A DNA stretch of 64,000 nucleotides from an uncultured Actinomycetes bacterium. Its GTDB lineage: Bacteria > Actinomycetota > UBA4738 > HRBIN12. The DNA is taken from assembly GCA_963744515.1 (NCBI GenBank), contig CAVUTN010000006.1, forward strand, positions 76,280 to 140,279. The letters are read 5' to 3'. Made by a program: the position numbers and the translations under genes. This document shows positions 1 through 64,000 of this stretch, piece by piece. The stretch's first letter is position 1, and the number at the start of each line of letters is the position of its first letter. The notes under the pieces are model-generated. The model did not search any database. It saw only the letters and a program-made list of their open reading frames with translations, and had not been told where the DNA came from.

Positions 1-610
1 GGGTGGTGGCGGCCGCGATCGCGCCCGCGACGTCCCCGTCGGTGATCAGGTGGACGCGCGCGCCGACCTCGCGGACGCGCGCGATCATGTCGGCATGGCG
101 CTCGCGGTCCAAGATCACGACGCCGATCTCTTCCGGCCTGATGCCCTTGGCCTTGGCGACCAGGCGCACGTTCTCCTCGGGCGACGCGGTGATGTCGATC
201 GCGTCCGCCGCCTCCGGGCCGGTCGCGACCTTCTCCATGTAGACGGCCGCGCCGGGGAAGAACATCGAGCCGCGTTCGGCGAGCGCGATCACCGAGAGCG
301 CGTTCGGCTGTCCGAGGGCGGTCAGGCGGGTCCCGTCGATCGGGTCGACGGCGACGTCGCACGCCGGGCCCTCGCCGGTCCCGACGGACTCGCCGTTGTA
401 GAGCATCGGCGCCTCGTCCTTCTCGCCCTCGCCGATCACGACCACGCCGTCCATCGAGACCGAGTCGATCATCAGGCGCATCGCGTCGACCGCGGCCTGA
501 TCGGCCGCCAGCTTGTCGCCCCGGCCCACCCATCGGCCCGCCGCGAGCGCGGCGGCCTCGGTGACCCGGACGAGCTCCAGCGCGATGTTGCGGTCCGGAC
601 GCTCTTCCAT
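1..610 (-). CDS. glpX: fructose-1,6-bisphosphatase class II (GlpX); C-terminal part lies outside the window
   Basis: Own reverse-strand translation from ATG (complement of 608-610): [74 protein letters not shown]...VDPIDGTRL, a GlpX-type N-terminus. It is open to the window edge, so it is absent from the ORF track. Confidence 0.85.
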
Positions 611-671
611 CGCGCGATCCTCTCGATCCGTGCGGTCGTCTGTTCGGTTCTCTGGGGACCTGTTGGCCATC

Positions 672-1682
672 CTACGTGCGCGTTCGCCGCTCGCGCGCGG
701 GCGGGACCAGGCCTCGTTCCTCGCACCACTCCAGCGTCCGCCGGAGCGTCGTTTCCACCGGCGCGTAGCGCAGGCCGAGCTCTCGGGCTGCCTTCGAGCC
801 GTCGTACCGGTGACCGTGGAGCAGCGTCCGAACGGCCTCGGGGCACAGGGTCGCGTCGCGACGGAGCACCCTCGCTACCGCCCCGGCGAGCTCGCCGCCC
901 GCCATCGCGACCCAACCCGGCGCGAACCGCACCCGGCGTGGCAGCCCCCAGATCCGCTCGAGCAGGTCGACCGCCTCGCGCGTGGTCAGGCTCGCGCCCG
1001 AGAGCAGGTACCGCTCGCCCGGCGTCCCGCGGGTCTCGGCCAGGACGTGGCCCCTCGCGCAGTCCTCGATGTCGATCAGCGAGATCGACGTGTCCACCAG
1101 GACCGGGAGCCGCCCGTTCACGACCTCGAGCAGGAGGCGCGCCGAGCCGGTCGCCCGCCCCGGTCCCTGCACCGACGAGGGGTTCACGGACACGACGTCG
1201 ACGGCCAGGGTCCTCGCGAGCTCGAACACCCGCCGTTCGGCCAGGTGCTTGGAACGCTCGTAGTCGGACAGGTACGAGCCTCGGTGCGGCGAGTCCTCCC
1301 GTCCGACCGTGTGCCGTGGTTCGCCGATCGTCGACGAGGAGGAGGTGTAGACGACGCGTCCGACCCGGGCGTCGGCGGCGGCCCGGATCGCGTTGGACGA
1401 GCCCTCGACGTTGGTGCGGATCATCTCGCTCGGATCCCGAAGGCACAGGGCGTTCACGCCGGCGACGTGGAAGACGGTGGAGCACCCGCGCATCGCCTCG
1501 GTCAGCGACCCGAGATCCAGCGCGTCGCCCCGGACCGCCTCCGCCCCGAGCGCGGCGACCGCGTCCTCGGAGTCCTTGGACCGGGCCAGCGCGCGCACGG
1601 CGCGGCCGTCGGCGACGAGGCGTCGCAGGACGGCCCGGCCGACGACGCCGGTCCCGCCGGTGACCAGGACCGGTTCGGTCAC
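672..1682 (-). CDS. NAD-dependent epimerase/dehydratase (extended SDR family)
   Basis: Last 336 aa of track ORF 672..2510, starting at GTG 1682: [18 protein letters not shown] (Rossmann GxxGxxG) and YERSK (YxxxK). GTGA overlap with the pgsA stop. Confidence 0.8.
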
Positions 1683-2263
1683 GCGGCCGGGTCGCGCCCG
1701 GTCGTGATCGCGCCGCGGAACCGCAGGACGTACTCGAGCCCCGAGAGCACGGTGATCACGGCGGCCGCGATCATCGCCCACTGATCGAGGTACAGCGGTC
1801 CGATCGGCTCGCCGGGGCGCAGGATCGCGAGGAAGATCGCGAGGAACTGCACGTTGGCCTTCGCCTTGCCCCAGACGGATGGTTGCACGAGGTCGCCGGT
1901 CGAGGCGACCGCGCCCTTCAGGCCGATGATCAAGATCTCGCGGCCGATGATGATCACGGCGATCCAGGGCGAGACCCGTCCGACGACCAGCAGGCCGATC
2001 AGGGCGCCCGCCACGAGCAGCTTGTCGGCCGTCGTATCCAGGAAGTTGCCGAACACGCTCGTCTGCGCCCAGCGCCGGGCCAGCAGCCCGTCGAAGAAAT
2101 CGGTGAGCGCGGCGACCGCGAACAGCACCGCGGCGATCGTGAAGGCCGTGTCGTCGTCGGGTCCGGCGAGGATCAGCGCCAGGATCACCGGGACGAGCGC
2201 CACCCGAGCCCACGTCACGACCTTGAGGAACGCTGCGGCACGGAGGTCGGCGGCGGTGGTCAC
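1679..2263 (-). CDS. pgsA: CDP-alcohol phosphatidyltransferase, PgsA-like
   Basis: Track ORF 1679..2488; the conserved part starts at GTG 2263 (alternative GTG 2308). DFFDGLLARRWAQTSVFGNFLDTTAD matches DGx2ARx8Gx3Dx3D. Several TM segments. Confidence 0.8.
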   Translation of the reverse strand: MTTAADLRAAAFLKVVTWARVALVPVILALILAGPDDDTAFTIAAVLFAVAALTDFFDGLLARRWAQTSVFGNFLDTTADKLLVAGALIGLLVVGRVSPWIAVIIIGREILIIGLKGAVASTGDLVQPSVWGKAKANVQFLAIFLAILRPGEPIGPLYLDQWAMIAAAVITVLSGLEYVLRFRGAITTGRDPAA

Positions 2264-2340
2264 GGCTTCGTCGGCATCGTAGCAGCGCACCTGGCCGAGA
2301 ACGGCCACGTCGGCGGCGTCGCTCGGTGTAGCGTCGGCGT

Positions 2341-3151
2341 GTGGATCGCCGGACGAGGACGACGCTGATCGTGGGTGCGGCGGTGCTGTTCGTGGTCGGC
2401 GTGCTGTTCGGGTTCCTGCTGGGCCGATCGGGCAACGACGAGGAGCTCGCGATCCCGACGCCGAGCCCGGAGGCCACCACGACCGCAACGGGACCCACCG
2501 AGGTGGTCACGCCCTACGCCGGGTGAGGCGCCCGCGATCTCGAGCCGGGGGCAGGTGCTCCGGGAGGGCGACCGGGCGGTGACCGCCGCCCCCACCAGCG
2601 CGACGTGCGCGGCGCTGATCACCCCGGGAACGCTCGGCGACTGCGGCGAGGCGATCGTCGCCGACCAACGCGTCGTGTGGGTCGTCGAACGGGTGGCCAC
2701 CCCGACCGGGGCGGCCGCGTTCTCGGTCAGGATCTCGACGTTCGTCCCGGACGAGAACGGGTGGGTCGTGTGGCTCCAGGCGTCCGACCCCGCCGGCGAA
2801 CGCTGGTCGGACGTGAACGTGGTCGCGGCCGACCTGACGGGCGACGGCGTCCAGGAGCTGCTGGTGGGGTTCCGCTCGATCGGCGAGGACCAGACGCTCG
2901 AGTACGACATCGTCGGGTATTCGGAGAACGCCGTGCCCGAGGTGCTCGCCCATCCCGAGCCCGCGCCCAAGGGCTCGGTGATCGTGTCCGGGGGAACGAT
3001 CCAGGAGTACTCGGCGCAATACCCGAACGCCGAACCCGTCTGCTGTCCCGCGAGCTACCTCCGGCAGTCGATCGCGTTCGTGGACTCGTTCTTCCGCGTG
3101 GTCGATTCGGAGACGGTGGTCATCACCGCGGTCCCGCCCTCGCAGCTGTGA
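2341..3151 (+). CDS. membrane-anchored extracytoplasmic protein, unknown function; apparent +1 frameshift near 2520
   Basis: Track ORF 2341..2526 gives a TM anchor (TLIVGAAVLFVVGVLFGFLLG) plus a Thr/Pro linker. The domain continues in the frame of track ORF 2375..3151 (ADLTGDGVQELLVGF, FG-GAP-like). Codon third positions are GC-rich in both parts. Confidence 0.5.
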
Positions 3152-3169
3152 CTGGCTAGGCTGCGGACC

Positions 3170-4187
3170 GTGGACACGCCGAAGATCGTCACGGTCGACG
3201 ACTACGAGCCGCTGGCGAGGGAGGCCTTGCCGGCCGACGTCTTCGACTACTACGCCGGGGGTGCGGGGGACGAGTGGACCCTGGCGGAGAACCGCCGCGC
3301 GTTCGAGGATTGGGTGATCCGCCCGCGGATGCTGACCGGCGCGTGGCCCGTCGACCCGTCGACGTCCGTGCCGGGCACCGAGATCGCGTTCCCGGTGCTC
3401 GTGGCACCGTGGGCGTACCAGAAGCACGCGCATCCCGACGGCGAACTCGCCACCGCGCGCGCCGCCGCTCGGGCAGGGACGGTCATGGTGGTCTCGAGCA
3501 CCGCGTTCGAGGATCTGGAGGACGTCGCGGCCGCCTCCGGAGCGCCGAAATGGTGGCAGCTGTACGTGTTCACCGACCGCGAGCTGACCGTCGACCTGTT
3601 GCACCGCGTCCACGCCGCGGGGTTCGGCGCGGTCTGCCTCACCGTGGACTTCCCCGACAGCGGGCTGCGCCATCGCGACACCCGCAGCGGGTTCCAGATC
3701 CCGATCGGCCTGCCGTCGGACGAGCACACGTTCGCGCCCGACCTCACGTGGGACGACCTCGCGTGGATGCGCGAGGCCGCCCCCGCGCCGTTGCTCGTCA
3801 AGGGTCTGTATGACGGCCGAGGACGCGCGGCTCGCCGTCGAGGCCGGCGTCGACGCGATCGTCGTCTCGAACCACGGGGGGCGGCAGCTCGATTCGGTCC
3901 ACGCCCCGATCACCGTCCTGCCCGAGATCGTCGAGGCCGTCGAGGGGCGGGTCCCGGTGCTCGTGGACGGCGGGTTCCGCCGGGGGACGGACATCTTCAA
4001 GGCGCTCGCGCTCGGCGCGGCCGCGGTGCTGGTGGGGCGCCCCACGTGCTGGGGGCTCGCGGCCGCGGGCGAGGACGGCGTGGTGGACGTGCTCCGCATC
4101 CTGCGGGCGGAGCTCGAGAACACGATGGTGCTGGCCGGCACGCGGTCGGTCGAGGACATCACGGAGGCCCACGTCGAGCGTGCGTGA
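3170..4187 (+). CDS. FMN-dependent alpha-hydroxy-acid oxidase/dehydrogenase (L-lactate/glycolate oxidase family); +1 frameshift near 3808
   Basis: Track ORFs 3170..4216 ([38 protein letters not shown]...) and 3810..4187 ([27 protein letters not shown]...) join as LLVKGL-MTAEDA if one base is removed from ctgtatg (3806-3812). Confidence 0.85.
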
Positions 4188-4212
4188 CGGCGTTCGCCGC
4201 TCGTCTGCCAGC

Positions 4213-5082
4213 ATGAGCGTCCGCATGCCGCGCATCGACCTGCACACGCACTCGAACCGCTCCGACGGGACCTTCACCCCGGCCGAGGTGATCCGCCTGG
4301 CCGCCGAACGCGACCTGGACGTCGTCGCGCTGACCGACCACGACACGACGGACGGCCTGCCCGAGGCGCTCGCGACCGGGCTCGAGGCCGGCGTCGAGGT
4401 CGTCCCCGGGGTCGAGTTCTCGGCCGAGTACCTCGGCACGAGCGTGCACGTCCTGTGCTACTGGATGGACCCGGAGGACGCCGCCCTGCAGCTCGAGCTC
4501 CGGCGGCTGCGCGAGGACCGCTACCGGCGCGGCGAGCTGATGGTCGAGCGGCTCGGCGCCCTCGGGCTGCCGGTCTCGTTCGAACGCGTCCGCGAGATCG
4601 CCGGCGACGCGACGATCGTCCGCCCGCACATCGCGCAGGCGATGGTCGAGGCCGGCGTCGTGGCCACCGAGAAGGAGGCGTTCGAGCGCTACATCGGCGA
4701 CGGCAGGCCGGCGCACGTCGCCAAGCACGCGCTCGACCCCGTCGACGCCGTGGCGTTGATCGACGGCGCGGGCGGCGTGTGCGCGCTCGCGCACCCGGGG
4801 ATGTGGGGCGACCAGAGCTCGGTCCCGGACGAGCTGATCGAGCGCATGGCGGCCGCCGGCATGCGGGGCCTCGAGGTCGACCACCCCGACCACACCCCGG
4901 AGGCTCGCGAACGCTACCGGTCGCTGGCCGAGCGGCTCGGCCTGATCGCGACCGGCGGCTCGGATTGCCACGGGACCCGCTACGACCCCGTGCGTCTGGG
5001 GAGCACGCTCTGCGACCCGGACGCGTTCGTCGCGCTGCGCGCCGCGGCGCTCCGCGGATCGCCGGCGGCGCCTACCCCGTAG
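4213..5082 (+). CDS. PHP-domain phosphoesterase (TrpH/YciV-like)
   Basis: Track ORF 4180..5082; likely start ATG 4213. IDLHTHSNRSDG, ALTDHDT and GGSDCHG are PHP metal-binding motifs. Confidence 0.8.
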   Translation: MSVRMPRIDLHTHSNRSDGTFTPAEVIRLAAERDLDVVALTDHDTTDGLPEALATGLEAGVEVVPGVEFSAEYLGTSVHVLCYWMDPEDAALQLELRRLREDRYRRGELMVERLGALGLPVSFERVREIAGDATIVRPHIAQAMVEAGVVATEKEAFERYIGDGRPAHVAKHALDPVDAVALIDGAGGVCALAHPGMWGDQSSVPDELIERMAAAGMRGLEVDHPDHTPEARERYRSLAERLGLIATGGSDCHGTRYDPVRLGSTLCDPDAFVALRAAALRGSPAAPTP

Positions 5083-5091
5083 CATCGGCCC

Positions 5092-6408
5092 GTGGCCGGC
5101 AAGCGGATCCTCGTCGTCGGCGCCGGGTTCGCCGGGCTCTACGCGGCGATGCGGCTGCGCCGGGCGGTCGAGCTCGGTCACCGCGTGACGGTGGTCAACC
5201 CCGAGAACTTCATGCTCTACCACCCGTTCCTGCCGGAGGTCGCGTCCGGGCACGATCGACCCTCGCGCCGTGGTCGTGCCGCTCCGACGGGTGCTGCGTC
5301 ACTGCGACGTCGTGATCGGCGAGATCGAACGCGTCGATCACGGCGAGCGGAACGCGCACGTCCGCCTCGCGGACGGCCGCGAGATCGCGCTCGGCTACGA
5401 CGCGGTCGTCCTCGCCCCCGGCTCGTGGGCGCGCGTGCTGCCGATCCCCGGCCTGGCCGAGCACGGGGTCGGGTTCAAGACGGTGCAGGAGGCGATCTGG
5501 CTGCGCAACCACGTGCTGTCGCGGCTCGACGTCGCCTCGGCCACCGACGACCCCGAACGCCGACGGGCCGCGCTCACGTTCGCGTTCGTCGGGGGCGGGT
5601 ACGCGGGGGTGGAGGCGCTCGGCGAGCTCGAGGACCTCGCTCGCGACGCGATGCGAGAGCTACCCGAACCTGCGACCCGAACAGATGCGGTGGATCCTCG
5701 TCGAGGCGACCGGTTCGATCCTGCCCGAGATCGGCTCGGAGCTTGCCGACTACGCGATCGAACGTCTGCGCGCACGCCGGATCGAGGTCCTGCTCGACAC
5801 GAAGCTCGAGTCGGCGGTAGGGCGGCGTGCTCCGCCTGTCCGACGGCCAGGTGTTCCCGGCCGAGACGCTCGTGTGGACCGCCGGCGTGAAGCCGTCGCC
5901 GCTCGCCGCCGAGTCCGGGTTCCCGGTCGACGATGCGGGACGGATCCGGACGGACGCGTACCTGCGGGTCGAGGGCCTCGAGGACGCGTGGGCCGCGGGC
6001 GACGCGGCCGCGGTGCCCGATCTGCTCGTCGGCGGCGTGATGCCCCCGACCGCGCAGCACGGGATGCGGCAGGGCAAGCGCCTGGGGAACAACGTCCTGG
6101 CCGTCCTGCAGGGGCGCCGGCCCGAGCCGTTCGAGTACCGGGCGATCGGGGCGGTCGCCTCGCTCGGCCGCTACAAGGGGGTGGCGATCATCCGGGGAGT
6201 CCGGCTCCGCGGGTTCCCGGCGTGGTTCGCGCACCGCTCGTACCACCTGTACGCGATGCCGACGCTCGGCCGTAAGGTCAAGATCGCCACCGACTGGACG
6301 GTCGCGCTGCTGTTCCCCCGCGATCTCGCGCAGCTCGGCTCGCTGGAGCACCCGCGCGAGCCGTTCGAACGCGCCGCGGGGACGCGCCCTACGGACCGAC
6401 GCGATTGA
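5092..6408 (+). CDS. ndh: type II NADH:quinone oxidoreductase (NDH-2); three +1 frameshifts (about 5255, 5680, 5825)
   Basis: Four track ORFs (5092, 5270, 5685, 5827) in frames 1,2,0,1 read through as one NDH-2: KRILVVGAGFAGLYAA... TFAFVGGGYAGVEALGELEDLA... ETLVWTAGVKPSPL... Confidence 0.85.
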
Positions 6409-6844
6409 CCTCGGCGGCGGCCGAGAGCGCCGAGTGGCTCCGCTCGAGGTCGGGGAGCTCGTGACCCGAGGTGAGCTCGTGCACGGCCCAGTTGGTCAGG
6501 TCGCGGATCGAGATGATGCCCGCGAGCGCGCCGTCCTGCACGACGGGGAGGTGACGGATCTTCAGCCGGGCCATGTGGTCGGCGGCCTCGGCGATGTCCG
6601 TCTTCGGGTCGACCGTGTCCAGGTCGGTGGACATGCGTTCGGACACCGTGGTCGTCTTCGGGTCGCCACCCTCGGCCACCAGGTTGACCAGGTCGCGTTC
6701 GGTCACGATGCCGGCGAGGGTGTCGCCCTCCATGACGATGACCGAGGAGATCCCGTGCTCGCGGAGCACGGTGGCCACCTGCTCGAACGTGTCCGAGGGC
6801 GAGGTCGTCTTCACGTCGGTGTGCATGATGTCGCGGACCTGCAT
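6389..6844 (-). CDS. CBS-domain pair protein
   Basis: Track ORF 6389..6871; start ATG 6844 preceded by GGAGG with an 8-nt spacer. Two CBS repeats (VIVMEGDTLAGIVTERDL, LPVVQDGALAGIISIRDL). Confidence 0.8.
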   Translation of the reverse strand: MQVRDIMHTDVKTTSPSDTFEQVATVLREHGISSVIVMEGDTLAGIVTERDLVNLVAEGGDPKTTTVSERMSTDLDTVDPKTDIAEAADHMARLKIRHLPVVQDGALAGIISIRDLTNWAVHELTSGHELPDLERSHSALSAAAEVNRVGP

Positions 6845-6927
6845 GGCGGCTACCTCCGGTCGGGGGGACACAGCCTAGCGCGTGCCCGTTCGAACCGCCC
6901 GGGCAGCCCGGACCGCCGGTCAGGCCC

Positions 6928-8279
6928 TCAGTGGTCCGAACGCCCGCTGAAGTTGAACGACGAGACCTTGAGGGCGGGGACGCGGCTGGCCGAGAAGAAG
7001 AACTCGCTCGCGAGCTCGGTGTCGCGACCCACCATCTCGGTGCCCTGGAGCGCCTCGATGATCGACTGGGTGAACCGCAGGTTCTTGACCGGGTGGGCGA
7101 TCTCGCCGTCTTCGATCAGGAACGTCCCGTCGCGCGTCATGCCGGTGATCGTCGACTCGACCGGGTGGACGATGTTCGTGTAGTGGAACCGCGTCACGAG
7201 CAGCCCGCGTTCGGTCGACGCGATCATGTCCTGCAGGCCGGCCTCGCCCGGCGCCATGAACAGGTTGAGGGGGAACGGGCCCTCGGGGTTCGGCGGCGGG
7301 AGGGCGTGGCCGGTCGTCGTGGTCCCGGCCTGCTTGGCCGTTCGCAGGTCGTACACGCCCGAGAGGAACACCCCGTCGTCGATCAGATCCACACGCGGAT
7401 CGTGGCACGCCCTCGAAGTCGAACGGCAGACCGAGCGTCCCCTCGGACAGGGCGTCGTCGTAGATCGTCACGATCGGGGCGCGCCACCTGCTGTCCCTGC
7501 TTGCCCGAGAAGCACGAGCGCCCCTCGTGCAGCGACCGCCCGCCGAACCCGATCCACGCCAGGAACCCGACGAGGGTCGAGACGGCCGACGGCTCCAGGA
7601 CGACCGTGTATCGGCCGGGGTCGATGTCGCGCGGCGATCGCGAGGCGATCGCCTTGTCCGCGGCTCGTTTGCCGACGGCCGCGGGGTCGAGCTCGTCCCG
7701 TCCGGCCGCGAACACCTCCGCGAAGCCGCTGCCGCCGTCCGGGCCGGTCACGACCGTCGTCACGGAGGCCTGCGACGACGGCGCCCAGCAGAACTGGCCC
7801 TCGGTGTTGGCGATCGCGACCTCGCTCGCGAGCGTCTCGTACGCGCCGGCCGCCGTGAAGCCCTCCGGGCACATCGCGACGAGCTGCGCGACGGACTCGG
7901 CGCGTTCGGAGGGCGTGGACTGGGCCGCCGACTCGTCGAACGCGTGGTGCTCGGGCGTCGGCGCCGGCGGCGCGAGCCCCGGGAACAGCGGGTCGGGCGC
8001 GACGACGGTCGCCATCTCGAGCGCGCTCTCGGCCGCCCGCAGCGCGCCCTCGGGGGAGAAGTCGTTCGACGCCGTGACGCCGATGCGGCCCTCGGAGACG
8101 ACGCGGACGCGGATCCCCGTGTCCTCGCGGTAGGTGCTCTGGTGGATCGAGCTCGAGGCGAACCGCGTGAGCCCGCCCCACTCGTGCATGAACAGGACCT
8201 CGACGCCGTCCGCGCGCGGCAGGTTCAGGGCCGCGTCCGCGACGCGGCGGACCTCGTCCGGTCCGATGAGACCCGTCAT
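6928..8279 (-). CDS. pmbA: metalloprotease PmbA/TldE; two +1 frameshifts (about 7475 and 7390)
   Basis: Track ORFs 7383..8279, 6920..7471 and 6928..7392 join as ...FSGKQGQQVA-PIVTIYDDALSEGTLGLPFDFEGVPR-VDLIDDGVFLSG... Confidence 0.85.
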
Positions 8280-8306
8280 CGCCTCCCTCGCCCCGTCTCC
8301 GCCGCA

Positions 8307-9749
8307 TCAGCCGCGCACCCCGAGCTGCACGTTCCGGAACCTCGAGGGCGAGGCGCCGTGGCCGACGCGGGCGACCTGGCCGGGCTGCCCCTTGCCGCAG
8401 TTCGGCGTGCCCCACAGCGTCCACTCCTCGCGACCGCCCACCGCGTCGCACGAACCCCAGAACTCGGTCGTGATGCCCGTGTAGTTCGGGTTGCGGTACA
8501 TCGTCGTCAGCCGGCCCTTCTCGATCCGCCAGGCGATCTCGCACCCGAACTGGAAGTTCACGCGGTGGTCGTCGATCGACCACGACGTGTTCGTCGACAT
8601 GAACACCCCGTCGTCGGTGTCGCCGATGATGTCGGCGAGCGAGCCCTCGCGCGGCTCGATCGAGATGTTCGTCATGCGGATCAGCGGGTAGTGCGCCCAC
8701 CCGTCCGCGCGCATCGCCCCGGACGACGTGAGCCCGAGGACGCTCGCGGTCTCGCGGCTCGAGATGAAGTTCTCGAACACCCCGTCGACCAGGATCGGCA
8801 CGCGCTGCGCCGGGACGCCCTCGTCGTCCCACCCGAACGACCCGAGCCCACCGGGGAGCGACGCGTCCGCCGTGATCGAGACGAGCGGGCTCGCGTAGCG
8901 GAGCGAGCCGCGGTCCTCGGGCCGGACGAACGAGGACCCCGCGTACGCCTCCTCCATCCCGAGCACGCGGTCGAGCTCGACCGGGTGCCCGATCGACTCG
9001 TGGATCTGGAGCTCCACCTGCCCCGAGTCGAGCACGAGCGTCGTGACCTCGCTCGGGCACTCCTCGGCCGAGAGCAGCTCGACGGCCTCGGTCGCGGTCC
9101 GCTCGGCCTCCTCGATCAGGCCGAGCTTCTGGATGTGCTCCCAGCCCGCGGCCGAGATGTGGCCGCGGAACGAGTTCGGGAACGAGCGGCGCTGGAGCTC
9201 GCCGTCACCGAGCGCCGTGGCCTCGATCCCGGCGCCGGACTGGACGGTCGTCTGCTCGATCGCGGTGCCCTCGCTCGTGGCGAGGAACGTTCTCCGGCGG
9301 AACAGGTCGATCCCGCCCTCGCCGAACGCCAGCCCGTCGATCGACTGCATCCGCCGGGTCGCCTCCATCAGCATCGCGACCTTCTCCTCGAGCGGGACGT
9401 TGAACGGGTCCACCTGCATCGGGGAGTGCCAGGTGCCGGTCACGGGTTCGACCGGGGCCAGGACGACGGGTTCCATCGGCAGGCGGGCGGCAGCCTCGGC
9501 GATCTCGACCGCGAGCTTGGCGGTGCGCTCGATCTCCTCGGGCTCCCGGCGGGCGGTGGCGGCGAACCCCCAGTACCCGTTCACGAGCACGCGGATCCCG
9601 AGACCCTCGGAGCTCGAACGGTCGATCCCCTCCATCTCCTGGTTCCGGACGGTGATCGACTCGGAGTCGTCGGCCACGACGCGCGCGTCGGCATAGTCGG
9701 CTCCGGCGGCTCTGGCCGCCTCGACGGCCTGCTTCGCGACGTCGAGCAT
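8307..9749 (-). CDS. tldD: metalloprotease TldD
   Basis: Track ORF 8307..10187 from ATG 9749: MLDVAKQAVEAARAAGADYADARV...HESIGHPVELDRV (HExxxH-like)...; intact over 480 aa. Confidence 0.9.
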   Translation of the reverse strand: MLDVAKQAVEAARAAGADYADARVVADDSESITVRNQEMEGIDRSSSEGLGIRVLVNGYWGFAATARREPEEIERTAKLAVEIAEAAARLPMEPVVLAPVEPVTGTWHSPMQVDPFNVPLEEKVAMLMEATRRMQSIDGLAFGEGGIDLFRRRTFLATSEGTAIEQTTVQSGAGIEATALGDGELQRRSFPNSFRGHISAAGWEHIQKLGLIEEAERTATEAVELLSAEECPSEVTTLVLDSGQVELQIHESIGHPVELDRVLGMEEAYAGSSFVRPEDRGSLRYASPLVSITADASLPGGLGSFGWDDEGVPAQRVPILVDGVFENFISSRETASVLGLTSSGAMRADGWAHYPLIRMTNISIEPREGSLADIIGDTDDGVFMSTNTSWSIDDHRVNFQFGCEIAWRIEKGRLTTMYRNPNYTGITTEFWGSCDAVGGREEWTLWGTPNCGKGQPGQVARVGHGASPSRFRNVQLGVRG

Positions 9750-9899
9750 CCGATCGGACCTCCAGGAAGGGCAACGAGTGCTGCGGGGACAGCCTACCCC
9801 GGCGTGCCGGAGGTCGCGTTCGGAGGTGCGGGCGCCGTCTGGGAAGATGCGGCGCCGGGTTCCCGGCGGTCGAGGCCGGCGAACGAGGGAGACCGAGGG

Positions 9900-11105
9900 G
9901 TGAGGGTGCCGACCTACGTCTCGAACGTCACGCTGTTCGACGGCCGGACCGTCAAGCAGCGCGCGGGCGTGTTGCGTCGACGAGGGCCGCGTCGCGTGGG
10001 TGGGCGCGCATGCGCGAGCGCCGCGTTCGGCGCGCGACGCCGATGAGATCGACGGGCGCGGCAGGACCCTGACGCCGGGACTGATCGACTGCCACGTGCA
10101 CCTGTGCTTCGACGGGGGCGCCGACTTCGCCGGCGAGTCGCGCGAGATGACGTCCGATGCCGTCGCCACGGTCAAGGCCGTCCGCAACGCCGCGCGAACG
10201 CTCGATCACGGCGTGACGACGGTGCGGGACCTGGGCGGGCGCGGCGACTCGGTGATCCAGGTGGGCGCTCGGCGTCGAGCGACGGTCTCATCGCCGGGCC
10301 GAGGATCCTGGCGGCCGGCCACGCGCTCACGATCACGGGCGGCCACGGGCACAGCGTCGGGTTCGCCCGCGAGGTCGACGGACCCGACGCGCTCCGGCGC
10401 GCCGTCCGCGAGGAGATCCGCGCCGGCGCGACCGCGATCAAGCTGGTCGCGACCGGCGGCGTGCTGACGCCCGGGATCACCCACGACTTCACGGCGTTCA
10501 CGCAGGAGGAGCTCGACGCCGCGGTCGACGAGGCGCACTCGTGGGGCCGCGTCGTCGGCGCGCACGCGATCGGGCCCGAGGGCATCATCCGGGCGGTCCG
10601 CGCCGGGGTCGACTCGATCGAGCACGGCTCGATGCTCTCGGCCGAGGGAGCCCGGCTGATGAAGGAGCGCGGCGACGTTCCACGTGCCGACGATCTCGGC
10701 GATCCGCGGCATCGTCGACCATGCGGACGAGGTGCCGGCGTACGCGGTCGAGAAGGCGACGGCGCTCGTCGAGCTCGCGCGCGAGGGGTTCCGGCGTTCG
10801 CTCCGCGGCGGCGTGCAGGATCGCGTGCGGGACCGACGCCGGGACGCCGTTCAACCCGCACGGCAACACGCTGTTCGAGATCGTCCGCATGGTCGAGTGG
10901 GGGATGACGCCGCTCCAGGCGATGCGCATCGGCCACGTCGAACGCGGCCGCGCTGCTACGGCTCGACGACGTCGGTGTGGTGGCCGAGGGCGCGGCCGCG
11001 GACCTGGTGCTGTTCGGCGCGAACCCGCTCGAGGACATCAAGGCGGTGCTCGAACCCGCCCTCGTGCTCAAGGGCGGCGAGATCGTGGCCGGCTCCGCCT
11101 CCTAG
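9900..11105 (+). CDS. amidohydrolase-family metal-dependent hydrolase; about six +1 frameshifts
   Basis: Pieces in frames 0,1,2,0,1,2,0: VSNVTLFDGR / LTPGLIDCHVHLCFDGG...VTTVRDLGG / ALGVER / GLIAGPRILAAGHALTITGGHGH...AIKLVATGGV...VGAHAIG...SIEHGS / PTISAI.. / GTDAGTPFNPHG...EIVRMVEWGMTP / DDVGVVAEGAAADLVLFGANPLEDI..., ending at TAG 11103-11105. Confidence 0.75.
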
Positions 11106-11178
11106 GCACGCACCGAGGTCGTCGCCACAGGTTTTGTCACTCCCGGTCCCTACGCTGCTCGGAACCAAGGAGGAGTCG

Positions 11179-12179
11179 ATGACCCAGCTCGGCTACGCGG
11201 TGCTCGGACTCGTGCTCGGCGCGGCGCTCGGCGCGGTGGTGTTCGGGACGTGGCGGCGCTCGGCCGCGACGCCCTCGACCCGGGTGGAGGCTCGGCTCGA
11301 GGTGCAGGCGGCGGAGCTGCGGCGTCTCGCCGACGCGTCGGCCGCGCGCGAGGGCTCGGCGGAGCACCTGCGCTCGGAGTTCGCGGGTGCCCGACGGGTG
11401 CTCGAGGCCCTCGCCCTGCGCGAGGACGAGCGGCGCGAACGCGACGCCGAATCGTGGGAGATCGTCCGCCGGCTCTCGACCGTGCTGGTCGGGAGCGCCT
11501 CGAAGGGCCGCGCCGGCGAGAACGTGCTGCGCGAGCATCTCGCGCAGCTCCCGCCCGGGATGCTCGTCACGGACCTGCGCGTGAACGGCCGCGTGGTCGA
11601 GTTCGGGCTGCTGCTCGCCGGACGGCCGTCGTCTGCCGGTGGACTCGAAGTGGTCCGCGGTGGCCGAGCTCGAGGCGCTCGAGGCGGCCGACGACCCGAT
11701 CGAGCGCGAGACGCTCGCGCGCGAGGTCGAGCGGCAGGTCGCGCTCCGGGCGCGGGAGGTGGCGCAGTACCTCGACCCCTCGCTCACCGCGCCGGTCGCG
11801 GTCGCGGCGGTTCCCGATGCCGCGTACGAGGTGCTGCGACGGGCCCACGCCGACGCGTTCTCGCGCGGCGTCGTGATCGTGCCGTACTCGACGGCGCTGC
11901 CGGTGCTCCTGTTCCTGTACAGCCTCGCGCATCGGTTCGGCGACGCCGACGACGCGCGTTCGGCGCTCGAGGAGGTCGTGTCGGTGCTCGACGCCATGCA
12001 GCTCGTCCTGGAGAACAAGGTCGCCCGCGCCGCCACGATGGTCTCGAACGGCGTCGACGAGCTCCGCTCGGGTCTGGGCAAGGCGCGCGGCTCGATCGCG
12101 CGCGGCCGGACGGCGGCGGCCGTCGCGGCCGAGACCCGACCCCGAGCTGATCGAGGGTGTGCTGAAGGCCGTCCCGTAG
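11179..12179 (+). CDS. rmuC: DNA recombination protein RmuC; +1 frameshifts near 11620 and 12137
   Basis: AAGGAGG RBS then ATG 11179, N-terminal TM, then coiled coil. GENVLREHL...RVNGRVVEFGLLLA(D)GRRLPVDSKW joins track ORF 11639..12370. The end reconstructs as ETDPELIEGVLKAVP-stop at 12177-12179. Confidence 0.8.
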
Positions 12180-12202
12180 CACGCGCGGGTACGCTGCGCC
12201 CG

Positions 12203-12391
12203 ATGGAGTTCGAGGAGACGCTCGCGACGCTGGGGTTCCACCCCGCCACGGGACGGACGCCCAAGGGCGTGCAGGTGCTCACCGGCCGAACCGAACCCGT
12301 TCCTGACCTACACGGTGCAGAAGCTCGAGGACGGCGCCCCGGCGGCGCCGAAGCGATCTCGATCGGATGAGCCGGTGCAGCGCGAGATGTG
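12203..12391 (+). pseudogene. decayed, shortened paralog of the 116-aa protein encoded at 21375..21725
   Basis: MEFEETLATLGFHPATGRTPKGVQVL...(shift)...PNPFLTYTVQKLEDG versus MDFDETLRERGFEPATGRTPRGVRVW..HPNPYLTYTVQAFEDG. The copy has a frameshift near 12290 and lacks the central segment. Confidence 0.5.
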
Positions 12392-12490
12392 AACCCGCTT
12401 CTCCTCTTCCCATCCCACACTGTGGCCTATGGATTTCGCGGCGAGGTCGATCGTGGAACTCTTCATTGGCGGAGCTTCCTGAGGTCGTCC

Positions 12491-12496
12491 TACAAT
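12491..12496 (+). promoter_or_regulatory. candidate -10 hexamer TACAAT, 6 nt before the PAP2 ATG (leaderless-type start)
   Basis: TACAAT-ccgcgc-ATG. TTGGCG lies 19 nt upstream (12466-12471). The spacer here is visibly less GC-rich. Confidence 0.35.
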
Positions 12497-12502
12497 CCGC
12501 GC

Positions 12503-13172
12503 ATGTCCTCCGCGAGGCGCCCGCCGGATCGAAGTCTGGTTGAAGCGGCTGCGCATCGCATCGCCGAACAGCGTGGGCAGGCATCGCGATTGTCGATCGC
12601 GATGCGAGAGCTTGGAGCTCTCGATCGAGCTGCGTACGAAGCCGTCGCTCGGACGCCGACACCTTCGCTCGATCTTCCTGTTCGACGGCTCTCGAACGCC
12701 GCGAACGGCTCGCGGCTCTGGCTCGCGATCGCCGCCGCGGTGGCGATCTTCGGCGGAAAGCGAGGTCGAAGCGCCGCCCTCGAGGGAGTCGTCGCCATCG
12801 GCGTCACTTCCGCGAGCGTCAACCTCTTGGCGAAGTCGATCGCGACGAGGCCGAGGCCCGAACGGGCCGATCCCGTGCGCTTCGACACACGCGAGATCGA
12901 GATGCCGGCTTCCTCGTCGTTCCCCTCCGGCCACGCGGCATCAGCCTTCGCCTTCTCCTACGCGGTAGGACGTCACCTACGGTATCCTCGCGATCCCGAT
13001 CCGGCTGCTCGCCGGAGCCGTCGCGTACTCACGGGTCCACCTCGGCGTGCATTACCCGGCCGACGTCGCGGTGGGTTCCATCGTGGGGTCGGGGATCGCT
13101 GCTATGGTCGCTTCAGCGATCGATCGAAGCGCGATGCGACGCGGGGGAGTGCCGTCGCGTACCCGGGTTTGA
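12503..13172 (+). CDS. PAP2-family lipid phosphatase; +1 frameshift near 12980
   Basis: Track ORF 12389..13207 from ATG 12503 contains SFPSGHA. After the shift the frame reads AYSRVHLGVHYPADVAVG (PAP2 motif 3), ending at TGA 13170-13172. Confidence 0.75.
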
Positions 13173-13255
13173 CGCGTCTTCACCACTCTGAGTCAGCCGT
13201 GGAGTGAGGCGATGTTCCACGATCGCCGGTGCGCCAACGCGTACGATGGCCATCT

Positions 13256-14177
13256 ATGCGGCAGCCGTCGGACCAGACTGAGGCACCTGCCGACACGCCG
13301 CGACGGCCGGTGCTGTTCATCAACCCGTTGTCCGGTGACGGCAAGGCGACACGCGCGCATGTTGCCGATCGAGCGCGAGAGCGGGGGATCGAGGTCATCG
13401 TCCTCAGCTCGGATCGGGATCCGGCGCGCTGGTCCGGGAAGCCGTGGCGCGGGGCGCGGATGCGCTGGCGGTAGCCGGCGGTGACGGATCGCTCGCGGTC
13501 GTCGCGGCGGCTGCCTCGACGCACGGGCTTCCGTTCACCTGCGTTCCCGCCGGCACGAGGAATCACTTCGCACGTGATCTACGGATCGATCGACACGACC
13601 TGACCGGCGCGCTCGACGCGCTCATCGACGGCGTCGAGCGCCGGATCGATGTCGCGGAGGTGAACGGCCGTACACTTCCTGAAAACGTCTAACTCGGGAT
13701 CTACGGCGATGCGGTTCGCCGATCGAATACCGCGGTGCGAAAGTGCGAACGTTGCTGGAGACCGCGGACGAGGTGCTCGGTCCGAGCGCAGAGGCGCCCG
13801 AGCTGCGCCTGGTTGACGATCTCGGCCACGAGCACATCCATCCCATCGTCGTGGTGGTCTCGAACAACCCGTACGGCCTGGATCGGCCGGTTGCGCCCGG
13901 CATGCGTCCGACGCTCGACGGCGGCCGTCTCGGCGTCATCGTCCTCGATGCACCGCGGCGTGAGCGCCCTCCTCGTGGACAGGCGTGGAGTACTCCGCGT
14001 CTGGAGGTGGATGCCCCGAGGGAGTTACATGCAGGAATCGATGGCGAGGCGGTCGACCTGACCCCGCCCCTGGAGTTCGTGATCCGGCCGGCGGCGCTGC
14101 GTGTGAGGATCCCTCCGCACCATCAAGGCGTCTCCCCGTTGGGACATGTGCCGCCTCCGGGTCCGGCCTTCGCCTGA
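13256..14177 (+). pseudogene. diacylglycerol/lipid kinase catalytic-domain protein (YegS/LCB5-like), disrupted
   Basis: PVLFINPLSGDGKA...(shift about 13430)...ALAVAGGDGSL...CVPAGTRNHFARDL...VNGR; in-frame TAA at 13690-13692; apparent -1 shift near 13724; then track ORF 13743..14177. Confidence 0.7.
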
Positions 14178-14297
14178 GTCGATCCCTTGCGCGCTCACGG
14201 GAAGTGGGACCCAGCGTTCGCCGACAGCGCGGGGTGCAGGTGCCCGCTCTGACGAGATCAAGTCGCCCCCTGCAGCGGAGGCGGGGGCCGAGGGGCC

Positions 14298-14440
14298 GTG
14301 ACGGAGAATCGACCTTTCCGCTCGCAGGTGCTTCGGCGAGCAGGTTGCGCCGCCGCGCCGCGGCGGGCGTCCGAGCACTGGCGAGACTTCCTGCGGAGCC
14401 AGACCACCGGGATCGCGGGCTACGACTTCATCACCTTGGA
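14298..14440 (+). mobile_element. short relic of an integrase/transposase gene
   Basis: Frame of track ORF 14298..14828 reads ...RSQVLRRAGCAAAPRRASEHWRDFLRSQTTGIAGYDFITLD. From memory this resembles the ...RRILRRHGLGPAPRR.GPTWxQFLRAQAxxILAxDFFxVD segment just before the catalytic core of actinobacterial IS-type integrases. Similarity stops abruptly. Confidence 0.35.
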
Positions 14441-14485
14441 CAAACCAACACGCCGGCGGCCAGCCCCTCCTGGTCACGACGGGGG

Positions 14486-16358
14486 TCACCCAATGGAGGC
14501 GTTCGTCCCTGCTGCTCCTCTGAGCGCCCCTGGCGCCAGATCGACCCATCCCGGCCCGTGGTCGAGCTGGAAATCGAGGTTCATTGCGGCGTTGATCAGC
14601 GACAGGTGCGTGAAGGCCTGGGGGAAGTTCCCCAGCTGCTCTCCCGTCGGCCCGATCTCCTCGGAGAACAGCCCCACGTGGTTGGCGTATGTCAGCATCT
14701 TCTCGAACGTCAACCGAGCCTCTTCGAGCCGGCCCGAGCGAGCCAGGGCGTCGACGTACCAGAACGTGCAGATCGAGAACGTTCCTTCGGAGCCGGCCAG
14801 GCCGTCCGGGGACGCGGCGGGATCGTAGCGGTACACCAGACTGTCCGAGACCAGCTCGTCGTTCATCGCATCGAGCGTGGATAGCCACATCGGGTCGGTC
14901 GGGGAGACAAAGCCCACGAGCGGCATGAGCAGATTCGACGCGTCGAGGACGCTCGAGTCGTAGTGCTGCACAAACGCGCCGCGTTCCTTGTTCCACCCTC
15001 GGTCCATGATCTGGCGGTAGATCCGATCGCGTTCCTTCGTCCACCGTGCCACGTCGGCGGGGCGACCGAGCTCCTGAGCCATCCGGATCGACCGGTCCAT
15101 CGCGACCCAGGACATCAGACGGCCGTAGGTGAAGTTCTTGCGCCCGCCGCGCGTCTCCCAGATCCCCTCCTCTGGCTCGTCCCAGTGCTCGGCCAGCCAA
15201 TCCATCATCATGGAGATGTCCAGCCATGCATCGTGACCGAGCGTCCCCACTTGCCGACTCGCGCTGTACAGGGAATTCATCGCCTCGCCGTAGATGTCGA
15301 GCTGTAGCTGATCCGATGCACCGTTCCCAACGTGCACAGGCGCCGATCCCCGATATCCCTCGAAATGATCCAGCGTCTCCTCGTGAAGGTCGGACGATCC
15401 GTCGATCCGGTACATGATCTTGAGTGGCCCCGAGGCCTGCCCGGCCCTCTCGCCCACCGATCCCGCAACCAGCGGAGGAAGGCCAACGCCTCGTCCGTGT
15501 AGCCGAGACCGAGCAGCGCGTAAACGGAAAACGACGCGTCGCGCACCCACGTGAACCGGTAGTCCCAGTTGCGCTCGCCGCCGACCTGCTCGGGCAGGCT
15601 CGTCGTTGGAGCGGCCACGAGCGCGCCCGTCGGCGCGTACGTCATCAGCTTGAGCGTCATCGCGGAGCGGCTGATCGCCTCACGCCACCGACCGGTATAC
15701 GTCGAGCGACCGAGCCAGCCGCGCCAGAACCGGACCGTCTCGTTGAACCGGGAGAGGACGCGCTCGGCGTCGATCGGTGCCGCGGCCTCTCTGTCGGCTC
15801 CCGATTCGAGGATCGCGCCGCCGACGTCGCCGGCTCGCATCGTCCATCGCGCGCGCACGTCGCTCCCGTCCGGCTGGAGCTCGACCGTGGCGCGCAGTGC
15901 GAGGTCCATCTCGTCGGTCTCGAAGATGAAGCCGTCCCCCACCGCACGGAGTCGGTGCTCGGCCCTCCCGTAGTCGAAGCGCGGTTGGCACTCGAGGATG
16001 AACGTCATCTGTCCGCGGACGACGCGCAGGACCCGGATAAGCTGGTGACGAACCGAGGCGTGGTGGGGATCGTCGACCGGCATGAAGTCCGCGACCTCGC
16101 CGACGCCGTCGGGTGACATGAAGCGCGTGATCAGCACGGCGGTGTCCGGAAAGTACAGCTGCTTGGCGACGTAGTTCGTGCCCTCGGGCGCGATCCGGAA
16201 CCGCCCGCCGCGATCGGCATCCAACAGGGAAGCGAACACGCTCGGTGAGTCGAACGGGGCAGGCACAGCCAGTCGACGGTTCCTCCCGTGGAGACGAGCG
16301 CCGCGGTCTGCAGGTCGCCGATGAGGCCATGCTCGGAGATCAGGGGATAGCTATTCAT
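14486..16358 (-). CDS. glycoside hydrolase family 15 (glucoamylase/trehalase-like); two frameshifts (about 16255 and 15450)
   Basis: Track ORFs 16131..16358 (MNSYPLISEHGLIGDLQTAALVSTGGTVDWLCLP), 15277..16266 and 14486..15550 (…GIWETRGGRKNFTYGRLMSWVA…NFPQAFTHLSLINAA) join as one GH15 protein. Confidence 0.85.
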
Positions 16359-16587
16359 GCGTCAGCCCTCGCGATCGACGTCTGCCCACGGTCTCGTCCC
16401 CTATCTCGGAGCAGGAGTGCACCGTACTCCTCTGCCTTTACGGGGTCATCGGGTCGCGGCGATCCGGCTCCATGGTGTCATGCAGGATGTTGGGGCGGGG
16501 ATGATCATGACGGCGCCGATGACAGCATCTCGGGGACTCTCGGGACCGGGCGGCCTGGGAGCGATACCCTCGGTGGGGCCGAGTCGA

Positions 16588-17640
16588 TCAAGCGAACCGC
16601 CGTCGGTAGGCGAGGGTCGCGGGCGCTCCTGCGACGAGCGGCAGCCAGTAGGACACGAGCCGGTACGCGAGGACGGCGAGGCTCGCGTCGCCCGCCGGGA
16701 CCCCCGCGAGCACGAGCATGGCCGTCAGCCCCGCCTCGACGAAACCGAGCCCGCCCGGCGTGATCGGCACCATCCCGAGGATCGCGCCCGACAGGTACGC
16801 GAGCAGGACGAGCGACGGCCTGGGATGCGCGCCCACCGCGGCGAGCGCGGTGAGCAGCGCGAGGTAGTCGAGGACCCACTTCCCCACGGAGCCGAGCAGC
16901 ACTTGCCACCATCGCGAGCCGAGCGTGCGGAGCATGAGCTCACGTTCCCGGCGGAGGCGGTCCGGGAGATCGTGGGTCTCGGGCCGTCCACGCCGCCGGC
17001 GGTACCAGTTCCGAACGCGGTCGACGACGCCGCCGATCGCGCCGAGCGGTCGGTCGGATGCGATCAGCCAGGCGGTCCCGATCGCCAGGACGGCGAACAC
17101 CCCGAGCCCGATCCACATCGCCCGCACGAGCCCCTCGGCGACCCGCGCTCCACCGAGGATCGCAGGGATCGTGAACAGGGGCATCGCGAACAGCACCGCG
17201 TTCATCATCACCGAGGCCGCAGTCAGTCCCGTGGCCACCGTCGCGACGTCGAGCCCCGCCTGCGTGAGCATTCGGTACTGCACTACCCCACCGGTCGCCG
17301 CCCCGCCTGGGATCACCCTGCTCGCGGCGTTGCTCGCGAGCTGCGACGTCGCGATCAGGAACCACCGGCGGCTCCTCAAGGAGATCGCGAGCACGAGCCA
17401 GACGCAAGCGAAGCTGCTGGCCTCGAGCAGGACCATCCCGACGAACCATGGGACCTTGATCGTCGACAGATGGGGCCAGGCATGCAGGGTCTCCAGCAGG
17501 GCCGGCCATACGAGGTAGAGGCCGACAGCTGCGACGGCGAGCGAGACCAGCCGGCCGCGGAGCAATCCGGCGCGGACCGGACGGGACTCGGGCGGCTCTG
17601 GATCGGGCGCGGAGCCCATCGATCCCCAGCGTCGCAGCAT
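16588..17640 (-). CDS. UPF0104 / lysylphosphatidylglycerol-synthase-TM-region family membrane protein
   Basis: Track ORF intact at 350 aa, polytopic, with PITPGGLGFVEAGLTAMLVLAGV typical of this family. The exact start is uncertain. Confidence 0.75.
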   Translation of the reverse strand: MLRRWGSMGSAPDPEPPESRPVRAGLLRGRLVSLAVAAVGLYLVWPALLETLHAWPHLSTIKVPWFVGMVLLEASSFACVWLVLAISLRSRRWFLIATSQLASNAASRVIPGGAATGGVVQYRMLTQAGLDVATVATGLTAASVMMNAVLFAMPLFTIPAILGGARVAEGLVRAMWIGLGVFAVLAIGTAWLIASDRPLGAIGGVVDRVRNWYRRRRGRPETHDLPDRLRRERELMLRTLGSRWWQVLLGSVGKWVLDYLALLTALAAVGAHPRPSLVLLAYLSGAILGMVPITPGGLGFVEAGLTAMLVLAGVPAGDASLAVLAYRLVSYWLPLVAGAPATLAYRRRFA

Positions 17641-18028
17641 CTTCGCGCGCCCACAAGGAGCGACCTCAAGCAGTGTCCGCCGCGCGGTGCGCGAGACGGC
17701 AAGCTGCGTTCCAAATGGGCGGTGTCACGATCCGGGTCGGGTTGCCCCACCGGATCGAGGGTGTAGGTGAAGCTCGAGTAGGTCGTCGGCGCGTTGGTGT
17801 GGGAGATCCCGGTCAGTGGGCCCGGCGGTCGAAGGTGCAGGCAGAGTCCCACCCGAGGGGCGCGTGGTGGAGAGTAGGTCCAACGTCTTGAGCCGCTTGA
17901 TTTCCTGCGATTCGCAGAGCTTCAGCCCATTCAGAGACATGGCCGGGGGGTTCACCCATTACGCGACGCGGTTCGTCAAATTGATCGAGGCAGGCAGTGC
18001 TCGCCAGCCCGATCTGTTAATCGCCCGT

Positions 18029-18065
18029 CCTCCTCCGTCCCCGACGGCCGGCCGGGCGGAGGAGG
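18029..18065 (-). terminator. GC-rich hairpin just downstream of the HdeD-like gene
   Basis: cctcctccg (18029-18037) is complementary to cggaggagg (18057-18065). No clear U-tract. Confidence 0.3.
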
Positions 18066-18079
18066 CTCGGGCTGTTCGC

Positions 18080-18673
18080 CTACGCCATCGCGGAGGCGGC
18101 GTCTACCTCCTTGCCCGCGCGACGGACGCCGAATGCGAGCACGATCTGCATGATGCCCTTGAACAGAGCGAAGAAGCCCACCCAGAACAGGATGAGGTAC
18201 GAGCTCTGGGCGAGCGCGTAGACGCGGTCGGACCCGGACACCCAAAAGGCCAGCAGGATGAGCAGGACCCCGGTGATCAGGCCCACCCACCAGTAGGGGT
18301 TCAGGGTGCGGGAGGCGACCGCGCGCACGATCTCGAACGTGCCGTAGATGATCAAGATCAGGCCGAGCACGGAGGCGAGCGCGAAGAAGGTCTCGACGGG
18401 CTCGATCAGCCCCCACAGCCCGCCGAGGAAGAAGATGAACGCCATCACGTAGTGCCAGACCTTCCACCCACCGGGCACCAGGGTGGCCACGGTCACCTCG
18501 TTCGCGCCGGCGACGATGAACACCACCCCGAGCAACACGCCCACCGTCGTGATCGAGGTCTGATTCAGGCGCAGCACGATCCACGCGATCAGCACCCACG
18601 CGATCCCCGACACCAGCAAGACCCACCAGTGGCGTGACTCTTCTCGAACGATGCTGCGCTCATCTGCCAGCAT
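18080..18673 (-). CDS. HdeD/DUF308-family membrane protein
   Basis: Track ORF of 197 aa with six hydrophobic helices in the repeated DUF308 pattern (WWVLLVSGIAWVLIAWIVL..., LGVVFIVAGANEV...). Confidence 0.8.
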   Translation of the reverse strand: MLADERSIVREESRHWWVLLVSGIAWVLIAWIVLRLNQTSITTVGVLLGVVFIVAGANEVTVATLVPGGWKVWHYVMAFIFFLGGLWGLIEPVETFFALASVLGLILIIYGTFEIVRAVASRTLNPYWWVGLITGVLLILLAFWVSGSDRVYALAQSSYLILFWVGFFALFKGIMQIVLAFGVRRAGKEVDAASAMA

Positions 18674-18709
18674 GGCCGCCTCCCCTCTTCCGAAATCAAC
18701 GTGCGTTGA

Positions 18710-18937
18710 CTAGCGATGTCGCCTGGTAGCGGCTGCGATCAGCGCCGCGACCGCCAGGGCGCCGGCGACGAACGCGATCGCTTTCGCGAACGAACGAGCG
18801 TGCTGGGCAGCCTGGTGGGCGGCGCGCTCCGCTCGATCGGCCGCTTCGACCGCGCGCTTGGCATGATCCAGCACCGTCTGCATCTCCGCCAGGCCTTCCT
18901 CCGCCTTGGCGATCCGCTCGCTGCGCGTGTCTTCCAC
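18710..18937 (-). CDS. small tail-anchored coiled-coil membrane protein (75 aa)
   Basis: GAAGGAGG-ttgcg-GTG at 18937. VEDTRSERIAKAEEGLAEMQTVLDHAKRAVEAADRAERAAHQAAQHARSFAKAIAFVAGALAVAALIAAATRRHR has one C-terminal TM segment. Confidence 0.55.
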   Translation of the reverse strand: MEDTRSERIAKAEEGLAEMQTVLDHAKRAVEAADRAERAAHQAAQHARSFAKAIAFVAGALAVAALIAAATRRHR

Positions 18938-19170
18938 CGCAACCTCCTTCGTATGGCCCCGTGGATCAAAGGGACCTCGACCGTGGATCGAGGAGCGCGG
19001 GCGATGGACGCGCAAGAGGCTGATCCGCTACTCGTCGATTCCGGACCGTGGTTGGACCGGCCTCGACGTGTGGGTGTCGACCGCTGCTCCCGCGCGCCCA
19101 CCTCCTCAGCCGCGTACCAAGGCTGAACGATCTGACGGCGAGCCCTGCGTCAGCGACTCGCGATCGCCCA

Positions 19171-19596
19171 TCAGCTGGTCGCCATGTCGTCAGCGTTCAT
19201 CTGCGCAAGGGTTGCGTCCAGGACCGCGTATTCGGCCTCCTCGACTGCCGCGAACGCGAAGTCGATCGCCGCCTCGGCATCGGCCTCGGCGATGTTCGCG
19301 TCGAGCTGAGCCGACTTGGCGTCGGCCTTGGCCTTCTTGGCCGCGATGTGCTCTCGCGTGGTCTCGATGTGCCTGGCCCAATCCGACTGGACCTCTGTCC
19401 ACCGGTCCGACGCCTTGGCCTGTGCGGCCTGGCCACGCTGCTGGAGCTCATCAGCCTTGTGCTGTGCGGCCTTGGACGCCTGCTCGACCTCCGATCGCAA
19501 CTCTTCCCTGGCAGCACTCTTGGCGGCGCGGGCATGATCCTCGGCCTCCTTGGCCCGACGCGCCAGCTCCCCCAAACGATCTGATAGCGCCATCAT
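19171..19596 (-). CDS. Ala/Glu/Lys-rich coiled-coil protein (141 aa), unknown function
   Basis: Track ORF; AGGAAGGAG RBS before ATGATG. Strongly helical heptad-like sequence with GC-rich third positions. Confidence 0.65.
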   Translation of the reverse strand: MMALSDRLGELARRAKEAEDHARAAKSAAREELRSEVEQASKAAQHKADELQQRGQAAQAKASDRWTEVQSDWARHIETTREHIAAKKAKADAKSAQLDANIAEADAEAAIDFAFAAVEEAEYAVLDATLAQMNADDMATS

Positions 19597-19707
19597 GGCA
19601 ACTCCTTCCTAAAAGCATCGATCGATCGCCTATCCTGGCGAGCTGCACGCATCCATAGGCACCATCACCTCGGCGTTCCAGTCCACAGGCACGATCGCCT
19701 CTGCGAT

Positions 19708-19920
19708 CGCGGCTTGCCCTGCTGTCATCCTTCCCAGTCCGAGGTCTACTGCGTGAGGGGACCGCTGGGAAGGGCCGATCGGACCCGTTCCACCGGGACC
19801 CTCTCCGGCGACACGCACGATGCGGATGCCCCTCCAGATGGAAGGCTCGATCCAGCTGTCGCTCGAAAGAACGTCAAACGCCCTTGGCGCCAAACGCCAC
19901 GAACCATCAGTCAGCCGACC
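19708..19920 (-). ncRNA. candidate structured cis-regulatory leader, copy A (unclassified)
   Basis: Non-coding spacer 5' of 19596. By eye it is roughly two-thirds identical to 20612-20832, including a 22-nt identical block (19836-19857) that folds as CCUUCC-AUCU-GGAGGG. Confidence 0.45.
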
Positions 19921-19943
19921 GAAAGGATCCGTGACCCGGGCTG

Positions 19944-20048
19944 TCAGGGCGATCCGATGTCCTTCTTCAGCCCATCCATGTCCAGTTGCACCTGCTTCTC
20001 CACGACGTCCTTGGCGCGCCGGATCAGCGCCTCGACCCGATCCTTCAT
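19944..20048 (-). CDS. possible 34-aa small protein MKDRVEALIRRAKDVVEKQVQLDMDGLKKDIGSP
   Basis: Own translation. About 29 of 33 codons end in G/C, matching local coding bias. No obvious RBS. Lies between two coiled-coil genes. Confidence 0.35.
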   Translation of the reverse strand: MKDRVEALIRRAKDVVEKQVQLDMDGLKKDIGSP

Positions 20049-20096
20049 GCCGGTCGACGGCCAACGACGAGACCTCTCGCCCCGGCGTCCAAGTGC

Positions 20097-20554
20097 TCAC
20101 CTCCCCTCGTCGGTCGAGCCGGGCTCGACCTCCCTCTCGCGTTCGGATCGGGCAGATGCTCCCCGCCCTCGACGGAACATACGTCGCCACCACCTCTTGT
20201 CAGCCTCCGCCTCGACGTCGAGCAGCCGGATGTCGGCTCGCATCTCCTGACGGGGGTTCCCCTGCTCTTCCGCCGTCGCCGAGGCGAACACGGCGCCCGT
20301 CACTCCGATCTGGTCCTCCAAGGAGCCGAGATCCGCTCCAGCTTGCGCCGCTCGTAGGTGTCCGCCGGCGGCATCTGCCTCGACCGCGCGTTCAGATCGG
20401 CCGCGGACTCATCCAACGACTCCAAGTAGCGCGTCACGCGGAACCTCACCACGTTCCCCGAACGGTCGAGCTGCACGTGCAGCCGGTCGATCTCCTCGTT
20501 CGCTCGGTCGAGCCGAGCGACAAGGTCGCGGCCACTGCCGTCATCGGTGATCAT
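20097..20554 (-). CDS. coiled-coil protein (about 152 aa), unknown function; frameshift near 20320
   Basis: Track ORFs 20300..20554 (MITDDGSGRDLVARLDRANEEIDRLHVQLDR...) and 20097..20321 (..EDQIGVTGAVFASATAEEQ...) join as ...RKLERIS-SLEDQIGV... Confidence 0.55.
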
Positions 20555-20611
20555 CGCGAGATCCGCTCCACGTCGTCTCGACCATGCTGTCCATGATCCG
20601 ATGCGGCCCCG

Positions 20612-20832
20612 CGCACCGGCTTGTCCTGATGTCGTGACTCGCCGGTCCGGACCCTATCGTGTGAGGGGCGGCGGGGAAGGGTCGATCGGACGCGCTGCAA
20701 CGGGACCATCTCCGACGACACCCGAATGCGCATGCCCCTCCAGATGGAAGGCTGAATCCCGTTGTGGCTCGAAACAATCTCATACACCCTTTCGCGGCAA
20801 CACGCCACACGAATCGGTTGTCAGTCGACCTA
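20612..20832 (-). ncRNA. candidate structured cis-regulatory leader, copy B (unclassified)
   Basis: Spacer 5' of 20554. It carries the same 22-nt core (20732-20753) and the same closing helix as copy A, with compensatory changes. Confidence 0.45.
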
Positions 20833-21050
20833 ATGCAACAGTGTTCATGCGTTTGCCCACCTCCCAGATGCAAGCCCATCACCCGAGCGTTGAAAGCGCC
20901 GGTCCGGCAGGTCTGCCGCGCGGTCGGGACCGTCAGCCTCATCGAGCACAACTTGGACACAGACCTGACTCAGCCCACGGCTCGCCGCCCTGTTCGTTCT
21001 GCTCGAGCACTGAAATCGCCGGCGAGGACCCGACGTGCCATGATGAGCGC

Positions 21051-21272
21051 ATGAGCGATGACCTCGTGTCGGTGCTGTGGACCTCATCTTTGGTCGAGGC
21101 GGAGATCGCGAAGGGTCGGCTCGAAGCGGAGAGCATCCCCGTCCAACTGAGAGGAGAGGGCGCCGACGCCCCCGTCCCGGTGGGTCCGGCCGAACTGCTC
21201 GTTCCACCGAGGTTCGAGGAGGAGGCGCGCCGCATCCTCGCGCAGGACGAAGACGGCTCCGATCGGTCCTGA
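21051..21272 (+). CDS. DUF2007-like small protein
   Basis: C-terminal 73 aa of track ORF 20547..21272 from ATG 21051: MSDDLVSVLWTSSLVEAEIAKGRLEAESIPVQLRGEG..., which matches the DUF2007 pattern from memory. Confidence 0.6.
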   Translation: MSDDLVSVLWTSSLVEAEIAKGRLEAESIPVQLRGEGADAPVPVGPAELLVPPRFEEEARRILAQDEDGSDRS

Positions 21273-21374
21273 GATGGGCCCACCCTCCACCCGCCAATGG
21301 TGGTCCGGTCGCTATCGCGTTCGTACTCGCGAGGCTCGGGCTACCCGGGTCATGACCGACGGTAAGGTGATGCG

Positions 21375-21725
21375 ATGGACTTCGATGAGACTCTCCGCGA
21401 GCGCGGCTTCGAACCCGCCACGGGCAGGACGCCGCGCGGTGTCCGCGTCTGGAACGCACACCCGAACCCCTACCTGACGTACACGGTCCAGGCGTTCGAG
21501 GATGGGTCGGCCTTGTTCTCGTTCGAGTTTGCTCTCGGCACCTACCTCGCCACCAAAGGCATCCAGGTCGGATCGGATGAGGAGTTGAACCAGTTTGCCT
21601 ACCCACGCCAGGACATTCGCGGGCCACAGGATGGCGCTTGGCTCGCGTCGGCGATTGAACAGGCCGAGGGACTACTCGCGGACGTCCGTCTGGACCGGCC
21701 TAATGAGCGGGAGAGACAGATGTGA
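21375..21725 (+). CDS. hypothetical protein (116 aa); intact paralog of 12203..12391
   Basis: Track ORF. TAAGGT at 21363-21368, 6 nt before the ATG, suggests a leaderless transcript. Confidence 0.6.
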   Translation: MDFDETLRERGFEPATGRTPRGVRVWNAHPNPYLTYTVQAFEDGSALFSFEFALGTYLATKGIQVGSDEELNQFAYPRQDIRGPQDGAWLASAIEQAEGLLADVRLDRPNERERQM

Positions 21726-21887
21726 ACCGCAAGCCCAACCAGTTCATGTTCCCGCGCGAGGACGACGCGGGGTCGGCAGGACGGCACGTGGCTGGTGGAG
21801 TGCGATCGAGCGCGCGATCAGGCGCAGCTAGGGTCCATCCGGTTCGACCGGCCGACCTGAGTCGTCAAGGATCTCCGAACCTGCGCG

Positions 21888-21926
21888 TCAGCCCACGCGC
21901 TTCTCGTACACGTCCCAGCCTCGCCT
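21888..21926 (-). pseudogene. roughly 40-nt relic of a GNAT gene 3' end
   Basis: The minus frame ends ...RGWDVYEKRVG-stop, versus ...RGWDVYEKRLG-stop for the intact gene ending at 22161. The DNA is about three-quarters identical over about 38 nt. Confidence 0.4.
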
Positions 21927-21949
21927 GCCTCCGCGAAGGGGAGATCGCG

Positions 21950-22144
21950 GTGCAGGCGCGCGGCTACGACGACCTCCCCGCCGAGACCCTCGCTCGGTTC
22001 GAAGACGCTCACGTCGGCGCGCTCGAACCCGAGTCGCTCCGGACCGCGCTCGCCGCCTCCGTCCGCGCGCTCCTCGACGAGGGCGCACAGGCGCGCGTCC
22101 CGAACGCTCAGGTGATCGCGGAGCGTCTCGCCGAGCTCAGTTGA
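21950..22144 (+). CDS. possible 64-aa protein, unknown function
   Basis: GTG start inside track ORF 21722..22144. GC-rich third positions, no recognisable motif. Confidence 0.3.
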   Translation: MQARGYDDLPAETLARFEDAHVGALEPESLRTALAASVRALLDEGAQARVPNAQVIAERLAELS

Positions 22145-22160
22145 ACCAAAGTCGGTCGCG

Positions 22161-23096
22161 TCAGCCGAGCCGCTTCTCGTAGACGTCCCATCCGCGGACC
22201 GTGCGCATGCCCAGCCGCTCGTAGAGCCGAACGGCCCCCGTGGGGTTCGCGGCGTCGACGTTGAGCATCACCCGGGGCAGCTCGCGTGAGGCGAACGTCG
22301 CGAACGCGCGCCGCAGCAACGCCGACGCGATCCCGCGCCCGCGCCAGGGCTTCCGCACGCCGAGCTCGCCGACCCAGCCGCGGTCGCCCCATACGACGCC
22401 CGAGAGCGCCCCGACCGCCTCGTCCCCGTCGGTGGCGAGGAGCCACAGGCTCGGGTCGTAGCTGGTCGTCTCGACCTCGAGGCTCGACCACTCCTCGAAC
22501 GGGATCACGCGGTAGCCCCACTCCTCGCGGAACGCCTCGACGAAGATCGCATGGACCCGCGCCAGATCGCGTTCGGGCTCGATGCCTTGGATCTCGATGC
22601 CCGGAGGCGCCTCGCCGGGGTCGAGGGGCGATCCGTCGAGATCGAGCTGGAGGTGCCGGAACGATCGGACGCGCCCGAACCCACGGGAGCCCACCAACGA
22701 AGCGCCGGCCTCGTCGACGTCGGTGACGGCCGTGAACACGGATCCGGACCCCGGTGCGAGGCGCTCGGTCGCGCGTCCCTCGATCCGCTCGAGCAGCACC
22801 GAACCGAGCCCGCGCCCCCGGTGATCCGGATGCACGAGGCCCCAGGACCTGATCTTCCCGTCGCCGTCCGGAGCGACGTTCGCATGGCCGACGATCGTCG
22901 ACCTCGGGTCCGTCACGATCCAGGCGTCGTCGGACAGGTCGAGGCCCGGGACGGACCACTGATCGCGGAGGAAGTCGGCGTCGAAATCGGACTGGCCCGT
23001 ATCGGCCAGATCGTCGGCCAGCAGCATCTCGGCGACCCCGTCGAGGTCGTCGAAGGATGCGGGCCGGATCGCGTAGCCGTCGGGGAGCGAGCGCAT
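22161..23096 (-). CDS. tandem-GNAT acetyltransferase (MshD-like architecture)
   Basis: Track ORF of 311 aa with two acetyltransferase halves, each carrying an R/QxxGxG/A-type motif (HRGRGLGSVLL; WRGRGIASALL). Confidence 0.8.
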   Translation of the reverse strand: MRSLPDGYAIRPASFDDLDGVAEMLLADDLADTGQSDFDADFLRDQWSVPGLDLSDDAWIVTDPRSTIVGHANVAPDGDGKIRSWGLVHPDHRGRGLGSVLLERIEGRATERLAPGSGSVFTAVTDVDEAGASLVGSRGFGRVRSFRHLQLDLDGSPLDPGEAPPGIEIQGIEPERDLARVHAIFVEAFREEWGYRVIPFEEWSSLEVETTSYDPSLWLLATDGDEAVGALSGVVWGDRGWVGELGVRKPWRGRGIASALLRRAFATFASRELPRVMLNVDAANPTGAVRLYERLGMRTVRGWDVYEKRLG

Positions 23097-23146
23097 CCGA
23101 GGAGCCTACGGGTTGCGGTCGGGCGCCCGTCGCCGATGATGCCTCC

Positions 23147-24491
23147 ATGGAGACGGAGCTGCGGCCGCCGGGTCCGGATCTGTCCAAGCTCGCCGCGCTC
23201 CGCGCGTTCCGGAACGATCCGATCGCGCTCCTCGAGCGGCTGGCCACGTACGGCGACGTGGTCCGCGTCGACGTCCCGGGTTCGGCCGCGTTCCTGCTGA
23301 ACCATCCCGACCTCGTCAAGGACGTGCTCGTCACCGAGCACCGGCTCCTTCCACAAGGGACCGACGATCCGCGCCGCGAAGATGCTGCTCGGCGAGTCGT
23401 TGCTCACGAGCGAGGACGAGACCCACCTGCGCCGGCGGCGCCTGATCCAGCCGATGTTCCACCACGAGCGGATCGCGACGTACGCGGCGTCGATGGTCCG
23501 GTTAGCCGAGCGGGCCGCCGAACGCTGGAGCGACGGCGACGAGCTCGACCTGCAGGCCGAGATGTCGGCGCTCACGCTCGCGGTGGTGGGCGAGACGCTG
23601 TTCGGGACCGACGTCGACGCGGAGCGGAGCGCAACCGTCAGGCGAGCGCTCACCGACACGCTCGGGATGTTCGACCGGGTGTACTCGCCGCTGTTCCGAT
23701 TGCTCGTGCGGCTGCCCTCGCCCACGATGCGCCGCTTCCACCGCGTCGAATCCGACCTGAACCGGGTGATCGCCGAGATGGTCGCCGAGCGTCGCGCCGC
23801 CGGCGCCTCCGGGGACGATCTGCTGTCGCTCCTGCTCCGGGCGCGCGAGGACGGCGAGGGCATGACCGACGAGCAGGTGCGGGACGAGGCGCTCACGCTG
23901 TTCCTGGCGGGTCACGAGACCACGGCGATCGCGCTCACCTGGACGTGGTGGCTCCTCGCGCGGAACCCCGACGCGGAGACGCGCCTGCACGCCGAGCTCG
24001 ACACCGTGCTCCCTGACCGCGAGCCGTCGGTCGGGGATCTGCCGAACCTCCCGTACACGCAGGCGGTGATCTCGGAGTCGATCCGGCTCCGGCCGCCGGC
24101 CTGGGCGATGGGCAGGACCGCCTCGCCGGACCATCGGGCGAACGGCTACCCGATCGCCGAGGGTTCGACCGTCGTGGTCTCGCCGTGGCTGCTCCACCAC
24201 GACCCGCGCTGGTGGCCCGAGCCCGAGACGTTCCGCCCCGAGCGTTGGCTCGCCGACGACCCCGAGCGACCTCGGTCCGCGTTCATCCCGTTCGGCGGCG
24301 GTCCGCGCGTGTGCATCGGCGAGCCGTTCGCGAGGCTGGAGGCGGCGATGCTCCTCGCGACGATCGCGCGCCGATGGCGGTTCGCGAGCCGGAGCGACCG
24401 CGAGCCGGACCTGCAGGCCGTCATCACCCTGCGTCCGCGCGAGGCGGGCTGCCGATGCTCGCGCTCGCGCCGACGGACCGACGGGTCCTAG
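23147..24491 (+). CDS. cytochrome P450; +1 frameshift near 23349, C-terminus uncertain
   Basis: METELRPPGPD... joins track ORF 23382..24491. AGHETT (I-helix), ESIRL (ExxR) and FGGGPRVCIGEPFA (heme Cys loop). Confidence 0.85.
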
Positions 24492-25605
24492 CCCACGCGC
24501 GAGGGGGCGGCCCGGTCCCGAGCTCGGCGAGCAGCTCGAGGTACTCGCCCCGCTCGCGGAACGTCTCCTGCAGCTGCTGCGTGAGGCGCTCGATGAACTC
24601 GTCCCGGTAGGTCGAGTCCACGGCGGACGCCACGGCGTAGTACAGCGCCGAGAACGACGCGACCCCTGCCGCCGTCCGGACGAGCTGCTTGGTGATCTCG
24701 AGCTGCTCGCCGAAGAACGGGATCGTGAACAGCTCGGTCCCCGAGGTGCCGATCCAGCTCACGCGGATCGCGGGGGTGACGAGCAGCGCCCCGAAGACCA
24801 TGAAGAAGACCCAGATCGCGACGCCGACGAACACGATCTGCAGCGCCTGCGCGAGGAAGATCACGAGCCCGACGTTCACGCGCTGCCGTCGGCGGAGCGG
24901 GACCGCGAGCGAGCTGGCGCGCTCGAGATCGCGGACGCTCCCCGGGAGCCGGACGATCAGGAAGATCGCGGTGATCAGCGCGAACAGCCCGGCGCCCGCG
25001 TAGAAGGTCACGTTGCTCGCCTCGCCGAACAGCTGCCAGTACTCGTTGGTGAAGAACGTCACGAGCGAGAAGAACAGCAGGAGCGGGAGCGCGCGGACCA
25101 GCAGCGTGAGCGACGCGCCCAGCAGCTGCACGAACCGCGCGGCGATCCACCGCAGGATCGAGAACACCCCGAACCCGACGACGAGCCAGATCACGCCGAG
25201 CAGCAGCAGGTTGCCGAGCCCGGTGACGAGCGCGCTCGTGAGCTGCCCGCCGAACACGAGCGGGAGCACCACCGGGAGCAGGACGAACGCCGTCAGCTCG
25301 GGGACGCCGAGCTTGTTCGGGACCGAGAAGAACCGGCGGCCGCGCGAGACGTTCAGCAGCCCGAACGCCACGAGCACCAGGGCGACGCCGCCGAGCAGCG
25401 CGAGGACGTTCAGGGCCGGCGGCCAGTCCAGGTTGATCGCGCCGAGGATCTCGAGCACGAACACCACCGCGAGCAGCGGGATCGCCCGGTTGAAGACGTC
25501 CTCGGTGGCCGAGTAGTCCTCGGCCAGCAGGGGCAGCCCCGCGCTCCGGAAGCGGCGTTCGAGCTCGCGGATCCGGCGGTCGCGTTCGGGCGGCTGGTCC
25601 ACGAC
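24424..25605 (-). CDS. polytopic integral membrane protein, unknown function
   Basis: Track ORF 24424..25773; probable GTG start near 25605. At least 8 hydrophobic helices. The 3' end overlaps the P450 end by 68 nt, so one of the two ends may be shifted. Confidence 0.6.
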   Translation of the reverse strand, partial: VVDQPPERDRRIRELERRFRSAGLPLLAEDYSATEDVFNRAIPLLAVVFVLEILGAINLDWPPALNVLALLGGVALVLVAFGLLNVSRGRRFFSVPNKLGVPELTAFVLLPVVLPLVFGGQLTSALVTGLGNLLLLGVIWLVVGFGVFSILRWIAARFVQLLGASLTLLVRALPLLLFFSLVTFFTNEYWQLFGEASNVTFYAGAGLFALITAIFLIVRLPGSVRDLERASSLAVPLRRRQRVNVGLVIFLAQALQIVFVGVAIWVFFMVFGALLVTPAIRVSWIGTSGTELFTIPFFGEQLEITKQLVRTAAGVASFSALYYAVASAVDSTYRDEFIERLTQQLQETFRERGEYLELLAELGTGPPPRAWARTRRSVGASASIGSPPRADAG

Positions 25606-25654
25606 CGCTATCGAACCCCGCCGCCCACCGACCCGCAAGCGCCTCGCATCCGCG

Positions 25655-26914
25655 ATGGCAGCCGGTACGCTGTCCCGAGTGGGGTTCGCCAGCGCGCTCG
25701 TGATCTTCGCCCACCCCGACGACGCCGAGTTCATGTGTGGCGGGACCGTCGCGGCCTGGGTGAACGAAGGCACCGACGTCCACTACTGCGTGGTCACCGA
25801 CGGCTCGGCCGGCTCGAACGAGCCGGGCATGACGCGCGAGGCGATGCGGCCGATCCGCGAGCGCGAGCAGCGGGCGGCGGCGGACGTGCTCGGCGTTCGG
25901 AGCGTGTCCTTCCTCGGGTTCGTCGACGGCGAGCTGCAGGTCGACCTGGACACGCGCAGGGCCGTCACGCGGGTCGTGCGCCGGGTCCGCCCGGAGGTGC
26001 TCGTCGCGCCGGACCCCTCGCGGCTGTGGTTCGGGAACCGGTACATCAACCACTGGGACCACAAGCAGGCGGGGACGCTCGCGCTGTGCGCGGTGATGCC
26101 GGACGCGCCGAGCCGCCCGCAGTTCCCCGAGCTGCTCGACGAGGGCCTGGAGCCTTTCGAGGTGCCCAACCTCTGGCTCGCCTCCGAGGATGCCGATACC
26201 TACGTCGACATCTCGAAGACGCTGGAGACCAAGATCGAGTCCCTGCGCGCGCACGAGTCGCAGGGCGTGGAGGACGCGATGGACTGGGTCCGCGAGCGCG
26301 CCCGCGAGCTCGGCGAGGAGGGTGGGTTCGAGTACGCGGAGGGGTTCAAGACGTTCGACCTGCGCGACGAGGACCATGGACGTGACGGAGCCGGTGTGAT
26401 GGAAGAGCCTCTCGACGACGACGAACGCGAGACCTTCGGGCTCGAACCCGAGGAGGCGCAGAACATCCGCGCCGACCTCGAGGACCTCGAGGGGATGCGG
26501 CGGACGTTCCAGGCCCAGGGCGTCAAGGGCGTGGTGATCGTCTGCGAGCGCTGCGAGGAGAACCACTACTACGAGTGGGACCTGCTGCTCGAGAACCTCG
26601 AGCACATGCTCCAGACGGGCGAGTCCCAGATGCACGAGCCCGCGTTCGAGGTCCGCGAGGAGGAGTACATCCAGTGGGACTACGGCAAGGGCTACGTGGA
26701 CGCGCTCGCGGACACGGGGCTCGAGCCCGACAACCGCGTCGAGGTCACGCGGTGCCCCTGGTGCGAGACGCCCGCCGAGGCTCACTTCCGGTTCTGCCCG
26801 CGATGCGGCCGGTCGTTCGCGGCGGTCCGCGTCTACAAGGAGCTCGTCGACCGCGGCCTGGACGAGCGCGAGGTCCGCGCGATGCTCGTGCGAGCGGGGT
26901 TCGAACCCTTCTGA
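25655..26914 (+). CDS. PIG-L/LmbE-family deacetylase fused in frame to a Cys-rich zinc-ribbon domain (DUF5319-like from memory)
   Basis: Track ORF of 419 aa. N-terminal half: VIFAHPDDAEFMCGGT...HWDH (LmbE motifs). C-terminal half: VVIVCERCEENHYYEWDLLLENL...HEPAF...WDYGKGY plus CPWC...CPRCG. Confidence 0.75.
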   Translation: MAAGTLSRVGFASALVIFAHPDDAEFMCGGTVAAWVNEGTDVHYCVVTDGSAGSNEPGMTREAMRPIREREQRAAADVLGVRSVSFLGFVDGELQVDLDTRRAVTRVVRRVRPEVLVAPDPSRLWFGNRYINHWDHKQAGTLALCAVMPDAPSRPQFPELLDEGLEPFEVPNLWLASEDADTYVDISKTLETKIESLRAHESQGVEDAMDWVRERARELGEEGGFEYAEGFKTFDLRDEDHGRDGAGVMEEPLDDDERETFGLEPEEAQNIRADLEDLEGMRRTFQAQGVKGVVIVCERCEENHYYEWDLLLENLEHMLQTGESQMHEPAFEVREEEYIQWDYGKGYVDALADTGLEPDNRVEVTRCPWCETPAEAHFRFCPRCGRSFAAVRVYKELVDRGLDEREVRAMLVRAGFEPF

Positions 26915-26933
26915 CGCCTGCCGTTCTTGGCGT

Positions 26934-29434
26934 TCAGCGCCCGCGAGGGCGCTCGAGCACGCACTCCTCCGGCGACTTGTCGTCGCGCAGGCCCTTGAAC
27001 GAGGGCGCGCGCATCTTCTTCGTGCTCTTGGTGATCTCCAGGTACTCGACCTCGCACACGAGCTCGGGCTCGACGAAGGTCGCGCCCTTGACCTTGGCGA
27101 GCTCGGGATCGCCGATCGGCGGGGTCGGGCGCTTGAGTGGCTCGAGCGCCTCGAGGATGCTGGTCCAGCTTGTCGCGGGTGAACCCGGTCCCGACCTGCC
27201 CGATCCAGAGCAGCTCGCCGTCGTCGTAGGCGCCCACCAGCAGCGCGCCGAACGTCCCCGACCTGCCGCCCTGACCCGGCGTCCAACCCAGGATCACGCA
27301 GTCCTGCGTGTTGGTGAGCTTGATCTTGCGCCAGTCGGGCGAGCGCCGGCCGGGTTGGTACGTGGAGCCGGTGCGCTTGGCGACCACGCCCTCGAGCCCG
27401 AGCTCGCGGGCGACCTCGACGAACGCCTTCCCCCCGCCCTCGACGTGGGTGATCACCTGGAGCCGGTGGTCCTGCTCGACGATCGTCTCGAGCAGCTCGC
27501 GCCGCTCCTCGAGCCCCAGACCGGTCAGCTCGTGGCCGTCGAGCCACAGCAGGTCGAACGCGACCAGCGCGACCGGGATCTTGCTCGAGATCCGCTTGAT
27601 CTCGCGCTCGTTCGACAGGTTCATCCGCTGCTGGAGCGCCTCGAACGAGTTCTTCCCGTCCTCGTCGAACGCCACGATCTCGGCGTCGAGCACCGCGTTC
27701 ACCTGGTCGACGAGCTCGTGGATCATCTTCAGCTCCGGGTACTTGTCCGTGACGTCGCGCCCGTTGCGCGTCACCAGGTGCGTGGCGTCGGTCGCGATCG
27801 GCGTGATCGACCGGATCCCGTCGAACTTCGGCTCGAACCACCACGCGTCGTCGTCGAACGCCTTCCAGCCGCCCTCGGCGAGCATCGGCGGGAGCGCGGG
27901 CGGCGAGGGGATCAGCGGAGCCTCCTGGTGGGAGGCGAGGAAGGCGAGCCAGTCGGTCCGCGTCTTCACGAAGTGGAACTCGAGCCCCGGGTACCGGCGC
28001 CCGTGCAGGCGGAAGCTCACCTTCGAGTCGGTCCACTCGACCGGCTCGTACCAGCCGTCGTCGAAGATCCGCACCTCGCCCGCGCCGTAGTGGCCCTCGG
28101 GGATCGCTGCCCTGGAACGACCCGTACTCGAGCGGGTGGTCCTCGGTGCGCACGGCCAGGCGCTTGTCGCCGGACTGGGTCGGCAGTCCCCTCGGCACGG
28201 CCCACGAGGGGAGCGCGCCGTCACGTTCGAGCCGGACGTCGTAGTGCAGGCGCGTCGCGCGGTGCTTGTGGATCACGAACGAGTTGCCCTCGCCCTCGGC
28301 GCCGCCCGGGGGCGGCTCGGTCGTGCCCTCGGGCCCGAACGACCGCTTGCGCAGATACTCCGCCAGGTCGGGATCCTTGGAGGCGGCGATCACCTCCTCC
28401 GAGGTCCGGCGGCGCCGCGTCCCGCCCACCTCGATCGCCTTCGTCGACGGCAGTCCCACCGCCTCGAGCGCGGGTCCGAGCTCCTGGGGTGAGGTCCGCA
28501 CGCCCTCGAACAGGTCGCCCAGCTTCTCGAACCGTTCGAAGACGTTGTCGATCCGGAAGTCCTGCGGCGTGACGCCCTCGTCGACCTCCTCCCACCGCAA
28601 CGGCGTCGAGACCGTCGCGCCGGCCTCGGGACGCATCGAGTACACGGCGGAGATGTTCGCGCCCCGGCGGTTCATGTTGTGGTCGATGAAGACCTTGCCG
28701 GTGCGCTTGTCGATCTGCCACGCCATCGTCACGTGCTCGCGGTCGGCGCGTTCGATCGTCCGGCCGAGCGTGCCGACGAAGTCGCGCACCTGGTCGTAGG
28801 ACCAGCCGGGTTCGACCGGCACGTAGATCTGGATCCCGGTCGCGCCCGAGGTCTTCGGGTACCCCGTGAGCCCGAGCGCCCCGAGCGCGGCTCGGACGTG
28901 GCGCGAGACGATCAGGACGTCCTCGAAGCTCGCGCCCATCGGGTCGAGGTCGAAGAAGAAGTAGTCCGGCGTCTCGACCGTCGCGCACCGCGAGTGGAGC
29001 GGGTGCATCTCGATGCAGCCGAGGTTCGCGACGAACAGGAGCGTGGGGAGGTCGTTCACCATCAGGTAGCCGATCACGCCGTCCTTGCTGTCGTCGGACA
29101 GGACGGGGCAGCGGGCGATCCACTCCGGCGTGTGCGACGGCGCCGTCTTCTCGTAGAAGAAGGGTCCCTCGATCCCGTCGGGCATCCGCTTCATCGTGAG
29201 CGGGCGCTCGCGCAGGTACGGCAGGATCAGCTCGGCGACGTTGAAGTAGTAGGCGAGGAGGTCGCCCTTCGTGTAGCCCTCGACGGGCCAGAAGACCTTG
29301 TCGAGGTTCGAGAGGCGGAGCTCGCGCCCCTCGGCCTCCATCCACCACGCGTCGCCGCGTTGCTCGACCGGGAGCGGCGTCGGGAACTCGACCGTGAACG
29401 CGCGGCCGCCGGTGGCCTTCTTGCGCGGGGACAT
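26934..29434 (-). CDS. ligD: multidomain NHEJ DNA ligase D (Pol - phosphoesterase - ligase); +1 frameshifts near 28110 and 27165
   Basis: Start of track ORF 24488..29434 gives the primase-polymerase and FVIHKHRATRLHYDVRLE phosphoesterase domains. Track ORF 26833..28224 gives IPEGHYGAG and EPKFDGIR (adenylation Lys). The last 80 aa are in a third frame, ending at TGA (complement of 26934-26936). Confidence 0.9.
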
Positions 29435-29461
29435 CGCGCCAGGGTAGCCGTCAGGCTGCGG

Positions 29462-30029
29462 TCAGCACTGCGCGGCGCCGGCGACGATCGGGAGCGCGAC
29501 CTTGTCCGGGAAGAACTGCGCGAGGTCGATCGGGACGCCCTGGAGTGCCCCGGTGGCTTCGACCTTGACCCCGGCCGCCTCCATCGCGGGCGCGTCGGCG
29601 GTGCCGGTGATGCTCAGCTTGACCGTGTCCGTGAATCCCGCGCCGCCCGACCCGGGGATCGTGACCTCCCCCGTGATCACGAGGGTTCCGTTGCCTCCCG
29701 CCATGTCCACCTGCGACGCATCGATCGTGATCTCGACGCCCTGAACGGGCAGCTCGCCGGGTTCGTAGATCCACGTCCCCTCGAGGCCGTCGCAGGAGTA
29801 CATCGCGGCCCCGGTGGGGTTCTGCTCGCTCGTCAGGTCCAGCGAAACGGGGCCGTCGAAGTTGCCCCCGGCGGGTGTCTCGCCGGTCGGCCCGCGTCGC
29901 GGTCGGCCCGGTCGCCGTGGGGCCGGTCGGCGACGTCCCGCCGCCCTGGACCTCCGTCTCGCCGGTGGAGCAGGCGCCGAGGAGCACGATCACGAACACG
30001 GCGGGGACGACCCTGCGGGCGATACGCAC
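29462..30029 (-). CDS. putative lipoprotein; +1 frameshift near 29880
   Basis: GTG 30029: VRIARRVVPAVFVIVLLGAC (lipobox LLGAC), then a TGPTA repeats linker, then joins track ORF 29462..29803. Confidence 0.55.
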
Positions 30030-30176
30030 GGAAGGTTCGTACCCGAGGCAGCGGGCCGGGTCAAGCCTGCTGCGGGGCCCCAACCCCGGCCGGCGGGTGG
30101 GCGGATTTGTCCGCGGCGGCGACTAGAATCGCGGTCCCGAGCGTCGAGCGGGACGCCCAGGCACGAGGGAGCGCGC

Positions 30177-31073
30177 ATGCCACCCAGAGCGATGTGGAAA
30201 GGGGCCATCTCGTTCGGCCTCGTCACGATCCCGGTCGCCGTCTACCCGGCCACCGAGGAGAAGTCGCTGAAGTTCAACCAGCTCCACGACGAGGACATGG
30301 GCCGGATCCGGTACAAGCGCGTGTGCTCGGTCGACGGCGAGGAGGTCGAGTTCGACCACATCGTCAAGGGGTTCGAGGTCGAGAAGGACAAGTACGTCGT
30401 CCTGACCGACGAGGACTTCGACGCCGTGCCGGTGGAGTCGAGCCGCGCGATCGACATCCAGCAGTTCGTCGACCTCGAGGAGATCGACCCGATCCTGTTC
30501 AAGAAGTCCTACTACCTCGTCCCGGACGAGACCGGTGCCAAGGCCTACGCGCTGCTGCGCAAGGCGCTCTCGGACGAGCGCAAGGTCGGGATCGCGAAGG
30601 TCAGCTTCCGCGACAAGGAGCACCTGTCCGCGCTCCGGTTCAAGGACGACGTGTTCGTCCTGGAGACGATGTACTGGCCGGACGAGGTCCGCGCCGCCGA
30701 GTTCGACACCGTGCCCGCCGACGAGAAGGTGCGCGAGAACGAGGTCGACATGGCCCGTTCGCTGATCGAGAGCCTCACCGAGCCGTGGAACCCCGAGGCG
30801 TTCACCGACGCGTACCGGGAGGCGATGCTCGAGATCGTCGAGAAGAAGCTCGCCGGCGAGCCGATCGAGGCGCCGACCGAAGAGGCCCCCGCGCGCGTCG
30901 TGGACCTGATGGAGGCCCTGAAGGCCTCGGTCGCGGCGGCCAAGGACAAGACGCCGTCGGCGGGCGGCGCCAAGCGGAGCAGCGCGAAGCGACCAGCGGC
31001 CAAGAAGACCGCGGCCAAGCGCGCGACCGCGACGAAGAAGGCCGCGCCACGCAAGAAGGCGTCGGGCGAGTAG
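30177..31073 (+). CDS. ku: NHEJ DNA-end-binding protein Ku
   Basis: ATG 30177 within track ORF 29814..31073: MPPRAMWKGAISFGLVTIPVAVYPAT..., with a Lys/Ala-rich C-terminal tail. Confidence 0.9.
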   Translation: MPPRAMWKGAISFGLVTIPVAVYPATEEKSLKFNQLHDEDMGRIRYKRVCSVDGEEVEFDHIVKGFEVEKDKYVVLTDEDFDAVPVESSRAIDIQQFVDLEEIDPILFKKSYYLVPDETGAKAYALLRKALSDERKVGIAKVSFRDKEHLSALRFKDDVFVLETMYWPDEVRAAEFDTVPADEKVRENEVDMARSLIESLTEPWNPEAFTDAYREAMLEIVEKKLAGEPIEAPTEEAPARVVDLMEALKASVAAAKDKTPSAGGAKRSSAKRPAAKKTAAKRATATKKAAPRKKASGE

Positions 31074-31149
31074 GACGCCGGTGACCTGGCTCGGCACGAG
31101 CCTGCGGCTCGCGGGCTAGGCTGGCCCCGTCCAGGCCCTCGGGAGCGCC

Positions 31150-31488
31150 GTGAAGCTCGTCGTCGCGATCGTCAAACCACATCGGCTCGACGAAGTGAAG
31201 GAGGCGCTCCAGGACGTCGGCGTGCACGGGCTCACCACCACCGACGTCGAGGGGTTCGGCCGCCAGCGTGGGCACACCGAGATCTACCGGGGCGCCGAGT
31301 ACCAGGTCGACTTCGTCCCGAAGATCAAGGTCGAGGTGCTGTGCGAGGACGAGCAGGTGAGCGGGATCGTCGATGCGCTCGCGAAGGCCGCTCGCACCGG
31401 CAAGATCGGCGACGGCAAGATCTGGGTGACGCCCGTCGAGCAGGTCCTGCGGATCCGGACCGGCGAGATGGGTCCCGACGCCCTCTAG
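31150..31488 (+). CDS. glnB: nitrogen regulatory protein P-II
   Basis: Track ORF of 112 aa: MKLVVAIVKPHRLDEVKEAL...T-loop GRQRGHTEIYRGAEY. Confidence 0.9.
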   Translation: MKLVVAIVKPHRLDEVKEALQDVGVHGLTTTDVEGFGRQRGHTEIYRGAEYQVDFVPKIKVEVLCEDEQVSGIVDALAKAARTGKIGDGKIWVTPVEQVLRIRTGEMGPDAL

Positions 31489-31489
31489 C

Positions 31490-33956
31490 GTGAGCGAGCG
31501 GCCCGCGCCGGTCGGCCGGCTCCTGCAGGACCTCGGTTCGCTCGACCGCGCGTACTCGGCGGGCCATCACGGCCGGTGGTCCGGGCGTCGCCGCGCCGAG
31601 CTCGTCGATGGCTGCCTCCGCGATCTCGCGACCGCCGCCGGGATGCCCGAGGACGTCGCGCTCGTCGCGCTCGGTGGGTACGGACGCGGGACGCTCGCGC
31701 CCGGCTCCGATCTCGACCTGCTGATCCTGCACGAGGGGAGGTCGGCGGACGCGGTCGCGGCGCTCGCCGAGACCCTGCTGTACCCGCTGTGGGACGCCGG
31801 CCTGCGCGTCGGTCACGCGGTCCGAACGCCGGAGGTCTGCGTCGAGATCGCGGCCGAACGGCTCGATGCGACGACGGCGATGCTCGACGGCCGGCTCCTC
31901 GCGGGATCCGCGTCGGGATGGGACGACGTCCGTTCGGCGGTGCTCGCGCCCGTCCGCGGCGATCCGCGCGCGTTCGCCCAACGCCTGGTGGCCGATCGCG
32001 ACGCCCGGCGCGAGCGGTTCGGCTCCGTCTCGTCCCTGCTCGAACCCGAGCTCAAGGAGGGCGTCGGTGGGCTCCGCGACGTCCACGCGCTCGCGTGGGT
32101 CCGGGCCGCGATCGGCCGCCCGCTCGAGGAGGCGGGCATCCTGCGCGAGGCGGAACATCGTTCGGTCGACGGCGCCGAGGAGTTCCTCACGCGGGTCCGG
32201 AGCGCGCTCCACCTGGAGACGGGCCGGGGTTCGGACCGGCTCCTCGCCGAGCAGCAGCCCTCGATCGCGGCGGCGATGGGCTTCGCGGACGAGCCCGGAC
32301 TCCCGGCGGTCGACGGGCTGATGCGTTCGGTGTTCGAGCAGGCGCGCCAGGTCGAGCACGTCACGGCCTCGGTGTTCGACCGGTTCCTGCGCGGGACCTC
32401 GCCGCCGGCACCGCTCGACGCCACCCCCGAGGGGATCCTGCGTGCGTTCGCGTCGGGCGCGCGCGACGGGCACGTGATGCCGGCCGCCTCGCTCGACGCG
32501 ATGGCGGCGGTGTCGATCGACGCCGACCGACCGTGGACCGAACCGACCCGATCGGCGTTCCTCGAGCTCCTACGGTGCGGACCCGCGGCGGTCGACGCGC
32601 TCGAGACCCTCGATCGCATCGGCCTGCTCGAACGCTACGTGCCCGCGTGGGGGCCGGTCCGATGTCGCCCGCAGCGTGACCCCTACCACCGGTCCTCGGT
32701 CGACGTGCACCTGCTGGCGACGCTCGCCGGCGTCGCCCGACTGCTGGAGGACACCGGGCGACGACCCGTCCGTGGCGCTCGCGGTCCGGGCGGTCCCGGA
32801 CGCCGACGCGCTGCGGCTCGGCGCGCTCCTGCACGACATCGGCAAGACCGGGCAGGGGCACCACGTCGAGACCGGGACGAGCGTCGCCCGCGAGACGCTC
32901 GAGCACGCGGGCGCGTCCGGCCCGACCGCCGACCTCGTGCTGTTCCTCGTCGCGGAGCACCTGCTCCTGTCGGACACGGCGACCCGTCGCGACCTCGACG
33001 ACGAGCGGTTGATCGTCGACGTGGCCGACCGCGTCGGCGACCAGGGTCGTCTGGGGTCGCTGTACCTCCTGACGATCGCCGACGCCGAGGCGACGGGTCC
33101 GCTCGCGTGGACGCCGTGGCGCGCGAGCCTGGTCCGCGAGCTCGTCGCCAAGGTCCGCCACGTCCTCGAACGCGACGACGTGGGTTCGGGTACCGCCGAA
33201 CGGCTGACGGCACGGGCGGAGGAGATCCGGGCGGCGCTGGCGGACGAGGACGCCGAGGCGGTCGAACGCTTCCTGCTGCGGATGCCGCGCGGCTACGTCC
33301 TGACGGTTCCGATCGACCGCGTGCCGATCCATCACCGCCTGCTCGCCCCGGCCGTGGGCTCGCACGAGGTGCGCACCCACGCCACCGAAGGCTCGCGCGC
33401 GGACGCCTACGAGCTCGCGGTCGTCGCCGCGGACCGGCCCGGGCTGCTCTCGATGATCGCGGGGGCCCTCTCGCTCGCGGGGCTGTCGATCCTCACCGCC
33501 CAGGTGTTCACGACGGACGACGGCGTCGCCGTCGACCTGTTCGAGATCGAGGGGGTGTTCGAGCCCGAGGTCGGCGAGGAGCGTTGGCGCGAGTTCCGTA
33601 CGACGCTGCGCAAGGCGATCGAGGGCCGGCTCTCGCTCGACCACCGAGTCCGCGAGAAGCGGCGCTCCTACCCCGAGCCGCCGACCGGCGTGCCGGTGCG
33701 GGTCGAGGTCGACAACGAGGCGTCGGACTTCTTCACCGTGATCGAGGTGGGCGCGCCCGACCGCCTGGGGCTGCTGTTCGACATCACCCGAACGTTCGCC
33801 GAGCTCCAGCTCGACGTGCACCTCGCGAAGGTGGCGACGTTCGGCGGGCGCGTCGTCGACGCCTTCTACGTCCGCGACGAGCTCGGTCGCAGGGTGGACG
33901 ATCCCGAGATCGTGACGGAGCTGGGACACGCGCTCCGGTCCCGCATCGAGCGCTGA
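31490..33956 (+). CDS. glnD: [protein-PII] uridylyl/adenylyltransferase GlnD; +1 frameshift near 32755
   Basis: GGYGRGTLAPGSDLDLL (nucleotidyltransferase), LLHDIGK (HD domain) and two C-terminal ACT-like repeats. Track ORFs 31490.. and 32676..33956 join at LLEDTG-DDPSVAL. Confidence 0.85.
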
Positions 33957-33998
33957 TCGGCGAGCCCGGATCCGGCCCGAACCGACGCGCTGGCGTCG

Positions 33999-34706
33999 TC
34001 ACACCATCGTCCGGAGACGATCGGCCATCCTCGTGCTCGCTCCCTCGTCCTCGTGCTTGAAGTAGCAGTAGACGTCGCTGCCGGCATCGAGGGCCGGTCG
34101 GATGCGTTCGGCCCACCCCCGCAGCTCGTCGTCCGTGTACTCGTTCTTGCGCAGGCGCAGGAACCCGAACGGCTCCCACGACAGGTCGTCGGGGCCCGGG
34201 TCGTGCTCGTCGGTCTCGGCCACGCACCAGGCCACGCCCTGGTCGAGCAACAGGTCGCGCGCCTCCACCCACGAGGGGTGTCGGAACTCCATCGCCGATC
34301 TCGGCGTGGGAGGCAGGTAGCCGACGAACGACTCGATCAGGGCACGGTCGTAGGTGAGCGTGGGCGGGCACTGGTACAGCACGGTCCCGAGCCGATCGCC
34401 CAACAGCCGCCCGAGCTCCAGGAAGTCCCGGACGTCCTGGTCCACGTCGGCCAGCCGCTTCCAGTGCGTGATCCGTTGGTTGGCCTTGAGCGTGAACCGG
34501 AAGCCCTCGGGGGTCTCGGCCTTCCAGGTCTCGAGCGACTTCTGGGTCGGGAAGCGCCGGAACGTGTAGTTGATCTCGACCGAGGGGAACCGGCTCGCGT
34601 AGTACGAGAGCATCTCGCGGTTCTTCAACCCCTCGGGGTAGAAGACGCCGTGCTTCCACTGGTCGTAGGAGAACCCGGAGGTGCCGAGGTAGAGGGTGCC
34701 GGCCAT
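33999..34706 (-). CDS. DUF72-family protein
   Basis: Track ORF 33999..34916 from ATG 34706: MAGTLYLGTSGFSYDQWKHGVFYPEGL...SVEINYTFRRFP... Confidence 0.8.
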   Translation of the reverse strand: MAGTLYLGTSGFSYDQWKHGVFYPEGLKNREMLSYYASRFPSVEINYTFRRFPTQKSLETWKAETPEGFRFTLKANQRITHWKRLADVDQDVRDFLELGRLLGDRLGTVLYQCPPTLTYDRALIESFVGYLPPTPRSAMEFRHPSWVEARDLLLDQGVAWCVAETDEHDPGPDDLSWEPFGFLRLRKNEYTDDELRGWAERIRPALDAGSDVYCYFKHEDEGASTRMADRLRTMV

Positions 34707-34722
34707 CTGACAGGATTCTGGC

Positions 34723-35400
34723 ATGGCCACGCCCGAGAGCCGAAGCCGCATCCAGCTGCCCACGTCCGGCGAGGTCGGTGCGGCGTGGATCCGCCCGAAG
34801 GACGCCGCGGCGACCCTGGTCGTCGCCCACGGCGCCGGTGCGGGCATGGACCACCCGTTCCTGGTCGGTTTCTGTCGTGCGATGGGGGAGGCGCGCGTGG
34901 CGACGATGCGCTTCAACTTCCCCTACATCGAGCGCGGGCGCCGCGCACCCGATCCCGAACGCGTCCTGCGCGAGACCTGGCTGGCGGCCTTCGACGCGGC
35001 GTCCGAACGCGCCGAAGGCCGGGCCGTCCTCGCGGGGGGCAAGTCGCTCGGCGGCCGCATCGCCTCGATGTGCGCGGCCGACGGGATGCCGGCGGCCGGG
35101 CTCGTGTTCCTCGGCTACCCGCTGCACGCGCCGGGCAAGACCGACAAGCCGCGCGCGGACCACCTCGAGCGGATCGAGGTCCCGATGCTGTTCCTGCAGG
35201 GGACCAGGGATCCGTTCGCGAACCCCGAGCTGTTGGCCACGGTGATCGCGAAGCTCGGCGACCGGGCCGTGCTCGAACCCGTCGAGGGCGGCGATCACTC
35301 GTTCCGGATCCGCGGCGTCAAGGCGGACGATCGCGAGATCGGCGCCGCGCTGGCCGGGACGGCGGCGCCGTTCGTCCGCCGGGTCGCCGGGGAGCGCTGA
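34723..35400 (+). CDS. alpha/beta hydrolase (dienelactone-hydrolase/KANL3-like)
   Basis: Track ORF of 225 aa with GKSLGGR (nucleophile elbow GxSxG) and GGDHSF. Confidence 0.75.
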   Translation: MATPESRSRIQLPTSGEVGAAWIRPKDAAATLVVAHGAGAGMDHPFLVGFCRAMGEARVATMRFNFPYIERGRRAPDPERVLRETWLAAFDAASERAEGRAVLAGGKSLGGRIASMCAADGMPAAGLVFLGYPLHAPGKTDKPRADHLERIEVPMLFLQGTRDPFANPELLATVIAKLGDRAVLEPVEGGDHSFRIRGVKADDREIGAALAGTAAPFVRRVAGER

Positions 35401-35676
35401 TGCCCCGCCGGAACCGTCGAGCCCCGGACGACGCGCCGCAGGCCGCACGGATGCCGCAGTCGGCGGCGCCCGCATGGGCGAGCGTTCCCGGCGTCGAGGT
35501 GCGGCGGCTGACCAGCGACAAGCCCTACCGATGCCCCGGCTGCGATCTCGAGATCCGACCCGGGGACGTGGCACTTCGTCGTCGTCCCGGCCGTCGCCGA
35601 GGAACGGCGCCACTGGCACGAGCGCTGCTGGCAGATCGAGCTCAACCGGACGCGCGGCCGCCGTTCGGGCGGCTGA
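35400..35676 (+). CDS. small conserved zinc-ribbon-like protein; +1 frameshift near 35560-35575
   Basis: ATG overlaps the upstream stop (TGATG). ...KPYRCPGCDLEIRPG... then the shifted frame reads HFVVVPAVAEERRHWHERCWQIEL..., ending at TGA 35674-35676. Confidence 0.5.
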
Positions 35677-35706
35677 ACGTCCCCGCGCCGCGGCTATCAT
35701 CGGCCC

Positions 35707-36060
35707 GTGCCGCCACCACCCGTGCGGGCGTCGATGCATCACGAGCCACCGGTCTGGGTGGGCACGGTCCACGGTCGCGAGATCCGGCGGCGCACCCGCG
35801 AGGGATGCCTGAACGGTCTGCGCAAGCTCGCGGGCGACGACGCGTCGCTGTGGATCGAGATCACCCCCGACGTCGTCGGCGTGAGCGAGGCCGCGACGAT
35901 CCTCGGATGGGATCGCCGACGCGTGGCGACGTACGTGAGCCGTGGCGCGTTCCCGGAACCGATCGCCGCGCTCGCGTCCGGCCGCGTCTGGCGGCGCGAG
36001 GACGTCGAGGCCTTCGGCCGCGACCGCCTCCGGCGCAAGGGCCGCAGGATCGCCCGGTGA
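35707..36060 (+). CDS. helix-turn-helix (excisionase/MerR-like) DNA-binding protein
   Basis: Track ORF; VSEAATILGWDRRRVATYVSRGAFPEPIAALASGRVWRREDVEAF. Alternative start ATG 35734. Confidence 0.55.
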   Translation: MPPPPVRASMHHEPPVWVGTVHGREIRRRTREGCLNGLRKLAGDDASLWIEITPDVVGVSEAATILGWDRRRVATYVSRGAFPEPIAALASGRVWRREDVEAFGRDRLRRKGRRIAR

Positions 36061-36705
36061 CCGAACGGATCCTGTACCTGGTCCGCCACGGCGAGTCCGA
36101 CTTCGACTCCACGCGGACGACGCCGGGCCCCAGGGGCGAGCAGTGGGACCCGCCGCTCGGCGAACGCGGGCGGGAGCAGGCGGCGCACCTCGCCGCCCGG
36201 CTCCGCGCGATGCCCGAGCCCGCGGTGGTCGCCTCCTCGCCGCTCCGGCGAGCGCGCGAGACCGCGTCGGCGTACGCGGAGCCCGCCGGCCTCGACGTGC
36301 TCGTCGACGCCGATCTCGCCGAGGCCCACCTGGGCGAGTGGGAGGGCAAGTCGTTCGAGGAGATCCTCTCGACCGACGAGCAGATGCTGCACCGGGTCCG
36401 CAACCAGGAGCCGATCTGGCGCCATGCCCCGTTCGTCGAGGAGCTCGGGCCGTTCCGGGCGCGGGTCGGCGCCGCCGTCGAACGGCTGCTGGCGGCGCCA
36501 CCCGGAGGGCAACGTCCTCGTGTTCTGCCACGGCGGGGTGATCAACGCGTACATCGCGCCGCTGCTCGGGGTGGATCACGAGATGTTCTTCGTGCCCGAG
36601 AACACCTCGCTCAACTCGATCGTCGTCGACGGCGAGCACCGCCGCGTCCGGTTCCTCAACGACGCGCTCCATCTGACCGACCCCCACCTGTTCGCGGACG
36701 CCTGA
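36057..36705 (+). CDS. histidine phosphatase (phosphoglycerate-mutase-like) family protein; +1 frameshift near 36500
   Basis: GTGA overlap start. ILYLVRHGESDF (RHG motif) joins track ORF 36424..36705 (VLVFCHGGVINAY). Confidence 0.8.
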
Positions 36706-36770
36706 GGCGTTGGGGTCCTAGACTCCGCGCGTCAACCGCAGCCCGAACGACGGACCAACAGGAGGCCGAC

Positions 36771-37154
36771 ATGCCCGTCCAGTTCCTTTCCCCCGAATGG
36801 ACCGAGGAGCTCGAGAAGCGCCTGAACGCGAGCGACGCGTTCCGGGCCGCCGCGTCCGCCGCGAACGTGACGATCCAGAACGTGATCGAGACCCCGGACG
36901 GTCCCAAGCGCTACTGGATGCGGTTCGAGGGGGGCTCGGTCAAGCTCGAGGCCGGGGACGCGGAGAAGGCCGACGCCACGATCGAACAGGACTACGCCAC
37001 GGCGGTCGCGCTCGCCAAGAGCGAGCTGAACCCCGTCTCGGCCTTCATGACCGGGAAGATCCGCATCAACGGCAGCATGATGCTCCTGATGCAGCTCCAG
37101 GGGGCCCTGTCCGAGCTCGCGAAGGAGATGCAGGAGATCGACGTCGACTACTGA
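36771..37154 (+). CDS. SCP2 sterol-binding-domain protein
   Basis: ATG 36771 in the frame of track ORF 34053..37154: MPVQFLSPEWTEELEKRLN...NPVSAFMTGKIRINGSMMLLMQLQ. Confidence 0.8.
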   Translation: MPVQFLSPEWTEELEKRLNASDAFRAAASAANVTIQNVIETPDGPKRYWMRFEGGSVKLEAGDAEKADATIEQDYATAVALAKSELNPVSAFMTGKIRINGSMMLLMQLQGALSELAKEMQEIDVDY

Positions 37155-37319
37155 GGATGGGGTTCGCGCCACCCCGTTCGGGCCCCGCCCATCCGATCGT
37201 GCGCTCCCCGACGTACCTGGGGTGGGTGCGCAGACCTCGTTTGACGGGTTCGACCCGGCGAGCGGAGAATCTACGGCCGTGCCCCGTGTTCGGGGCATCA
37301 TCGGATGGGAGGGGGAAGC

Positions 37320-38438
37320 ATGCGCTCATGGCGAGCGAAGGCGCTGGTCCTCATCGGCGTACTGTCCCTCGTCGCTGCGGCGTGCGGCGGGGATGACGAC
37401 GGCGGTGAGACGGGCGGGGCCGGCGGTACCGCGACGGGCGGTGGCGCCGCCGAATGCAACGCGGACCTGAAGGTCGGGGTGGCCTTCGACATCGGAGGCT
37501 TGGGTGACAAGTCGTTCAACGACTCCGCGAACGCCGGGCTGCAACAGGCGATCGCCGACGGCCTCGTGTGCGAGGACAATGCCATCCTCAACGAAGCGAA
37601 CTCGACCGGCTCGGACCGGGACCAGAACGTCCAGGCCTTGGCCGACGCCGGCATGAACATCGTGATCGGGGTCGGGTTCTCGTTCTCGCCGGGGATCAAC
37701 ACGATCGCCCCCGACTACCCGGACGTGAACTTCATGATCGTGGACGGCTTCGCCACCTGCGGCACCGCGTGCGGGCTGACCAACGACGCCGAAGCGATCC
37801 CGAACGTCGCCGACTACACCTTCAAGGAGCAGGAGGGTTCGTTCCTGGTGGGTGCGGCGGCCGTGCTGAAGTGCGAGTGCGAGACGATCGGGTTCCTCGG
37901 TGGCCAGCAGGGCACCGGCCTGATCGAGAAGTTCCAGGCCGGGTACGAGGCGGGTGCGCATCAGATCGACCCGAACGTCGAGGTCCTCGTCGAGTACATC
38001 GGCGACAGCACCGAGGCGTTCAACGACCCCGTCAAGGGCCAGCAGCTCTCGACGAAGATGTACGACGAGGGCGCCGAGATCGTCTACCACGCGTCGGGCG
38101 CGTCGGGTGCCGGACTGTTCAACGCGGCCGTCGAGGCCCAGAAGGAAGCGATCGGCGTGGACTCGGACCAGTACCTCACGGCGAGCCCCGAGCAGCAGCC
38201 GCTGATCCTGACCTCGATGCTCAAGCGCGTGGACGTCGCGGTCTACAACGCGATCCAGGCGCAGGGGGAGGGCACGTTCGGCGGCAGCCAGGTGTTCGGG
38301 ATGGCGGAGGACGGGGTCGACTACGCGACCTCGAACCCGACCGAGCTGACGGCCGACATCACCGAGCAGCTGGACGAGTTCAAGCAGCAGATCATCGACG
38401 GCACCATCGTCGTGCCCGACACGCCGGAAGGCGCCTAG
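37320..38438 (+). CDS. BMP-family (PnrA/Med-like) ABC substrate-binding lipoprotein, probably nucleoside-binding
   Basis: Track ORF 37305..38438. MRSWRAKALVLIGVLSLVAAACGG has a lipobox; also FDIGGLGDKSFND and GVDSDQY. Confidence 0.85.
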   Translation: MRSWRAKALVLIGVLSLVAAACGGDDDGGETGGAGGTATGGGAAECNADLKVGVAFDIGGLGDKSFNDSANAGLQQAIADGLVCEDNAILNEANSTGSDRDQNVQALADAGMNIVIGVGFSFSPGINTIAPDYPDVNFMIVDGFATCGTACGLTNDAEAIPNVADYTFKEQEGSFLVGAAAVLKCECETIGFLGGQQGTGLIEKFQAGYEAGAHQIDPNVEVLVEYIGDSTEAFNDPVKGQQLSTKMYDEGAEIVYHASGASGAGLFNAAVEAQKEAIGVDSDQYLTASPEQQPLILTSMLKRVDVAVYNAIQAQGEGTFGGSQVFGMAEDGVDYATSNPTELTADITEQLDEFKQQIIDGTIVVPDTPEGA

Positions 38439-38455
38439 GGCCCGGCGAGGACACC

Positions 38456-39988
38456 GTGACGATCGGTGCAGGGGCGGGGGGCAACGGCTCCCCGCCCCTC
38501 GTCGCGCTCGAACACATCACCAAGCGCTTCCCCGGTGTCCTGGCCAACGACGAGGTCGACCTGGAGCTGCGCGCCGGCGAGGTCCATGCGCTGATCGGCG
38601 AGAACGGCGCGGGCAAGTCCACCCTGATGCGCGTCCTCTACGGGATGTATCCGGCCGACGGGGGGCGGATCCTCGTGCGGGGGCAGGAGGTCAAGATCGG
38701 ATCCCCGCGCGACGCGATCGCGAACGGGATCGGGATGGTCCACCAGCACTTCGTCCTGGTGGACCCGTTCACCGTCACCGAGAACATCATCCTCGGCGAG
38801 GAGGGCGGGGAGCGACTCGACGTCGTCGCGGCGCAGCAGCGCATCGCCGAGCTCGCGGACTCCTACGGGTTCCGCGTGGATCCCGGGGCGGTCGTGGAGG
38901 AGCTGTCGGTCGGCGAGGAGCAGCGCGTCGAGATCCTCAAGGCGCTGTACCGCGGCGTGGAGATCCTCATCCTGGACGAGCCGACGGCGGTGCTCACGCC
39001 CAGCGAGACCAAGGACCTGTTCGGCAACCTCCGGAAGCTCCGCGAGGCCGGCCGGACGATCGTGTTCATCAGCCACAAGCTGGACGAGGTGATGGAGATC
39101 GCCGACCGCATCACGGTCCTTCGGCGCGGGCGCGTGGTCGGCGAGACCCGTCCGGCCGAGACCTCGAAGGCCAAGCTCGCCGAGATGATGGTGGGCCGTC
39201 CCGTGCTGTTCCGTCTCGAGAAGCCGACGGTCCAGATCGGGGAGCCGGTGCTCCGGGTCCAGGACCTCACCGGCGACGGCAAGCTGAACGGCGTGAGCCT
39301 GGAGGTACGCGCCGGGGAGATCCTGGGGGTCGCCGGCGTCGAGGGCAACGGACAGCGCGAGCTGGCGGAGTCGCTGATCGGCCTGCGGACCCCCGCATCC
39401 GGCACGATCGAGCTCGAGGGATCGTCGATCGCGGGGCGAGGCGTGTTCGACATCCGCAACGCCGGGGTCGCGTACATCCCCGAGGACCGGCACGAGCAGG
39501 GGCTGGTGCTCAACATGACGTTGTGGGAGAACGCGCTGCTCGGGCGTCAGGACGACGCCGAGTTCTCGGGGACCCTCGGCGTCCTGTTCATCAAGAAGGT
39601 CAAGGAGCTGACCGCTCGGCTGATCGAGCTGTTCGACGTCCGGGCGCGCAGCGTCGACGTGGCGGCCTCGACGCTGTCGGGCGGCAACCAGCAGAAGCTC
39701 ATCCTCGCGAGGGAGCTCGAGACCGATCCGAAGCTCCTCATCGCGGCGCAGCCGACCCGCGGCCTGGACGTCGGGGCGATCGAGTTCGTCTGGAAGCAGA
39801 TCCTCGACCAGAAGGCCGCCGGCAGGGGCGTGCTGCTCATCTCGGCCGAGCTCGACGAGATCTACGCGCTCTCGGACCGGATCGTGACCTTGTACGAGGG
39901 CAAGATCACCGGCGAGTTCCCGCCCGACGCCCCGCCCGAGCAGATCGGGATCGGCATGCTCGGCCGGGCGCCCGAGGAGGCGGCGTAG
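38456..39988 (+). CDS. ABC transporter ATP-binding protein with duplicated ATPase domains
   Basis: GTG 38456 in track ORF 37568..39988. GENGAGKST, LSVGEEQRV, ILILDEPT; second half has LSGGNQQK. Intact. Confidence 0.9.
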   Translation: MTIGAGAGGNGSPPLVALEHITKRFPGVLANDEVDLELRAGEVHALIGENGAGKSTLMRVLYGMYPADGGRILVRGQEVKIGSPRDAIANGIGMVHQHFVLVDPFTVTENIILGEEGGERLDVVAAQQRIAELADSYGFRVDPGAVVEELSVGEEQRVEILKALYRGVEILILDEPTAVLTPSETKDLFGNLRKLREAGRTIVFISHKLDEVMEIADRITVLRRGRVVGETRPAETSKAKLAEMMVGRPVLFRLEKPTVQIGEPVLRVQDLTGDGKLNGVSLEVRAGEILGVAGVEGNGQRELAESLIGLRTPASGTIELEGSSIAGRGVFDIRNAGVAYIPEDRHEQGLVLNMTLWENALLGRQDDAEFSGTLGVLFIKKVKELTARLIELFDVRARSVDVAASTLSGGNQQKLILARELETDPKLLIAAQPTRGLDVGAIEFVWKQILDQKAAGRGVLLISAELDEIYALSDRIVTLYEGKITGEFPPDAPPEQIGIGMLGRAPEEAA

Positions 39989-41234
39989 TGTCCGCCGAGG
40001 GACTCGCGGCCCCGATCGGCGCCGACCCGCACCCGCCCGGCGTGGCTGGAGAGCTTCGCCGGCCAGTTCCTCGCGTTGCTCGCCTCGTTCGGGCATCGCC
40101 CTGCTCGCGGGGTCGCTCCTGATCCTCGCGTACGGCGAGAACCCGATCGACGTGTACGCGTCGATCTTCGATGCCTCGCTCGGATCGGCCGACGGCATCG
40201 GGTACGTCCTGGCGATCGCGACCCCGCTGATCTTCGCCGCCCTCGCCGTGTCCGTCTGCTTCAAGGGCGGGCTGTTCAACATCGGCGTCGAGGGCCAGTA
40301 CCTCGTCGCGATGATCACGGCAGCGGTGGCCGAGCTCAACCTGGACTTCCTCCCCGGCCCGCTGCTGATCCCCGCCGTGCTGCTCGCCGCCATGCTCGGC
40401 GGGATGATCTGGGCCGCCGTCCCGGGCATCCTGAAGGTCAGGACCGGGGCGCACGAGGTGGTCACGACGATCATGATGAACGGGATCGCCGATCAGCCTC
40501 GTCGGGTGGGCGCTCAACGGACCGCTCCACTACAACGACGCGCCCGAGGGAGCCTTCGTCGACCTGCGGTCCAACGTCTTCCCCGCCAAGGGCCTGGCCG
40601 GCGATCTGGGCGCGATGTTCGGCGTCACGCCGGGGGCGCACCTGTCGTGGCTGCTGTTCCTCGCGATCGGGGCCGCGATCGTCGTGTGGTTCCTGATCCG
40701 GCGAACGCGTCTCGGGCTACGAGGCCCGCGCGGTCGGCTCGTCGCCGGGATCGGCCAAGGCGGGGGGTGTGTCGATCGGCGGCGACGCAGCTGCGCCTGT
40801 TCCTGATCTCGGGGGCGCTGGCCGGGCCTGATCGGGATGCAGCATGATCCTGGCCGATCGCGGGCTACCTGCCCCTCAACTACGTCGTCGGTCTCGGGTT
40901 CACGGGGATCGCCGTGGCCTTCCTGGGCCAGAACAACCCGATCGGCATCATCTTCGCCGCGATCCTGTGGGGCGATCCTGTCGCGCGGCGAGGTGGCGCT
41001 GCAGATCTCGAGCGAGGTGCCGCGCGAGTTCATCATCATCCTGCAGGGGCTGCTGATCCTGACCGTCGTGATCACGTACCAGATCGCCAAGCGCCGGCTG
41101 GCCGCCCGCCAGCTCCAACGCGCGGGCATGGCCGGCGAGCTGGACGACTCGGACGCGCCGGACGAGAGCTCGGACCGCGCGGCCCCGAGGACATCGGGCC
41201 CGAGGCGTTCGAGCCCGAGGAAGAGGATCGCTGA
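39988..41234 (+). CDS. ABC transporter permease 1; about nine frameshifts
   Basis: Conserved permease sequence hops frames: ...FGIALLAGSLLILAYGENP...GLFNIGVEGQYLVA...TGAHEVVTTIMMNGIA / ISLVGWALNG... / YEARAVGSSPGSAKAGGV / ...GFTGIAVAFLGQNNPIGIIFAAILWG / ...EFIIILQGLLILTVV..., ending at TGA 41232-41234. Confidence 0.7.
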
Positions 41235-42215
41235 TGCCGTTCACCGACATCGCCGTCGCGGTCCAGATCTCGTTCACGTACTTCACGATCATCTACCTGA
41301 CCGGTCTCGGCGGCCTGTTCAGCGAGCGCTCGGGCATCGTGAACATCGGCCTGGAGGGGCTGATGATCATCGGGACCGTGACCGGCGCGTTCGGCGCGCG
41401 CTTCTTCACCGACACGGTCGGGCTGGGATAGCGCGTGTGGGGTCCGATCCTCGGGCTGCTGTTCGGGGCGTTGTGCGGCGCGATCTTCGCCAGCATCCAC
41501 GCGGTCGCGACGATCACGTTCCGGGTGGACCACATCGTGTCCGGGGTGGTGATCAACCTGGTCGCGATCGGGCTGGCGCGGTTCCTGTCCTACGCGTTCT
41601 TCAACGGGCAGTCGACGCAGTCGGACCCGGGCGGCCCGCACCTGGCGCGGCTGGACATCCCCGGGCTGTCGGCCCTGCCGGGCGGTCTCGGACGGGCGTT
41701 CGAGGGCTTATCGCCGATGGTGCTCGTCGCCGCGTGCTCATGGTCATCCCCGTGTGGTACTCGCTGTACCGCACCCGGTGGGGGCTGCGGCTGCGCTCGT
41801 GCGGCGAGAACCCCGAGGCGACCAGGTCGCTCGGGGTCAGCGTGCCGCGGTACCGCTACCAGGGCGTGTTGCTGTCGGGGGCGTTCGCCGGGCTGTCGGG
41901 CGCCTTCCTGGCGGCCGAGGTGATCGGCAGCTGGCGGGAGGGCCAGACGCTGCGGGCTGGGGTTCATCGCGCTCGCGGCGTTGATCCTGTCGAACTGGAA
42001 CCCGGTCCGGCTCATGTTCTTCGCGTGGTTGTTCGGGTTCGCCGTCGCGATCCCGCTCCGATTGAACGACGCGCCCGTGATCTCGTTGCTCCCCGACGCA
42101 GTTCATCCGGATGATCCCGTACGTCGTCACGATCGTGGCGATCGCGGGCTTCGTCGGTCGCGTGCGACCGCCCGCGGCCGCCGGCCGGGCGTACGAGGGC
42201 GGCGGGGGGAGCTAG
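41234..42215 (+). CDS. ABC transporter permease 2; in-frame TAG (41429-41431) plus at least three frameshifts
   Basis: MPFTDIAVAVQISFTYFTIIYLTGLGGLFSERSGIVNIGLEGLMIIG...GLG-TAG-RVWGPILG...HIVSGVVINLVAIGL / ...RTRWGLRLRSCGENPEA... / GLGFIALAALILSNWNP.. / MIPYVVTIVAIAGFVGR..., ending at TAG 42213-42215. Confidence 0.7.
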
Positions 42216-42839
42216 CGGGCGTACTCGGTCCCGAACAGCCGGTCCCCGAAGTCCCCGAGCCCCGGCACGATGTACCCGCGCTCGTTCAGCTGGCGGTCGA
42301 TCGCCGCGGTGAAGATCGGCACGTCGGGGTGATCGGCCTCCATCTTCCGGATCCCCTCGGGCGCGGCCACGACGCAGACGAAGCGGATCGACGCGGGCCC
42401 GCCCTCCTTGACGGCGGACGTCGCCGCCGAACCCGAGCCGCCCGTGGCGAGCATCGGGTCGAGCACCAGGACGTGCCGGCCCTCGACCGGTGGGAGCTTG
42501 CGGTAGTACGACTGCGGCTCGAGCGACGCCTCGTCGCGTTCGAGGCCGATGTACCCGACGGCGACCTCGGGGAACAGCTCGGTCACCGCCTCCAGCATCC
42601 CGAGCCCCGCGCGCAGGATCGGCACGGCGACGAGGTCGTCCAGCACGCCGTCCGGTCGTCTCCTCGAGCGGGGTCCGCACCGTGATCTCCGTCGTCGGGA
42701 GGTCGCGGATCGCCTCGAGCGCGAGGGTCAGGGCCAGGCGCTTGGCCAGCGTTCGGAACACCGGGGGCGCCGTCTCCTCCGATCGGAGCTGCGCCAGGAG
42801 GTGGCCGGCGAGCGCGTGGTCCACGACGGTCACGGACAC
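42212..42839 (-). CDS. upp: uracil phosphoribosyltransferase; +1 frameshift near 42650
   Basis: MSVTVVDHALAGHLLAQLRSEETAPPVFR... joins track ORF 42212..42646 (VPILRAGLGM, VLDPMLATGGS, YIVPGLGDFGDR). Confidence 0.85.
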
Positions 42840-42937
42840 GCGCGCATCCTACCGGGGGTTGCCGAACCCCGCTCACCTGACGCGTCGGTCGCCGACGGGT
42901 TGCCAGAGCTGGGCGGGGCTGCCACGATGGCGCCCTG

Positions 42938-42988
42938 ATGCGGGAGACCTTCGGCTTCTGGTTCTACGGCGGGCGGTGCCCGGCCTAG
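42938..42988 (+). CDS. aromatic-rich leader peptide MRETFGFWFYGGRCPA (attenuation leader candidate)
   Basis: Own translation of the 270-nt spacer before DAHP synthase. Five of six consecutive codons (42950-42967) are Phe, Trp or Tyr. Confidence 0.5.
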   Translation: MRETFGFWFYGGRCPA

Positions 42989-43012
42989 TCGCCTGAACCG
43001 AAGGGAACAGCG

Positions 43013-43044
43013 ACCCCGGGCCGGGAGCCCGGGGTTTCGTCGTT
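43013..43044 (+). terminator. attenuator-type intrinsic terminator in the DAHP synthase leader
   Basis: ACCCCGGG (43013-43020), loop ccgggag, CCCGGGGT (43028-43035), then UUCGUCGUU. There is no upstream plus-strand gene for it to terminate. Confidence 0.5.
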
Positions 43045-43109
43045 CCCGAGGCCGTTCGAGGGCGTGCGGGACCGGGCGGGTGGGCCGCCCGGGGAGACGG
43101 AGGAACGCG

Positions 43110-44137
43110 ATGGTCGTGGTCATGAAGCGCGAGGCCACCGAGGCCGACGTCGAGGCGGTCTCCGAACGCGTACGCGCCGCCGGCGGCGAGGCCTTCGTCT
43201 CGCGCGGGGCGGTCCACACGATCATCGGTCTGGTCGGCGACACCGAGCGGTTCCAGGCGATCCCGTGGCGACAGCTCCCGGGCGTGGACCACGTGATCCA
43301 GGTCGGCAAGCCCTACAAGATGGTGGCCGCCGACCTGCACCCGGCGCCGACCACCGTGAACGTGGGCTCGACGGCCGGTGGGTCGCGGAACGTTCACCCT
43401 GATCGCCGGGCCGTGCGCGGTCGAGAGCGAGGAGCAGGCGCTGCTCGCGACCAAGGCCGCGAGGGCCGCCGGCGCGACGATCCTGCGCGGCGACGTCTAC
43501 AAGCCGCGGACGTCGCCGTACTCGTTCCAGGGGCTGGGGGAGCGAGGGCTCGAGGTGCTGGAGGAGTGCCGGCGCCAGACCGGGCTGCCGATCGTCGTGG
43601 AGGTCGTCGACGTGTCGCAGGTGGAGCACGTCGCCGCGGTGGCCGACTGCATCCGTGTCGGCACGCGGAACGCCCAGAACTTCGAGCTGCTCAAGGAGGT
43701 CGGACTCTCGCGCAAGCCCGGTGATGCTCAAGCGCGGCCTCGCGATGACGATCGAGGAGTGGCTCCAGGCCGCCGAGTACGTCGCGCAACGCGGCAACTC
43801 CGAGATCATCCTGTGCGAGCGCGGGATCCGCACGTTCGAGCCGGCCACGCGGAACACCCTCGACCTCGCGGGGATGGCGGTCGCGCAGACCGAGTCCCAT
43901 CTGCCCGTGATCGTCGATCCGTCGCACGCGGTCGGGAAGCGGCACCTCGTCGCGCCGATGTCGCGCGCGGCCCTCGCCGCCGGCGCGGACGCGGTGATGA
44001 TCGACGTCCACCCCGATCCCGAGAGCGCCCTGTGCGACGGCCCGCAGGCCCTCACGCCCGACGAGATCCTCGACCTCGGTCGCGAGCTCGAGCAGCTCGC
44101 CGCGGCGCTGGGGCGGCCGTTCAACCACGCTCGGTAG
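43110..44137 (+). CDS. 3-deoxy-7-phosphoheptulonate (DAHP) synthase, type I-beta with N-terminal regulatory domain; +1 frameshifts near 43375 and 43720
   Basis: GGAGG RBS then ATG 43110. [17 protein letters not shown]... (ferredoxin/ACT-like), then [12 protein letters not shown]...[13 protein letters not shown]...VMLKRG...VIVDPSHA across track ORFs 43080, 43378 and 43655. Confidence 0.85.
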
Positions 44138-44317
44138 GCCGTTCGGCCGACCGTTCCCGTAGCCCCTCCTTCCGACTCGCCTGCACTCCTGGGATTCGCG
44201 GACGCTTCAAGGGGCGTTCGCTCGGCGGCCGCAGCGCGGCCCATCCCGAGTGGTGCGCTCAACCGGGAGCGACAGCGGTCGCTGGGGAAGCCCAGCCTCG
44301 GGGGAAGGAGTTCGAAC

Positions 44318-47300
44318 GTGCACGCACGCATCCGCTCGATCCTGGCATCGCTCGCGATCGTCCTGGCGCTGGTCATCGCCATCCCGGCGGGAGCCGCCAA
44401 GAACACCAAGCCGGCGGCCGGAACGCCCCACGCCGACAAGGTCATCCTCTTCGCGTCCGACGGTATGCGCCCGGACCTCATGGAGCAGTACGCGGCCGAG
44501 GGGGTCATGCCGACCTATGCGGATCTGATGGCGAAGGGTGTCCGGGGTGCGAACGGTCTGACCCAGGGGTTCCCTCCCAACACCGGTGTGGGCTGGTACA
44601 CGCTGGCGACCGGCGCCTACCCGGGGGAGCACGGATCGACGAACAACACCTTCCACCGGACCGGTGAGGGCAACTTCAACAACTCCACGAGCTTCGCCAC
44701 GACGGGGCTGCTGCAGGCCGACACGATCCAGCAGGCGGCCGAGCGCGCCGGCAAGACCGTCGTCTCCCTCGAGTGGGTCGGTTCGCGCAACCTGGTGCCC
44801 GCGCTCCAGGGTCCGGTCGTGGACTTCCGCTCCTTCTTCTCCCGGCGCGGGGTGCTCGTGAACTACGACATCGCCGGGGCAGCCCGCGGGCGCGAACGCG
44901 TTCGGCGTGGACTACTTCCGTGTCGATCTCGATCCCGCCGTCGGGTGGACGAACGTCCCGAGCTCGTTCAGCCCGGCGATGCAGGAGCAGCTCACGAACA
45001 CGACGACCTTCGGCGCCCAGAATCCCACGCGCGTCTACGACCTGTACATCTACGACTCGACCGACGACACAACCACCAACTACGACCACGTGCTGGTGGT
45101 GCCGGACTCGGCAACCAAGAACGGGAGCGCGTCGGTCGCCGATCTCGAGCAGGGCGAGTGGGCCGACGTCAAGGTCACGCTGATCGGCGCTCGCGCCGGC
45201 CAGACGGCGGGGTTCTTCCTGAAGGCGATCGACATCGCCTCGGACCTGTCGACGTTCCGCATCTACTTCACGTCTGTGGCTCGCGCCAACGCGACCTACA
45301 ACGGCTGCACGTACGCGCCGGGTTGCAGCACGGCCCTCGGCTTCGAAGAGACGCTCAACCACGACTTCCCGAGCTCGACGGCGGCGGACTTCGCCCCGCT
45401 CGAGGCCGGGATCGTCGACGAGGACACGTACGTGGAGCAGGGGCTCGCCTGGGCAGACGCCCACCAGGCGTACCTCACGTACATCATCGACGACGCTGGA
45501 CGTGGACCCCGATCTGCTCATGCTCGGGACGCCGACCACCGACGAGTTCCAGCACCAGTTCATGGGGCTCGTCACGCCCACCGATATCGACGGCAACCCG
45601 AACCCCTACTACGACGACGTCACGAACGACGACGTCCTCGACGGGCGGCTCGCGGCTCGCGAGGGCTACATCCGATCGGCGTACGAGGAGGCCGACGACA
45701 CGCTCGCCCTCGGGCGTGAGCTGATGGGCTCGAACGCGACCGTGTTCGCCAGCTCGGATCACGGGTTCGCGCCGCAGTGGTTCGCGGTCAACGCGAGCAA
45801 GGTCCTGAAGGACGCGGGACTCCAGACGACCGAGCAGCTCAACGCCGTCGGCCTGCTCCAGAACTGCCGGAAGGCGTTTTCGGGGGCGACCCTCGCCAAG
45901 GCGTGCTGGGCGGGCGGCACGGCGCAGATCTACCTCAACCTGGCCGGCCGCGATCCGAACCCACCGATCTCGGGAACGGCATGTCCGTGCCTGAACGACC
46001 CACAGGTGCCGGCGGATCAGTATGACGCCGTCCGGAACCAGATCGTGACCGCCTTCGAGACCCTGACGGACCCGGCCAACCCCGGCGCCCAGGTGGTCGA
46101 GGATGTCCTCCTGAAGGAAGAGCTCCGCGACGTCGACGGGAGCGACTCCCTGCACCCGAACCGCAGCGGCGACGTGGTCGTGGTCCTGCGGCCGCCCTAC
46201 CAGTTCGACGCGGCGACACCCGGTCAGACCATCGCGTTCTCGCAGTTCTTCGGACAGCACGGGTACTTCCCGGATCTGGTCGATCTCGCGCACAACGTCA
46301 ACATGCACGCGACGTTCGTCGCCGCCGGCCCGGGGGTCCGCAAGCAGGACCCGGTCGACGGCATCCGAGCGGTGGACGTCGCGCCCACCGTCTCCTTCCT
46401 GATGGGCATCCCCGGCCCGCAGAACGCTCGAGGTCGGATCCTGACCGAGTTGTTCCCGCAGCCCGGCCGGTGGAAGACCGCGACGATCCTGGACATCAGC
46501 GACTACCACGGGCAGCTCGTCCCGCTCACGGAGGCCGCCGACAACCTGTCGGGCGGCGGCGCGGCGAACCCGGCCTTCCCCATCGGCGGATCGGCGTTCC
46601 TCAAGGCGTGGTTCGACCTGTACCGGTCCGAGGCGCCGAACGGATCGATCACGGTCGCGGCGGGAGACTCGGTCGGGGCGACACCGCCGATCTCCGCCTT
46701 CTTCGGCGACGTGCCGACGATCGAGATCATGAACCTGATGGGGTTCTCGGCGGACGGACTCGGGAATCACAACTTCGACAAGGGCGAGCAGTACCTGCGG
46801 AACACGTTGATCCCGCTCGCCGACTTCCCCTACCTTTCCTCGAACATCGTGGACGCGCAGGGGAACACACCCGCGGAGTGGTCCCCGTCGCGGGTCTTCG
46901 GCTTCGCCGGGACGAAGATCGGCCTCGTGGGCTTCTCGAACGAAGACATCCCCGAGCTGATCTTCCCCGGCGGTCTCGGACCGTTCCACGTCGCATCCCG
47001 GGTCCCGGCGGTGCAGGCCGAGGTCGACCGCCTGAGGAGCACCGGGGTCAACACGATCGTCGTCATGGGGCATGACGGCGCGACCGCCGGAACGCTCACG
47101 GCCCCCACGGGCCCGGTCGTGAACCTCGCCGACGGGCTCACGGGGGTCGATGCGGTGATCGGCGATCACACCAACGTCCAGGTGCTGACGACCCGGCCGA
47201 ACGGCGTGCTCCTGACCGAGAACCTCAGCAAGGGCGCGCGGTTCACGCGGATCCGGCTCGTGATCGACACCAGCACGAAGGCGGTCGTCTACAAGACGGC

Positions 47301-48103
47301 CGACTTCCACAAGCCGTGGACGATGGGGGTGACGCCCGATCCCGCGATCCAAGCCGAGATCGACGACCTCAACGCGCAACTCCAACCCATCCTCGGAACG
47401 GTGATCGGCTCCTCGACGGTCGAGATCCTGCGGTCCGACGTCTGCGGTCGGGTCGACGGCAGGCTGTGCGAATCGCTCGTCGGCGACGTGACGACCGACG
47501 CGATGCGCGCCGCCTACGGGGCCGACTTCGCGATCACCAACTCGGGTGGCCTGCGCGACCGGCTCACGTGTCCGGCGGCCGGCGGCGGGACCGGGTTCTG
47601 TCCGCCCTCGTCGCCGCCCCCGTACCCGATCACGCGCGGCCAGGTGCTCGCGGTGCTCCCGTTCGGCAACGTCGTGGTCACGCTCCTGGTGAACGGAGCC
47701 GAGCTGAAGACGATGCTCGAGAACGGCGTGTCGCAGATGCCGTCGGCGGTCGGGCGGTTCCCACAGGTCTCCGGCCTGTGCTTCACCTACAACATCGAGG
47801 CCTCACCCGGGAACCGTGTGACCGGAGCCGTCCGCCAAGCGCCGGACGGGGAGCTGCACCGGCGCCCCGGTGGACCTGACGTCGTCGACCGCGTACGAGA
47901 TCGCCGAGAACGACTTCATGGTGAGCGGCGGCGACGGCTACCCGAACTTCTTCGCGCGCGCGACGACACGGGACATCATGGACCAGGTCCTCGCCGACTA
48001 CGTGACGGCGAACACGCCGATCTCGCCGGCGATCCAGGCGCGCATCCACTGTTTCGACCCGAACCCCGGATCCGGGAACGACTGTCCGGTTGGGTCGACC
48101 TAG
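44318..48103 (+). CDS. secreted nucleotide pyrophosphatase/phosphodiesterase (alkaline-phosphatase superfamily) fused to 5'-nucleotidase (about 1260 aa); +1 frameshifts near 44880, 45493 and 47848
   Basis: Signal peptide [36 protein letters not shown]...[16 protein letters not shown]...SSDHGF (NPP-type). Then [11 protein letters not shown]...[10 protein letters not shown]...VVMGHDG (metallophosphoesterase) and a 5'-NT C-terminal domain. Four track ORFs in frames 2,0,1,2. Confidence 0.8.
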
Positions 48104-48153
48104 GCGACGCGACGGCATGATCGGCCGGGCCTGCGAGAGCGCGGGCCCGGCCG

Positions 48154-48931
48154 CTAGCCCGGGAGGACCGGGGTGAGCTCGGCGATGTCGCACGAGCCGC
48201 GCCAACGCGCGAGCCACTCGCTCGGGGCACCCACCCGGCTCTTGCGCTTGTCGACGAGGAGCTTGGCCGCCTCCTCCCACTCGGGGCCCTGCAGCACGCG
48301 CGAGGCCGCGTGGAACTCGCTCGCCGCGGTCTCGCGGCCCTTGCGCCGCGTCACGACCACGAGCTCGGATGCGCCCGGGGATGCCGGGGACGGTCTGGTC
48401 CTCGGGGCCGGGCTCCCGCTGGGACAGCACGAAGATCTTCCCGTTGCGGTAGACGAACCACGACGGGATCAGCTTGCGCCGCCCGCCGGCCTCGACGCCG
48501 ACCCAGATCACGTCCGAGCGCTTGAGCCCGTCCTCGATCGTCTTCGGGAGCTTCGGGGACCCGAGCTGGACCAGGACCGGCACCTCGATCTCGCCGACGA
48601 TCTCGTGATCGATGACGAACGAGACGACGTAGGTCCCGGTCTCGTCGAACCGGGCGTCCGAGATCGCGTCCGTCTCGACGGTGAGATCCATCGAACCGAG
48701 CATCCGGCGGACCGCCGGACCCCAGCGGTGCACCAGACGTCCGGAGGGGCCGTAGAAATGGATCTCCTCGCTCACCGTCCCCGTCGCGACCTTCCAGGCG
48801 CGGGTGACGACGAACGGGAGCGCCGTGCCGGGCATGCCGAGCAGGTAGACGCCCGCAGGACCCTGTTCGCCGTACGTGTCCCAGACCCGCAGGTCCACGA
48901 CGTTGGCGGAAACGAGCTCGCCGACGGTCAT
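48154..48931 (-). CDS. hypothetical protein; +1 frameshift near 48365
   Basis: Start of track ORF 47783..48931 joins track ORF 48154..48360 at GIPG-ASELVVVTRRKG. No motif I can name. Confidence 0.5.
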
Positions 48932-49003
48932 CGCCGCGTGAGGATACCCGACACCCGCCCGCTCACGCGCCGTCGCTCGAGCGTTCGGGCGAGCGTCAGC
49001 GGG

Positions 49004-50188
49004 TCACGCGCTGCGAGCGAGCCACAGGCGTGGTTCCTCGAGCTCGGGCATCGACGGGAGCGCCTCGGCCGAATCCCACATCCGCGCCAGCGTCGCCTCG
49101 TCGGTGAGCTCGACGACCGTGTCGCAGAAGGCCCGACCCAGCCGGTACTGCTCGCGCTTGACCTCGATCCCGAGCAGCCGCTCGAACACCGGGTCGACCT
49201 GTTCGGTCTCGCGGTAGCGCCGCATCGCCTCGTCGATCCGGGCGTACGAGGGCAGCATCTGCGCCCCGAGCGCGTGCATCACGTGGTCGCCGTAGCCCTC
49301 GGCGGCGGTCATGAACGCCTGGACCCGGCGGAGCTTGAGCCGCTGCTCGTCGTCCATCACGGCGCCGAACATCGAATCCTCTCCCGCGAGCATCTCCTGC
49401 ATGCCCTCCGGGTTCGAGGGATCGAGCGACGCGAGCCGCTGCTGGAGCTCGCCGACGTCGAGCGTGAGCGTCGAGGTGAAGTCGTCGATCAGCTCCCGGA
49501 ACCGCGTGAGCGCCCACGGCCGCGCGAACTCGAACCGGTGGGTCACCTCGTGGATCGCGATCCAGGTCCGGAAGTCGGTCGGGTCCAGGCTCCACTCCTT
49601 CTCGAAGCGGGCGATGTTCGGGACGACGAACAGCAGCGCGCCCGAGCCGTCGGGCCGCGGCACGGCGATGTCGTACTGCCCGAGCACCTGCTGGGCGAGC
49701 GTCCCGAGGACGGTGCCGACCTGCGCGCCGAGCAGCAGCGGCGAGAGCTGCCCCAGCACCTGCGCGACCCCGGCCTGCGACGGCTCCGGCATCGCGTCCT
49801 GCTGCGCGGCGGCGATCGCGTCGCCGATCTTCGCGGCCGCCGGTTCGAGCACGGCCCGCAGCCCCTCGATGTTCGCCTGGACCCACTGCCCGCGCCGAAC
49901 GGCCTCGACCTTCGGGATGTCGGAGGGCGCCTCGAGGCCGGTGAACCCGGCGACCTGGAGCTCGGCGACCCGAACGGCCTCCTCGAACCCGCGACGGTCC
50001 CCCTCGCCGGGGGCGGGGTCCTCGGTGCCCCAGGACGCCGACGCGATCCCGACCTGCCTCGCGAGCTCCCAGTTCACCGGTCCGCTCGAGGACATCAGCA
50101 CCCGCTGGATCTCGCGGAACAGCGGGACGTCGTTCCAGACGTCGCCGGGCGGGACGCCGAACGGTTGCTCCTCGGGCGTGGGGCTCAT
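49004..50188 (-). CDS. zinc-dependent metalloprotease (DUF2342 / putative hydrolase family)
   Basis: Track ORF intact at 394 aa. IAIHEVTHRFEF contains HExxH. Confidence 0.75.
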   Translation of the reverse strand: MSPTPEEQPFGVPPGDVWNDVPLFREIQRVLMSSSGPVNWELARQVGIASASWGTEDPAPGEGDRRGFEEAVRVAELQVAGFTGLEAPSDIPKVEAVRRGQWVQANIEGLRAVLEPAAAKIGDAIAAAQQDAMPEPSQAGVAQVLGQLSPLLLGAQVGTVLGTLAQQVLGQYDIAVPRPDGSGALLFVVPNIARFEKEWSLDPTDFRTWIAIHEVTHRFEFARPWALTRFRELIDDFTSTLTLDVGELQQRLASLDPSNPEGMQEMLAGEDSMFGAVMDDEQRLKLRRVQAFMTAAEGYGDHVMHALGAQMLPSYARIDEAMRRYRETEQVDPVFERLLGIEVKREQYRLGRAFCDTVVELTDEATLARMWDSAEALPSMPELEEPRLWLARSA

Positions 50189-50297
50189 GCGGTCATCCTA
50201 CGGCCGGCGAGCCGGCCGGAACGCCGGCCGGCCAAGGGCCCGCCGGAGCGCGGTCCGGGTCGGCCTCGACGGCCGGGACCCTCGCTACGATGGGTCC

Positions 50298-50723
50298 GTG
50301 CGACCCGACCTGCTCGTGCGCGTCACGGCGGACCCGATCGGCGCCGACGAGGCGGTCGGGTTCGTGAGCGACCCCGCGGCGGGTGGCACCTGCGTCTTCC
50401 TGGGGACCGTGCGCGACCACTCCGAGGCCGGCGCGGTGACCGGCCTCACGTACGAGGCGTGGGTGGACCAGGCCGAGCGACGGCTCGAGGAGCTCGCGGA
50501 CGAGATGTTCGAGCGCTGGCCGCTGCGCAAGGTCGCGTTCCTGCACCGGTTCGGCGAGCTCGGGCTCGGCGACGTCTCCGTCGTGGTCGCCTGCTCGTCC
50601 GCGCACCGCGCCGAGGCGTTCGAGGCGTGCCGCCACGGGATCGAGCAGCTCAAGCAGGACGTGCCGATCTGGAAGAAGGAGCACCTCACCACCGGGGTCT
50701 CGAGCTGGGTGATGGGGTCGTGA
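50298..50723 (+). CDS. moaE: molybdopterin synthase catalytic subunit MoaE
   Basis: GTG 50298 in the frame of track ORF 49311..50723: ...GGTCVFLGTVRDHSEAGAVTGLTYEAW...AFEACRHGIEQLKQDVPIWKKE. Confidence 0.8.
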   Translation: MRPDLLVRVTADPIGADEAVGFVSDPAAGGTCVFLGTVRDHSEAGAVTGLTYEAWVDQAERRLEELADEMFERWPLRKVAFLHRFGELGLGDVSVVVACSSAHRAEAFEACRHGIEQLKQDVPIWKKEHLTTGVSSWVMGS

Positions 50724-50763
50724 CCCGCCGGGGGGCCGTGACGTTCGGGACCTCGGGCCGCTG

Positions 50764-51771
50764 ATGGGGCGCGATCTCGCGATCGACCTCGGGACCGCGA
50801 ACACGCTCGTCTACCGCCAGGGCGAGGGGATCGTGTTCAACGAGCCGACCGTCGTGGCGATGAACTCGTCCACCGGCAAGGTCGAGGCGATGGGCGACGA
50901 GGCCTGGCAGATGATCGGCGGGCGTTCGGGCAACGTGGTCGCGCTCCGTCCGCTCCGTCACGGGGTGATGACCGAGTTCGACATCACCCAGCGGATGATC
51001 GAGGTGGTGCTGCGCCGCGTCGGCGTCTCCCGGTTCCCCAAGCCCCGGGTGCTGGCCTGCGTGGCGAGCGAGTCCTCCGAGGTCGAACGGCGGGCCGTCC
51101 GCGAGGCCGTGCGGTTCGCCGGCGGGCGCGACGTCGTGCTGGTCGAGGAGCCGCTCGCCGCGGCGGTGGGGGCGCGGCTCCCGATCCACGAGCCGATCGG
51201 GAACCTGATCGTCGACATCGGCGGCGGCATGACCGAGATGGCGGTCGCCTCGATGGGCGGGGTCGTGTCCGGCGGCTCGACGCGCCTGGGCGGGTTCGAT
51301 CTGGACGCCGCGATCCAGGATCACCTGCGTCGCGCGTACGACGTCGCGATCGGGGAGAAGTCGGCCGAGGAGATCAAGATCGCGATCGGTTCGGCGTTCC
51401 CCGCTCCGCGCGGGCGCGCCGCGATCGTGACGGGCCGGGCGCTCGCGACGGGCGCACCCACCGAGATCCGCGTGACCGAGGACGAGATCCGGCAGGCGAT
51501 GTCCGAACCCGTCCACCAGATCGTCGAGGCCGCGAGACGGACGATCGCCGAGGCGCCCCCCGAGCTCACCCACGACGTGCTCGAGGCGGGGATGTTCCTC
51601 ACCGGTGGTGGCGGCCTGCTCCGGGGGCTCGACCTGCTCCTGTCGCAGGAGTGCGAGGTGCCGGTGCACCTCACCGAACGGCCGCTCGAGACCGTCGTCC
51701 TCGGCCTCGGCGCGATGCTCGAACACCTCGACGACTACCGGACGTCGTTCCAGCTCGTGCGCAAGCGCTGA
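50764..51771 (+). CDS. mreB: rod-shape/actin-like protein MreB
   Basis: Track ORF of 335 aa: LAIDLGTANTLVY...LIVDIGGGMTEMAV...FLTGGGGLLRGLD. Confidence 0.9.
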   Translation: MGRDLAIDLGTANTLVYRQGEGIVFNEPTVVAMNSSTGKVEAMGDEAWQMIGGRSGNVVALRPLRHGVMTEFDITQRMIEVVLRRVGVSRFPKPRVLACVASESSEVERRAVREAVRFAGGRDVVLVEEPLAAAVGARLPIHEPIGNLIVDIGGGMTEMAVASMGGVVSGGSTRLGGFDLDAAIQDHLRRAYDVAIGEKSAEEIKIAIGSAFPAPRGRAAIVTGRALATGAPTEIRVTEDEIRQAMSEPVHQIVEAARRTIAEAPPELTHDVLEAGMFLTGGGGLLRGLDLLLSQECEVPVHLTERPLETVVLGLGAMLEHLDDYRTSFQLVRKR

Positions 51772-51819
51772 CCGTTACCGCGTCCGCAGACGCGCCCGCG
51801 AGGCCGTCGTCCAGGCCGA

Positions 51820-52143
51820 TCAGTCGAGGAACGCCTCGATCGTCCGGTTGATCAGGTGGCCGAGCTCGTACAGCGCGAACGCGAGCGCCGCGGCGCCCAC
51901 CCCGAGCAGCACGATGACGCCGACGAGACCCTGCAGCCGGTCGCGGAGCCTCGGGTCCTGCGTCGAGACCTGGAGGTAGGCGTACCCGGGCGGCGGAGCG
52001 CCCGGCTCGATCGCCTCGACGGCCTCGTCCTGCTCCGACTCGCCGAACCCGGTCGCCGACGGCGACCGCTGGCCGCGGACCGTCCCCAGGTACACGGCGC
52101 AGCCGACGAGCACCGACAGCACGGCCACGAACATGAGCGGCAT
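51820..52143 (-). CDS. small two-TM membrane protein
   Basis: Track ORF 51820..52206 from ATG 52143 (MPLMFVAVLSVLVGCAVYLG...LQGLVGVIVLLGVGAAALAFALY). Confidence 0.5.
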   Translation of the reverse strand: MPLMFVAVLSVLVGCAVYLGTVRGQRSPSATGFGESEQDEAVEAIEPGAPPPGYAYLQVSTQDPRLRDRLQGLVGVIVLLGVGAAALAFALYELGHLINRTIEAFLD

Positions 52144-52204
52144 CGCGTGGGGAGCGTACCCCCGCTCCTGCCTCGTATGCGCGACCTGCCCGTACCATCG
52201 CTGC

Positions 52205-53179
52205 ATGCTGCGCTGGAAGCGTGTGGTGCTCTACGTCGCGATCGGAGCGATCGCGGGTCTGGCCGTCACCGTCTACCTGCCGTGGTACGCGGTCGGCCCG
52301 GGCCCGGCGCGCGCGGTCCAGCCGCTGATCCGGTTCGAGGACCGGACCCGGTACGAATCGCAGGGCAACTTCGTGATGACCTCGGTGAGGTACACGCGGC
52401 TGACCGGGTTCGACATGCTCCTGGCCTGGCTCGACCCCGATCGCGCCGTCGTCGCTCGTTCGGTCCTGTACCCGGACGGCGAGGACGTCCAGGTGGAGCG
52501 CGAACGCTCGATCTCGCAGATGGACTCGAGCAAGCTCGACGCGTCGGCGGTGGTCCTGCGGGCCCTCGAGGGGTACCCGAAGGACCACGGGGACGGCGTG
52601 CTGGTCGAGAGCGTCGTCACGGGTTGCGCCGCGGACGGCGAGCTGTTCCCCGGCGACCGGATCCTGTCGATCGACGGGGCACCGATCGACAGCTACCGCG
52701 ACGCGAGCCGGGCGATCGAGGCGGCCCCCTCGGGGTCCACGCTCACGTTCGACCTGTCGGTGGACGGCGATCCCGAGACCGTCGACCTCGTCCGCGAACC
52801 GTGCGGCGACAGCGCGGAGCCGTTGGTCGGGGTCCGGATGATCAACAGCTTCCCGTTCGACGTGCAGATCTCGAGCGGTGAGATCGGCGGCCCCTCGGCC
52901 GGCCTGATGTGGGCGCTCGGTCTGTACGACCTGCTCACCCCCGGCGACCTGACGGGCGGCCGGACGATCGCGGGCACCGGGCAGATCGCGCTCGACGGCA
53001 CCGTGATCCCGATCGCCGGGATCGAGGAGAAGCTCACGGCGGCGGCCGACGCCGGCGCGTCCGTCTTCCTGGTCCCCGAGGGCAACATGGAGGCGGCCAG
53101 GGCCTCGGGCGGCCACGGCCTCGAGCTCGTTCCGGTCGCCACCTTCGACGACGCGCTCGCGTACCTCGACGGTCGCTAG
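52205..53179 (+). CDS. PDZ-domain protein with Lon-protease (S16) C-terminal domain (SdrC/YlbL-like)
   Basis: ATG 52205 in track ORF 52133..53179. N-terminal TM, PDZ (GDRILSIDG), GGPSAGLMWALGLYD (Ser nucleophile) and IAGIEEK. Confidence 0.8.
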   Translation: MLRWKRVVLYVAIGAIAGLAVTVYLPWYAVGPGPARAVQPLIRFEDRTRYESQGNFVMTSVRYTRLTGFDMLLAWLDPDRAVVARSVLYPDGEDVQVERERSISQMDSSKLDASAVVLRALEGYPKDHGDGVLVESVVTGCAADGELFPGDRILSIDGAPIDSYRDASRAIEAAPSGSTLTFDLSVDGDPETVDLVREPCGDSAEPLVGVRMINSFPFDVQISSGEIGGPSAGLMWALGLYDLLTPGDLTGGRTIAGTGQIALDGTVIPIAGIEEKLTAAADAGASVFLVPEGNMEAARASGGHGLELVPVATFDDALAYLDGR

Positions 53180-53260
53180 CCCGATCCGTCCTCTTCGAGG
53201 ACCGGTGATAGGCTGGCGCCGCTTTCCCCATCGACCGCGGAAGACGGACACCAGGGACCT

Positions 53261-56169
53261 ATGGTCGTACGCGTTCCGACCGCAACACCCGCGCCGGGAC
53301 GGCGTCGGCTCATCATCATCGTCATCGCGGTGGTGGCCGGCCTCCTCGTCGCCTTCACCGCGCTGTCCGGGTTCTTCGTCGACGTCCTGTGGTTCCGCGA
53401 GGTCAACCTCTCCGACGTGTTCTGGACGGTCCTTCGGACCAAGGTCCTGCTCGGGGTGGCGTTCGGGCTCACGTTCTTCGTGCTCCTGTTCTCGAACCTG
53501 TGGATCGTCCGTCGCATCACGCCGCGCTTCCACGCGCTGACGCCCGAACAGGAGATCATCGAGCGCTACCGGATGCAGTTCGAGCCGTACATCCGCTGGC
53601 TCCTGCCGCTGTTCGCGCTGGTGATCGCGGTCTTCGTCGGGCTGGGGGTCACGACCCAGTGGCAGACGTATCTGCTGTGGCGCAACGGCTCCGGGTTGTC
53701 GTTCGGGAACCCCGAGCCGCTGTTCGGGCGCGATCCCGCCTTCTACGTGTTCACCCTGCCGTGGCTGAAGTTCATGCAGGGGTGGCTGTTCTCGGCGCTG
53801 GTCGGCGTGACGTTCCTGACCGCGCTCGCGCACTACCTGTGGGGCGGGATCCGGCCACAGGCGCCGGGCTTCGTCGACAAGGTGACGCCGCAGGTCAAGG
53901 CGCACATGTCGGTGCTCCTGGGCCTGATCATGCTCACGAAGGCGTGGGGCTACTACCTGGGGCAGTTCGACCTGCTGACCTCCACCCGCGGGGTCGTGGT
54001 CGGCGCCTCCTACACCGACGTGAACGCGCAGCTGCCCGCGCTCCGGATCCTGGTGGTGATCGCGATCGCGTGCGCGATCCTGTTCCTGGTCAACATCCGG
54101 CTCCGCGGGTGGGCGCTGCCCGTCATCGCGGTCGGTCTGCTCGCGCTGGTCTCGATCATCGCCGGCGCGGCGTACCCGGCGTTCGTCCAACGGTTCCGTG
54201 TCACGCCGCAGGAGTTCCAGCGCGAGGAGCCGTTCATCGTGGACAACATCGAGGCGACGCGACGAGCGTTCTCGCTCGATGGGATCCAGAGCAGCTCGCG
54301 TCCGATCGGGGAAGCGGTCACGAGCGAGGCCGTGCGCGCGAACGACGAGACGATCTCGAACATCCGCCTGTGGCGTCCCGACGTCCTGCGCGACAACTAC
54401 ATCTCGCTGCAGCGGTTCCGTTCGTACTACGAGTTCAACGACGTGGACGTCGACCGGTACGTCATCGACGGGCAGCGGCGCGTGCTGATGGTCTCGACGC
54501 GCGAGGTCGAGCCAGGCAGGGATCCCGGAGGGCGGCAAGACGTGGCAGAACGTCCACCTGCAGTACACGCACGGGTTCGGGGCCGTGGCCTCCCAGGTGA
54601 ACACCGCGACGACCGAGGGCCAACCCGTCTTCACGCTCAGCGACATCCCGCCCGTCGGGGCGCCCGCGCTCGAGGGCAACGGGCAACGCGTCTACTACGG
54701 CGAGGGCGCGCCGGGCGACGCCGCCTTCGTCGTCGTGGACACGGGCACCGACGAACTCGACTACCAGGGCACCGCGACCGACGACCAGGCGCAGGCGACG
54801 TTCTCCTACGACGGCGATGGCGGCATCCCGATCGGAGGCCTGTTCCAGCGCGCGCTGTTCGCGTGGCGCTACCGCGACGTCAACCTGTTGATCTCGGACC
54901 TGATCACCGGCGACAGCCGGATCATGATCTACCGGGACATCCTCTCCCGGGTCCCGAAGGCCGCCCCGTTCCTGCGCTTCGACGGCGACCCCTATTCCTC
55001 CGTCGTGGACGGGCGGCTCGTCTGGATCTGGGACGCCTACACGACGACGAACGAGTACCCGTATTCGGACTTCGTCGACCTCGCCGAGGTCGCGTCGCCG
55101 TCGACGCAGGAGCGGGCACCCTCGCTCGGCGGGGACGTGAACTACCTCCGCAACTCCGTGAAGGTCGTCGTCGACGCCTACGACGGCTCGATGCGCTACT
55201 ACGTCGCGGATCCGGACGACCCGATCATCCAGGCGTGGAGCCTCGCGTTCCCGACCATGTTCACCCCGATCGTCGAGGCGCCGCCCGAACTGCTCTCGCA
55301 CTTCCGTTACCCGGAGAACCTGTTCCAGATCCAGGCGTTCCAGTACACGAACTACCACGTCACCGATCCGAACGTGTTCTACGGCAAGCAGGACTTCTGG
55401 GCGCTGCCGATCGACCCGACCGTGTCCACGGCGTCCGACCGCCGCCTGATGCGGCCGTACTACGTCCTGATGCGATTGCCGGGGGAGGCGGACGAGACGT
55501 TCGTGCTGATCCTCCCCTTCACGCCGCTCGACCGGCAGAACATGGTGGCCTGGCTCGCGGCCAAGTCGGACCCCGGGCCGGACTACGGCGACATCGTGAG
55601 CTTCGAGTTCCCGTCGGGGGTGAACGTCGACGGGCCGACGCAGGTCTTCTCCCGGATCAACCAGGACGCGCGCTTCTCCGCGGAACGGACGCTGCTCGGT
55701 CAGGGCGGATCGGCGATCGTGTTCGGTGACTTCCTCGTGATCCCGCTCCAGGACTCGCTGCTGTACGTCCAGCCCGTGTACGTCCAGTCCAACCAGGAGA
55801 ACGCGATCCCCGAGCTCAAACGCGTGGTGGTCGCGAACGGTTCCGCGATCGGGATCGGGTCGTCCCTGCGCGCGGCGTTGACCGATTCGCTCGGCGAGGT
55901 CGTGCCTCCCGAGGACGGAGGCCAGGCCGCCGCAGGGTTCGGTCGAGGAACAGATCCAGGTCCTGCTCGACCAGGCGGCCCAGCACTTCGCCGCGGCCGA
56001 CACCGCGCTGCGCGCGGGTGACCTCGCCACGTACCAGACCGAGATCGTGGCCGCCCAGGCCGCCACCGCGCAGGCGCAGCAGCTGATCGCCAGCCTGCTC
56101 GGTGCAGAGCCGACGGGTTCCCCCTCGCCCTCGGTCACCCCGTCGCCTTCGCCGAGCCCCTCCGGCTGA
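53261..56169 (+). CDS. UPF0182-family large membrane protein; +1 frameshifts near 54515 and 55925
   Basis: Track ORFs 53261.. and 54585..56021 plus a third frame ending at TGA 56167-56169. FFVDVLWFREV..., QYTHGFGAV..., LLYVQPVYVQS..., with a Ser/Pro-rich tail. Confidence 0.85.
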
Positions 56170-56257
56170 CCGGCCGGCTCCATCCGGTCGAACGGGGAAC
56201 CACCCGGTCGGGCGCGGTCGTCGAACCGCGATACGCCGACCGGAAGGAGCACCTCCG

Positions 56258-57343
56258 ATGCGACCCCTCCGTCTGCCGCTCGCGATCGTCCTCGGTCTGT
56301 TCGTGCTGCTCGTCGCCGCGCCCGCGTGGGCGTGCGGCGGGCTCATCAACACGAACGGGAGCGTCACGCTCGTCCGCACCACGACGCTCGCCGCCTACCA
56401 CCAGGGGGTCGAGCACTACGTCACGTCGTTCGAGTTCGCCGGGGGCGAGGGGGAGTTCGGTTCGATCATCCCGCTGCCGGGCGTGCCGACGAAGGTGATC
56501 CGCGGCGGCGACTGGACGCTGCAACGCCTCGTGCAGGAGACGCAGCCGCAGCCGGAGGCGTTCGCGCTCGCGGCGACGGCGGCCGGCGCGGCCGAGGATC
56601 GGGCGACGGTGATCCTGAAGACCGAGATCGACGCGCTCGACATCGTCGTGCTCGAAGGCGGCGGGACGGCGGTCGGGGACTGGGCGCGCGAACACGGGTT
56701 CTTCCTTCCCCCCGACGCGCCCGAGGTGCTCGACTTCTACGCCGAGCGGAGCCCGATCTTCATGACCGTGCGGTTCGACGCGAGCCGCGCCGCCGAACAG
56801 GGTCTCGGCGCCGGCGACGGCACCCCCGTCCACGTCGTGATCCCGACCACGAACCCGTGGGTCCCGCTGCGGATCCTCGGGCTCGGCGCGGGCGCCGAGG
56901 CGCCCGTCGAGGCCGACGTGTACCTGCTCACCGACCTCGAGCCCGCGACGCTGCCGGCGGCGCTCAGCCCCGGCCTCGCCGCCCGGCTCCCCGAGGGCGT
57001 TCGTCCCGGCCTCGTGCTCGAACGCAGCGAGGCGGCGTCTCGCTCCCTGCTGACCGACCTCCGCAACGACAAGGGGATGGACTGGCTGCCCTCGAGCGGC
57101 ATGTGGCTCAGCTATCTGCGCGTCGACGCCAACGCGGGCGACCTCGACTACGACCTCGCGATCGATGCGAGCGGCGCCGGCCAGCCCTCGCCCGTGGCCG
57201 CGGGGCTGGGTCCCGAGGCCGCCGCGGATCCCACCGGCACGCCCTCGTTCGCACCGGCGATCTGGACCGCGATCGCCGTGCTCGTGCTGCTGGGCGTGGC
57301 GGGAGGTCGCGAGCGTCGCCGGACCGGACGCCCGGCGGTCTGA
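56258..57343 (+). CDS. DUF2330-family secreted/membrane-anchored protein
   Basis: ATG 56258 in track ORF 56102..57343. Signal peptide ...APAWACGGL (ACGG motif) and a C-terminal TM. Confidence 0.7.
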   Translation: MRPLRLPLAIVLGLFVLLVAAPAWACGGLINTNGSVTLVRTTTLAAYHQGVEHYVTSFEFAGGEGEFGSIIPLPGVPTKVIRGGDWTLQRLVQETQPQPEAFALAATAAGAAEDRATVILKTEIDALDIVVLEGGGTAVGDWAREHGFFLPPDAPEVLDFYAERSPIFMTVRFDASRAAEQGLGAGDGTPVHVVIPTTNPWVPLRILGLGAGAEAPVEADVYLLTDLEPATLPAALSPGLAARLPEGVRPGLVLERSEAASRSLLTDLRNDKGMDWLPSSGMWLSYLRVDANAGDLDYDLAIDASGAGQPSPVAAGLGPEAAADPTGTPSFAPAIWTAIAVLVLLGVAGGRERRRTGRPAV

Positions 57344-57351
57344 GGCCCGCG

Positions 57352-57744
57352 ATGCGGCGAGGTCTGTCGGCGGTCGCGCTCGTGGCGCTCGCCGCGTGCG
57401 CGCCCGCGTCCGCGTCGCCGTCCGTGCGGACCGTGGCGATCGGGATCCACTACTCGGCGTTCTCGCTCGACACGATCGACGTCGAGCCGGGCGAGACCGT
57501 GAGGTTCGTCGTCACGAACACGGACCCGATCGATCACGAGTTCATCATCGGGGACCAGGCCGTGCAGGTCGCGCACGAGCTCGGGACCGAGGCGTTCCAC
57601 CCGCCGCGGCCGGGGGAGATCACGATCCCGGCGGGCGAGACGGTCAGCACGACGTTCACGTTCGGCGAGCGCGACCTGTTGTTCGGGTGCCACCTGCCGG
57701 GCCACTACGTGTACGGCATGCGCGGGACGATCGAGGTCGTCTGA
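57352..57744 (+). CDS. cupredoxin-like (plastocyanin/azurin family) copper-binding lipoprotein
   Basis: MRRGLSAVALVALAACAP (lipobox); H..CHLPGHYVYGM gives His/Cys/His/Met type-1 copper ligand spacing. Confidence 0.75.
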   Translation: MRRGLSAVALVALAACAPASASPSVRTVAIGIHYSAFSLDTIDVEPGETVRFVVTNTDPIDHEFIIGDQAVQVAHELGTEAFHPPRPGEITIPAGETVSTTFTFGERDLLFGCHLPGHYVYGMRGTIEVV

Positions 57745-57790
57745 AGGGCCTGCGGTTTGGCGGCTCCCCGAGGCGTCGGTATCATCGTGC

Positions 57791-57864
57791 TGCGGGGTGG
57801 AGCAGTCCGGTAGCTCGCTGGGCTCATAACCCAGAGGTCACGGGTTCAAATCCCGTCCCCGCGA
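57791..57864 (+). tRNA. tRNA-Met (anticodon CAT), initiator-like; CCA not encoded
   Basis: Hand-folded cloverleaf: acceptor TGCGGGG/CCCCGCG, D arm GAGC/GCTC, anticodon arm CTGGG-CTCATAA-CCCAG (three G:C pairs next to the loop, as in initiators), T arm ACGGG-TTCAAAT-CCCGT, discriminator A. Confidence 0.85.
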
Positions 57865-57976
57865 CGAGAGGAAGGGCAGGTCCGATCGGCTGCCAGGTAG
57901 GCCGGCTCCTTTTCATCGCCTGATCTCATCCGCCTGACCAACGCCGATGGAGGGTGCTGCGCATCCACCGAGCTGG

Positions 57977-58537
57977 CTAGCGCCCTCGCGTGTAGCGGCG
58001 TAGCACTCGCAGCGAAGGTCGGCGTGTCGGGCGACGTCCGCGACGTCTCGGAGCTCGCGGATCTGCTCGAAGAACGGACGCCACCGCCAACCAGGATCGC
58101 GCTCCATCATCCGGTACTGTCGATCGGACCCAGCGCGGCCGCCTCGGCGGCGAGACCGCGCCTCCGATCGCGATGTCGCCCTCTCCGGGCTCGGCTCGCA
58201 CCGACGATCCCTCCGCCAGGCCGCCGGAGCAGGACGCGTCATCGCACGTGCACCGCCGATCAGCGTCGGTGGCGAACACGAACGTCTCGCGCGCGGCTTC
58301 CTCGAGCGCGGCTCGCGCTCGAGCTCCGAGTCGCCGAGCGACGACCGGTCGGCGGTCTCCCAGACAGCATCGTCTCGTACAGCCGTCGTCCCAACAGGTG
58401 GACGCCGACCCCTCGATCTCGTCGATCCAGAAGCGAAAGACCTCCTCGTCGAACCCCGGCCAGTCGAAGCCGACCGTCCGGCGCGAGGATGAAGCCGACA
58501 AGATCGAAACAGTCATCGAATAGGTCACGCTGCGCAT
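57977..58537 (-). pseudogene. dihydrofolate-reductase-like (RibD C-terminal domain) family protein, at least five frame breaks
   Basis: GGAGGAGG RBS then ATG 58537. MRSVTYSMTVS / LVGFILAPDG / FDWPGFDEEVFRFWIDEIEG / GVHLLGRRLYETML / ... / DEYRMM... / ..LRYTRGR fragments are spread over all three frames. Confidence 0.6.
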
Positions 58538-58671
58538 CAGACGTCCTCCTCCGGCTCTGACGGGTTTGGACGGGCACGACCGCCGACGCACGAAGGACTC
58601 ATCGCCTCGCGAGTCCCATAGGGGTTCGCGACTCGCGGTGGAGCGCCGCCAGGACGCCCCCTTCGGCGTTC

Positions 58672-58854
58672 CTAGGCCTCGGTGGGCGGGGCCGGCGCGT
58701 CGTCGGCGTGGACCACGAGCCACGGGATGATCGAGTACGGGATCACCGTGACGAAGAGCGGCCAGCTCGAGTCCACGGCGTTGGCCAACCCGATCAGCCC
58801 GAACCCGATCAGGAACAGGACGACGATCGCCGCGAACCGCCGCTGGTCGGTCAC
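58672..58854 (-). CDS. small two-TM membrane protein (60 aa)
   Basis: Track ORF: MTDQRRFAAIVVLFLIGFGLIGLANAVDSSWPLFVTVIPYSIIPWLVV... Confidence 0.5.
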   Translation of the reverse strand: MTDQRRFAAIVVLFLIGFGLIGLANAVDSSWPLFVTVIPYSIIPWLVVHADDAPAPPTEA

Positions 58855-58975
58855 GCAGGCATCCTAGCGGTTCGCGCCCCTCGATCGGATCGCGATAGGA
58901 TCGCGTGCCCGCCGGGCGAACCGCTCGGGCGCGGGCACCGAGGAACGCGAGCCGGGAACCGAGGAGGAGCTCCAG

Positions 58976-59395
58976 GTGGCAGCCCCGAGCGTCGCGAACA
59001 ACCTCGCCAACGTGCCGATCTTCTCCGGCTGCTCCAAGCGGGAGCTCGGGATCATCGCCCGGGCCTCGAAGGAGGTCACGCACAAGGAGGGCACCGTGAT
59101 CGCCCGGGAGGGCGAGCGCGGCATCGGCCTGTTCCTGATCCTCGACGGGCAGTGCAAGGTCACGATCGGCGGCAAGACCAAGGCGCGCCTTGGTGCCGGC
59201 GACTTCTTCGGTGAGGTCGCGCTGCTCGACGGCGGTCCCCGGACCGCGACCGTGACGGCGCTCTCGGAGGTCCGCCTCGTCGGCATCACCGGCTGGGTCT
59301 TCCGGGGCCTGCTGATGGAGCACCCGACGATCGCGCTGAAGACGCTCGAGGCCGTGGCCGGGCGCCTGCGTTCGGTCACCAAGGAGGCCGTCTAG
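58976..59395 (+). CDS. cyclic-nucleotide-binding domain protein
   Basis: Track ORF of 139 aa; GDFFGEVALLDGGPRTATV is the cNMP-binding phosphate-binding cassette. Confidence 0.8.
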   Translation: MAAPSVANNLANVPIFSGCSKRELGIIARASKEVTHKEGTVIAREGERGIGLFLILDGQCKVTIGGKTKARLGAGDFFGEVALLDGGPRTATVTALSEVRLVGITGWVFRGLLMEHPTIALKTLEAVAGRLRSVTKEAV

Positions 59396-59411
59396 TCCCG
59401 CCGCACTGGCG

Positions 59412-60325
59412 GTGGCCATGACCGAGGTCCCGGACGAGGTCCGCGCGCTCGCGGCCGAGCGTGACGAACGCCGCCGGGTCAAGGACTTCGCCGCCGCCGA
59501 CTCGCTCCGCGACCGCATCGAGGAGCTCGGCTTCGCGGTGATCGACGGGCCCGAGGGACCGTCGTTCGAGCCGCTCGCCACCGCCGAACCCCGTCGCATC
59601 GCCCCGCATGACGTCGAGAGCGTGCTCGACGAACCGCCGACCGCGGACGTGAGCGTGCACTGGGTGGTCGAGGGATGGCCCGAGGACGTGGCGCGAGCGC
59701 TCGCCGGCTTCCGCGCGAACGAGGGAGGCCGCGACGTCCAGTACGTCGTCGCCGACGTCACCGAGACGGACCCCGCGACCTACGGCGACGGCGTCGAGGT
59801 CCTCGCAGCTGGAGACCGGGACGGGCTGGGGCGCCGCGCGGAACGCGGGGCTCAAGCGTTCGCGGGGTCGGATCGTCCTGGTGATGGACGGGTCGGTCGA
59901 ACCCACGGGGGACGTGTTCGGGCCGCTCGAGGCCGCGCTCGGCGATCCGAGCGTGGGTGTCACCGGGCCGTTCGGCATCTCGACCGAGGACCTGCGCGAG
60001 TTCCACGACAGCGACGGGCCGGAGGTGGACGCGATCGAGGGGTACCTGATGGCGTTCCGCCGGGACGTGATCCGCGACGTCGGGCTGTTCGACGAGAAGT
60101 TCCGCTGGTACCGGACGGCGGACATCGAGTGCTCGTTCCGGATCAAGGACGCCGGGCATGCGGGCCCTCCGGGTCGACGTGCCGGTGACCAAGCACGAGC
60201 ATCGGATGTACCACGCCACGCCCGAGGCCGAACGCGACCGGCTCTCCAAGCGCAACTTCTACCGGTTCCTCGAACGGTTCCGGGACCGCTACGACCTGCT
60301 CGTGGAGCCTCCGACCGACGTCTAG
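59412..60325 (+). CDS. glycosyltransferase family 2-like protein; +1 frameshifts near 59805 and 60155
   Basis: ...GWGAARNAGLKRSRGRIVLVMDGSVEP...IEGYLMAFRRDV...FRWYRTADIECSFRIKDAG / MRALRVDVPVTKHEHRMYH..., ending at TAG 60323-60325. Confidence 0.65.
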
Positions 60326-62247
60326 GACTGGCCGGGCTGCAGCACGATGTCCGGTACCGCTGGAGCCCGACGCGGCTCGCCGTCGTCGCTGTTGCGCCGC
60401 GCGTGGGCCTCGAGCTCCTCGGGCGTGGGGATCGGCTTGCTCCCGTCGAAGTACGCCTGCAGGTCGGGGCCGTCGATCACCTCGTCGACGATCAGGATCT
60501 TCGAGAGCTGATCGAGGAGCCCCCGGTGGCGCGTGAGCACCTCGGTGGCGCGGTCGTGCGCCTCGTTCACGAGCCGGGCGGTCTCCTCGTCGATCAGCGC
60601 GGCCAGATCGTCCGAGAGCTCGGGCGAGCTCCCCGGGTACAGGAACGCCGCGCCCCCGCGGAACCCGTCGTGTCCGAACGACACCGGTCCGATCTTCGGG
60701 CTCATGCCGTACTCGGTCACCATCGCGCGCGAGATCTCGGTGGCGCGCTCCAGGTCGTTCTGCGCGCCGGTCGAGACCACCATGTCGAACAGGATCTCCT
60801 CCGCCGTGCGGCCGCCGAGCAGCACCGCGAGGCGGTCCTTGAGCTCGGGCTCGGTGAGCAGGTATCGGTCCTCGAGCGGTCGTTGCATCGTCATCCCGAG
60901 CGCCGCAGCCCCGCGCGGGATGATCGAGACGCGGTGCACCGGGTCGGCGGTCGGCGCGGTGAGCGCGACGATCGCGTGGCCCATCTCGTGGATCGCCACC
61001 CGCTCCTTGTCCTTCACGGACATCACGCGGCTCTTGCGTTCCAGGCCCGCGACGGTGCGGTCGATCGCCTCCTCGAGCTCGGACATCGTGACCGCGTCCC
61101 GCTCCCGGCGGGCGGCGAGCAGCGCGGCCTCGTTCACGACGTTGGCGAGGTCGGCGCCCGTGAACCCCGGCGTCCGCGAGGCGAGCACGCGGAGGTCCAC
61201 CTGCGGGTCCAGCGCGACGCCGCGGACGTGGACCTTGAGGATCTCCTCCCGGCCCCGGAGGTCGGGTTGGTCGACCACGACCTGGCGGTCGAACCGGCCC
61301 GGACGCACCAGCGCGGGGTCGAGCACGTCGGGGCGGTTGGTGGCCGCCATGATGATCACGCCCTTCTGCGAGTCGAACCCGTCCATCTCGACCAGCAGCT
61401 GGTTCAGCGTCTGCTCGCGCTCGTCGTGCCCGCCGAAGCCGGCGCCGAGCGCACCCCCGCGTCCCTTGCCGATCGTGTCGATCTCGTCGAGGAACACGAG
61501 CGCGGGCGCCTTCTCCTTGGCCTGTTGGAACAGCTCGCGGACGCGCGCGGCCCCCAGGCCGACGAACATCTCGACGAACTCGGAGCCGGACATGAAGAAG
61601 AACGGCACGTTCGCCTCACCGGCCACCGCCCTGGCGAGCAGGGTCTTGCCGCACCCCGGCGGTCCGAGCAGCAGCACGCCCTTGGGGATCCGGCCGCCCA
61701 GCCGCTGGTACTTCTTCGGGTTGCTCAGGAACTCGACGATCTCCTTGAGCTCCTCCTTCGCCTCGTCCACGCCGGCGACGTCGGCGAACGTCGTCTTCAG
61801 CTCCTTGCGGTCGTAGATCTTGACCTTGTTGCGGCCGAGGTTCAGCGCCGCGCCCGCCTGCGCGCCGCTCATGCGCCGTACGAGGAAGAACCACAGGAAC
61901 CCGAACAGCAGGAGCGGAACCACCCACCCCACCAGGAAGGTCTGGAGGCCGTTCGGCGTCACGCCGGTGTAGTTGATCCCGGCGGCGTCGAGCTGATCGG
62001 TCAGCGTCGACGTCCCCTGCAGGATCGGAGGGATCGTGGTGTTGAAGTCGACCTCGCCGGTCGAGTCCTCGTATCGGCCCGACACCGTGGTCTGGGTGAT
62101 CTCGAGCGTCCCGACGATCTGGCCGTCCTTGACCCGTTCGAGGAAGTTCGAGTAGTCGATCGTGTTCGGGCGGGGCGAGGTCAGGAACTGGAACGTGATC
62201 AGGATCAGGACGAAGACGACGGCCCAGACCCAGGGCGACGAGCGCAT
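60322..62247 (-). CDS. ftsH: ATP-dependent zinc metalloprotease FtsH
   Basis: Track ORF 60322..63009. Start ATG 62247 (alternative GTG 62322). [11 protein letters not shown] (Walker A), FLDEID, HEMGHA (zinc site). Intact at about 641 aa. Confidence 0.9.
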
Positions 62248-62487
62248 CCGGCGGGGTCCGCTCGGCGCTCCTCCCAGGTCGAACCCCTGCCAGCGTCCGC
62301 GTTTGCCGTCGTTGTTCGCCACTGGCCTCCCATCTTCCCATCGAAGTTCGCCGAACGACATGCGGGGTTGGAGGTCGCGGTCGATGCGGGATACTGAGGG
62401 TTCGCTCGGCGCTCGAGCGGGTGGGACGCAGACGCGGCCAAGAGTGCGGGCCAGAGAGAGCGGCCAACGAGGCGGAAAGGAGGGTCG

Positions 62488-63078
62488 GTGGTGGCGCGGA
62501 GCCCGGTGGCGCCCCCGGAGGACCCCGCCCTGCGCGAGCGGTTCGAGCGCGAGGTCCTCCCGCTGCTGCCCAACCTGTACGGGGCCGCCCTGCGGATGAC
62601 CCGCAACCCCCAGGACGCCGAGGACCTCGTGCAGGAGACCTACCTCCGCGCCTACCGCGGGTTCTCCGGTTTCCGCGAGGGCACGAACCTGCGCGCCTGG
62701 GTCTACCGGATCCTGACCAACACGTTCATCAACTCCTACCGCAAGAAGCAGCGCGAGCCGGTCACCGTGCCCGACGACGACACGTCGGACTGGTACCTGT
62801 ACGACAAGCTCGGCGCCTCGAACGTGGAGGCCTCGGCGGAGTCCGAGGTGCTCGAGAAGATCCCCGACGAGGACGTCCAGCGGGCGCTGGAGGACCTGCC
62901 CGAGGCGTTCCGGATGGCCGTGCTGCTCGCGGACATCGAGGGGTTCAGCTACAAGGAGATCGCCGAGATCATGGACGTCCCGATCGGGACCGTGATGTCC
63001 CGTCTGCACCGGGGAAGGAAAGCCCTGCAGAAGGCGTTGTGGGAAACGGTACGGGAGCGAGGCCTTGTCACCGACTGA
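62488..63078 (+). CDS. sigH: ECF sigma factor of the SigH/SigR type
   Basis: Track [20 protein letters not shown] (region 2) and [23 protein letters not shown] (region 4). Followed by a ZAS anti-sigma gene. Confidence 0.85.
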
Positions 63079-63313
63079 CTGCGAACACGTGCTGAAGCAG
63101 ATCGAGCTCTACCTCGACGGGGAGCTCGTCGCTTCCATGCGCCTCGAGATCGAGCAGCACCTGGGCGGCTGCGACCCCTGCAGCGGGCACGCCGCGTTCC
63201 AGCGACGGCTCAAGGAGCTCCTTCGGTCCAAGTGCGGGTGCGACGAGGTACCGCCCGAGCTCGTCGACCGCCTCCGGACGCTGCTCGACCCGCCCCACGC
63301 GCACCCCGCCTAG
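63065..63313 (+). CDS. rsrA: zinc-binding anti-sigma factor (RsrA/RshA type)
   Basis: Track ORF overlapping the sigH end. HLGGCDPC is the HxxxCxxC ZAS motif, with additional Cys (SKCGC). Confidence 0.85.
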
Positions 63314-63387
63314 CCCCCGTCCCGGTCGGCCGAGCCGCCGGGAACCTGCGGACCGAACCCCCCTCGCGCGGGCGTCGAATCGGGAAC

Positions 63388-64000: not shown

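Follow-up and report, generated by a model that had tools for sequence, protein, structure and literature searches.

A predicted leader-peptide transcription attenuator with Phe, Trp and Tyr codons upstream of DAHP synthase in uncultured Actinomycetota

In the DNA analysed here (a stretch of 64 kb, which as a whole is called the window), the start codon of the divergent upp gene (GTG 42839, minus strand) is separated from the ATG of a DAHP synthase gene (43110, plus strand) by a 270-nt spacer. The preliminary description of this locus correctly noted that no plus-strand gene lies upstream, the neighbour being upp on the minus strand, and proposed that the spacer encodes a ribosome-mediated transcription attenuator. 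The locus raises the question of whether a short open reading frame (ORF) and a GC-rich hairpin ahead of DAHP synthase act together as a switch, or whether one or both of them have another role.

Results

The translated elements of the locus are the following.
42938-42988 (+): leader ORF, MRETFGFWFYGGRCPA + TAG; 16 codons, with ATG at 42938 and TAG at 42986-42988
42950 (TTC), 42956 (TTC), 42959 (TGG), 42962 (TTC) and 42965 (TAC) (+): regulatory codons of the leader
43099-43103 (+): Shine-Dalgarno (SD) sequence GGAGG of DAHP synthase; an SD-like 4-mer is present in 61/61 loci
43110-44137 (+): type I-beta DAHP synthase with an N-terminal FXD domain (NF006421, 454.6 bits; PF18152 + PF00793; TIGR01361 DAHP_synth_Bsub)

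Rechecking of the coordinates and translation confirmed the leader as originally described, with five aromatic residues in six (F5-G6-F7-W8-F9-Y10). In a census of ATG-started small ORFs of 8-40 aa in six frames of the whole 64-kb window, it was the only one among 215 with at least four aromatic residues in six. In the window, 3.2% of sense triplets code for aromatic residues, so that the probability of at least five aromatic residues in six is 1.8e-7 per position and the chance expectation over about 3,655 positions is about 7e-4. Over 59 distinct leaders from related loci, Phe, Trp and Tyr account for 30% of residues (against the background of 3.2%), and all three are present in 43/59. This is the enrichment of end-product codons expected of an attenuator leader, in an ORF whose translation is predicted. 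The downstream gene itself is broken in frame by single-G insertions at about 43373 and about 43720; the switch at this locus may therefore precede a pseudogene, but the two single-base breaks are more likely, and probably, assembly errors.

Two elements upstream of the leader resemble a promoter.
42900-42905 (+): -35 box TTGCCA; TTG[ACT]C starts 39 or 38 nt upstream of the leader ATG in 53/61 related loci
42920-42928 (+): extended -10-like element TGcCACGAT, with the hexamer CACGAT at 42923-42928

In 42/61 loci, [CT]AnnAT begins at -15 from the leader ATG, 17-18 nt past the -35 box. Because of this position of the -10 element, transcription would start 0-3 nt before the leader ATG, and the promoter spacing suggests a leaderless mRNA as the probable template for leader translation. 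In 13/61 loci, the leader ATG has an SD-like 4-mer ahead of it. A promoter and terminator scan called no site within 42500-43500; its rules (a TATAAT-like -10 element and at least five T in eight) are unsuited to this GC-rich lineage, and conservation was used in its place.

Relatives were loci of the downstream type I-beta DAHP synthase in the main clade of uncultured Actinomycetota for which 200 nt or more of upstream DNA were present. An aromatic-rich ORF of 16-21 codons, a hairpin and a T-rich tail occupy the same place in 62/62 of these loci; loss of the mini-ORF and hairpin in relatives, which the preliminary description had named as the outcome that would count against it, was thus not what we found. 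The conserved unit consists of a promoter spaced for a leaderless start, the ORF, a long hairpin, an invariant CCCGG beside the stop and a T-tailed GC hairpin, and each main-clade locus has one copy immediately upstream of DAHP synthase. In each of 60 loci, a covariance model (R1) matched a single site, at 73-120 bits; it gave 85.5 bits for a locus outside its training set (L050), and a search with a covariance model found no second copy of the leader in the 64-kb window. The reading frame between the promoter and CCCGG-TAG is kept in 59/59 distinct leaders, over four ORF lengths. Identity to the closest relatives is 95-98% in the leader, 90-91% in the coding sequence of DAHP synthase and 64-70% in the spacer after the terminator; over the loci, this last segment is the least conserved part (39-70% identity), and the distance from leader stop to DAHP synthase ATG ranges from 86 to 138 nt. 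A diverged version of the leader occurs in Streptosporangiales, Longivirga and Nanopelagicales.

The following RNA elements are predicted in the window.
42948-43004 (+): P1, long hairpin (anti-antiterminator); -32.5 kcal/mol, z -3.3
42978-42992 (+): antiterminator 5' strand, GCCCGGCCU + GUCGC, which overlaps the stop and the two sense codons before it
43010-43025 (+): antiterminator 3' strand, GCGAC + GGGCCGGG, overlapping the terminator 5' arm and loop
43013-43035 (+): predicted terminator hairpin, ACCCCGGGC / CGGGA / GCCCGGGGU; 9 pairs, 8 of them G-C
43036-43044 (+): T-rich tail, UUCGUCGUU / TTCGTCGTT, ending 66 nt before the DAHP synthase ATG

The 5' arm of P1 contains the aromatic codons, its 3' arm contains CCCGG, the stop codon and the sequence after the stop, and its apex is GGGC (42971-74) paired with GCCC (42978-81). 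None of 200 shuffles matched the fold energy of the P1 segment, and P1 architecture recurs in the minimum free energy folds computed for each locus in most of 59 leaders. The antiterminator segment folds at -28.8 kcal/mol (z -3.4; 0/200 shuffles), and its 5' strand pairs with 43010-43025 in folds with a ribosome parked on the aromatic codons. The terminator hairpin by itself has the weakest of the three energies (-21.6 kcal/mol, z -1.5), which is unexceptional for such GC-rich sequence, and the fold of the whole leader did not differ significantly from shuffles (z -1.39). The GC hairpin and U-rich tail at 43013-43044 were recovered as originally placed. The U tract in the window is interrupted and imperfect (UUUCGUCGUU), and the strict terminator scan makes no call on it; over 59 loci, T makes up on average a fraction of 0.54 (range 0.4-0.7) of the 10 nt that follow the stem, compared with 0.148 for the whole window. 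The predicted terminator loop varies from 4 to 10 nt across loci.

When the alternative structures were folded, as the preliminary description had suggested, both complementarities that it had pointed out, CCUUCGG (42948-54) with CCGAAGG (42998-43004) and CCCGGCC (42979-85) with GGCCGGG (43019-25), appeared in the computed folds and took part in the predicted switch of the window. The second of them, proposed as the antiterminator, is a real pairing, but its register is not that of the family: the family-wide helix joins GCCCGG (42978-83) to CCGGGC (43016-21), a strand inside the terminator 5' arm, whereas the original register is shifted by 3-4 nt, is specific to the window and extends to 8 bp plus GUCGC:GCGAC.

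Structure statistics come from a MAFFT alignment made without fitting to a structure. In P1 and the terminator together, 90.3% of cells are paired, compared with 36-55% after sliding of the partners. The covariation score of 0.107 (against 0.069) is not reached by any of 500 shuffles, and double changes occur at eight pairs. A model-based alignment gave the same outcome. Compensatory changes are found at 7/18 P1 pairs. The terminator hairpin is kept in 60/60 loci, with 99.6-100% of cells paired over 59-60 loci and one covarying pair (A-U to G-C in 8-9 loci). For the family-wide antiterminator helix, 87.9% of cells are paired, against 27-58% with partners slid, and its closing pair alternates between GC (39 sequences) and AU (11 sequences), where shuffles give 3.4 +/- 1.3. 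These data point to a predicted antiterminator that is built from the end of the leader ORF and is mutually exclusive with the terminator.

The same pairing is visible in the peptide. CCGG at the leader end is invariant and its flanking C is kept in 58/59 leaders, while the encoded residues vary: Pro within CCCGG is encoded by CCG without exception, and a C precedes that codon in 58/59 whatever the residue. The only substitutes for the Trp codon TGG are CGG and GGG, one Gly/Phe codon covaries with the final Ala/Gly codon (GC, 39; UG, 12; UA, 2), and the stop is TAG, pairing with CUA, in 58/59 leaders. The leader is a case, open to covariation tests, of a peptide sequence largely dictated by RNA pairing. 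TAG, fixed here as the leader stop, is a rare stop codon.

The dependence of the fold on ribosome position was examined in silico by folding the full-length RNA with a ribosome footprint masked at a given codon. In the window, the probability of the terminator was 1.00 for the naked RNA and 1.00 with the ribosome at the stop codon, and 0.92, 0.06, 0.05, 0.03 and 0.86 with the ribosome on F5, F7, W8, F9 and Y10, respectively. Family means were 0.96 (naked), 0.998 (stop) and 0.71 (stalled), and the energy gap in favour of the terminator fell from 13.0 to 5.7 kcal/mol on stalling. With the terminator 3' arm untranscribed, the 5' arm was already paired upstream in the stalled states with a mean probability of 0.83 (best codon, 0.92), and it also found weak upstream partners in the naked and stop-codon states of the truncated RNA (mean, 0.58); because these last states are less clean, the interpretation leans more on the probabilities and energy gaps of the full-length RNA. 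The distance from the last aromatic codon to CCCGG is 14 nt in 35 loci and 11 nt in another 20, at the edge of a stalled ribosome footprint. In the model, ribosome position thus decides the fold. In about 27/59 loci, however, the terminator prevails at equilibrium in all stalled states, and for these loci the model needs the usual kinetic argument, namely that the antiterminator forms first. For the Streptosporangiales version, the masking model did not discriminate stall from stop; that version needs a model of its own, and we do not claim that it works identically.

Discussion

Conservation, covariation and the computed position-dependent switch all support the original proposal of ribosome-mediated attenuation upstream of DAHP synthase. 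We consider it probable, at roughly 85%, that a leader-peptide transcription attenuator sets DAHP synthase expression by the supply of charged tRNA-Phe, tRNA-Trp and tRNA-Tyr. In the scheme that we infer for the transcription start, the actual termination and the amino-acid response, transcription would begin at the leader ATG or at most a few bases from it, and a ribosome would translate the 16-codon leader while RNA polymerase moves on downstream. When aromatic aminoacyl-tRNAs are plentiful, the ribosome would reach TAG and cover the CCCGG element (42978-83) that abuts the stop, leaving the terminator 5' arm with its own 3' arm as sole partner; the hairpin at 43013-43035 and its U-rich tail would then form, and transcription would stop 66 nt before the gene. 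Once the ribosome has left, or if the leader is not translated, P1 (42948-43004) would sequester CCCGG, so that the default state would also be termination. When an aromatic aminoacyl-tRNA is scarce, the ribosome would stall on codons 5-10 and hold the 5' arm of P1 open, with its leading edge halted just before CCCGG. The freed CCCGG-stop-GUCGC strand could then pair with the emerging terminator 5' arm as the antiterminator (42979-43025), and polymerase would continue into the DAHP synthase gene.

The same elements could be read in other ways. The leader ORF might act mainly on translation, through remodelling of the 5' UTR, access to the ribosome-binding site (RBS) or re-initiation, with the GC hairpin being structural rather than a terminator; a mixed version would combine attenuation with a translational layer. 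We consider this unlikely. It fits the weak U tracts and the extra copy of CCCCGGG or CCCGGG that follows the U tract in many loci and is able to pair with the terminator 3' arm, and re-initiation roles have been proposed for actinobacterial leader genes by Korolev et al. (PMC4833913). In several loci (L018, L022, L035-L039, L043 and L048), the unpaired probability of the SD indeed rises from 0.01-0.4 to 0.7-0.8 when the terminator 3' arm is free; however, this effect is not uniform, as the means are 0.36 and 0.49 and the window changes from 0.14 to 0.36. The poor conservation of the post-terminator spacer also speaks against a translational role, as does the distance between leader stop and DAHP synthase ATG, which is far for coupling, and the conserved T-rich tail right after the stem is needed by a terminator and not by a translational hairpin.

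Still less credible is a reading in which a dimeric repressor binds the inverted repeat ACCCCGGG...CCCGGGGT as its DNA operator, close to the promoter or as a roadblock, and the aromatic mini-ORF is incidental. Its 7-bp arms are invariant in 59 loci and recur in distant Streptosporangiales, as those of a protein-binding palindrome might, and CCCGGG is palindromic in itself, but an arm spacing of 4 to 10 nt is unusual for an operator, and there is covariation in the pairs that flank the core (A-U to G-C and C-G to U-A). Nor would an operator account for a T-rich tail that is strand-specific and conserved, for CCCGG, a third copy with complementary sequence that is fixed at the leader stop and has a closing pair covarying with the terminator arm, or for the conservation of the ORF, its frame and its aromatic content. 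The least probable reading in our judgement is that the small ORF encodes a functional micropeptide or arose by chance, with the hairpin merely stabilizing or punctuating the 5' UTR. In its favour, the ORF is conserved and its C-terminus recurs as G-x-x-P-[AG]; this recurrence is due to the GGG/CCCGG pairing, and residues are free outside the aromatic cluster while nucleotides are fixed wherever they are paired. A chance ORF is excluded by the aromatic-run statistics together with conservation. The operator, micropeptide and chance-ORF readings were rejected on variable loop length, covariation and nucleotide-level conservation.

If the attenuator reading is true, a single RNA switch probably integrates the charging of three aromatic tRNAs at the entry to the shikimate pathway in abundant uncultured Actinomycetota, and it would add to whatever allosteric control the FXD domain provides. 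What is new is a conserved form of a classic switch that we did not find described or catalogued; no concept is changed, because the mechanism class has been known for decades. More tentatively, and with more doubt than confidence, we propose an undescribed RNA family: a leaderless tri-aromatic (Phe/Trp/Tyr) attenuator with a near-palindromic CCCGG/CCCCGGG/CCCGGGG triad, found on I-beta DAHP synthases of the FXD type throughout a large lineage of uncultured Actinomycetota and in diverged form in Streptosporangiales. In some members, a fourth copy downstream of the terminator might link the antiterminated fold to RBS exposure and so provide a layer of translational control. The leader would be a ready-made Rfam family and could serve as an annotation marker for the DAHP synthase transcription unit in metagenome-assembled genomes.

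In Rfam at the gathering threshold, the whole window gives a tRNA as its sole hit, with no leader, T-box or riboswitch family, and at E <= 10 the region 42700-43300 gives only chance hairpin matches (11-17 bits, against gathering scores of 40-78). The enterobacterial trpL and pheL attenuators, described by the Yanofsky model with its 1:2, 2:3 and 3:4 pairings, are represented in Rfam by Trp_leader (RF00513) and related families. The window leader would follow the same 1:2/2:3/3:4 logic, with regulatory codons in segment 1, the stop beside segment 2, termination as the untranslated default, and a terminator that is more stable than needed yet pre-empted by the antiterminator. In contrast to trpL and pheL, it is probably leaderless, lacks an SD sequence, mixes three amino acids, has an imperfect U tract in a 70% GC context and shows no sequence or model similarity to them (no Rfam match).

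Closer in setting are the leaderless leader peptides of Streptomyces lividans TK24 (trpL1, leuL, ilvL and others; PMC8079986) and the actinobacterial attenuators predicted by Seliverstov et al. 2005 (PMC1262725), the main texts of which make no mention of aro or DAHP synthase genes. Like the window leader, these are short leaderless ORFs, enriched in cognate codons, that stand ahead of genes for amino-acid biosynthesis in high-GC Actinobacteria and are followed by hairpins, some with a good U tract and some not; the window leader differs in its gene and in having its own conserved CCCGG/CCCCGGG/CCCGGGG triad.

In the literature that we searched, which covered few subscription journals, no DAHP synthase leader was found outside Corynebacterium. 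The leader that the preliminary description mentioned from that genus exists: it is aroR of the C. glutamicum aroR-aroF system, with Phe-Tyr-Phe before a DAHP synthase gene (Mentz et al. 2013, PMC4046766; PMC11802643), and ribosome stalling at Phe limitation enhances read-through there (Neshat et al. 2014, as summarised in PMC11802643). Both systems place an aromatic-codon leader peptide upstream of an actinobacterial DAHP synthase gene, and in both tRNA charging would control the first committed step of the shikimate pathway. The window-type leaders mostly contain all three aromatics including Trp, with about five aromatic codons compared with three in aroR. The enzymes also differ, that of the window being type I-beta with an FXD domain, whereas AroF of C. 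glutamicum (cg1129) is a type I-alpha enzyme. An independent origin seems likely, and from this comparison by description we regard the window leader as analogous to aroR-aroF rather than as a member of the same family.

Setting of the leader

The leader and its neighbours in the window are as follows.

GTG start 42839, minus strand: divergent uracil phosphoribosyltransferase gene upp, the upstream neighbour of the leader
42938-42988, plus strand: leader ORF MRETFGFWFYGGRCPA, 16 codons, ATG at 42938 and stop TAG at 42986-42988, read from the sequence
43013-43035, plus strand: putative terminator hairpin of 9 bp, ACCCCGGGC / CGGGA / GCCCGGGGU, read from the sequence
ATG 43110, plus strand: DAHP synthase gene, type I-beta with N-terminal FXD domain (NCBIfam NF006421, 454.6 bits)

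The leader ORF, the hairpin and the DAHP synthase ATG match the window sequence exactly as they were first described, and the tail UUCGUCGUU directly follows the hairpin. The spacer between upp and the DAHP synthase gene is 270 nt long and, as had been stated, no plus-strand gene adjoins it upstream, upp being on the minus strand. Transcription of upp in the opposite direction makes the spacer a divergent promoter region and rules out the hairpin as the terminator of an upstream gene. Upstream of the leader, two branched-chain-type ABC permease genes (PF02653; 40837-42114, plus strand) are convergent with upp; such a pair is also present in the related locus L002 (59-2112), with no obvious tie to aromatic metabolism. 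Since the next plus-strand gene, a phosphodiesterase/5'-nucleotidase about 180 nt past the DAHP synthase stop, is unrelated to the pathway, the regulated unit appears to be the DAHP synthase gene alone.

PF18152 and PF00793 were found in all close homologues of the DAHP synthase. Compared with the closest relative (L001), the window frame of this gene is broken twice by single-G insertions (~43373 and ~43720) and upp carries a one-base insertion (~42649), all in short G/C runs; the phosphodiesterase/5'-nucleotidase frame is likewise split into two overlapping ORFs (44318-48120). These breaks look like assembly indel errors of the long-read MAG type rather than marks of pseudogenes. The leader region is free of indels and 98% identical to the closest relative.

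Codons 5-10 of the leader read Phe-Gly-Phe-Trp-Phe-Tyr. The six frames of the 64-kb window contain 215 ORFs of 8-40 codons that start with ATG, and only the leader has at least four aromatic residues in any six. At a frequency of 3.2% aromatic codons among sense triplets, five in six would arise with a probability of 1.8e-7 at each of about 3,655 positions. Folding of the three helices, namely the long hairpin P1 (the anti-antiterminator), the antiterminator and the terminator, gave the following values.

Predicted helices in the window and their shuffled controls
42946-43006, P1 hairpin: -32.5 kcal/mol, z -3.3, 0/200 shuffles as good
42976-43027, antiterminator: -28.8 kcal/mol, z -3.4, 0/200 shuffles as good
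43010-43046, terminator hairpin: -21.6 kcal/mol, z -1.5, 18/200 shuffles as good

By itself the terminator hairpin is ordinary for sequence this GC-rich, and a simple consensus scan called neither promoter nor terminator at the leader region; support for the switch therefore comes from comparison with related loci.

Conservation in related loci

A search with an alignment of the DAHP synthase, restricted to one genome per species, returned 80 loci with 97-59% protein identity, nearly all from uncultured Actinomycetota, together with Streptosporangiales, Longivirga and Nanopelagicales. The preliminary description had proposed looking for the mini-ORF and hairpin in relatives, and both are conserved in the main clade of uncultured Actinomycetota: an ORF of 16-21 codons with a Phe/Trp/Tyr cluster (for example MQGYFGFWFSYFGRDPG, MERTYRYWFFYFGPGPA and MRRFFGGRYFFYGGDDPA) occurs in 62/62 loci for which 200 nt or more of upstream DNA are available, stopping 86-138 nt before the DAHP synthase ATG. 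Aromatic residues make up 30% of the 59 distinct leaders, 43 of which contain Phe, Trp and Tyr together. A covariance model of these leaders (group-A model) gave each locus a single hit of 73-120 bits, located just 5' of the DAHP synthase gene in every case, and found no second copy in the 64-kb window; it also recovered, at 85.5 bits, the leader of L050 (MRRTYRSWCSFVGPDPA), which lay outside the training set and had been overlooked by the initial ORF filter. Among the closest relatives, leader identity is 95-98%, compared with 90-91% for the DAHP synthase coding sequence, and 64-70% for the spacer after the terminator, which drops further, to about 40%, in loci less closely related. In two loci the spacer carries tandem repeats: a unit of about 18 nt containing GAGGAGG, repeated 3-4 times and offering several potential ribosome-binding sites (L033, ~2935-3000), and, in the Streptosporangiales locus L078 (~2910-2985), about five copies of a 'caccgttcacaag' unit.

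Three related near-palindromic elements are nearly fixed in the leader RNA.

CCCGG, directly before the leader stop codon: CCGG invariant, first C in 58/59 leaders
CCCCGGG, terminator 5' arm: 58/59 leaders, with a one-base shift in L019
CCCGGGG, terminator 3' arm: 58/59 leaders

In a MAFFT alignment made without structure information, 90.3% of the cells of P1 and the terminator are paired, a share that drops to 36-55% once partners are slid by 1-3 columns, and their covariation score is 0.107 against 0.069 in shuffled alignments (0/500 reach 0.107), with both-sided changes in eight pairs; a model-based alignment left this picture unchanged. The 5' arm of P1 consists of the aromatic codons and its 3' arm of CCCGG, the stop codon and the sequence after it. 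The terminator core is invariant, with one base pair changing from A-U to G-C in 8-9 loci. For the antiterminator, in which the CCCGG-stop strand pairs with the terminator 5' arm, pairing reaches 87.9% of cells, compared with 27-58% after sliding, and the helix is closed by G-C in 39 sequences and by A-U in 11 (shuffled 3.4 +/- 1.3). Each of the three predicted helices thus has comparative support in these alignments.

The peptide itself follows the pairing. Within CCCGG, the Pro codon is CCG in all 59 leaders, and the preceding codon, which completes the element, ends in C in 58/59, whether it encodes Cys, Gly, Asp, Ser or Arg. In Trp-less leaders TGG is swapped for CGG or GGG only, so both P1-pairing G's are retained. 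The codon six from the end alternates between Gly(GGC) and Phe(TTC) and covaries with a last codon of Ala(GCG) or Gly(GGG) (GC:39, UG:12, UA:2), and the stop codon, TAG in 58/59 leaders, pairs with CUA at the Tyr codon. These observations argue for an RNA switch read by the ribosome, rather than a functional micropeptide.

A -35 box (TTGCCA/TTGACA/TTGTCA) lies at -39 or -38 from the leader ATG in 53/61 loci, and a TGn-CAnnAT element at -15 in 42/61, with a gap of 17-18 nt, a spacing that would place the transcription start 0-3 nt before the leader ATG. SD (Shine-Dalgarno)-like 4-mers precede the leader ATG in only 13/61 loci but the DAHP synthase ATG in 61/61. On this start position and the scarcity of SD-like 4-mers, the leader is probably translated from a leaderless mRNA, as is reported for 7/8 leader peptides of Streptomyces lividans (PMC8079986). 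A second ATG, 11 nt 5' of the leader ATG (42927-42938) and kept in most loci, opens ATG-GCG-CCC-TGA in the window and overlaps the leader start as TGATG. Since this ATG lies within the -10-like element (CAnnATG) and, outside the window, is out of frame, it probably belongs to the promoter rather than to a second mini-ORF.

Predicted folding switch

In the footprint model, the 30 nt covered by a ribosome were kept unpaired as each leader was folded; they begin 17 nt before the first base of the A-site codon and end 12 nt after it.

Probability of the terminator in the full-length window RNA
Naked RNA: 1.00
Ribosome at stop codon: 1.00
Ribosome stalled on F5: 0.92
Ribosome stalled on F7: 0.06
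Ribosome stalled on W8: 0.05
Ribosome stalled on F9: 0.03
Ribosome stalled on Y10: 0.86

In place of the terminator, the computed fold pairs CCCGGCCU (42979-86) with GGGCCGGG (43018-25) and GUCGC (42988-92) with GCGAC (43010-14), an extended form of the antiterminator proposed in the preliminary description. Across the family, the mean probability of the terminator is 0.96 for naked RNA, 0.998 at the stop codon and 0.71 when stalled, and the computed energy advantage of the terminated fold drops from 13.0 to 5.7 kcal/mol. At equilibrium the probability falls below 0.5 for at least one aromatic codon in 32/59 loci. The other loci would need the classical kinetic argument; this is plausible, since the terminator 5' arm is predicted to pair upstream, with a mean probability of 0.83 when stalled (0.92 at the best codon), ahead of 3' arm synthesis. 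In 35 loci the last aromatic codon precedes CCCGG by 14 nt, and in 20 loci by 11 nt, distances that match the leading edge of a stalled ribosome; the terminator arm follows 28-34 nt after the stop codon.

Diverged leaders

Longer aromatic leaders of the MRTAFWFWYGDGPVGRTVRHQMLR type occur in Streptosporangium, Planobispora, Microbispora, Nonomuraea, Actinomadura and Spirillospora (Streptosporangiales), about 150-230 nt 5' of the DAHP synthase ATG (L065-L069, L071, L073-L075 and L077-L080). They have a 13-18-bp terminator with a better U tract, and GGACCCG within the ORF has its complement, CGGGUCC, in the terminator arm. Against the group-A model these leaders score weakly (15-25 bits). As their stop codon lies about 45 nt past the aromatic cluster, the footprint model did not separate stall from stop in these leaders; the mechanism is presumably related to that of the main clade. 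The leaders of Longivirga and Nanopelagicales are F-Y-G-Y and W-Q-F-Y versions (L072 and L076).

Discussion

Conservation, covariation and the computed fold switch support the ribosome-mediated attenuation suggested in the preliminary description, and the element most likely acts as a classical attenuator of the trp/phe type. A ribosome at the stop codon would cover CCCGG, allowing the terminator to form, and in an untranslated or released leader P1 would fold, with the same outcome. A ribosome awaiting Phe-, Trp- or Tyr-tRNA would keep P1 open and CCCGG free; the antiterminator would then form first and polymerase would enter the DAHP synthase gene.

Some members of the family may act purely through translation, as a fourth CCCCGGG/CCCGGG-like copy after the U tract (43045-43109 in the window, and the matching spacer in L018, L022, L035-L039, L043 and L048) can pair with the terminator 3' arm, raising predicted SD accessibility in some loci. 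However, the effect is uneven across loci and weak in the window (0.14 to 0.36), and the post-terminator spacer is the least conserved part; the fourth copy could instead add a second, translational layer. The hairpin arms are unlikely to be a DNA operator, given that the spacing between them varies from 4 to 10 nt, that the pairs flanking the core covary and that the T-rich tail is strand-specific.

We consider this attenuator-like element, on the comparative evidence, to be a new, well-conserved example of a long-known class of regulator. Rfam 15 holds no family matching the leader region or element; at gathering threshold the 64-kb window yields a single Rfam match, a tRNA gene (57791-57864, plus strand). 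The actinobacterial survey of Seliverstov et al. makes no mention of aro genes, an aromatic or DAHP synthase leader is absent from the S. lividans survey (PMC8079986), and we found no published description of the element in the searchable literature, which covers few subscription journals. Its main value lies in annotation and as a candidate RNA family, and it is a neat case of RNA pairing dictating peptide sequence.

Among published cases, aroR-aroF of Corynebacterium glutamicum comes closest. It is the Corynebacterium leader mentioned in the preliminary description; in it a Phe-Tyr-Phe leader precedes a DAHP synthase gene and Phe limitation induces read-through (PMC4046766; PMC11802643). It shares its logic and its phylum with the window leader, although the leaders of the window family are richer and usually include Trp. 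The enzyme of C. glutamicum is a type I-alpha DAHP synthase, whereas that of the window is of type I-beta with an FXD domain. As aroR was compared by description rather than by sequence, we treat the two leaders as analogous and claim no homology.
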